This document shows positions 1-32,000 of a DNA stretch of 32,000 nucleotides, in pieces. This stretch comes from Fibrobacter succinogenes subsp. succinogenes S85 (GTDB lineage Bacteria; Fibrobacterota; Fibrobacteria; Fibrobacterales; Fibrobacteraceae): NCBI RefSeq assembly GCF_000146505.1, contig NC_017448.1:2370001-2402000 (forward strand), in the 5' to 3' direction. A program made the translations under genes and the position numbers. Positions within the stretch are counted from its first letter, which is position 1, and each line of letters opens with the position of its first letter. The notes under the pieces are model-generated. The model did not search any database and was not told the origin of the DNA. It saw only the letters and a list, made by a program, of their open reading frames with translations.

Positions 1-47
1 CGCTAAGGTTGGCGATGCCGAAGGGCCGGAATGCGCGGGCATGACAG

Positions 48-80
48 AAAAAAGCGGCTCCTGGGGAGGAATCGCTTTTG
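48..80 (-). terminator. Intrinsic terminator candidate after the esterase gene
   Basis: Interrupted GC hairpin aaagcg/g/ctcc-tgg-ggag/gaat/cgcttt (51-78), bracketed by an A-run and a T-run. On the minus strand it is followed by TTTTTT and lies about 35 nt after the stop at 114-116. Confidence 0.45.
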
Positions 81-113
81 GGTAGAGAGCTGATTTATGA
101 AATTCGTTTATGA

Positions 114-1661
114 TTAGAACTGTTCGAAGAACTTGTGAGCTTCTTCAGGAACCCAGGTATCCTGCCAGCCGGCACCGACATTCATGCTGCCGTTGTCATG
201 AGCGGTCCACTGGTGTCCACCCGGCCAGCTGCAGAACTTCACCGGGAAGCGTTCGTCGACAGTCTTGAAGTCATAGCAGACGTGTCCGGTATTGCCGTTG
301 TTTTCCTGGGGCTTTTCGGCGCTGGCGTCAGTGAAGTTGCCGTTAGCGTCAGCCTTACCGTTTCTCTTGAGGATTCTCGGGAGAGCACTGTTCTTCGCGC
401 GGTCGTAATTGCACATGCCGTCATTCTTGCCGTGAACTGCCATCCATGCAATCGGCAAGTTCTTGGCATCATAGCGACCTGTTCCTGCAGCCGGGAGCCA
501 AATGTTGTAGTCTGCAGTTGCGTAGACGGCTACAGCGCGGAGTCTTTCTTGCAAGTCCTGAGCGAGAGAGTTCGTGAACATGGCGCCGAAGCTAAATCCT
601 GTGGCGAACACGCGGGTGGTGTCAACGCAGTAGTTGTCGAACATCGCAGTAATCATTTCGTCAACGAACTGGTGGTCTTCCTTGCCGTTCCAAGTACCGT
701 TGTCGTTACCCTGAGGTGCTACGAAGATGTAGTCGCCGTTCTTGTCCAGTTTCTGCTGGCCATAATACGGAGTCGGATGGTCGTAGTCCGGATTATGGTG
801 CACAAAGTCTTCGGCCTTAGATCCCATGCAGTGGTTTGCAATAAGGAGCTTGTGTGGCTTGGTGTTGTCGTAATTGTTTGGCAAGGTGATGAAGAATGTG
901 CGATTCTTTCCTCCAACGTTAATGGAGAACTGTTCGCCATTTTCGACCTTTCTGTTGGATCTCAAGCTGGAAGCCTTGCCGCACCCTTTACTCTTGCGCG
1001 GTTCGTTCTTGAGGGCATAGCCGAATTTGAAGGTCTGTTCTGCCGGTACGCTCTTCGTGAGCTTCACGTTGAGCGTGGTATCGAGCGTGTTGAGCTTAAT
1101 GGTGAGCGTGTCGTAGTCTGTTGCGACAAACTGGATGGCTTCACCTTTCTGGGCGTCCTTCATGAGGGCGTTTGCCTGCGAACCGAAAGAGCTCTCAAAG
1201 CTGCCGTCTGTCGTGAACTTGAATTTCTGCGTAGCAGAACCGACGGTAACCTGTGCAAAATAGGTGCCGCGAGCTTTGAGGCCCTTGCTCAGGTCGTACG
1301 TGCCGGAGCCCTGCAGAGTCTTTTTGAAAACCTGGTTGCCGAGCGAGTTGTAAATCTTTACCTGAACAGGCGAGGTGCTGCTCTGGGAGTAAGAGAGAAT
1401 GCCATTGTTGACGCTGATGTATCCGACTGCGTTTCTGAAGCTCGGATTGATGCCCACTTCTTCTTCGTCTTCGTGGATAGTGAATTTACCCTGGTCGTCT
1501 GTCTTTGTGGTCTTGCCTTCCTTGAGCAAGCTGACGTCAACGTCCTTGATAAGTTTGCCCTGATCGTCGGAAACGGTTCCGCTAATCGTGTAGGCAAATG
1601 ATGTGGTACATAAAGCCGCAACGCATGCTGCGGTAACGAACGAAAGACGTTTCGCTTTCAT
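114..1661 (-). CDS. Secreted alpha/beta-hydrolase carbohydrate esterase (CE1 / PHB-depolymerase-like) with N-terminal CarboxypepD_reg-like and beta-sandwich domains
   Basis: ORF track gives 114..1685(-). I trimmed the start to the ATG at 1661: MKAKRLSFVTAACVAALCTTSFA is a signal peptide and AAAGGAG lies a few nt upstream. TISGTVSDDQGKLIKDVDVSL matches a CarboxypepD_reg-like fold. PVQVKIYNSLGNQVF...GTYFAQVTVG resembles an FlgD-Ig / T9SS-sorting-type beta-sandwich but is internal. The C-terminal half has the GFSFG nucleophile elbow (GxSxG). Family assigned by motif only. Confidence 0.75.
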   Translation of the reverse strand: MKAKRLSFVTAACVAALCTTSFAYTISGTVSDDQGKLIKDVDVSLLKEGKTTKTDDQGKFTIHEDEEEVGINPSFRNAVGYISVNNGILSYSQSSTSPVQVKIYNSLGNQVFKKTLQGSGTYDLSKGLKARGTYFAQVTVGSATQKFKFTTDGSFESSFGSQANALMKDAQKGEAIQFVATDYDTLTIKLNTLDTTLNVKLTKSVPAEQTFKFGYALKNEPRKSKGCGKASSLRSNRKVENGEQFSINVGGKNRTFFITLPNNYDNTKPHKLLIANHCMGSKAEDFVHHNPDYDHPTPYYGQQKLDKNGDYIFVAPQGNDNGTWNGKEDHQFVDEMITAMFDNYCVDTTRVFATGFSFGAMFTNSLAQDLQERLRAVAVYATADYNIWLPAAGTGRYDAKNLPIAWMAVHGKNDGMCNYDRAKNSALPRILKRNGKADANGNFTDASAEKPQENNGNTGHVCYDFKTVDERFPVKFCSWPGGHQWTAHDNGSMNVGAGWQDTWVPEEAHKFFEQF

Positions 1662-1858
1662 CGAACACTCCTTTTTGAAATCCAAAAATTTCTCTCTGGA
1701 CCTCTTAACCCAATCCTAATTTATTTTCCAAAAAGAAAATAATCTCTTATGTAAATATATTGTTATGGACATTTTGTCAAGGACCTTGGACAAAGAACTG
1801 ACTTTGTAAGAAATTTGTAAACTTTGGACGGGTCAAGTTAAATTCTATATATACACCT

Positions 1859-3013
1859 ATGAACCACATTGCAATTTTTATCGACGCAGAAAACTTGACC
1901 AACTGGGTCAAAAATAACGGTGTACAGTCGCTTATGGATGAACTTTTGCCGCTCGGGCAGATTGTCGTGCGCAAGGCTTATGGTAAATGGTCTACGCCGC
2001 AGCTGATCCCATTGCAGTCCGCGCTCAACGAAAATGGCTTTGAACTCGTACACACGTTCCACCCGGTGAGCGGCAAGAATTCGACGGACATCAAGATGAC
2101 GGTCGATACGATGGAAGTGGCGCTCGATTCCCAGGTGCAGTGGATTGTGCTTGCCACGGGTGATTCCGACTTTTCGCCGCTTTTCCGCAAGCTGCGTGAA
2201 CAGGGAAAGGAAGTGATTGGCGTGGGGCCCAAGTCCCCGCTGAGCGAATGCGTCAAGAATTCCTGCTCCCGCTACATTTACACGGACGATGCGACCGGTG
2301 CCGATGACGATTCTGATGATGAGGTCGCCGATGCGAAGGAACGCGCAAACCTGATCGTTTCCGAGAAAATCGATTCCATGGAAATGCTCCGTAGCGTTTT
2401 GCAAAAAGAAGATGGCCCGATTGCTCTTGCGGCGATCAAGCCCAAGATGCTTGGACTCGATAACGCGTTTAACGAAAAGCGCCTCGGTTTCAAGACGTTC
2501 AAGGACTTCGTAAAGTCTGCAGACTTTGTTCAAATGACGGATGTGGGCGGCGGTTCATACATGGTCGCACTTGCCGAGCAGAAAGTCGCTGTTGAAGAAG
2601 ATGCGCAGATGGTTTTGGCAAAGGCGCTCAAGCGTAAGGGCTGGGACATGTTCCCGCGCAACATGCTCAAGAAGATTTATGCTGAAGCTTGCGACCTCAC
2701 TTCGTTTGTTCCGATGAACAAGCAGGACCTAGTTCAGGAGATTGTTGCAAAGAACATCGCCGGTACGACGAGCAGCATTATCAACCGCGCGCTGAGCACG
2801 TTCTTCAAGGCGAAACTCGTGACTATCAGCGGTGGCGATGACAAGCTCTGGACGCTTACCGAAACAAACCAGTACTGGAAAGAAATTGACAAGGCGATGC
2901 TTGACAGGCTCCGCGTAAGCCTCAAGGAGACTGGTCAGAAGGTCCCCAAGAAAGATATCGTCGCTATTTTGTACGGAAAGTACGCTGACGGCGAAGCCGA
3001 GAAGCTCGTATAA
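1859..3013 (+). CDS. NYN (LabA/DUF88-like, PIN-fold RNase) domain protein with OST-HTH/LOTUS domain
   Basis: 384-aa [16 protein letters not shown] ... [12 protein letters not shown] are NYN-domain acidic motifs. Residues ~175-245 ([45 protein letters not shown]) look like OST-HTH/LOTUS. The C-terminal ~140 aa are unassigned. No Shine-Dalgarno precedes the ATG. Confidence 0.8.
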
Positions 3014-3044
3014 TAAAAATGGCGGACAAAGTCCGCCTTTTTTG
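3014..3044. terminator. Bidirectional intrinsic terminator between convergent NYN and TolC genes
   Basis: Perfect hairpin ggcggac-aaa-gtccgcc (3021-3037), preceded by AAAAA and followed by TTTTTT. It sits between the two stop codons (3013 and 3063). Confidence 0.8.
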
Positions 3045-3062
3045 TTGTCGTTTTAGTAAAGT

Positions 3063-4361
3063 CTAGTCCAACTTGCCTTGATACAGATCCAGCAGATTGC
3101 GGGCCAAGAGGCTTGTGTACTTGGCGTTGGTGAGCGTGGACTGCGCGCTTTCAAGGCGGTTCTTTTGTGTGAGGTAATCGGTGTACGTGAGGGCGCCTAC
3201 GTTACGTTGTTCTTCGGCGACTTGCAGTGCTTCGTTTTCCGCTTCGACCTGGAGGATTGCAGCCTTCCACTGCATGTCTGCGCTGAGGGCGTTCAGATAA
3301 AGTTTTTCGATATTGTTTTCGAGCGTCTTTGCCTGTTCCTTCAAGGCGACCTGACTTTCGGTTTCGCTAATCTGTGCCTGCAAGACCTTGTTCTCGGTTG
3401 CACCGCCGTCGATAATCGGGATGTTGATGTTCAACGAAACGCTGTGCGAATAGCCGTTCTTGAGCTGGCTGCCGTACTTCTTGGATTCCCAGGCCTGGAG
3501 GCCGGTACTTGCGCTTGCACCGAGCGAGACCTTGATGGACTTGCCCTTGCCTGCAATTTCGGTATTTTTCTTTGCAACCTGGATGGCGAGGCTGTCAGAC
3601 TTTAAACCCGGATTCGTTTCCGTGGCTGTAGCTTGGAGTGCGTCGAGAGTCGGAATCGGCTTGAGGGCATCCGGTGTCTGGATTTCGGATTCTGGTGCCG
3701 AAACTTCGAACGCTTCGCTTTCCGGGAGTTCCAAAAGCTGACGGAGCGTCGTCTTTGCGGTGTTCACGCTCAACTGAGCGGCAAGCTGGGACGCTTCCTT
3801 CTGGAGCACGTTTGCCTGCGACTGCGTCAAGTCCTTCTTGGTGATGGAACCTGCTTCGAACAACGTGTTGTAGTGCTCAAACTCTGCCTTGGCAAGTTCA
3901 ACGGTCGCATCTGCGGTGTGCAACTTTTCGATTGCGGCGAGCAAGTTCATGTAAGCGTTCAAGACGCTTTCTTGCACGGAACGTTCTGTTTCCTTTGTCG
4001 AAAGGCGCGTTGCTTCCTTGTTGATTTCATTTGCCTGGATGGAAAGTCTCGTAGAGCCGCCGTCCCAGAGCGTGTAAGAAGCGCTAAGGCCTGCGTTTAA
4101 ACGGTAATGGTCTTGCGGGCCGTCTCTGAACGGGGAATCGTAAAGGGTATTGCCGATGCTTGCCGAGAGCGTGGGGTAGTTTCCGACTTTAGCCTGTTCG
4201 AGGCTCACATCAGCTTTCTGTTCGCGGAGCTTTGCGGATTCGAGCTTGAGGCTCTTTTCTTTCGCCTGCTTGAGGCATGCGCTTAAGGTCCAGGAACCAT
4301 CAGCGAAAACGAGCGATGCTGACGCAAAAATACCGAGAACGATTGCTTTTCTGTAATTCAT
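3063..4361 (-). CDS. TolC-family outer membrane efflux protein
   Basis: 432 aa with a signal peptide (IVLGIFASASLVFA). It has two tandem OEP-type repeats with long helical segments: LSLEQAKVGNYPTLSASIG, TYTDYLTQKNRLESAQSTL, and a C-terminal LLDLYQGKLD. Confidence 0.85.
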   Translation of the reverse strand: MNYRKAIVLGIFASASLVFADGSWTLSACLKQAKEKSLKLESAKLREQKADVSLEQAKVGNYPTLSASIGNTLYDSPFRDGPQDHYRLNAGLSASYTLWDGGSTRLSIQANEINKEATRLSTKETERSVQESVLNAYMNLLAAIEKLHTADATVELAKAEFEHYNTLFEAGSITKKDLTQSQANVLQKEASQLAAQLSVNTAKTTLRQLLELPESEAFEVSAPESEIQTPDALKPIPTLDALQATATETNPGLKSDSLAIQVAKKNTEIAGKGKSIKVSLGASASTGLQAWESKKYGSQLKNGYSHSVSLNINIPIIDGGATENKVLQAQISETESQVALKEQAKTLENNIEKLYLNALSADMQWKAAILQVEAENEALQVAEEQRNVGALTYTDYLTQKNRLESAQSTLTNAKYTSLLARNLLDLYQGKLD

Positions 4362-4430
4362 ACCTTTTAGATGCCCCAGCTATATATTTTGGTTGCGTGG
4401 ATTTTAAGATAGCAAATTTGTACAAACACA

Positions 4431-4456
4431 AAAAGGCTTCCTTGCGGAAGCCTTTT
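4431..4456 (-). terminator. Intrinsic terminator after tRNA-Val
   Basis: Hairpin ggcttcc-ttgc-ggaagcc (4435-4452) extended by A/T pairs. On the minus strand it is followed by TTTTTGTGTTTG and starts 5 nt after the tRNA 3' end. Confidence 0.75.
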
Positions 4457-4460
4457 CGAA

Positions 4461-4535
4461 TGGACGGTACTGGATTTGAACCAGTGACCTCTGCCGTGTG
4501 AAAGCAGCGCTCTAAACCAACTGAGCTAACCGTCC
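4461..4535 (-). tRNA. tRNA-Val (anticodon CAC)
   Basis: Hand-folded cloverleaf on the minus strand: GGACGGT TA GCTC AGTTGGTTTA GAGC G CTGCT TTCACAC GGCAG AGGTC ACTGG TTCAAAT CCAGT ACCGTCC A. The 7-bp acceptor is perfect, the D and T stems are perfect, and the T-loop is TTCAAAT. The anticodon loop TT-CAC-AC gives anticodon CAC. CCA is not encoded. Confidence 0.93.
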
Positions 4536-4547
4536 GAGGTGAGAGCA

Positions 4548-4576
4548 AATATAGAAAAGCTATTGAATGTTGTCAA
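4548..4576 (-). promoter_or_regulatory. Sigma70-type promoter for tRNA-Val
   Basis: The minus strand reads TTGACA (4576-4571), a 17-nt spacer, then TATATT (4553-4548). Twelve nt follow before the mature tRNA 5' end. Confidence 0.6.
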
Positions 4577-4582
4577 GAGGTT

Positions 4583-4627
4583 TTAGACGAAAGACCGCTT
4601 ACGCTGGTAGACGAGAGACGAAAGAAG
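4583..4627 (+). repeat. GACGARAGAC-class intergenic repeat, subtype II copy
   Basis: TTAGACGAAAGACCGCTTACGCTGGTAGACGAGAGACGAAAGAAG. It is near-identical (about 36 of 39 positions) to 9726-9765. Confidence 0.8.
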
Positions 4628-4646
4628 TTGCTTTCTATAAAATTCA

Positions 4647-4668
4647 ATCCCGGAACGGAGTCCGGGAT
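4647..4668 (-). terminator. Hairpin terminator candidate after ptsN
   Basis: 8-bp perfect stem atcccgga / tccgggat with a 6-nt loop. On the minus strand a weak T-rich tail follows (TGAATTTTAT). It is flanked by the two inverted repeat arms 4583-4627 and 4681-4726. Confidence 0.5.
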
Positions 4669-4680
4669 GATATTGAAAAT

Positions 4681-4726
4681 CTCTAGTCTTTCGTCTGTAG
4701 GCTCGTAGAGCCGTTCTTTCGTCTAA
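4681..4726 (-). repeat. GACGARAGAC-class intergenic repeat, subtype I copy, starting right after the ptsN stop
   Basis: The minus strand reads TTAGACGAAAGAACGG-CTCTACGAG-CCTACAGACGAAAGACTAGAG. The flanks match 29846-29892, with a different but still complementary central hairpin. Confidence 0.8.
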
Positions 4727-5191
4727 CTACAGGAACTTGTCTTCGGCGGCGCGGAGGATGGTGAGGAACTCTGCCGGGGTCTTCGAGGCAATGAGGTCCT
4801 TGCGCACGTTGCCGTCAGCGAGGAGGCGGCTCACAGAAGAAAGTGCCTTGAGGTGCGGACCGACTGTGTTGCCCGGGCTCACGATGAGGATGAGCAAATA
4901 AACCGGTTCACCGTCAAAGGACTGGAAGTCGAGGCCCTTTTCGATAGTGGCGGCGACCATGCACATGCGGTCTACGTAGTCAATCTTAGCGTGCGGGACG
5001 GCAAGTCCGCAACCGATGCCCGTGGAACGGCTCTGTTCGCGCGTCCAGATGGCTTCGAAGATTTCGTCGCGGTGGTCAAGTTTGTAGGCGCTGCAAAGAG
5101 TATCAACCAATTCGTTAAGAATGGCTTCCTTAGTTTCGCTGGAAGAGTTAATCAAGATGCAATTATCTACAAATCTTTCAGAAAGTCGCAT
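4727..5191 (-). CDS. ptsN: PTS EIIA type-2 domain protein (nitrogen-regulatory EIIA-Ntr-like)
   Basis: 154 aa, about the size of a standalone EIIA-2 domain. The phosphorylatable His lies in GIGCGLAVPHAKID. Confidence 0.72.
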   Translation of the reverse strand: MRLSERFVDNCILINSSSETKEAILNELVDTLCSAYKLDHRDEIFEAIWTREQSRSTGIGCGLAVPHAKIDYVDRMCMVAATIEKGLDFQSFDGEPVYLLILIVSPGNTVGPHLKALSSVSRLLADGNVRKDLIASKTPAEFLTILRAAEDKFL

Positions 5192-5268
5192 GATTTATAA
5201 TGTTCCTTTTTGTGTATCTGTCAAATAACCATTTTAGAATAATTATTGCCGTTTGGTAAGATTTATAT

Positions 5269-6030
5269 CTAAAATATGTTTAAAAAAGAAGATAATTCTA
5301 TCTGTGAAGTGGTATTTTCGAGCCTGTCGATGGCTTTTCGCATGAGCGCGACGTCAATTTGGCCGGGGGCGGCCGCCTTTCCGATGGAACCGTAAGTGAG
5401 GTTTGCCCCCTCTTTCAAAGACCAGATTCGGCTGATTTTTCCGGTTTCTCCCATGCCGAATGCGGCGATGAACTTGAACCCTTTTGCTCTTTTGGCGAAC
5501 TTGTAGAGGCGCGAGCAGTCGTCGTCGGAGTTGCTCATGGCGGCAATTTTGATGCCGTCTGCCTTCACCCGTTTGACGTCGGTGAGGTAGTTCTTGAGTT
5601 CAAGGTCGGTTGGGATGCGGGTGAAGTTGTGCTCGGAAATGAGGATTTTCACGCCCTTCGGGGCCGCAAGTTCACGGAGCTTGTCGTAGTCGTGCAGGCA
5701 GTCGCGTTCAAGGTCCAGCCATTCCGGCACGTCCGATGCGTTGAGAATTTGTTCAAAAAGTCCAAGGCGCTCGATGGCGCGTGCGTCGGGGAATGTACCG
5801 CCGTCACGCTTGAGGCGGATGGTTCCGAGCTGTATTGCCTTCGGGACGAGCTTGCGGATTCGCGCAGAAAGTCCTTGCCATTCGGATTCGTCAAAAAAAT
5901 CGTAACGGATTTCGAGGATGTCGCAGCTTTCAAAGTCAATGCGCGCCGGGTGGAGTTCTTCGCTTTCGGCGGCGGTAAGCGTTTCGGGACTCACGAGCCC
6001 GACTAGGTATTTTTGAGAATCTGTTGGCAT
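5269..6030 (-). CDS. aroD: Type I 3-dehydroquinate dehydratase
   Basis: The ORF track extends to 6204, but the first 58 codons translate the intergenic repeat region. I start at the ATG at 6030 (MPTDSQKYLVGLV). Motifs present: DILEIRYDFF, ISEHNF (His) and IKIAAM (Schiff-base Lys), typical of type I DHQase. Confidence 0.8.
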   Translation of the reverse strand: MPTDSQKYLVGLVSPETLTAAESEELHPARIDFESCDILEIRYDFFDESEWQGLSARIRKLVPKAIQLGTIRLKRDGGTFPDARAIERLGLFEQILNASDVPEWLDLERDCLHDYDKLRELAAPKGVKILISEHNFTRIPTDLELKNYLTDVKRVKADGIKIAAMSNSDDDCSRLYKFAKRAKGFKFIAAFGMGETGKISRIWSLKEGANLTYGSIGKAAAPGQIDVALMRKAIDRLENTTSQIELSSFLNIF

Positions 6031-6050
6031 GGTAGTATAAATATAGAATA

Positions 6051-6075
6051 TAGACGAGAGACGAAAGACGAGAGA
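6051..6075 (+). repeat. Heptamer array TAGACGA GAGACGA AAGACGA GAGA
   Basis: Three and a half tandem NAGACGA units lie in the aroD/clpP divergent intergenic region. Confidence 0.8.
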
Positions 6076-6113
6076 TATTGAATGCACGCGAAGCGTGCCA
6101 ATATAGCAATCGG

Positions 6114-6169
6114 CTAATGACCAATGACTATTGACTAATAACAGTTGACTAATGGCGATTGACGAACGA
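6114..6169 (+). repeat. Eight-unit heptamer array CTAATGA CCAATGA CTATTGA CTAATAA CAGTTGA CTAATGG CGATTGA CGAACGA
   Basis: The array parses in one 7-nt register. TGAC recurs at 6118, 6125, 6132, 6146 and 6160, at spacings of 7 or 14 nt. It lies upstream of clpP. Confidence 0.8.
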
Positions 6170-6173
6170 TAAT
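6145..6173 (+). promoter_or_regulatory. Candidate sigma70-type clpP promoter
   Basis: TTGACT (6145-6150), a 17-nt spacer, then GATAAT (6168-6173), about 43 nt before the clpP ATG. It is embedded in the heptamer array, so other TTGAC boxes are alternatives. Confidence 0.4.
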
Positions 6174-6215
6174 ATATTGAATTTTCTACATTATAATAGA
6201 ACAAAAGGATTATTT

Positions 6216-6797
6216 ATGGCAGATTGTAACGAAAACAAAGAAAAGCAGACCCCGGACATGCTCAAGAAGGCTGAAGAATACCTCGCCTCCAAGCGTAGAA
6301 TTTTCTTGTGGGGTGGTGTCGATGACGAAAGTGCCGAACGCATTGTGAAGCAGCTCCTGTACCTGGATTCCCTGAATCACGAAGACATTATTTTCTTCAT
6401 CAATAGCCCAGGTGGCGTGATTTCCTCTGGCCTTGCCATTTACGACTGCATGAACGCTATCCAGAGCGATGTCGTGACGGTTTGCTGCGGACAGGCTGCC
6501 TCTATGGGTGCCGTGCTCCTCACCGCCGGTGCTAAGGGCAAGCGCTGTGCATGGCCGAACGCCCGCATCATGATCCACCAGCCGCTCATTCACGGCGAGA
6601 TTGTGGCGCCTGCAAGCGATATCCAGATCCAGGCCGAAGAAATGCTCCGTATCCGTGGCATCACGGGCAAGATTCTTGCTGAAACTTCTGGCCACACGAT
6701 TGAACAGATTGACCGCGATACCGAACGCGACAACTTCATGTCTGCTGAAGAAGCTAGGAACTACGGTCTCGTAGATAAAGTCGAGAGTATTGTCTAA
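6216..6797 (+). CDS. clpP: ATP-dependent Clp protease proteolytic subunit
   Basis: Start moved to the ATG at 6216 (AAAAGGA lies 7 nt upstream). The upstream 19 codons of the ORF track lie in the repeat region. The catalytic triad contexts are present: GQAASMG (Ser), MIHQP (His) and DTERDNFMSAEEA (Asp). INSPGG is also present. Confidence 0.9.
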   Translation: MADCNENKEKQTPDMLKKAEEYLASKRRIFLWGGVDDESAERIVKQLLYLDSLNHEDIIFFINSPGGVISSGLAIYDCMNAIQSDVVTVCCGQAASMGAVLLTAGAKGKRCAWPNARIMIHQPLIHGEIVAPASDIQIQAEEMLRIRGITGKILAETSGHTIEQIDRDTERDNFMSAEEARNYGLVDKVESIV

Positions 6798-7717
6798 TGG
6801 GTTTATTTTCTGCAATTAAGAGCGGCCTTGCCAAGACCCGTGACGCTCTCCTCGGGGAGTTGAAGGGTATTGTCGGTGCCGGTAAGATTACGGACGAGAC
6901 GCTCGAGGAACTTGAAGAGCATCTCATCAAGGCTGACGTCGGCGTCGAAGCGGCGTTCCTTTTGACGGATGCGCTCCGCGAAAACGCTTTGGGCAAGTCG
7001 CTTACGACAGAGCAGGTACTTGACATCATGCGTAACGAAGCGGAACGCTTGCTCAAGGATCCGCCTCCGTTTGAACTCAAGGGCAAGCCGCATGTGGTGC
7101 TCGTGATAGGTGTGAACGGAGCAGGCAAGACGACTACAATCGGTAAGCTTGCCGCCCGCCTCAAGAACGAAGGCAAGAAGGTCATGATTGCCGCTTGCGA
7201 TACGTTCCGTGCCGCTGCAATTGACCAGCTTGAAACATGGGCGCAGCGCTCGGGTGCTGAATTCGTGAAGCATCAGGAAGGCTCCGACCCGGCTGCTGTG
7301 GCGTACGATGCTTGCAGCGCCGCTGTCGCCCGTGGTTGCGATGTCGTCTTGATTGATACCGCAGGTCGTCTGCACAATAAAGATTACTTGATGGAAGAAC
7401 TCAAGAAGATTGTCCGTGTCATCAAGAAGGTGAGCCCGGACATGCCGCACGACATGTGGCTTGTGATTGACGGCAACACCGGACAGAACACCATCAACCA
7501 GACGAAGATCTTCAACCAGAGTTTCCCGCTCACCGGTCTTGTGGTGACAAAGCTCGATGGAACCGCGCGTGGTGGCTCCGTGCTCTCGATTGCAAGTTCG
7601 TTGCAAATCCCGATCCGCTGGGTCGGCATGGGCGAACGCATTGACCAGCTCGTGGAATTCAACAAGCGCGACTACGTTGACGGTCTTTTTGAAAACGCTC
7701 TAGAAAACAGGGAGTAG
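6797..7717 (+). CDS. ftsY: Signal recognition particle receptor FtsY (NG domain only)
   Basis: GVNGAGKTTTIGKLA (G1), DTAGRL (G3) and TKLDGTARGG (G4) are present. The start overlaps the clpP stop (TAATG). There is no acidic A domain. Confidence 0.92.
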   Translation: MGLFSAIKSGLAKTRDALLGELKGIVGAGKITDETLEELEEHLIKADVGVEAAFLLTDALRENALGKSLTTEQVLDIMRNEAERLLKDPPPFELKGKPHVVLVIGVNGAGKTTTIGKLAARLKNEGKKVMIAACDTFRAAAIDQLETWAQRSGAEFVKHQEGSDPAAVAYDACSAAVARGCDVVLIDTAGRLHNKDYLMEELKKIVRVIKKVSPDMPHDMWLVIDGNTGQNTINQTKIFNQSFPLTGLVVTKLDGTARGGSVLSIASSLQIPIRWVGMGERIDQLVEFNKRDYVDGLFENALENRE

Positions 7718-7721
7718 TCTA

Positions 7722-8102
7722 TTGCTCTCAAAGCTTCGTGCAATACTTGCGTTTCTGCATTCGGCTATCTATGTGATCGCCCTCGTTGTTGGGGTAGTCC
7801 TTTTGGCGTTGTTCTTTTTTTCAAAGACGCCCGAGAAGACCGATGAACGCCTAGTCTCTGCGTTTGTAGAAATGCGAGTTGCCGAACAGCTTTATGGTGG
7901 CGATTCCCCCATGGGGCGCCTTGTACGCCGTGAAGTCCTGAAAAAGTACGGCTATACCCGTGAAGAATTCCTCAAGGCTACAGATAAGGTCCTAGATAAA
8001 GGTGAAGGCTGGATGCCTTTCCAGATGGCAGTCTCGGAACGTATTGACTCTTTGCTTGGAATGCCTAAAGTGATTCCGATACAAAAGAAGGACAAAAAAT
8101 GA
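7722..8102 (+). CDS. Hypothetical membrane-anchored protein
   Basis: 126-aa ORF with a TTG start 4 nt after the ftsY stop. It has one N-terminal TM helix (AIYVIALVVGVVLLALFFF) and no recognisable family. It is tightly packed in a co-directional block. Confidence 0.5.
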   Translation: MLSKLRAILAFLHSAIYVIALVVGVVLLALFFFSKTPEKTDERLVSAFVEMRVAEQLYGGDSPMGRLVRREVLKKYGYTREEFLKATDKVLDKGEGWMPFQMAVSERIDSLLGMPKVIPIQKKDKK

Positions 8103-8575
8103 TGAGAGCGTGTCTGTGGGTTGTTATGGTTCTAAACCTTGCGCTGTCTGCTTTTGCGGCTCCTCCGCCAAAGCCTAAGCTTGTGCATTGGATGAACTAT
8201 ACCGAAGCTTTGGAAAAGGCGAAAGATTCAAACAAGCTTATTTTTGTAGATCTTTATGCGGACTGGTGTGTGCCTTGCCGAATCATGGATGCGAACACTT
8301 ATTCGGATCCGACGGTAGCATCGATTCTGAATACAAAGTTTATTCCGGTAAAGCTCGATGCCGATTCTCAGGATACAATTGTTTGCGATGGAAAACGCAA
8401 GACGGTGCAGCGTTGTTATTTTGATGTCTGGAACCTGAGCGTGTTGCCTGCATTTGTCCTTATTGCCCCGAAAGGGCTTTCGATTTTGACGATAAAGGAT
8501 TCATTTACTGCTGAGGAAATGAAGTATTTGCTTTATCAAATTCTCGAGAAAGAGAAGGAGTGGATTTCGAAATGA
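8099..8575 (+). CDS. Secreted thioredoxin-fold protein (CxxC: WCVPC)
   Basis: Signal peptide MMRACLWVVMVLNLALSAFA. LIFVDLYADWCVPCRIMD is a thioredoxin-like active-site context. The start overlaps the upstream stop (ATGA). Confidence 0.75.
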   Translation: MMRACLWVVMVLNLALSAFAAPPPKPKLVHWMNYTEALEKAKDSNKLIFVDLYADWCVPCRIMDANTYSDPTVASILNTKFIPVKLDADSQDTIVCDGKRKTVQRCYFDVWNLSVLPAFVLIAPKGLSILTIKDSFTAEEMKYLLYQILEKEKEWISK

Positions 8576-9723
8576 GTGAAAACGTTCTCTTTTATGCTCA
8601 GATTGCATTCTGGGTTCTTTTGTTCTTGATTGTCCATTGCTATTTGCTGTTCCCGATGACGCTCCCGTTTGTGAGCGAAATCTTCAAGCGCAAAAAGAAG
8701 CCGGTGGATGGCGCCTCCGAACTCCCGACGGTGTCTATCCTGATTTCGGCATATAACGAAGAAGCGGTGATTGAACGCAAGATCCGCAATATTCTTGAAA
8801 TTGACTACCCCAAGGAAAAGCTGGAAGTCCTGATCGGCGATGACGGCTCTGCGGACAAGACGGCTGAAATTGTCGCCCGCTATGCTGACCAGGGAATTAC
8901 TTTGGTCAAGGCTCCGAAAAATGCGGGCAAGGCTGCCATGCTGAACCGCTTGCAGAAAATTGCAAAGAACGATATCCTCTTGTTCTGCGATGCAAATACG
9001 ATGTTCTTCCCGAATGTGGTACGCAAGCTTGTTGACCCGTTCAAGGATAAAAAGATTGGTTGCGCTTGCGGTCACTTGATTCTTTCGGACAAGAGTGGAA
9101 GTGTGCTTGGCAAGGGCGAAAGCTCTTACTGGGACTTGGAAAGTGAAATCAAGAAGTTCGAGGGCGTTCTCGATCGTTTGATTGGCGGTAACGGTGCGCT
9201 TTATGCGATTCGCAAGGAACTTTATACGGAACTTCCGGTCAAGAAGAGCGTCATGGACGACTTCTTTGTGACGACGAAAATTTTGCAGAAGGGCTACTTC
9301 TGTACGTTTGTTGATAGCGCTATTGGTACGGAACAGACTTCGAAGGAATCGAGTGGTGAATACAGGCGCAAGGTGCGCATTGGCCGTGCGAACTTCAATT
9401 ACCTGTTCTCTTACTTGCCGCTGTTGAATCCGTTCCGCCCGTTGCTGGCTTATCTGTTCTTCTCGCATAAGATTGTGCGCTGGTTCTCACCGCATATCAT
9501 TATTCTTTTGTACGTGGCAAATGCGCTCCTTTTGACGAAGGGACTTTTCTATCAGGTTTCCTTTGGTTGCATGACGCTTGCGCTGCTTGTGGCGGTGACG
9601 CGAATTTTGCCGAGCGCCTATTATTTCTTGCTCATGAACCTCGCGATGCTCAAGGGATTTTTCCTTGCGTTTAAGCGTGAACGCAGCGGTGGCTGGGCTC
9701 GCGAAGCCCGCAGTGATGAGTAG
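8572..9723 (+). CDS. Integral-membrane family-2 glycosyltransferase (processive synthase-like)
   Basis: I prefer the ATG at 8572: AAGGAG lies 11 nt upstream and there is an ATGA overlap with the upstream stop. The ORF-track GTG at 8560 is the alternative. It has an N-terminal TM helix. GT-A motifs: VSILISAYNEE, GDDGSADKT and FCDANT. An RRKVRIGRANF segment sits where QxxRW is found in synthases. There are several C-terminal TM helices. Confidence 0.85.
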   Translation: MSENVLFYAQIAFWVLLFLIVHCYLLFPMTLPFVSEIFKRKKKPVDGASELPTVSILISAYNEEAVIERKIRNILEIDYPKEKLEVLIGDDGSADKTAEIVARYADQGITLVKAPKNAGKAAMLNRLQKIAKNDILLFCDANTMFFPNVVRKLVDPFKDKKIGCACGHLILSDKSGSVLGKGESSYWDLESEIKKFEGVLDRLIGGNGALYAIRKELYTELPVKKSVMDDFFVTTKILQKGYFCTFVDSAIGTEQTSKESSGEYRRKVRIGRANFNYLFSYLPLLNPFRPLLAYLFFSHKIVRWFSPHIIILLYVANALLLTKGLFYQVSFGCMTLALLVAVTRILPSAYYFLLMNLAMLKGFFLAFKRERSGGWAREARSDE

Positions 9724-9765
9724 TGTTAGATGAAAGACCGCAACGCTGGTAGACGAGAGACGAGG
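9724..9765 (+). repeat. GACGARAGAC-class repeat, subtype II copy, directly after the GT2 stop
   Basis: TGTTAGA TGAAAGA CCGCAAC GCTGGTA GACGAGA GACGAGG in 7-nt register. The core at 9726-9765 matches 4583-4621. Its 3' GAGG doubles as the SD for the next gene. Confidence 0.8.
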
Positions 9766-9770
9766 GTAAT

Positions 9771-10229
9771 ATGAAAAAGTTTTTGACAGCTATTATATTT
9801 GCGCTTGCGTTTGTCGCTACTCCGGCGAGCGCTTTTACAATGGATGCTCAGGGCGGTATCTGCAATCGCGTGAGCAGCATGGGCGATTTCAACATGAGTT
9901 TCTATGGCCATCTGTGGTATCCGATTGACCAGATGGTTTTTGCAGGTGTCGGTGTTGGCTATGAGGAACTTGACAACGTTGGATACGTTCCCGTTTCCGG
10001 AAGCCTCTGGGTGCGTCTCCCGATTGGTCGTACTGTGTTGCCGATCGCTACAGGCGATTTCGGCTACATGTTCGGCAAGGACGATCAGATGTTCTGGCGT
10101 GCCGGTGGCGGACTCGACATTAAGAATGGCGACCGCACGTCGATTATTGTTTCGACCGGTTACCAGTTCTTGAACCACTCCGGCGAAGGCTACTGGTACT
10201 TGCAAGCCGGCATTCTCATTGAGATGTAA
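9771..10229 (+). CDS. Small secreted protein, probable outer-membrane beta-barrel
   Basis: 152 aa with signal peptide MKKFLTAIIFALAFVATPASA. Alternating aromatic/Gly-rich strands follow (GVGVGYEEL, WRAGGGLDI, YWYLQAGILIEM). No named family recognised. Confidence 0.6.
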   Translation: MKKFLTAIIFALAFVATPASAFTMDAQGGICNRVSSMGDFNMSFYGHLWYPIDQMVFAGVGVGYEELDNVGYVPVSGSLWVRLPIGRTVLPIATGDFGYMFGKDDQMFWRAGGGLDIKNGDRTSIIVSTGYQFLNHSGEGYWYLQAGILIEM

Positions 10230-10266
10230 ATTTGTTTTAAATAATACTTGTTTTTTTTCAATAATT

Positions 10267-10293
10267 ATGCCGCATTTGCGGCATCTCTTTTTT
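10267..10293 (+). terminator. Intrinsic terminator ending the clpP...OMP block
   Basis: Hairpin atgccgc-attt-gcggcat followed by CTCTTTTTT. Confidence 0.75.
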
Positions 10294-10479
10294 CTTCGTC
10301 ATCCTGAACCCGTAGGCGCGAAGACAACCTCAAAAGGCGAGTGTTGCAGTCATGCTTGCATGGATATAACCGAGCCTAAGAGGTTGGGGCCTGCCCCATC
10401 CAGTCAAATCTAGTTATCGCATATAACACTTTTATATATAAATTTACATTGGAAAATTTTAAACATAGGAAAATCTCTT

Positions 10480-11328
10480 ATGGAAAATAAAATGAACAAG
10501 TTCGGATTGAAAAGACTGCTCGCTGTTTTGGCGGTCGCCTTTGCATGCGTTTGTATGTGGGGGTGTTCGGATGAAAATATTGAAGAATTGTCATCTCATG
10601 ATTTAATTGGCTATTCAGGAGATTCTTTGGTAGTGTATATAGAAAGAAAATATGAGGAAAGTTGTCTTGCCAAACCCTTGGGTGATGATTGTTCTACTAG
10701 GGAAAAGGGGACAAGAATTGTTGTAGATAATTTTTATACAGAAGAGAATGTCTGGAAAAGCGACAAACTGAGGGATCAGTATGTTGTAAATGTTTATGAC
10801 TTGGTGGATGACTCGACGGTGATTGAATTCGAAAAAAACAAAAGTCACTTCTACAAGTGGACTTTGGGTAAGGACTCCGAAGACTTGGGTTATTTTGAGT
10901 GGGATGGCTGTAGTACGAAAGAAAAGGTTGGATCCATTCGTCCTTGGGGTGATGGAAAATGGCGACTTGTGGGGAGTACTGAAGATTGCGGCTACGCAAT
11001 CGTGGATGTGGCAAAAAAGAAAATAACGGGGTATGAAAAGTTAGAGAAATTTGCAGAAGAGTGCTCTGATTTATGGGATCATGAAGGGGTTAAGTACTGT
11101 GTGGGTGCTGTCAAAAAGGATTCTGTAATGTCTTATTATGAACGATTCTTAGCGGGAGCTATGATTAGAAATGACAAAGGAGTAGGTGATACTTTATGGA
11201 ATAATCAAATTGAAGGGGCTAGCTTGAATTCTTACCATGCGGTTGAATTTAAAAATGCGTTTGTTTGCTATTTAGGGAATTATTATAAAGTTGATTATAA
11301 AACTGTAAAATTGGTATTTGATCATTAA
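10480..11328 (+). CDS. Hypothetical lipoprotein (orphan, AT-rich gene)
   Basis: 282 aa. MENKMNKFGLKRLLAVLAVAFACVCMWGC is a lipobox-like signal. It is Cys-rich and matches no family I recognise. It is visibly more AT-rich than its neighbours. AGGA lies 9 nt upstream. Confidence 0.6.
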   Translation: MENKMNKFGLKRLLAVLAVAFACVCMWGCSDENIEELSSHDLIGYSGDSLVVYIERKYEESCLAKPLGDDCSTREKGTRIVVDNFYTEENVWKSDKLRDQYVVNVYDLVDDSTVIEFEKNKSHFYKWTLGKDSEDLGYFEWDGCSTKEKVGSIRPWGDGKWRLVGSTEDCGYAIVDVAKKKITGYEKLEKFAEECSDLWDHEGVKYCVGAVKKDSVMSYYERFLAGAMIRNDKGVGDTLWNNQIEGASLNSYHAVEFKNAFVCYLGNYYKVDYKTVKLVFDH

Positions 11329-11340
11329 TAGAGGGAATTA

Positions 11341-11508
11341 ATGAAAAGATTAATTTGCTGTATCGTATCAATTGCTCTTTCGCTGATTTTGGCGAAACCT
11401 ATGGAAAGTATAGAGCGTTACAATATAATTTTAGTTCATGGTGCTGCAGATAGCTTATCGGGTATGTATTGTGAGGCACCTGATTTGAAGGCTCCTTTTG
11501 AGTTTTGA
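11341..11508 (+). pseudogene. 55-codon 5' fragment of a secreted alpha/beta-hydrolase (lipase-like) gene
   Basis: MKRLICCIVSIALSLILA is a signal peptide. It is followed by YNIILVHGAADS (the oxyanion-region HG motif of lipases), then a TGA after 55 codons. No continuation exists in any frame before the terminator at 11542. GAGGGA SD upstream. It could alternatively be a genuine small protein. Confidence 0.35.
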
Positions 11509-11541
11509 ATGTCTGTTGCTGTGTCAAGTGGCCGCGTAAAA

Positions 11542-11564
11542 AATGCCCGCACATGGCGGGCATT
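11542..11564. terminator. Hairpin terminator (serves the GH5 remnant on the minus strand)
   Basis: 9-bp stem aatgcccgc / gcgggcatt with loop acatg. On the minus strand it is followed by TTTTTTAC, resembling the terminator after the intact GH5 gene (GGGGCATTTTTTAC). Confidence 0.65.
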
Positions 11565-11620
11565 GTAAAATTATGAACTGAAAGAATCCTATCGGTCGCG
11601 ACTTTCCTTTCAGGACGAAC

Positions 11621-11655
11621 CTCTAAGTTCTAAGCTCTAAGTTTTAAATTCTAAC
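11621..11655 (-). repeat. Five-unit heptamer array after the GH5-remnant stop
   Basis: The plus strand parses as CTCTAAG TTCTAAG CTCTAAG TTTTAAA TTCTAAC. The minus strand reads GTTAGAA TTTAAAA CTTAGAG CTTAGAA CTTAGAG, starting at the nucleotide after the TGA. Confidence 0.85.
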
Positions 11656-11709
11656 TCACCCCTTCGCAATCATTTCCATGAATTCGGAGTCGAGTAGGTC
11701 TTTTTCCGT
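11656..11709 (-). pseudogene. 3'-terminal remnant of a GH5 paralog (17 codons plus stop)
   Basis: The minus strand encodes TEKDLLDSEFMEMIAKG*. The intact GH5 gene at 12763 ends PERLDRELMEMIAKG*. My hand alignment gives 34 of 45 nt identical. An in-frame stop lies immediately upstream, so only the tail survives. Confidence 0.55.
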
Positions 11710-11717
11710 TTATTGCC

Positions 11718-12278
11718 TTACGCCACCAGATCCATCAAGTCGAAGTACATCAATCGTGTATGCGGATCGTTGTCTTCCAGATTCATCATGCGGAATCCGT
11801 TCTTTTCGTAGAACGGAACTGCTGCCAAGTAGGCGTCAACCGTTATAAAGCGACAGCCTGTCTTGTTGTTGATGACGAACATGGACTTGATGATGTTTAG
11901 AACTTGTGTACCGAGTTTTTGCTTTTTGGCGCAGATGTCAACGGCTAGGCGGCAGAGCTTCACGGCGGGGTAGCTTTTTAGCCTTTTCTCGTTCGGGAAT
12001 CCTTGTTTACGGCGGAATCTGTTGAATTCCGTCATGCTAGGAAAGTCGCTGGTTGCGATTTTGTCGTTTGCCAAGCTAAAATAGGCTAAAGGCCTGCTGG
12101 TGTCGTTGATGTCAACACAGGTGTAGCTGACCGCTAACATGTATTTGTCAAAAAGAGTTGCGCGATTTAAAATGAAATCGTTTAAATCAGCATCTCCGCA
12201 GTCAAAACTTTTGACTTTGTTGAATGGTTGCAGTCGAATAAATCGAATAGACTCGTTATCTATATATTGTCGAACCAT
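11718..12278 (-). CDS. GNAT-family N-acetyltransferase, TacT/AtaT/KacT-like toxin candidate
   Basis: 186 aa. FDCGDADLNDFIL is near the N-terminus. YPAVKLCRLAVDICAKKQKLGTQVL matches the P-x-V-x-L-x-RLAVD...GxG-type acetyl-CoA motif of GNAT toxins. It has its own GGAGG SD 9 nt upstream and overlaps the upstream small gene by 19 nt. Confidence 0.7.
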   Translation of the reverse strand: MVRQYIDNESIRFIRLQPFNKVKSFDCGDADLNDFILNRATLFDKYMLAVSYTCVDINDTSRPLAYFSLANDKIATSDFPSMTEFNRFRRKQGFPNEKRLKSYPAVKLCRLAVDICAKKQKLGTQVLNIIKSMFVINNKTGCRFITVDAYLAAVPFYEKNGFRMMNLEDNDPHTRLMYFDLMDLVA

Positions 12279-12478
12279 GGATCTTTACCTCCGTTAGCGG
12301 CTTCGCGGGCACGCTTTTCTCGCATGCCTCGTTCAAAAGCTTTTAGGAAAAATTCGTAGTCCCGTAAACGTTGGGCACGAGCTTCCGGAGTTTCGGGGTG
12401 CCTCTCCTGCATACGGGCGATAAACCGGCGAGCATCCTCGCCGAACAAAATCGGAGTTTCTCTGATGGGTCTTGCCAT
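12260..12478 (-). CDS. Small partner protein of the GNAT gene (putative antitoxin, family not recognised)
   Basis: 72 aa, beginning MARPIRETPILFGEDARRFIARMQERHPE. It is Arg/Glu-rich and helical. Its position and 19-nt overlap with the GNAT gene fit a type II TA operon. It does not look like DUF1778/TacA to me. AGGA lies 5 nt upstream. Confidence 0.55.
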   Translation of the reverse strand: MARPIRETPILFGEDARRFIARMQERHPETPEARAQRLRDYEFFLKAFERGMREKRAREAANGGKDPWFDNI

Positions 12479-12485
12479 GAGTATC

Positions 12486-12503
12486 CTATTTGTTAGTTGT
12501 TAG
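12486..12503. repeat. CTATTTGTTAGTTGTT direct repeat, copy 1 (tandem TGTTAG, 7-nt spacing), abutting the antitoxin start
   Basis: The exact 16-mer recurs at 12662-12677. TGTTAG is at 12491 and 12498. A further TGTTAG at 12635 sits in AACAACTGTTAG. Confidence 0.7.
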
Positions 12504-12661
12504 AATAAAAGTAACTGATATATTAACGCCCGGCTGGACCGGATGGCATCCTCAATGGATCCGTACTAAAAAATATATAAGCCAAAAATAAAATGCAAGG
12601 GGTCGGAATTTTGACCGTTCATTTTGTCAACAACTGTTAGCAAGGGACTGTGGCAAATGTG

Positions 12662-12677
12662 CTATTTGTTAGTTGTT
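12662..12677. repeat. CTATTTGTTAGTTGTT direct repeat, copy 2
   Basis: Exact 16-nt match to 12486-12501, 176 nt away. It lies next to the GH5 terminator. Confidence 0.7.
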
Positions 12678-12684
12678 CAATAGT

Positions 12685-12712
12685 AAAAAATGCCCCGGAT
12701 TTAATCCGAGGC
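12685..12712 (-). terminator. Intrinsic terminator after the GH5 gene
   Basis: Hairpin gccccgga-tttaa-tccgaggc (7 of 8 pairs). On the minus strand it is followed by ATTTTTTAC. Confidence 0.65.
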
Positions 12713-12720
12713 GTTCTTGT

Positions 12721-12762
12721 CTAAATTCTGAGTTCTGCTGGCTGCTTACTGCGGCGAAGCCG
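12721..12762 (-). repeat. Six-unit heptamer array after the GH5 stop
   Basis: The minus strand, from the nucleotide after TAA, reads CGGCTTC GCCGCAG TAAGCAG CCAGCAG AACTCAG AATTTAG. Confidence 0.75.
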
Positions 12763-13836
12763 TTACCCTTTCGCGATCATTTCCATGAGTTCGCGGTCAA
12801 GGCGTTCGGGGTTGTTGTATTGCTCCAGATTGTTGTGCAGTGATTCGCCCTTCGAAACGAGACCGAAGTCCAAGTTCTTGTAGTTCCAGTAGCTGTAACC
12901 CACGTCGGCATCGCGGAGAATGTCGAGGAAGTCACGCATCCAGGCGAGCTGATACTTGCGGGGGACTTGTACGTAAACGCCGAACTCGTTGCAGCTTACC
13001 GGCAAGTCGTACTTGGCGCGGAAATCAAGAGCGTTCTGGATGCTTGCCTGCAACTGGGCCTTGTCCCATCTGCCGTATTCCACGTTCAAGCGTGTCGTAC
13101 CGCCGACTTCAGGGGCGGCGTAGTCACCCGGCCACGGACGTTCAATCTTGAAGAACGGATCGTCAATCCAGGCAGCGCCCTGGTGTGTAAATGTCACCGG
13201 CGTGTAGGTATGGAAACTGTAGATGGCGTTGTCGTCATCGAGCGGTGTCAGGAATTCGAATTCCCTTGCGCTGTTCCATTTGTTGGCGCCTACGACGATA
13301 GTGTTCTTTGGGGCGTGCTTGCGGATTTCCCAGAAGATTTCGTCCTTGACTTTATCCCAAACCTTGGAATCACTTGCGGCCGGTTCATTCAAAAGTTCCA
13401 TCATCACGCGCGGCATGGAGCTATAGCGTTCAGCCATGAATGCCCAGATCTTGCGCGTGTCCTTGCGGGCGTTCGCATCGGCAAAGAAAGCTTGTTCGTG
13501 ATTGCTGGCGAGGTGGAAATCGTGACCCGGGCATTTGTGCAAGTCGAGAATCACGTCTAGGTCTGCATTTTGAATATCCTTGAGCGCCTTGTCCAAAAGC
13601 GCAAAGATTTCTTCGTCCGGCTTGAGGTCGTCGCCTTTAAATAAATTAAAGTAGTCAACTGGCAAGCGAACGTGGTTGAACCCCGCATCGTGGATGCGCT
13701 TGAAATCGCTTGTTCCAAGGAACGTCTTGATGTGACCTACGACCCCCGGAAAACCGACAGGGTCCTTTTCTTCGATACAGTCAACCTGACTGAACCATCC
13801 GCCCAAATTCACTCCGCGCAATCTTTCTTTCTTCAT
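12763..13836 (-). CDS. Glycoside hydrolase family 5 enzyme without signal peptide (cellodextrinase/endoglucanase-like)
   Basis: 357 aa. GVNLGGWF is at residues 8-15, so there is no leader. MELLNEP contains the acid/base Glu and SCNEFG the nucleophile Glu. HTYTP and WNYKN are also present. The size and lack of a leader fit my recollection of the F. succinogenes cellodextrinase CedA, but I cannot verify identity. Confidence 0.85.
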   Translation of the reverse strand: MKKERLRGVNLGGWFSQVDCIEEKDPVGFPGVVGHIKTFLGTSDFKRIHDAGFNHVRLPVDYFNLFKGDDLKPDEEIFALLDKALKDIQNADLDVILDLHKCPGHDFHLASNHEQAFFADANARKDTRKIWAFMAERYSSMPRVMMELLNEPAASDSKVWDKVKDEIFWEIRKHAPKNTIVVGANKWNSAREFEFLTPLDDDNAIYSFHTYTPVTFTHQGAAWIDDPFFKIERPWPGDYAAPEVGGTTRLNVEYGRWDKAQLQASIQNALDFRAKYDLPVSCNEFGVYVQVPRKYQLAWMRDFLDILRDADVGYSYWNYKNLDFGLVSKGESLHNNLEQYNNPERLDRELMEMIAKG

Positions 13837-13855
13837 GCGTGCCGTCCCATACTTT

Positions 13856-13871
13856 GGCTGCCGAAGCAGCC
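13856..13871 (-). other. Intercistronic UUCG-tetraloop hairpin between the 96-aa ORF and the GH5 gene
   Basis: The minus strand reads GGCTGC-TTCG-GCAGCC, a perfect 6-bp stem. No T-tract follows, so it is unlikely to be a terminator. Confidence 0.5.
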
Positions 13872-13887
13872 GGTTTGAATGAATAGG

Positions 13888-14178
13888 TTATTCGTTTACG
13901 ATGTTCAAATCTTCATCGGCGATGTTCAAGTCCATGATGACTTCCATATCGTCGGGAAGGTTATAAAAATCTACAACCAGGCCCACCTTCTTGTCTTCGT
14001 CCTTTTGCTTGTCGAACTGGACGACGTCGTAAATTTTCATTTTGACGACAGCTTCCTGCGTCACAGGAATTTCGATGGTCATACCCTTGCTGATCGGGCC
14101 TTCTACAATCTTGCCCTTGAAAACCAGACTGGTCTGGTCTTCGCCGAGCGAGGTCTTCTTCACGTGAAATACAGCCAT
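13888..14178 (-). CDS. Hypothetical small acidic protein (96 aa)
   Basis: Clean ORF upstream of and co-directional with GH5. It has a beta-rich N-terminal part (VFKGKIVEGPISKGMTIEIPV, reminiscent of translation-factor domain-II barrels) and an acidic tail. No family assignment. Confidence 0.5.
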   Translation of the reverse strand: MAVFHVKKTSLGEDQTSLVFKGKIVEGPISKGMTIEIPVTQEAVVKMKIYDVVQFDKQKDEDKKVGLVVDFYNLPDDMEVIMDLNIADEDLNIVNE

Positions 14179-14265
14179 TATTCTTTAGCCATTAACGTTT
14201 AAATTAATCGGTTTGTTTTGACGTGGCATACAATTTCGCCACGCGTAAAAATTTAACTTTTTTAC

Positions 14266-15087
14266 ATGACTCTCCGTGTTGGTCGAATCCCTTTTTTGGT
14301 CTGTGCGCCGTTTTTCTTTAATTCTGTCGGGCGCGAAAATGAATTTTCAGAGGTGGCCTTTGTCGATGGCCCACCGAGTGTTCATAGTGCAGGCCTCAAG
14401 GATGGCTCTATCCACCTTTCGCCGGCATCTTCGATTACGTTTGCGCAAAAGCCGGGCGCCTTTGTGCTGTCTCCTTCGCTTTGTACCTCATGCTCCTTTG
14501 AGGTGCGATCGGTCAAGCTTTTTTCGCGTTACCCGATTGAGGAGCTTTCGGACAAACGTATCCGCATGACATCGCAGAGTAAGACGTCTGTTACGTTATT
14601 ACGGATTCTTCTTGAAAATCGTTATGGCCTTCGTCCGGAATATTTGCCGGGGCTTGCGGCTGAATCGACCGATGATGCTTGCCTCTTGATTGGCGACTTG
14701 GCGCTTGAAGAAAATGAACGCCACCGCTTTGCGTATAGCTATGACTTAGGGACTCTCTGGCAGGAATGGCAAGGACTCCCTTTTGTGTTTGGTGCTTGGC
14801 TGATATCGAAGGATGCACTTTCGGCACGCTTGCGCCCTGTTCTCGATGATTACATGGTGCGCTTGGAAACAGGCATTCGCGAGTTCCGTAAAAATCCGTC
14901 GCAGGCGCTGGACGTGTGGCTTGCGAAGTATCCGGTGAATTTGCCTCGCCCTCTTATCGAAGATTACTTTAGTGTGCTCGATTACCATTTTACTGATGAA
15001 CGTAAACAATCGTTATCACTGTTTTTCAAATTGGCGGCTCAAATGGGGCTTGTTGAATCTGCTCCTCCGATAGAGTTCCTCGAGTAA
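14266..15087 (+). CDS. mqnA: Menaquinone biosynthesis protein, MqnA/MqnD family (futalosine pathway; likely chorismate dehydratase)
   Basis: LRVGRIPFLVCAPFF is at the N-terminus and LPFVFGAWLISKDAL lies further in. Length is 273 aa. The choice between MqnA and MqnD rests on the N-terminal motif only. Confidence 0.62.
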   Translation: MTLRVGRIPFLVCAPFFFNSVGRENEFSEVAFVDGPPSVHSAGLKDGSIHLSPASSITFAQKPGAFVLSPSLCTSCSFEVRSVKLFSRYPIEELSDKRIRMTSQSKTSVTLLRILLENRYGLRPEYLPGLAAESTDDACLLIGDLALEENERHRFAYSYDLGTLWQEWQGLPFVFGAWLISKDALSARLRPVLDDYMVRLETGIREFRKNPSQALDVWLAKYPVNLPRPLIEDYFSVLDYHFTDERKQSLSLFFKLAAQMGLVESAPPIEFLE

Positions 15088-15137
15088 TTTTATTTTATAG
15101 CGGTTGGAATGAGTGTTGGGATGGTAAGGAGAACAAA

Positions 15138-16007
15138 ATGGTAGAGGAAAAAATCCTGATTGTCGATGACGATGATGTCGAATTAAAAAGAGACTCTGAA
15201 GTATTGACGTCAGTTGGTTATGAAGTGATCGGTTGCAAATCTGGCACCGAAGCTTTGGAGTACCTGAACAACAACCCAGTAGAGCTTGTACTGCTTGACG
15301 TGAACATGCCGGGAATGAATGGCTACGATGTTTGCCTGAATATCCGCAAGCAGTTCCCGCTAGATGACTTGCCGATTATATTCCTTACGAATCAGGAAAA
15401 TGAAGCTAGTGTCACGCAGGGGTTCCAGTCGGGAGCTTCTGATTTTGTCTGCAAGTCTGCTGCACCGGACATCCTGCTCGCTCGAATTGGAGTGCATCTG
15501 CGACTGGCGCGTTCGCTCCGCAACTTGCGTGAGATTTCTTTGACGGACGACTTGACGGGCGCCTACAACCGTAGGCATGCTATCTGTTCGCTTCGAGAAT
15601 TGTTTGCCCGCAGTAAGCGCTATGGTACGAATTTCTCGCTGATTTATTTTGACTTGAACGGTCTCAAAAAAATCAATGACCAGCATGGTCACTTGGCTGG
15701 CGACCTGTTACTCCGTTCTGTCGTGAACGCTTGCAACAAGCTGCTCCGCGAATCGGATATGCTGTTCCGCATGGGTGGTGACGAGTTCATGGTTATTTGC
15801 CCGGATACCGATTTGAAGGGTGCGTTTGTCTGTGCTGAAAGAATGCAAGAGGCTGTGAAGTCGCTTACGATTGTAGACCAGACGGTAGCCTTTGCGTATG
15901 GTACGGCAAGTTCTGCCGAAGACTACAAGGACATGGACGAAATGCTTCGCAGTGCGGATGCTTCCATGTACGAGTGCAAACGCAAGATGCGCGCGGAACG
16001 CGGTTAG
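15138..16007 (+). CDS. Response regulator receiver plus GGDEF diguanylate cyclase (PleD-like)
   Basis: ILIVDDDD and LVLLDVNMPGMNG mark the REC domain with its phospho-acceptor Asp. RMGGDEF is the active site, with RESD five residues upstream (an RxxD I-site). AAGGAGA SD. Confidence 0.88.
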   Translation: MVEEKILIVDDDDVELKRDSEVLTSVGYEVIGCKSGTEALEYLNNNPVELVLLDVNMPGMNGYDVCLNIRKQFPLDDLPIIFLTNQENEASVTQGFQSGASDFVCKSAAPDILLARIGVHLRLARSLRNLREISLTDDLTGAYNRRHAICSLRELFARSKRYGTNFSLIYFDLNGLKKINDQHGHLAGDLLLRSVVNACNKLLRESDMLFRMGGDEFMVICPDTDLKGAFVCAERMQEAVKSLTIVDQTVAFAYGTASSAEDYKDMDEMLRSADASMYECKRKMRAERG

Positions 16008-16042
16008 TAACTGGTGATTAGTTAATAGTTGCTAGTTTAAGT
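16008..16042 (+). repeat. Five-unit TAG-loaded heptamer array after the GGDEF gene stop
   Basis: TAACTGG TGATTAG TTAATAG TTGCTAG TTTAAGT begins at the nucleotide after the TAG stop. The 11-mer TGGTGATTAGT is shared with the array at 23425-23487. Confidence 0.85.
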
Positions 16043-16068
16043 ATGGCGGCAAAGCCGCAAAAAGAAAA

Positions 16069-16088
16069 GCCGCGGATTTTTCCGCGGC
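16069..16088. terminator. Bidirectional intrinsic terminator between the GGDEF gene and eda
   Basis: Perfect 8-bp stem gccgcgga-tttt-tccgcggc. T-rich tracts follow on both strands (ATTTTCG on plus, TTTTCTTTTTG on minus). A second small hairpin gcggc-aaa-gccgc lies at 16046-16058. Confidence 0.8.
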
Positions 16089-16124
16089 ATTTTCGCATTG
16101 TTCAAAATTGTCTCAATGGACTCG

Positions 16125-16766
16125 TTATGCAATCGCTGCTTTAACGGCATCCAACAGCTTCTGCATCTTTGCTTCGATGGTTGTCCAGTCGCCTGCCTTC
16201 ATGAGTTCTGCATTGAAGATGCTTCCGCCGAATGAAAGCAAGTTTGCGCTAGCCTTGAGGTAGCTTGCTGCGTTTTCTGCGTTCACTCCACCGCATGCCA
16301 TCAGCGGAATGTCGCGGAATGGCCCACGCAATGCCTTGATGTATTCCGGACCGCCTACGCAGTTCACCGGGAAAATCTTGATAGCGGTTGCGCCAAGGTC
16401 GTAAGCCTTCTGCACTTCGGTTGGCGTGAGCGCACCCGGGATAATCGGGATGCCTGCCGTATTTGAAAGGCGGATGACTTCGTGACGCGTGTTTGGCGTT
16501 ACGATGAATTCGGCACCTGCAGAAATTGCCTTTTCCACATCGCTCCCGTGACGGACCGTACCTGCGCCGACCTTGATTCCAAGCGGCTTTGCAATGGACT
16601 TGAGCTTTGCGATAATTTCAGTTGCTGCTGCGGTGTTCATCGTGACCTCAATCGCCTTGAGTCCGCACTTTGCAGACGCGTTCACGCACGCTTCTTCGGC
16701 GCCCTGAGGAATGTCGCGGAGAATGCCCACGACCGGCATCGGTTGTAAAAATTCAAGGAAATTCAT
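16125..16766 (-). CDS. eda: KDPG / 4-hydroxy-2-oxoglutarate aldolase
   Basis: Start set to the ATG at 16766 (MNFLEFLQPMPVVGILR). Motifs: AIEVT, VGAGTV, and AIKIFP (Schiff-base Lys context). 213 aa. Confidence 0.8.
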   Translation of the reverse strand: MNFLEFLQPMPVVGILRDIPQGAEEACVNASAKCGLKAIEVTMNTAAATEIIAKLKSIAKPLGIKVGAGTVRHGSDVEKAISAGAEFIVTPNTRHEVIRLSNTAGIPIIPGALTPTEVQKAYDLGATAIKIFPVNCVGGPEYIKALRGPFRDIPLMACGGVNAENAASYLKASANLLSFGGSIFNAELMKAGDWTTIEAKMQKLLDAVKAAIA

Positions 16767-16831
16767 GACTTTAAAATAGCTTATGAATAGGGAATGTGAC
16801 AAGAAAAATGAAATTTTTTCTTTTGACTATC

Positions 16832-18037
16832 CTACTCAAACCTGAGCGCTTCAATCGGGTCGAGCCTGCTTGCCTTGCGGGCGGGGTACCATCCGAAGAA
16901 TACGCCTGTGGCAAAGCACACGCCAAAGCTCACGATAACGCTTGTGACGGAAACGCTCATGGGCCAGTTCATCGCAATCTTTACAGTTTCTGAAGCGGCA
17001 ATGCCGAGCGCAATTCCGATGGCGCCACCGAGCAAGCTGATAATTACGGATTCGAACAAAAATTGTAAAAGGATGTCGCGGCCGCGAGCGCCGATAGCCA
17101 TGCGAAGGCCGATTTCCTTTGTACGTTCAGTGACGGAAACGTACATGATGTTCATAATGCCGATACCGCCAACGAACAAACTAATTCCTGCGATGGCGGT
17201 CAGCACGAGCGAGAGCATGTCGGAAGTGCTTGTGACCATCTGGATCATTTCTTCTTGCGTGAACACGCGGAACGGGTCGGTCGGTTTAGTCCAGTTGCGG
17301 CGTTCCTTTAGAATGGTCATGATTTCTTCGGTCGCTTTTGCGGCATAGCCTTCACCGATGGAGTTCGCGTAAATCTGTCGGATATTCGTCGTGGCGGAGA
17401 ATCGCCTCATCACGGTCTGGTACGGAGTGAAAATAACATCGTCCTGGTCTTGCCCGAAATCGCCGGAGCCTTTAGCCTTGAGTGTACCGATGACTTTTAG
17501 CGGGATGCTCTTGTAGCGGATGGTCTTGCCGATGGGGTCTGCGTCCGGGAAAAGGTTTTTGACGACAGTTTGGCCGATAACGCAGACCTTTGCCATGCGG
17601 TCGGTTTCGTCGTCAAACATGACGCCGTCCTGGATTTCGTAGTTGCGGATCTTGAGGTAGTCTGCAGAAACACCGGAGAGCGTGGTGGGGGAGTTATTGT
17701 TTCCAACTATTGCTTGGCCGCCAACGGTGACCATGGGGGAAACACCGTTGATGTAGCTTGCGTTTTCGCGGATGGCAATGACGTCCTCTTCTTCAAGAGT
17801 TTCTGTCGATTCCGTCTGGACGCCGCCCCGGCGGCTCTGGTTTGGCATGATGGTGATTGCGTTTGTACCCATTGCAGTCATCTGTTCCTTGATGGACTTC
17901 TTGGAGCCTTCGCCCATGGCGACCATGGTGATAACGGCTGCAACGCCGATGACTATACCGAGTACGGAGAGAAATGTGCGCATGCGGTTACGGAGCAACG
18001 CGCGGAGAGCGATTTTAGCTAAGGTAAACGGATTCAT
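16832..18037 (-). CDS. ABC transporter permease, MacB/FtsX family
   Basis: 401 aa. The layout is an N-terminal TM helix, a ~220-aa periplasmic domain, then three C-terminal TM helices with the FtsX-type signature (GIGIMNIMYVSVTERTKEIGLRMAIGA). Confidence 0.88.
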   Translation of the reverse strand: MNPFTLAKIALRALLRNRMRTFLSVLGIVIGVAAVITMVAMGEGSKKSIKEQMTAMGTNAITIMPNQSRRGGVQTESTETLEEEDVIAIRENASYINGVSPMVTVGGQAIVGNNNSPTTLSGVSADYLKIRNYEIQDGVMFDDETDRMAKVCVIGQTVVKNLFPDADPIGKTIRYKSIPLKVIGTLKAKGSGDFGQDQDDVIFTPYQTVMRRFSATTNIRQIYANSIGEGYAAKATEEIMTILKERRNWTKPTDPFRVFTQEEMIQMVTSTSDMLSLVLTAIAGISLFVGGIGIMNIMYVSVTERTKEIGLRMAIGARGRDILLQFLFESVIISLLGGAIGIALGIAASETVKIAMNWPMSVSVTSVIVSFGVCFATGVFFGWYPARKASRLDPIEALRFE

Positions 18038-18813
18038 TCCACTTCTCCTTCATCGTCGTCTTCAAAGGTTTCTGGGGGCGGGAGCATTTCGAATGCGACT
18101 TTGGCGTTCTGCACGTTTTCGTTGATGACATCTTTTTTCAGGAGTCCGTCTCGGAGGGTGATAGTGCGTCCGCTGAAGGTGGCGATGTCTGGTTCGTGCG
18201 TCACGAAGGCGATGGTTTTTCCCTGGCTGTGTAGTTCCTGGAATATCATCATGATTTCGTAGCTCGTGCGGGTGTCGAGGTTGCCGGTCGCTTCGTCTGC
18301 AAGAATGATGACGGGGTCGTTCACAAGGGCGCGTGCAATAGCCACGCGCTGCTGCTGGCCACCCGAGAGCTGGTTTGGCAAGTGATTCATGCGGCTTTCA
18401 AGCCCAACCATCTTTAACGCTTCGATAGCGCGGTGGCGGCGTTCCTCGGCGGAAATCTTTGAATTATATAATAGGGGGAGTTCTACGTTTTCGATGGCGG
18501 TCGTGCGGCTGAGCAGGTTGTAGCTCTGGAAAACGAACCCGAGCTTCTGGCTCCGGATGCGGGCGAGCGCGTCGCGCTTCAATGTCTCGGTATGTTGTCC
18601 ATCTAATATATAGTGTCCTGAAGTCGGTCGATCCATGCACCCTAGAATGTTCAGCATGGTAGACTTGCCGGAACCGGATGTACCCATAATGGTCACGAAT
18701 TCGCCAGGGTAAATATCAAAGCTCACGCCACGGAGGGCATGTACAATTTCGTCGCCCATCTTGAAATCGCGACGTAAATTTTGGACAGAAAGTATCGGTT
18801 TGACTGTTTGCAT
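18034..18813 (-). CDS. ABC transporter ATP-binding protein (MacB/LolD-like)
   Basis: Walker [10 protein letters not shown], signature [15 protein letters not shown], Walker B ILADE. There is an acidic C-terminal tail ([10 protein letters not shown]). It has a 4-nt ATGA overlap with the permease gene. Confidence 0.92.
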
Positions 18814-19038
18814 AAAGACCTTTTTCTCAATTCTTTAGATGCTTTAACCCGTTGAATAGGTTGCTTTTACATCAAAAGAATATCATTTCCCCGCCTTTTC
18901 AAGGGTTGTTTACACTAAATGCACCAAAAAATTACATGATTATTATGTTTCAATGTATAAACGTTAAATTTTTTTTTATCTTATATTCCGAATTGGACCA
19001 CACTAGGTGGTTGGTTCCGTGTCCTTGGAGATTTTTTA

Positions 19039-21159
19039 ATGAATGAGAAGATGACTCAAAATGGTTCGAATGCGTCTGCCGATGACGAAATCGACATTCT
19101 TGAGATATTGGTCTACTTGAAAGGCAAGTGGAAATTCTTGTTCATTTTCTTAATTCTAGGTGTAGTTTTTGGTGGACTTGCCGCGATGTGGTTGCGCCCG
19201 TCGTTCAGAAGTGACATTCTTTTACAGGTGAATGTTAAGGGAAATAAACAGGGCCTTGCTCTTGGCGAAATGGGCGCTCTCCTTGACGTTTCTACACCGT
19301 CTGCTGCCGAGATGGAACTCATCAAGAGTCGTGTCGTTCTTGACCATGTCGTTAAGGAAGAAAGACTTTGCTATTCGGCTATTCCACTGGATAAGGCTGA
19401 CCGCCTGATGCACCGCGAAGGCCGCATGGATCTTGAACTTTTGGAAATTCCGCGTGCCTTCCAGGAAGCTAAGGGAAAGCTTATCGCCCGTGTGACTGCC
19501 GATTCTAGTGCATACGAAGTAATCGGACTAGAGGGCGAGGTCGTCCTTGCTGGTGCTGTCGGTGAAACCTACCGTAAGCCCTTTGCTGGTGATACCTTGG
19601 TCATTTGCGTCAAGTCCCTGACCGCGACTGTTGGTCAGACGTTCTTGTTGAGTGCTGTTCATCCGCAGACTGCTGCTGCAGGCTTGCTTAAGGGACTCGG
19701 CATTTCTGAAGAAGGTAAGAATTCCGGTATTATCAGGGTCTCGCTTGAAGACCGCTATGCCGACCGCGTCGCTGCCATTCTGAATACGATTGCGAATACG
19801 TACTTGAAGCAGAATATCGAAATGCGCAGTGCCGAAGCCAAGAAGACTCTGTCGTTCCTTGAAGAACAGCTTCCGGGTGTCAAGGCCAAGCTCGACTCTG
19901 CTGAACAGAAGCTTACTTCTTTCCGCAATTCTAAGGGTACGATTGACCTGACGGGTGAAACCCGCGTCCATTTGGAAAAAGATGTTTCCTTGCAACAGCG
20001 TCTTATCGAATTGGAACAGAAAAAACAGGAAGCATTGCGCTTGTTCCGTGCGGAACACCCGACGGTCCGCACGATTGAGGAACAGCAGTCCAGACTTCGC
20101 CGCGAATTGGCAAAGCAACAGCGCTCTGCTGCTAATTTGCCGGTCGTGCAGCAGGAAGTGCTTTCGTTGCAGGAAGAAGTTGAAGTCAACAACAAGCTCT
20201 ACACGAACCTGTTGAACAATATCCAGCAGTTGCGCGTGGTACAGGCTGGTGAAGTCGGCAATGTCCGCATTGTAGACCAGGCTTATGTACCGCTCAAGCC
20301 GAGCAAGCCGAACCGCAAGCTCGTGTTTGTTGGTGTTGTGTTTGCGTTCCTGTTGCTTGGCTGCTTGATTGTTTACGTTCGTCGCATGCTCTCAAATGGT
20401 GTTTGCAGCAGCAGTGAAGTCGAACAGGCTACGGGTGTTGGTGTTTACGGCAAGCTCCCCATGCTCGACAGAAAGACGCAGAACGATGTTACAAAACCCT
20501 GTGTTGTTACAAATCCGGATGATCCGTTCGCGGAAGGTGTTCGTGCTCTCCGTACTGCTTTGGAATTTTCTGTGTTCTGTGATGGCAAGAAAATCCTTAT
20601 GGTTTCCGGTCTTGTTCAGGGTGTCGGTAAGTCTTTTGTTTCAACGAACCTCGCTGCTTCGTTCGCCATGTCCGGCAAGAAGGTTTTGTTGGTCGATATG
20701 GACCTCCGTCGCGGTCATTTGTTCAAGCATAGCCAGAAGGGCCTTTGCGAGATGCTTGAAAAAGAAGACTATAGCGATGAATATGTTGTCAAGATTTCAG
20801 ATAATTTCTACGTTCTCGGTTCGGGTGCGCGTGTTGTGAACCCTGGAGGACTTTTGAATAGCTCGAGATTTAGCGCTTTCCTTGACGCATTCAGGGATAA
20901 GTACGATTTGATTGTTCTGGATACTCCTCCAGTATTCCAGTGCAGTGACGCATTGCTTGTTGAAAAGCATGCGGATTACCTGTTGTGTGTCTTGAAGCAT
21001 GCAGCTCATACCATTGAAAGCATCCAAGATGCCTTGAATACTTTTGACCGCAGTACGGAAACACCTTTGCAGAAGGCTTTCGTCTTCAACAAGTGCGAAC
21101 GTCATGCGGGGTACGGCTATGGTAGTTACGGCTACTATGGCTACCACAAGAAATATTAA
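19039..21159 (+). CDS. Polysaccharide co-polymerase / tyrosine autokinase (Wzc/EpsG-like, PCP-2a)
   Basis: Wzz-type N-terminus with a TM helix. The periplasmic coiled-coil region contains GEVGNVRIVDQA (GNVR motif), followed by a second TM helix. Kinase motifs: Walker A GLVQGVGKS, Walker A' VLLVDMDLRRG, Walker B LIVLDTPP. The C-terminal Tyr cluster is GYGYGSYGYYGYHKKY. GGAGA SD. Confidence 0.88.
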   Translation: MNEKMTQNGSNASADDEIDILEILVYLKGKWKFLFIFLILGVVFGGLAAMWLRPSFRSDILLQVNVKGNKQGLALGEMGALLDVSTPSAAEMELIKSRVVLDHVVKEERLCYSAIPLDKADRLMHREGRMDLELLEIPRAFQEAKGKLIARVTADSSAYEVIGLEGEVVLAGAVGETYRKPFAGDTLVICVKSLTATVGQTFLLSAVHPQTAAAGLLKGLGISEEGKNSGIIRVSLEDRYADRVAAILNTIANTYLKQNIEMRSAEAKKTLSFLEEQLPGVKAKLDSAEQKLTSFRNSKGTIDLTGETRVHLEKDVSLQQRLIELEQKKQEALRLFRAEHPTVRTIEEQQSRLRRELAKQQRSAANLPVVQQEVLSLQEEVEVNNKLYTNLLNNIQQLRVVQAGEVGNVRIVDQAYVPLKPSKPNRKLVFVGVVFAFLLLGCLIVYVRRMLSNGVCSSSEVEQATGVGVYGKLPMLDRKTQNDVTKPCVVTNPDDPFAEGVRALRTALEFSVFCDGKKILMVSGLVQGVGKSFVSTNLAASFAMSGKKVLLVDMDLRRGHLFKHSQKGLCEMLEKEDYSDEYVVKISDNFYVLGSGARVVNPGGLLNSSRFSAFLDAFRDKYDLIVLDTPPVFQCSDALLVEKHADYLLCVLKHAAHTIESIQDALNTFDRSTETPLQKAFVFNKCERHAGYGYGSYGYYGYHKKY

Positions 21160-21178
21160 CCAATAACAAGGAGAATAG

Positions 21179-23281
21179 ATGAAAAAAATAGTCGCAATGT
21201 CTCTCTTGGCCGGTAGCTTCGCTTTCGCGCAGTCTGGCCTGATGGGCGGAGCCGATGGTCTCAACCAGAAAACAGCCCAAACCCTCGGTGAAGGTGGTTT
21301 TGCTGCCGGTTTCGGTGGCCAGGTCTCTTATGACGCTTGGTCCCTCACCCGTGGTGGCCAATTTAGTAAGGGTGGCAAGAACGCAGCCTTCTATGACAAT
21401 GCTGGTAGCCTTACTGCAAATATTAACTTTGCAGCTGGCGTTACCGACTTCATTGACGTAGGCCTTGCTCTTCCGCTTTACTACGATCATGCCAACTCCC
21501 CGAAGAACGGTGAAGGTGACATGTGGAAGGCTAGCCGTGGTGACCTCGAATTCTGGGCAAAGGCAAAGCTTCCGCTCGATGAAATGACTGATGGCATCTT
21601 CAATGCTGCCATTGCTGCTCAGTTCTACTTCCCGACTGGCGACAAGTCCGTCGGTGTTCGTCCGCGTCATGCTTGGTTCTTGAGTGCCAAGGGTGGTGAA
21701 ACCCATCCGTATGGCCTCCGCAACATGGCTTTCGGCGGTGAATTGATCCTCACTCTCGACCTCCAGAAGGTTGGCGCTCCGCTCCGTTTCAACGGTAACG
21801 TCGGTTTCGTCGGCACTGTGACGAAGGGTTCTAACACCTTGGTCTACGGTGGTGGCATCAACGTCCTCCCGACTGACTGGATGGACTTCTTCGTTGAAGC
21901 TAACGGTGAATTCCGTGTTGAAAAGGGTGAATATGATCGTGAACCGGGTTATGACCCGTTCACTCTTACCCCGGGCTTCCGTTTCCACCTCCCGGCAAAC
22001 ATCGACATCGCTCTCGGTCTCGATGTGGGTATCCGTGCTCTCTCCAACTTCACTTGGAAGTACAAGGACGAAATGAAGGATGCTGACAAGTATCAGCTCT
22101 ACTACACCGACAAGAACGGTAAGAAAGTCCAGTACGGTTATGCTTCGACCCCGCATTATGCTGGTACCGCATCTCTCGTCTGGCGCTTCGGTAACGTCCG
22201 CGGTGCTGACGAAGATAACGATGGCGTAGCAAACAACATCGACCAGTGCGCAGGCACTCCGGCTGGTGCTGTTGTTGACGCTAACGGCTGCCCGGTTGAC
22301 GGTGATAACGACGGCGTGTTCGACGGTCTCGACCAGTGCGCTGAAACTCCGGCTGGTGCTGTTGTTGACGCTGCTGGCTGCCCGGTTGACTCCGACAATG
22401 ACGGTGTCGCTGACGGCATCGACCAGTGCGCTGAAACTCCGGCTGGCGTTGTTGTTGACGCTGCTGGCTGCCCGGTTGACTCTGACAAGGATGGCGTTGC
22501 CGATCACCTCGACAAGTGCCCGAACACTGTTTCTGGTGCTACGATCGATGCTAACGGCTGCCCGATCGACTCTGACAAGGATGGCGTTGCAGACTACCTC
22601 GACCAGTGCCCGAATACTCAGTCTGGCATTGCTGTTGACGGCAAGGGCTGCCCGGTTGACTCTGACAATGACGGCGTAGCTGACTACCTCGACAAGTGCC
22701 CGAGCACTCCGGCTGGTCTCCCGGTTAACGCTGATGGTTGCAGCCCGGATAGCGATAAGGACGGCATCGTTGACGCTCTTGACAAGTGCCCGAATACTCC
22801 GGCTGGCGTCTCTGTTGACGAAGTTGGTTGCCCGGTTGACTCTGACAAGGATGGCGTTGCCGATCACCTCGACAAGTGCCCGAACACCCTCGTTGGCGTT
22901 GCAGTTGATAAGAACGGCTGCCCGAACAAGAACCAGGACCTCGACAAGCTCAAGAAGGGTATCCAGTTCAAGACCGGTTCTGCTAAGCTCACTGCAAGCA
23001 GCAACAAGACCTTGAACAACATCGCTAAGTTGCTCAAGAAGCTCCCGGCTGTCAACCTCGAAGTCCAGGGTCACACGGATGACACTGGTTCTGAAGAAAA
23101 GAACAAGACCATGTCCGAACAGCGTGCTCAGGCTGTTGTCAAGTACCTCGTCAAGAAGGGCATTGACAGCGAACGTCTCCGCGCAGTCGGTTACGGTTCT
23201 GACAAGCCGATCGCAGATAACAAGACTAAGAAGGGCCGCAAGCTCAACCGCCGTGTTGAACTCGTTCCGTTCGAAAAGTAA
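21179..23281 (+). CDS. OmpA-family outer membrane protein: N-terminal barrel, 8 thrombospondin type-3 repeats, C-terminal OmpA/peptidoglycan-binding domain
   Basis: Signal peptide MKKIVAMSLLAGSFAFA. A ~340-aa beta-rich region comes next, then 8 units of DxDxDGVxDxxDxCPxTPxGxxVDxxGCP. The C-terminus carries NLEVQGHTDDTGSEEKNKTMSEQRAQAV...NRRVEL (OmpA_C motif). AAGGAGA SD lies 19 nt after the wzc stop. Confidence 0.92.
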   Translation: MKKIVAMSLLAGSFAFAQSGLMGGADGLNQKTAQTLGEGGFAAGFGGQVSYDAWSLTRGGQFSKGGKNAAFYDNAGSLTANINFAAGVTDFIDVGLALPLYYDHANSPKNGEGDMWKASRGDLEFWAKAKLPLDEMTDGIFNAAIAAQFYFPTGDKSVGVRPRHAWFLSAKGGETHPYGLRNMAFGGELILTLDLQKVGAPLRFNGNVGFVGTVTKGSNTLVYGGGINVLPTDWMDFFVEANGEFRVEKGEYDREPGYDPFTLTPGFRFHLPANIDIALGLDVGIRALSNFTWKYKDEMKDADKYQLYYTDKNGKKVQYGYASTPHYAGTASLVWRFGNVRGADEDNDGVANNIDQCAGTPAGAVVDANGCPVDGDNDGVFDGLDQCAETPAGAVVDAAGCPVDSDNDGVADGIDQCAETPAGVVVDAAGCPVDSDKDGVADHLDKCPNTVSGATIDANGCPIDSDKDGVADYLDQCPNTQSGIAVDGKGCPVDSDNDGVADYLDKCPSTPAGLPVNADGCSPDSDKDGIVDALDKCPNTPAGVSVDEVGCPVDSDKDGVADHLDKCPNTLVGVAVDKNGCPNKNQDLDKLKKGIQFKTGSAKLTASSNKTLNNIAKLLKKLPAVNLEVQGHTDDTGSEEKNKTMSEQRAQAVVKYLVKKGIDSERLRAVGYGSDKPIADNKTKKGRKLNRRVELVPFEK
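22208..22927 (+). repeat. 8 x 90-bp in-frame tandem repeats encoding TSP3-type Ca-binding units
   Basis: The units begin at D-E-D-N-D-G (22208) and end at G-C-P-N (22927). There is an exact 57-nt duplicate at 22471-22527 and 22831-22887. A near-exact ~63-nt duplicate lies at 22331-22393 and 22421-22483. Confidence 0.9.
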
Positions 23282-23303
23282 TCTTCGATCTTAACTGAGA
23301 ACT

Positions 23304-23335
23304 AAAAAGGGGCGTCCGCAAGGACGCCCTTTTTG
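23304..23335 (+). terminator. Intrinsic terminator after the OmpA-family gene
   Basis: Hairpin gggcgtcc-gcaa-ggacgccc followed by TTTTTGT. Confidence 0.85.
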
Positions 23336-23403
23336 TATATGCAGAATGATGCAAATCGCTGTAGACATGTTTCGCGGTGTTGCAAGCATGCTGCACAAAG
23401 AAA

Positions 23404-23420
23404 GCGCACGACCCGTGCGC
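23404..23420 (-). terminator. Hairpin terminator candidate after the gtrA-like gene
   Basis: gcgcacg-acc-cgtgcgc. On the minus strand it is followed by TTTCTTTGTG. Confidence 0.55.
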
Positions 23421-23424
23421 CTTT

Positions 23425-23487
23425 CTAATACTTAGCCACTAATCACCAACCACTAACCACTGCTTACCGCCTACTGTCTACTTCCTA
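23425..23487 (-). repeat. Nine-unit TAG/TAA-loaded heptamer array directly after the gtrA-like stop
   Basis: The minus strand after the TAG stop reads TAGGAAG TAGACAG TAGGCGG TAAGCAG TGGTTAG TGGTTGG TGATTAG TGGCTAA GTATTAG. Confidence 0.9.
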
Positions 23488-23904
23488 CTATTTTTTAAAC
23501 ACCCACTTCTTATAGAGCGTAAAGCTAACAAGCACGTAGACGACGTTGGCGACAAAGCTTGCGAATGTTGTCGGCTTCATGAACCGTGAAACGAATTCCG
23601 TGAAGCTTGCGCACCAGGCTGCGTTTTCGAGCAAGTAGATGCTTCCTTTGAGGACCGCCAGGTTCACGAGATACGAGCAGAGGAATACGACGATGAATCT
23701 TATGACTTCGGCACGCTTCTTGTTTGTGCTCTTGAAATTCCAGATGCGGTTACAGATGTAACTGTTGAGCCCGCCGGCAACAAATCCCAAAAAGTTTGAA
23801 AGAACCACGTCCCAATCTAAGACTTCGTGCAAAAGCCAGACTGTAAAGAATGTAATGGCGGTGTTCATTACACCGATAGCGTTGTATTTGATAAAATGTT
23901 TCAC
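23488..23904 (-). CDS. GtrA-family membrane protein
   Basis: The ORF-track ORF (23488..24486) is over-extended antisense to the CoA-transferase gene. GtrA-like sequence begins at (V)KHFIKYNAIGVMNTAITFFTVWLL, so I propose the GTG start at 23904 (138 aa, 4 TM helices). The start codon is uncertain. Confidence 0.65.
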   Translation of the reverse strand: MKHFIKYNAIGVMNTAITFFTVWLLHEVLDWDVVLSNFLGFVAGGLNSYICNRIWNFKSTNKKRAEVIRFIVVFLCSYLVNLAVLKGSIYLLENAAWCASFTEFVSRFMKPTTFASFVANVVYVLVSFTLYKKWVFKK

Positions 23905-23934
23905 GGCGGTAAAAATACTATTTTTTGCTACGAT

Positions 23935-25422
23935 ATGACCTGGATTACAACTAAGAAATGCAGTGCTGCCAGCGCTGCAGATATGATTCGTAATGGCGAT
24001 GTTCTCGGGGTTTCTGGATTTACTTTGGCTGGATACCCCAAAGCGGTTCCTCTGGCGCTTGCTGCGCGCGCTGAAAAATTGCACGAAGCAGGTCAGGAAT
24101 TTAAAGTAACTTTGTTTGCAGGCGCCTCGACGGGCGACAGTTGCGATGGTGCTCTCGCCCGCGCAAAGGCATTGTCGCTCCGCATGCCTTATCAGTCCAA
24201 TCCGAGCTTGCGCAAGGCGATTAACGACGGTAGCATCCGTTACATTGACGCTCACTTGGGCAAGATGGGTTACCTTGTTCGCACGGGTGCTGTCCCTGCG
24301 CCGACGGTTGCGATTATTGAAGTTTCTGCGATTTTGCCGGATGGCCGCGTTTGCCTCTCGACTTCGGGCGGTAACTCCGTTTGCTATCTGGAAATGGCTC
24401 CGAAGATTATTTTGGAATTGAACACGCGCTTGGGTGATAGCTGCATTGGCATGCACGATAACGCTCTTCCGGAGCTCCCGCCGCATGCAAAGCCGCTTGC
24501 AATTTATAGCGCTGGTGACCGCGTGGGTGGTGAATTTGTTCAGATTGACCCGAACAAGGTCATTGCGATTGTTGAAAACGAAGCGTATGATGAAGTGACT
24601 CCGTTTGTGGAACCTGATGAGGTTTCAAAGAACATCGGCGAACGCATCTTGGACTTTATCCGATTTGAAGAATCGCATGGCAGGCTCCCTAAGGGACTTG
24701 CTTACCAGAGCGGTGTTGGCAAGGTGGCGAATGCAGTGCTTTGCGCGATGGCTGACGATGACCGCCTGGGACAAATTGACCTTTACACCGAAGTGATTCA
24801 GGAAGCGGTGCTCCCGCTTTTGAAGAAGGGCAAGCTCGGCATTGCTTCTGGTACTGCTTTGACGCTTTCGCAGACGGCACAGAAAGAATTTGTTGAAAAC
24901 AGCGCTGAATGGAAAAAGCATTTCATTATCCGCCAGCAAGAAGTGAGCAATAGCCCGGATGTAATCCGTCGCTTGGGTGTGATTTCTATGAACACGGCTC
25001 TGGAAGCGGATATCTTTGGCAATGTGAACAGCTCGCTTGTGTGCGGTTCTGCGATGATGAACGGCATTGGCGGCTCGGCTGATTTTGCACGAAATTGCGC
25101 ACTCGGATTTTTCCTCACGCCGTCTGTGGCAAAGGGCGGTGCGATTTCGAGCATTGTGCCTTACGTGAGCCATGTGGACCATACCGATCACGACACGCAG
25201 ATTTTTGTGACGGAACAGGGGCTTGCTGACCTTCGTGGCTTGCCTGTAGAAGAACGCGCCCGCCTGATTATCAAGAACTGCGCCCACCCAGATTACCGCG
25301 ATGCTCTCACGGATGTTCTGGAGTACGGCCTCAAGCATGCGAAGGGCGTCCATGTGCCGCTTGCACTTTCCCGCGCTTTCGAAATGCACACCCGCTTCCT
25401 TGAAACTGGTAAGATGCTGTAA
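23935..25422 (+). CDS. Acetyl-CoA hydrolase/transferase family protein (succinyl-CoA:acetate CoA-transferase-like)
   Basis: Start trimmed to the ATG at 23935 (MTWITTKKCSAASAADMIRNGDVLGVSGFTLAGYPKAVPLALA is the canonical N-terminus). MMNGIGGSADF (GxGGxxDF) lies near the C-terminal domain. 495 aa. Confidence 0.88.
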   Translation: MTWITTKKCSAASAADMIRNGDVLGVSGFTLAGYPKAVPLALAARAEKLHEAGQEFKVTLFAGASTGDSCDGALARAKALSLRMPYQSNPSLRKAINDGSIRYIDAHLGKMGYLVRTGAVPAPTVAIIEVSAILPDGRVCLSTSGGNSVCYLEMAPKIILELNTRLGDSCIGMHDNALPELPPHAKPLAIYSAGDRVGGEFVQIDPNKVIAIVENEAYDEVTPFVEPDEVSKNIGERILDFIRFEESHGRLPKGLAYQSGVGKVANAVLCAMADDDRLGQIDLYTEVIQEAVLPLLKKGKLGIASGTALTLSQTAQKEFVENSAEWKKHFIIRQQEVSNSPDVIRRLGVISMNTALEADIFGNVNSSLVCGSAMMNGIGGSADFARNCALGFFLTPSVAKGGAISSIVPYVSHVDHTDHDTQIFVTEQGLADLRGLPVEERARLIIKNCAHPDYRDALTDVLEYGLKHAKGVHVPLALSRAFEMHTRFLETGKML

Positions 25423-25466
25423 ATCCTTTGATGATTCCTGTTTGAACAGTCGGTACAGATGGCTTA

Positions 25467-25495
25467 ATAAAGCTCCCTTTTGGGAGCTTTATTTT
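25467..25495 (+). terminator. Intrinsic terminator after the CoA-transferase gene
   Basis: 9-bp stem aaagctccc-tttt-gggagcttt followed by ATTTTAT. Confidence 0.85.
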
Positions 25496-25503
25496 ATATT
25501 CGC

Positions 25504-25532
25504 TGTTGCGCAATTTGTGCAAAAATTATAAT
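25504..25532 (+). promoter_or_regulatory. Candidate promoter for the tandem lipoprotein genes
   Basis: A perfect TATAAT at 25527-25532. The -35 region is weak and ambiguous: TGTTGC/TTGCGC at 25504-25511, giving spacers of 15-17 nt. It lies ~55 nt before the ATG at 25587. Confidence 0.35.
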
Positions 25533-25586
25533 TTAGTTACGGGGTGTTTTGGTTAGGCCAAAACTTGAAGGTAAGGGGTACGCTTT

Positions 25587-27584
25587 ATGGGGACCTTTTT
25601 TAAGCAGATTTCGCTTTCTACTTTAGTAGCAGCGTTTTTAGTCGCATGCGGAGATGATCCCGTCAGTGAATTGAAGGAACTTGCTCAAGACGAATTGGAA
25701 TCGTCTAGTTCTGTAAAAGGTGCTGCAAAATCCTCATCTAGTACAGCTGACAAAAAAACATCCTCGTCGAGTAGCGTTGATGGGAAGGTCTCGTCATCTA
25801 GTTTAAAAGAAGTTGATCCTGAAGAAGGGCTGGACGTTGTTTATGCGCTCGTAGATGGTACAATCTCGGGTGTTGTTGGCTTGGATAGCTATACCAGTGC
25901 CAAAAAGGTCAAAATGGTGGAGCTGGATTCTGCTGATGACTACGATGAAACGAAAAATGTTTTCTCGGCAGAGATTGGCAAGGATGGCGCCTATGAATTC
26001 AAGAAAGTCAACTTGGTTCAGCCATTTGTTCAAGTCTCCGCTGAAGTAACCCTTACAAGTCCTAGCGATGGAAAGTCTATTCCGATTACGTTCTCTGCTC
26101 TAGGGGATGTTTCCTCGAATGAAAAGTTCAACTTGGGTCTCTTGACGACTCTTGAAACGGAACGTGCTCTTGTGCTTTTGGCTGGGAAGAATAAGCTTTC
26201 TTTTGAAGCTGCAAAGAGCAAGGCTGCTGAAGATGTATGGAATATGTTCCATCTGGAATCTCTTGACTTTGACCAGACCGAGACGATTGATGTTTCTAAG
26301 GCTAGTGAGTCTGGGACTGCTCTCGTGGCGGCTACAGTCTTGTTGCAGCTTGCTGCTGGTTCTGATTTGCTAGAAAATTACGATTTTGTAGGAACGTTTA
26401 AGTCTATAGTTGCCGATGTCGCAAAGGATGGTAAGTGGGATGACGAAAAGACTCGTTTGAAAGCTGCCGATTATGCACTTGGATTGAAAATATCTGGTGG
26501 TTATGAAAATACTTTCGCATATGTCAAAGAACGTTTCCCTAAGAATAAAAACTTTGATAAGTACCTCACGAACTTCGCTTTGACGGAATTGGAGTTCCCG
26601 GAATGCGATGGAGGTTCTGCAGGGGAAATATTCTTTGTCAAGAACAAGGCTAGTAGTCTTTTTTATGCAGAGTCGTATGACGATCAGAAACATTCACTTT
26701 ACCGCTTTGTCTGTGATGAAAAGAAAGGCTGGGAACTCATCCCGGATAGTTTGAAGGACTTCATAGGCGATAAAACGCCCGCTAAAGATGGCGAAGTCCG
26801 TCGTGGTGCGTACTCGGGCAAGTTCTTTACTTATGATGGCACAAAGAAGGAATGGCGCGAAGCGACTGCCGTTGAAAAAGACCGTTATTTTGTCTTGGAA
26901 TCTAATGCAAAGGAATTTGTGGATATCCAGGATGTCTACGAAAGTATCAAGGACGATGAACGCGTCATCTTTGTGCTGCGCCATGCTGAACGCGGTGACG
27001 ATACGAGCAAGAGCGGGACGCTTACGGATAACGGTAAAAAGCAGTCCGAAGAAGTTGGTGCTCGACTCACGAAGTTCAAGGAAGACTTTGTCCTTGGTGC
27101 TTCTGAATTCTTGCGTGCGCACCAGACGGTGGAATCCATTGCGAAGGGTCGTGGACAATCTTATGATAAGCGTGATACGATTCCGCAGCTGAACGATGAC
27201 TGGTACGCCAAGAATAGCGAAGCTGTCGAAAAGGCCAAGAACGAATGCGGTGGCGGCTGGGAAGTGACTTCCAAGTACGCTTACACGGGAGCTTACTCGA
27301 CGGGCGCCGATGCCGCATACTACGATCTTGCGGAACGCTCCGTTGAACTTATCGAAGATGTTCTTGTCAAGAAGTACCCGACAGAAAAGTTTGTGCTCCT
27401 GAGTTCGCATGACAAGCTGATGGTTCCGCTTGTCGCTTACTGCTCAAACTTGCAGATTGAACTCAAGAAATATGATGGCGGCAAGTGGATCAACTACCTC
27501 GCTGGCGTTGCGATTATCATCGATAAGGATGGAAATCGCCGTTATGTCGCCATTCGCGGTCTCAAGTCTGGGTATGCGAACTAG
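25587..27584 (+). CDS. Lipoprotein with Ser-rich linker, unassigned beta-rich middle region and C-terminal histidine-phosphatase-superfamily domain (paralog 1)
   Basis: Lipobox: STLVAAFLVAC. A Ser-rich linker follows. C-terminal motifs are VIFVLRHAERGDDT (RHxxR catalytic His) and LLSSHDKLMVPL (second His). The C-terminal 220 aa clearly align with the next gene. Confidence 0.75.
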   Translation: MGTFFKQISLSTLVAAFLVACGDDPVSELKELAQDELESSSSVKGAAKSSSSTADKKTSSSSSVDGKVSSSSLKEVDPEEGLDVVYALVDGTISGVVGLDSYTSAKKVKMVELDSADDYDETKNVFSAEIGKDGAYEFKKVNLVQPFVQVSAEVTLTSPSDGKSIPITFSALGDVSSNEKFNLGLLTTLETERALVLLAGKNKLSFEAAKSKAAEDVWNMFHLESLDFDQTETIDVSKASESGTALVAATVLLQLAAGSDLLENYDFVGTFKSIVADVAKDGKWDDEKTRLKAADYALGLKISGGYENTFAYVKERFPKNKNFDKYLTNFALTELEFPECDGGSAGEIFFVKNKASSLFYAESYDDQKHSLYRFVCDEKKGWELIPDSLKDFIGDKTPAKDGEVRRGAYSGKFFTYDGTKKEWREATAVEKDRYFVLESNAKEFVDIQDVYESIKDDERVIFVLRHAERGDDTSKSGTLTDNGKKQSEEVGARLTKFKEDFVLGASEFLRAHQTVESIAKGRGQSYDKRDTIPQLNDDWYAKNSEAVEKAKNECGGGWEVTSKYAYTGAYSTGADAAYYDLAERSVELIEDVLVKKYPTEKFVLLSSHDKLMVPLVAYCSNLQIELKKYDGGKWINYLAGVAIIIDKDGNRRYVAIRGLKSGYAN

Positions 27585-27604
27585 ATTTTACTAATATTCA
27601 ACCT

Positions 27605-29845
27605 ATGCGGGTTTGGATATTAGCTTTATCGGTTTTGTTATGGACGTCTTGCGATTCCGTCCGTTACGGTTCTGTGCCGTGCGAGGGCGATGATTGCGAG
27701 ATGACTGCGGAAATTGAAAGTTCCGATTCAAAGGATAAACCTTCGAACGGTAATTCTTCAAGTGAAAATCCCTCAAAAGATGAAAAGGGCAATCAGGACC
27801 AGAAGGACTCCCTGGATAACAAGGGTAAGCCCGATGTCCGTGATACCATTGAAGTTGTCGATACGACGACTGTTACGGATACAAAGTCCTTGCCTGCTTG
27901 CAACTCGTCGAACGAGGGCGAAGCCCTTATGGTGGCGGGCGAACAGAAGCTTTACTATTGTATTTCGGGGAGCTGGGAAACCGATGTCGAGGAACTCTTT
28001 ACGGTTGAGTGTAAAGATGGCGTCTTGAAGCTTGGTGACTCAAAGGTGGTCGGCGCAGAATCACTGGATTCTACTGGTGTTTCGGATTATCGCAGGGCTG
28101 ATGTTAATATCAAGGGTATTGCCGAAAAGGGACCGTTCCGTTACGGGACTTCCGTGAAGATTGTGGAACTCGATAGCGTGATGCGCCTTGCCGATTCCAA
28201 GCGAATGCACGAGACCTGCATTACCTCTGCGGATGGCAGTTTTGATTTTGGAAGTGTTGACCTCGTTTCGCCTTATGCTAGGGTAGAAGCGAACGGCTTT
28301 TTCAGGAATGAATTTGGCGGGCAGTCGTCGCTTGTAAAGCTCAATGCGGTAGTGGACTTGTCCAAGCGCGATTCTTTTAACGTGAATATCCTGACGCACA
28401 TGGCGGCTCCGCGCGTGATGAAGCTCGTGGAAGATTCTGGCAACAACCAGCCGATCGGTAGCCAGAGCGGGCGTGCGCTGAGTGATGTGCTTTCTTCGTT
28501 CGGCATTAGCCTTGGCGGTTCTAGTACGGGTGGCTTTAATGGATTTGGTTGGAATCGTGGTACTCAGACGACATCATCGGACAAGGCGGCAGAAGACATT
28601 AGCTTGTTCGGTTCTGATGACTACAGTGCGGCGCTCCTTGCGGTTTCTGTGATGATGCAGAGCTATGCGCCGGATGGCAACTTCCTTTCGCAGGCGGACT
28701 ATATTGCAGAAGATATCCGTGGCGATGGCAACTGGGGCGACAATGCTTCGAAGGCAAAACTTGCAGATAAGCTGTTGATTCTCGATGCTGAAGGCGGCCT
28801 TGCAAAAATCCGCAAGAACATGGAAGGCTGGAAGCTTGGCGATGTGCCGAACTTCGAAAAGCATGTGCGCAATTTCTGGACGAGTACGCATGGCTTTGAA
28901 TCTTGCAATGCGATGACCAATGGAATGGTGAAGCATGTAGGCAACAGCCAGAGCGAGTATTTTGTCTCTTACTATGAACAGCCGGAAGGCCCGCGTATCC
29001 GCTTCATTTGCGATGGTTCCATCAAGGCTTGGCGCGTGGCGACAGACCTCGAAAAGGATACGGTTGGCTTTGGCGCTGGCGATTACGATGGCCAGATCAA
29101 GAATGGTAAAATCAATGCCGATAAGTTCTACGTTTACGAACAGAGCAAGAAGTCTTGGCGCGCGGCAACCTCGGATGATATTCAGGAATTTGTCGATGTC
29201 GAAGATGTCTTGAAGAAACTTGCTCCTGGCGAAAAGGTCATCTTTATCTTGCGCCATGCGGAACGTACGGACGATACGGGCAAGAAGGGCCACCTGACGG
29301 ACAATGGTAAAAAGCAGTCTCAGTCGGTGGGCGCTAAGCTTAAAGGCGAAAGTATTTACTTCGTGAATTCGACTTACACGCGTAGCTACGAAACCTGCGA
29401 GAACGTGGCGGCGGGTGCGGGCGTCACGAGCATGAACAACGACACGTTGCCGGAACTTGATGGCGACTGGTTCGTGAAGGACGAAAATAAGTTTGAAACG
29501 TACAAGAACAACAATGGCGGTGGCTGGGTCGTCGCTTCGGAATATGCGTACAAAGGAAGTTATAGCGATGCGTACTATCCGCTGAAGTCCCGTGGCGAAG
29601 AATTTATGACCGAGATTGTGAAGCCCCGCTTTGCGAAGGTTAACCGTGTGGGTGTGTGGATTTCTCACGACATGATGGTTGTGCCGCTGACGGCGTTCTG
29701 CACGAACGGCAAGGCGAATCTCCGCTATTTCGACACGAAGCAGTGGATCAATTACCTCGCTGGCGTGGCTATCATTCTGGGGACCGACGGTACCCTCCGT
29801 TATGAGCCTGTGAAAGGTCTTTCTTCCGGTACGATGACGATGTGA
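27605..29845 (+). CDS. Lipoprotein with C-terminal histidine-phosphatase-superfamily domain (paralog 2)
   Basis: Signal MRVWILALSVLLWTSC. VIFILRHAERTDDTGKKGHLTDNGKKQS and VWISHDMMVVPL parallel paralog 1. The tails WINYLAGVAII are shared. The middle regions also align (GSFDFGSVDLVSPYARVEA versus GAYEFKKVNLVQPFVQVSA). Confidence 0.75.
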   Translation: MRVWILALSVLLWTSCDSVRYGSVPCEGDDCEMTAEIESSDSKDKPSNGNSSSENPSKDEKGNQDQKDSLDNKGKPDVRDTIEVVDTTTVTDTKSLPACNSSNEGEALMVAGEQKLYYCISGSWETDVEELFTVECKDGVLKLGDSKVVGAESLDSTGVSDYRRADVNIKGIAEKGPFRYGTSVKIVELDSVMRLADSKRMHETCITSADGSFDFGSVDLVSPYARVEANGFFRNEFGGQSSLVKLNAVVDLSKRDSFNVNILTHMAAPRVMKLVEDSGNNQPIGSQSGRALSDVLSSFGISLGGSSTGGFNGFGWNRGTQTTSSDKAAEDISLFGSDDYSAALLAVSVMMQSYAPDGNFLSQADYIAEDIRGDGNWGDNASKAKLADKLLILDAEGGLAKIRKNMEGWKLGDVPNFEKHVRNFWTSTHGFESCNAMTNGMVKHVGNSQSEYFVSYYEQPEGPRIRFICDGSIKAWRVATDLEKDTVGFGAGDYDGQIKNGKINADKFYVYEQSKKSWRAATSDDIQEFVDVEDVLKKLAPGEKVIFILRHAERTDDTGKKGHLTDNGKKQSQSVGAKLKGESIYFVNSTYTRSYETCENVAAGAGVTSMNNDTLPELDGDWFVKDENKFETYKNNNGGGWVVASEYAYKGSYSDAYYPLKSRGEEFMTEIVKPRFAKVNRVGVWISHDMMVVPLTAFCTNGKANLRYFDTKQWINYLAGVAIILGTDGTLRYEPVKGLSSGTMTM

Positions 29846-29936
29846 TTAGACGAAAGAACGGACCTTAGGTCCTACAGACGAAAGACTAGAGAAAGATGAG
29901 GAAAATCACTCGTCTCTCGTCACTCGTCTCTCGTCT
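29846..29936 (+). repeat. 13-unit single-register heptamer array: GACGARAGAC-class subtype I copy plus 4 x CTCGTCT
   Basis: Starting at the nucleotide after the TGA stop: TTAGACG AAAGAAC GGACCTT AGGTCCT ACAGACG AAAGACT AGAGAAA GATGAGG AAAATCA CTCGTCT CTCGTCA CTCGTCT CTCGTCT. Confidence 0.9.
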
Positions 29937-30016
29937 ATCCACCACTAAATTGCTATATTCACGCGCGTTGATTTTTATCAAACAGTTCACTTAATTAAAC
30001 ATGGACGCATTCCGAT

Positions 30017-30856
30017 ATGAATGATACACTAAAGAAAGCTATGCTTTTTGCCGCGGTGACAATGGTTTCCGGTGCCTTCGCGTCTGAGATCGTAGCTCAA
30101 CCTGCTGCTTCCAAGGCTGCAAAGGTTGGCCGTTTTGACGAGCAGATCGCTCTGATGCCGGACTCCATTGCTGTCCCGCTCAAGGAACAGCTCAAGTGGA
30201 TGGATGAATCTACTGTTTTCCAGATTGTGGAAACTCACGGTGGTGGCTATTCCATTCTTTATAAGACATACGAACAGTCCGTTCGCGCCCGCGATATTCG
30301 CGATTCCGTTGAAAATGCCAACGGTACGGCTGTGCTTCCGATTGCTAAGGCTAAGCTCGGCAGCGAATACTGCCAGGGCAAGATGGAAGGTGGCAAGTGC
30401 CATGGTGAAGTCCAAAAGTTCACCCTTGGCAAGCTCGTCGAATTCCAGGCTACAGGCCTCATCGTCGTGATGTCTGTGATCATTGGCCTCCTCGTCCTCT
30501 GCACTATCATGAGCGCGATCATGAAGAAGCTCGGTTTGGACAAGGTCAAGGCTCCGGCTCCTGCTAAGAAGGCTGCTCCGGCCGCTGCTGCTGCCGCTCC
30601 GGCTCCTGCGGTTCGTGCTCCGGCACACTGCGACTGGGATCCGAATGCAAAGAGCATCCATCCGGGATTCACCAACAAGCAGCTCCAGGCGTTCCTCGGC
30701 ATTGCCGCCGTCGCCGCTCTTGAAGAACATCCGGGACTTACAAACGAACAGTTCCTCGTGATTGCTACTGCTGCTGCAACGCAGGCTCTTGGTCAGCCCT
30801 GCCGCGTGACCGCTTACAGAAACATTAACTCCCCTGCTTGGACGATCGTCAAGTAA
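30017..30856 (+). CDS. OadG-like membrane anchor subunit of a Na+-translocating decarboxylase, with an extra N-terminal exported domain
   Basis: Signal peptide (AAVTMVSGAFA) followed by a ~130-aa domain. A TM helix GLIVVMSVIIGLLVLCTIMSAIMKKL (OadG-type) comes next, then an Ala/Pro linker. The C-terminus has a duplicated HPG(F/L)TN(K/E)Q...AA motif. The assignment rests on the TM and linker architecture and on gene context. Confidence 0.55.
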   Translation: MNDTLKKAMLFAAVTMVSGAFASEIVAQPAASKAAKVGRFDEQIALMPDSIAVPLKEQLKWMDESTVFQIVETHGGGYSILYKTYEQSVRARDIRDSVENANGTAVLPIAKAKLGSEYCQGKMEGGKCHGEVQKFTLGKLVEFQATGLIVVMSVIIGLLVLCTIMSAIMKKLGLDKVKAPAPAKKAAPAAAAAAPAPAVRAPAHCDWDPNAKSIHPGFTNKQLQAFLGIAAVAALEEHPGLTNEQFLVIATAAATQALGQPCRVTAYRNINSPAWTIVK

Positions 30857-30904
30857 GGTTCAACTTTTAAAACTTAACAGGCTTTTAAGCCAGGAAAAAT
30901 AAAA

Positions 30905-31267
30905 ATGAAGAAAACAGTCCGTATCAGTTTCGAAGGCAAGACCTACGACGTCGAAGTAGAAGTTCTTGATTCCGCAGTTGCTGCAGCTCCTGCTGCTCCG
31001 GTTGCCGCTCCGGCCCCGGCTCCTGCTGCTGCTCCGGCTCCGGCCGTCGCTGGTGGCACCGAAGTCAAGAGCCCGCTCGCTGGCTCTGTGTTCAAGCTCA
31101 AGGTCAACGTTGGTGACACTGTTGCTGCCAACCAGGAAGTGGCTGTTATCGAAGCCCTCAAGATGGAAAACCCGGTCGTCGCTCCGTGCGCAGGCAAGGT
31201 TACCTCTATCTCCGTCAAGGAAACCGACACTGTTACTGATGGCCAGGTCTTGATGACCATTGCCTAA
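30905..31267 (+). CDS. Biotin carboxyl carrier subunit (biotinyl domain) of a decarboxylase
   Basis: 120 aa. An Ala/Pro linker leads into a biotinyl/lipoyl fold. VAVIEALKMENPVVAP carries the (A/S)-x-K-M biotinylation motif variant. Confidence 0.8.
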   Translation: MKKTVRISFEGKTYDVEVEVLDSAVAAAPAAPVAAPAPAPAAAPAPAVAGGTEVKSPLAGSVFKLKVNVGDTVAANQEVAVIEALKMENPVVAPCAGKVTSISVKETDTVTDGQVLMTIA

Positions 31268-31281
31268 TGAGGTAAAAGTCA

Positions 31282-32000
31282 ATGAGTGGAATTATTAACT
31301 CAGTCGCGGACTTCGCCTCGAGCACAGGATTCGCGCAGATTACCGTTCCGATGGTAATCATGTGGATCGTGAGCTTCGTGTTGATGTTCCTTGCGATTGT
31401 CAAAAAATACGAACCGCTTCTGCTCTTGCCGATTGCTATCGGCGCACTTGCGGTGAACATCCCGTCCGTCGCGTTCTACGACGGTGGCTGGAGCATCGAA
31501 GGTATGTTCAGCCCGACTGGCGGTCTCTACTACTACATCAGCCAGGGTATCCATCTGGAACTCTTCCCGCCCATCATCTTCTTGGGCGTGGGTGCCATGA
31601 CGGACTTTGGACCGCTTATCGCTAATCCGCGTACGCTCATCCTCGGTGGTGGCGCACAGTTTGGCGTGTTCATGACCATGTTTGCAGCTGTCGCTCTCGG
31701 TGGCTTTACGCTCGGTGAAGCAGCTTCCATCGGTATCATCGGTGGTGCTGACGGTCCGACGTCCATCTTCACTGCGAACAAGCTTGCTAAGCACCTCATC
31801 GGCCCCATCGCTGTTGCTGCTTACACCTACATGGCTCTCGTGCCGCTCATCCAGCCGCCTATCATGCGCGCTATGACGAACGACGCTGAACGCAAGATTC
31901 GCATGAAGGCTCTCCGCCAGGTTTCCAAGGCCGAACGCATCGTGTTTGCCGTGATGGTGATGATCGTTTGCGTGCTTGTCGTGCCGGATGCTTCTGCCCT
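31282..32000 (+). CDS. Na+-translocating decarboxylase beta subunit (OadB/MmdB/GcdB family), 3'-truncated by the window end
   Basis: This ORF is not in the ORF track because no stop is reached. My translation from the ATG at 31282 gives MSGIINSVADF...KKYEPLLLLPIAIGALAVN...FPPIIFLGVGAMTDFGPLIANP...GIIGGADGPTSIF...AVAAYTYMALVPLIQPPIM, all hallmark OadB-family segments. Confidence 0.88.
   Translation, partial: MSGIINSVADFASSTGFAQITVPMVIMWIVSFVLMFLAIVKKYEPLLLLPIAIGALAVNIPSVAFYDGGWSIEGMFSPTGGLYYYISQGIHLELFPPIIFLGVGAMTDFGPLIANPRTLILGGGAQFGVFMTMFAAVALGGFTLGEAASIGIIGGADGPTSIFTANKLAKHLIGPIAVAAYTYMALVPLIQPPIMRAMTNDAERKIRMKALRQVSKAERIVFAVMVMIVCVLVVPDASA

Follow-up and report, generated by a model that had tools for sequence, protein, structure and literature searches.

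The array downstream of gtrA

The window analyzed here is a stretch of 32,000 nucleotides from the genome of Fibrobacter succinogenes subsp. succinogenes S85 (NC_017448.1, positions 2,370,001 to 2,402,000). Within it, the gene gtrA lies on the (-) strand and ends with a TAG stop codon at 23488-23490. Its 3' UTR is filled, from this stop to a hairpin resembling an intrinsic terminator (23396-23424, (-) strand; GGCGCACGGGTCGTGCGC then TTTCTTT), by an array of nine degenerate heptamers (23425-23487, (-) strand). The other boundary of the spacer is a bidirectional terminator hairpin (23310-23329) at the convergent ompA-like gene. Read on the gtrA coding strand from 23487 to 23425, the units are TAGGAAG, TAGACAG, TAGGCGG, TAAGCAG, TGGTTAG, TGGTTGG, TGATTAG, TGGCTAA and GTATTAG; TAGGAAG-type units come first and TGGTTAG-type units after, and the gtrA sense strand is the G-rich, C-poor and TAG-bearing one. 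This array had been described in an earlier note on the same DNA, and it is real: TRF reports a period of 7 (23436-23489), identity at lag 7 is 0.62, and 5000 dinucleotide shuffles gave no score as high, whether lag 7 alone or the whole range of lags 2-13 was considered (P<2e-4).

Arrays and modules elsewhere in the window

Sliding-window counts gave 10 to 11 lag-7 segments in the window and 0 segments at lags 2, 4, 5, 8, 10, 11 and 13, and TRF found period 7 also at 6036-6075, 6114-6163, 11622-11654 and 29909-29936. Seven arrays had been claimed in all; shuffling upholds five of them, while those at 9724-9765 and 4681-4726 are marginal. After the stop of a GGDEF gene lie the units TAACTGG, TGATTAG, TTAATAG and TTGCTAG (16008-16042, (+) strand; P = 0.002 at lag 7 and 0.02 at any lag 2-13), with hairpins 3' of them at 16045-16058 and 16069-16088. 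Downstream of a GH5 gene, a CGGC-TTC-GCCG hairpin precedes TAAGCAG, CCAGCAG, AACTCAG and AATTTAG (12721-12762, (-) strand; P = 0.003 and 0.02, respectively), and a terminator follows at 12692-12712. A CTTAGAR array (11621-11655, (-) strand; TRF, shuffle P <2e-4) lies about 60 nt from the stop of a gene (11718-12278) that had been taken for a GH5 remnant but encodes a GNAT acetyltransferase.

Three arrays that do not follow stops had been overlooked, two of them in the spacer between aroD and clpP. One (6036-6075, (-) strand; TRF and shuffle test) adjoins the aroD start codon (6028-6030) and reads TCTCTCGTCTTTCGTCTCTCGTCTATATTCTATA on the aroD sense strand, G-poor and without a Shine-Dalgarno sequence. 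The other, of CTAATGA type (6105-6163, (+) strand; TRF, sliding window and shuffling), lies 5' of clpP and runs into the clpP promoter; it holds three copies of TTGAC, spaced 14 nt apart, and the -35 element is at 6145. A small GC hairpin, GCACGC-GAA-GCGTGC (6084-6098), sits between the two.

The third belongs to a composite structure in the spacer from ptsN to tRNA-Val. Directly after the ptsN stop, AGACGAAAGAAC, the hairpin GGCTC-TAC-GAGCC and TACAGACGAAAGA form a purine-rich arm (4681-4726, (-) strand); a terminator-like GC hairpin occupies the center of the spacer (4647-4668, (-) strand), and the overlooked array, a pyrimidine-rich arm complementary to the first (4581-4625, (-) strand; TCTTTCGTCTCTCGTCT...), ends 5 nt upstream of the -35 element of the tRNA-Val promoter (4576-4548). 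The whole spacer folds, with z=-7.0. Similarly, AGACGAAAGAAC, the hairpin GGACC-TTA-GGTCC and TACAGACGAAAGA directly follow the stop of lipoprotein paralog 2 (29846-29892, (+) strand), and a pyrimidine arm of four CTCGTCT units (29909-29936, (+) strand), about 80 nt upstream of the next gene, is complementary to this purine arm (fold z=-4.6; shuffle P <2e-4 for 29846-29936). A further module, AGATGAAAGA...AGACGAGAGACGAGG (9724-9765, (+) strand), fills the 47-nt spacer from the stop of a GT2 gene to the next start, provides GAGG upstream of the next gene's ATG and is identical in L186. Periodicity is marginal at 9724-9765 (P = 0.017 at lag 7, 0.12 at any lag 2-13) and at 4681-4726 (0.054 and 0.44), and for both the description as copies of an AGACGARAGA-hairpin module fits better than that as arrays.

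These modules are near-identical at unlinked loci. The copy at 4680-4726(-) equals that at 29846-29892(+) except for the hairpin, which covaries with two compensatory pairs, and 4585-4625 and 9728-9765 are a second near-identical pair. Copies exist in other species too, always 2-4 nt after a stop; their stems vary (GGACC, GGCTC, GGGCC, GCCCGCC, GCCC) and their flanks are conserved. The window has six sites with AGACGAR units and four with TNNTTAG units. The statement that the unit differs between loci thus needs qualification: most unit series are unique to a locus, but these recurrences are not. What the arrays have in common is indeed the 7-nt register and not a single unit sequence.

Hairpins followed by a T-run, as in intrinsic terminators, were found after the gtrA, GH5 and ptsN arrays. 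The arrays themselves lie outside the terminators, and most arrays elsewhere have no terminator-type hairpin nearby. That most arrays are followed by a GC hairpin is correct for the window but not for the wider data set described below, where only about one quarter have a perfect GC hairpin within 35 nt; in the metagenome set, GC hairpins showed no side preference relative to arrays. A definition of the arrays as hairpin-centered elements was dropped because of this proportion. In an Rfam 15 scan of the window (E<=1), tRNA-Val alone passed its gathering score; weak sRNA hits, far below threshold, sit on or around terminators.

A period of 7 confined to spacers

Counts were extended to 889 kb of Fibrobacter DNA, with about 38 kb from S85 and with home-made gene calls instead of annotated genes; since the loci are orthologous, they represent only about 23 independent spacers. 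Lag 7 was found in 86 segments, and each other lag that is not a multiple of 3 in 1 to 6. Triplets aside, this roughly 0.9 Mb has no periodicity other than that of the lag-7 arrays; periods 4, 5, 8, 10, 11 and 13 are essentially absent. Spacers account for about 10% of the DNA, yet they hold 89 of the 92 arrays. Peaks at lags 7, 14 and 21 appear in tandem, convergent and divergent Fibrobacter spacers and are absent from outgroup loci; these profiles use true spacers instead of fixed 63-nt flanks anchored on stops or starts, in which neighboring genes dilute the signal. The result held again in 80 metagenome contigs, one of them cyanobacterial as judged by its Tab2 gene, and in 80 viral contigs. 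The same unit family occurs in contigs of 27-70% GC, which hints at a sequence-specific cause.

It is scarcely credible that the arrays arise by chance or as an artefact of the composition of AT-rich intergenic DNA. In favor of chance, two of the seven claimed arrays are marginal when taken singly, but dinucleotide shuffles do not match the focal array, the enrichment is restricted to lag 7 and its multiples, the signal is missing at outgroup loci, and it recurs in both contig sets. We consider chance refuted by the first three of these observations.

The arrays are loaded with stop codons, as had been noted. Among phase-locked trinucleotides TAG is the most frequent, in 50 of 89 arrays, and its density per 100 nt is 7.6 in arrays versus 2.5 in intergenic DNA. 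With one TAG, TAA or TGA in each unit, 21 nt are enough to close all three frames, and arrays often begin at the stop codon of the preceding gene or themselves donate it. The proposal that an all-frame stop pad is the cause of the period nevertheless fails: all frames are closed by every period not divisible by 3, so a stop pad cannot set the period at 7, and the other such periods are essentially missing.

Self-identity at lag 7 ranges from 0.5 to 0.75 and unit families are mixed within arrays, which are therefore degenerate or cryptic. Two features of the class of long simple sequence repeats (LSSR) and STRRs, head-to-tail 7-nt repetition beyond chance and a strong non-coding bias, are both present; near-perfect copies of one unit, sought by lag-7 identity and unit listing, are not.

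Variation between strains and species

Between strains, arrays are replaced wholesale while their flanks remain 96-97% identical. (The only exact-protein match of GtrA was S85 itself; the strain series came from ClpP.) Replacement can be of equal length, 28 nt for 28 nt: in the GH5 flank of L186, the same 28 nt read TGGTTAG, TGGTTGG, TGATTAG and TGGTTAG. The aroD array (6036-6075) consists of CTTAGAA instead of AGACGAG units in L186, L194 and L195, and strain comparison places the limits of the variable cassette of the aroD/clpP spacer exactly at the ATG of aroD and the -35 element of clpP. At the GGDEF flank, the orthologous array of L186 and L001 is a unit series different from that of S85. 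In L009 the gtrA terminator hairpin is kept and the array that precedes it is replaced. The array at 11621-11655 lies within a 2.4-kb segment present in S85 and absent from L186 and L188. The arrays fill space up to constrained sequence, be it a gene border or a promoter element. A 27-nt string of the S85 gtrA flank (23436-23462) recurs at a non-orthologous locus in L186 and L188, which in L186 is the GH5 flank.

At the species level, the orthologous gtrA flank carries an array at the stop in about 15 of 48 species, with differing unit families; about 33 of 48 have none, and several of these consist of stop and terminator alone. Arrays nevertheless recur at the same spacers across many species. 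An overlapping, Shine-Dalgarno-coupled ABC/permease junction is replaced by an array block in 15 species, a block that L001 has and S85 lacks entirely. Between two genes of an operon, a 134-nt block is found in some cases and missing in others.

Length changes bear on slippage, one of the options offered in the earlier note and also in the literature. Spacer length differs by 21 nt (3 units) between S85 and L193. Among GTDB species representatives, however, the indels of orthologous spacers gave 11.7% versus 12.1% multiples of 7, at a divergence that is uninformative, and no array length change was seen among independent or resequenced S85 assemblies, whose arrays are identical. The Fibrobacter data therefore contain neither an indel excess nor an S85 length change in support of a slippage origin. 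Equal-length replacement and a 27-nt string common to non-orthologous loci do not, moreover, match the prediction of slippage plus point mutation. Repeats of the phase-variation (contingency) type were rejected, the arrays being degenerate, outside ORFs, beside housekeeping genes and identical across independent S85 assemblies.

Several of these observations would suit a miniature dispersed or mobile element, in which arrays, together with their small hairpins, are copied from one spacer to another through insertion or ectopic conversion, like REPINs or the small dispersed repeats (SDRs) of cyanobacteria. Near-identical modules at unlinked loci and in other species, the covarying module hairpin, the shared 27-nt string, the cassette-like replacement between conserved flanks and the 134-nt block all point that way. 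An element of the form X-loop-rc(X), furthermore, shows the same arm first on both strands, so that the strand rule at stops and starts described below would follow from a palindromic element alone. We still judge such an element unlikely: no target-site duplication was visible at the only clean presence/absence site, hairpin stems differ among copies, unlike REPs recognized by RAYTs, unit series are mostly unique to a locus, and the 7-nt period is left unaccounted for.

Placement and polarity relative to genes

Arrays had been thought to sit specifically after stop codons. Their placement is not stop-codon-specific: all spacer types carry them, and gene starts and gene stops have an array within 40 nt equally often (about 7% each), 29 arrays adjoining a start and 14 a stop. 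Gene borders are abutted in 43 of 87 cases, where 18.6 +/- 3.4 are expected. The fixed feature is polarity. The strand that leads from the 3' end of a gene into its spacer is rich in G, poor in C and bears TAG; the strand that leads out of the spacer to a start codon is G-poor and without Shine-Dalgarno sequence. In Fibrobacter (border within 12 nt) the proportions were 9:1 at stops and 23:0 at starts; within 15 nt, they were 26:2 and 15:6 in metagenome contigs and 38:2 and 18:10 in viral contigs. Pooled over the three data sets, polarity amounts to 73:5 at stops (P = 1.5e-16) and 56:16 at starts (P = 2.4e-6). Adjacent arrays of opposite skew form inverted pairs with the G-rich arm first (89:19); the paired arms are complementary and yield a long hairpin that in some cases encloses a terminator or a small GC hairpin (z = -4.6 to -7.0).

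G content upstream of array-adjacent starts is 7% versus 21% for other starts, and a Shine-Dalgarno core precedes 3% versus 32%. As the start-ward strand is G-poor, it contains almost no start codons and no Shine-Dalgarno sequence. Pfam domains were present in 18 of 20 flanking ORFs checked. The polarity of the C-rich arm is kept upstream of promoters too, at clpP and tRNA-Val, and not just in 5' UTRs. Replication strand was ruled out as the cause of orientation, stop-side and start-side arrays having opposite skew on one DNA strand of one tandem spacer.

Such regularity raises the question of whether the arrays are selected as punctuation of RNA. A TAG array after a stop would halt ribosomes in any frame and away from the terminator, a G-free array before a start would serve as an unstructured leader for Shine-Dalgarno-independent initiation, and paired arms would act as a regulatory or stabilizing hairpin. 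In the window, arrays lie exactly between stop and terminator at gtrA, GH5, GGDEF and ptsN; G-poor arrays reach the ATG without a Shine-Dalgarno sequence at Pfam-supported starts; composite spacers fold as given above; and an array block takes the place of the coupled ABC/permease junction in 15 species. The persistence of arrays at the same spacers across many species could mean that they are selected for. This role, however, leaves unaccounted for why the period is 7 and never 4, 5, 8 or 10, and it sits poorly with the many orthologous flanks that have no array (at gtrA, some two thirds of species), with the complete lack of the ABC/permease block in S85 and with the C-rich arms upstream of promoters. 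Most of the Xanthomonas heptamer repeats are transcribed, in agreement with such a role, but Rehm et al. found no regulatory effect of them (PMC4692102). On balance we regard it as a serious but rather doubtful alternative.

Relation to known heptamer repeats

The possibility that this kind of array is new does not hold, as intergenic heptamer repeats have been published for other bacteria. Xanthomonas (GGGAATC) and Nostoc PCC 7120 (GGGGA(C/T)T) contain G-rich ones, described by Rehm et al. in 2015 (PMC4692102). Their G-rich strand is sense up to 50 bp after a stop, overlap with the stop included, and antisense up to 50 bp upstream of an ORF; inverted pairs are frequent, and the repeats occur between the same gene pairs in related species with highly variable length and sequence (PMC4692102). 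Fibrobacter arrays agree in period, intergenic site, strand rule, stop overlap, inverted pairs and variability, and therefore join a known but unexplained kind of intergenic heptamer repeat. They differ in their units: TGGTTAG, TAGGAAG, AGACGAR and CTTAGAA contain at most GG and no G-runs, and the copies are far more degenerate, with TAG as a phase-locked core. A G-quadruplex reading was rejected, since the Fibrobacter units have no tracts of three or more G, and G-quadruplexes cannot be the common denominator of these repeats. Fibrobacter, a cultivable organism of about 50% GC, obeys the strand rule of Xanthomonas and Nostoc with units incapable of forming them, which removes that explanation and indicates something more general.

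The TAACTGA direct repeats of Beggiatoaceae, Cyanobacteria and some Bacteroidetes (MacGregor 2015; PMC4679880) are likewise intergenic, carry stops in all three frames with gene-end overlap limited to 18 nt, adjoin start codons without Shine-Dalgarno sequence, show indels in 7-nt steps between strains and are mixed with other heptamers in long arrays (PMC4679880). Fibrobacter arrays resemble them as intergenic heptamers with all-frame stops next to Shine-Dalgarno-less starts. However, the stop-bearing strand of TAACTGA repeats is the sense strand upstream of starts, opposite to Fibrobacter (23:0), and one exact unit dominates, whereas the window has a single near-copy, TAACTGG at 16008, and no exact unit.

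According to the 2007 survey of Mrazek, Guo and Shah, as relayed in two later papers (PMC4679880, PMC4692102), heptamers are over-represented among prokaryotic repeats of 5-11 nt, intergenic and phylogenetically scattered, and are the most over-represented longer simple repeats in bacterial spacers. Polymerase slippage with a contact of about 7 nt has been proposed for this excess (via PMC4679880, PMC4692102), and we group the cyanobacterial STRR heptamers (Calothrix PCC 7601) with these LSSRs. As these papers present them, LSSR/STRR surveys count near-perfect repeats, and Fibrobacter arrays are degenerate mixtures of unit families. In Geobacter metallireducens, 'putative global regulator sites' consist of four or five tandem heptamers in multiple copies, some classes paired on opposite strands; their units (GGACCGG, MTYCTGA) differ from those of Fibrobacter, some copies are intragenic, and they come without a polarity analysis (PMC2700814).

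Our literature search found no publication tying heptamer repeats to Fibrobacter. Elhai et al. reportedly described in 2008 SDRs of Nostoc punctiforme embedded in tandem heptameric repeats, said to be small hairpins with compensatory changes, dispersed in copies across spacers. Compared by description alone, the Fibrobacter AGACGAAAGAAC-hairpin-TACAGACGARAGA module is alike in being a covarying small hairpin in a heptamer array and dispersed, but its hairpin is exactly two units (14 nt) and, unlike SDRs, is flanked by direct and not inverted repeats. REP and REPIN sequences with RAYT transposases are short extragenic palindromes, dispersed in spacers as inverted doublets that form long hairpins (PMC3116915); the Fibrobacter arrays are comparable in this, and the module shares with REPs a GTAG beside the hairpin on the complementary strand. 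REP stems are conserved within a genome and have no 7-nt tandem structure (PMC3116915), whereas in Fibrobacter stems differ and flanks are conserved; comparison of stems found no palindrome common to all module copies.

By analogy with known proteins, the 7 nt might be the footprint of a single-strand-binding domain, for example a cold-shock domain, with one unit per domain; such a candidate binder would hold the RNA in an open state, or would melt either the terminator or the hairpin between the arms. The cold-shock domain of B. subtilis CspB binds a heptanucleotide, with consensus 5'-GTCTTTG/T-3' and a preference for pyrimidine-rich strands (PMC1904285); Csp, S1 and CsrA have been put forward as binders of TAACTGA repeats (PMC4679880). 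The pyrimidine strand of AGACGAR arrays reads GTCTCTC or GTCTTTC, and the same unit families occur in very different genomes. The resemblance to the CspB site is, however, limited to this one family, as TGGTTAG/CTAACCA and TAGGAAG/CTTCCTA do not fit, and unit diversity inside a single array is contrary to a sequence-specific binder. Cyanobacteria, which are rich in heptamer arrays, are not known to have CspA-type proteins, a further point against it. Register-specific binding seems to us decidedly unlikely.

Origin of the arrays

We favor the view, on which our confidence is evenly poised, that the 63 nt after gtrA are a local case of widespread heptanucleotide arrays that are a mutational by-product of period 7, oriented by selection at gene borders, and not a purpose-built stop pad. 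A mutational process whose inherent step is 7 nt, namely replication slippage together with exchange between arrays, would make and remodel them. They would then persist outside genes only and in essentially one polarity, selection at gene borders orienting a tolerated by-product. Translationally inert 3' spacers and Shine-Dalgarno-less leaders would be side effects, and the G-poor, start-ward strand should have little structure. The C-rich arms upstream of the clpP and tRNA-Val promoters make a filter based on translation hard to invoke.

A broader version of the functional readings would see in these arrays a polar punctuation of bacterial and phage spacers across phyla, in which a conserved single-strand-binding fold (for example cold-shock domains, one heptamer each) would leave a 7-nt footprint, and G-rich arms after stops and G-free arms before starts would form a protein-tunable hairpin that sets terminator read-through and Shine-Dalgarno-independent initiation. 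To this we give little credence; if it were true, the Fibrobacter units, which form no G-quadruplexes, would imply that such structures had never mattered.

Strains of 96-97% identity provide natural allele pairs, in which the same genes come with or without an array, or with differing arrays. Because arrays supply stop codons and adjoin Shine-Dalgarno-less starts, the annotation of gene ends is affected as well.

Heptamer arrays in the window

The 63 nt that lie 3' of the TAG stop of the gtrA-like gene (23488-23903, minus strand; GTG start, 138-aa product, Pfam GtrA) do parse on the coding strand as the nine heptamers written out in the earlier note. This array (23425-23487, minus strand) has a lag-7 self-identity, that is, a self-match at an offset of 7 nt, of 0.62, a value equalled at lags 2 to 13 by none of 5,000 dinucleotide shuffles. 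It runs as far as the hairpin GGCGCACGGGTCGTGCGC, which is followed by TTTCTTT, and folding indicates that ahead of this terminator the array is essentially without structure. The same note had most arrays followed by a GC hairpin; the gtrA array does end at one, but in the wider data only about one array in four has a perfect GC hairpin within 35 nt, and the hairpin is therefore not obligatory. Long-ORF lists are misleading in the gtrA region: at 23827-23950 the longest gtrA ORF (332 aa) overlaps that of the divergent acetyl-CoA hydrolase gene (531 aa), and the true starts, according to the NCBI calls (L065), are the GTG from which gtrA has 138 aa and, for the hydrolase, one farther into the ORF that leaves 508 aa.

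In the window TRF detects period 7 five times, and a sliding count gives 10 to 11 lag-7 segments and zero for lags 2, 4, 5, 8, 10, 11 and 13. Five of the seven arrays proposed from the sequence are individually significant against shuffles; the ptsN and GT2 sites are marginal as arrays and would more aptly be called copies of a module, in which AGACGAR-type flanks surround a small hairpin. What had been read as a GH5 remnant is a GNAT acetyltransferase gene (11718-12278), with its array some 60 nt away from the stop. Nor do arrays occur only after stops: one adjoins the aroD start codon (6036-6075), another runs into the clpP -35 (6105-6163), and a third stops 5 nt short of the -35 of a tRNA-Val promoter (4581-4625). 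Of the sequence ahead of clpP, strains share only the promoter-proximal part (-35 at 6145, -10 ending at 6173), and the array may have originated by growth out of the -35 region. Three copies of TTGAC, spaced 14 nt, are also present there (6127-6165). Elsewhere in the window, a 90-nt unit in 7.3 tandem copies inside the OmpA-like gene (22236-22908) codes for thrombospondin type-3 repeats (Pfam TSP_3), and a GCTCCG-based repeat of period 6/18/24 lies where ORFs overlap on both strands (30981-31044).

Extent across Fibrobacter spacers

One genome per species was scanned with the neighboring acetyl-CoA hydrolase, yielding 50 Fibrobacter loci (889 kb), which are orthologous to one another, and 14 outgroup loci; about 38 kb of S85 itself was covered. 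Genes were called with a home-made dicodon caller (Fibrobacter) or a longest-ORF heuristic (metagenome set). Lag 7 accounts for 86 segments in the 889 kb, every other lag, multiples of 3 aside, for 1 to 6, and 89 of 92 arrays in the Fibrobacter loci are intergenic by the home-made calls. Peaks at lags 7, 14 and 21 are present in all three kinds of Fibrobacter spacer (tandem, convergent and divergent), and the spacers of the 14 outgroup loci are without them. The proposed specificity for stop codons is not borne out: at borders with at least 40 nt of spacer, starts and stops have an array within 40 nt in about 7% of cases each. Because the lag-7 signal is found in all spacer types and starts equal stops, arrays are a general property of Fibrobacter spacers, not of 3' flanks. 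A gene border lies within 12 nt of 43 of 87 arrays, where random placement in the same spacer predicts 18.6 +/- 3.4.

All-frame stop pads, one of the roles suggested earlier, are contradicted as the source of the period: since periods 4, 5, 8 and 10 are absent, period 7 cannot be due to selection for a length indivisible by 3, and must therefore reflect either the generating process or a 7-nt footprint. A register-specific binder of heptamer arrays seems improbable to us; GTCTTTG/T, the heptanucleotide to which CspB binds, is close to Fibrobacter GTCTYTC units, a resemblance only.

Polarity at stops and starts

Among the phase-locked trinucleotides TAG is the commonest (50 of 89 arrays), and the array strand that bears it is rich in G and poor in C. 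In Fibrobacter this strand is the sense strand of the gene by 9:1 where an array has a stop no more than 12 nt away, and the complementary, G-poor strand is sense by 23:0 where it has a start that near, both counts being drawn from only about 23 independent spacers. Read in the sense direction, near-stop arrays have 27% G and 13% C and near-start arrays 9% G and 30% C; array-free gene flanks have no G/C skew. A Shine-Dalgarno core accompanies 32% of ordinary starts versus 3% of array-adjacent starts, and TAG makes up 45% of stops with an array versus 32% otherwise.

Independent sets, selected on a single unit family, were obtained by searching metagenome and viral contigs for TGRTTRG repeated three times. 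The TGGTTAG/TGATTAG/TGGTTGG family is present in at least 120 contigs each from viruses (IMG/VR) and metagenomes, their GC content ranging from 27% to 70%; of these, L066-L145 (metagenomes) and L196-L275 (IMG/VR) were analyzed. Among the matches listed, the metagenome contigs (GC 27-69%) often carry additional lag-7 arrays and none of another lag, and the viral loci hold 203 lag-7 segments in 642 kb. With polarity in the metagenome set assigned by the longest-ORF heuristic to a border within 15 nt, the matches listed give 26 sense to 2 antisense at stops and 15 G-poor-sense to 6 at starts in metagenomes, and 38:2 and 18:10, respectively, in viruses. When these are pooled with the Fibrobacter counts, the binomial P for stops is 1.5e-16 and that for starts 2.4e-6. 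Pfam domains were found in 18 of the 20 flanking ORFs checked, several of them reaching near the array-facing end, and ORFs of the metagenome set often end 1-3 codons inside the array, closed by its own TAG. One metagenome contig (L080) is cyanobacterial, as judged from a Tab2-like gene.

Inverted pairs are frequent in the Fibrobacter, metagenome and viral data, the G-rich arm coming first in 89 and the C-rich arm in 19. As X-loop-rc(X) reads X first on either strand, one pair polarity suffices to generate the stop/start rule in full. Folds of composite spacers are clearly more stable than those of shuffled sequence (z = -4.6, -7.0 and -5.3), in line with a selected RNA punctuation module, a reading that we regard as rather unlikely.

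Turnover and shared units

An array starts at the stop in the orthologous gtrA flank of about 15 of 48 Fibrobacter species, with differing unit families, and some other species have the stop and terminator only; between S85 and locus L009 the terminator is kept and the array exchanged. In close strains, found through an identical ClpP protein and having flanks that match those of S85 at 96-97% identity, the aroD/clpP spacer and the ptsN and GH5 flanks show wholesale array replacement between sharply conserved borders. At the GH5 flank of a close strain, 28 nt are swapped for 28 nt, and the new series holds a 27-nt string identical to part of the S85 gtrA array; one spacer differs by 21 nt between S85 and L193. 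Independent S85 assemblies have no differences in the arrays.

The S85 genes for an ABC ATPase and an FtsX-like permease overlap (ATGA, 18034-18037) behind an AAGGAG Shine-Dalgarno. In 15 species (L001, 3862-4001, and 14 others) a block of about 134 nt, made of an array, a GTGCC-AAA-GGCAC hairpin and another array, lies between the two genes, and the permease start is without a Shine-Dalgarno.

L186/L188 (flanks 96-97% identical) lack the S85 segment 10230-12700, in which there are a 282-aa ORF, a 55-aa N-terminal alpha/beta-hydrolase-like fragment, the GNAT gene and an ORF of 72 aa. In these strains hyp152 and GH5 converge over a 113-nt spacer made up, in order, of a stop, four units of TAG type, a hairpin between an A-tract and a T-tract, four units of CTA type and a second stop; the S85 segment seems to have been inserted into this convergent spacer. 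The long spacer that precedes the 72-aa ORF has two copies of ATTTGTTAGTTGTT (TTGTTAG twice), 178 nt apart (12486-12505 and 12664-12683).

The view that unit sequence differs between loci holds only in part: AGACGAR recurs at six places in the window, TNNTTAG at four, and the module is common to several loci. Its copies at 4680-4726 (minus strand) and 29846-29892 (plus strand) are identical save inside a 5-bp/3-nt hairpin, in which two pairs covary. The module AGACGAAAGAAC-hairpin-TACAGACGARAGA is found in other species too, with yet other stems; all cells pair, the hairpin measures exactly two units, and on the purine strand the module starts 2-4 nt past the stop codons of genes from four unrelated families. 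Elhai and colleagues reportedly described, in 2008, small covarying hairpins inside cyanobacterial heptamer arrays. Identical sequence at separate loci brings to mind a miniature dispersed element, a reading to which we give little credence.

Origin of the arrays

The explanation that we favor, at about even chances, is that arrays are a period-7 mutational product filtered by selection at gene borders. The mutational process would fill unconstrained spacer as far as the next functional element, and border selection would then filter its products. Behind a gene, the stop-rich strand would be harmless or even useful, and could overlap the gene end; before a gene, the G-free strand would be the sole orientation giving neither start codons nor Shine-Dalgarno-like motifs. 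Against this explanation stand the wholesale replacement of arrays, the identical sequence across loci, the same units in different phyla, and a polarity that is present even upstream of promoters.

Relation to known heptamer repeats

The literature searched contained nothing tying heptamer arrays to Fibrobacter. The Fibrobacter arrays are real and belong to a known class of heptamer repeats. An excess of heptamers among the longer prokaryotic simple repeats was noted by Mrazek et al. 2007, who, as cited in later work, proposed 7 nt as a polymerase contact (PMC4679880, PMC4692102). Stop-loaded TAACTGA heptamers adjoin starts without a Shine-Dalgarno, and their stops restrict overlap with gene ends (MacGregor 2015, PMC4679880). 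The heptamers GGGAATC of Xanthomonas and GGGGA(C/T)T of Nostoc lie up to 50 bp past stops on the sense strand, stop overlap included, and, on the antisense strand, in the 50 bp that precede ORFs; they form about 70 inverted pairs per genome and are transcribed, and related species keep the flanking genes while the repeat sequence varies, no function having been identified (Rehm et al. 2015, PMC4692102). Tandem heptamers that occur in pairs were also entered by the annotators of Geobacter, as putative sites for regulators (PMC2700814). Heptamer arrays, including inverted pairs, were also seen in Bacteroidales (Porphyromonadaceae/Muribaculaceae) outgroup loci (L051, 1742-2644; L052, 3293-3449), with the unit types AATTAGT, TAAACTT and TAATGCA.
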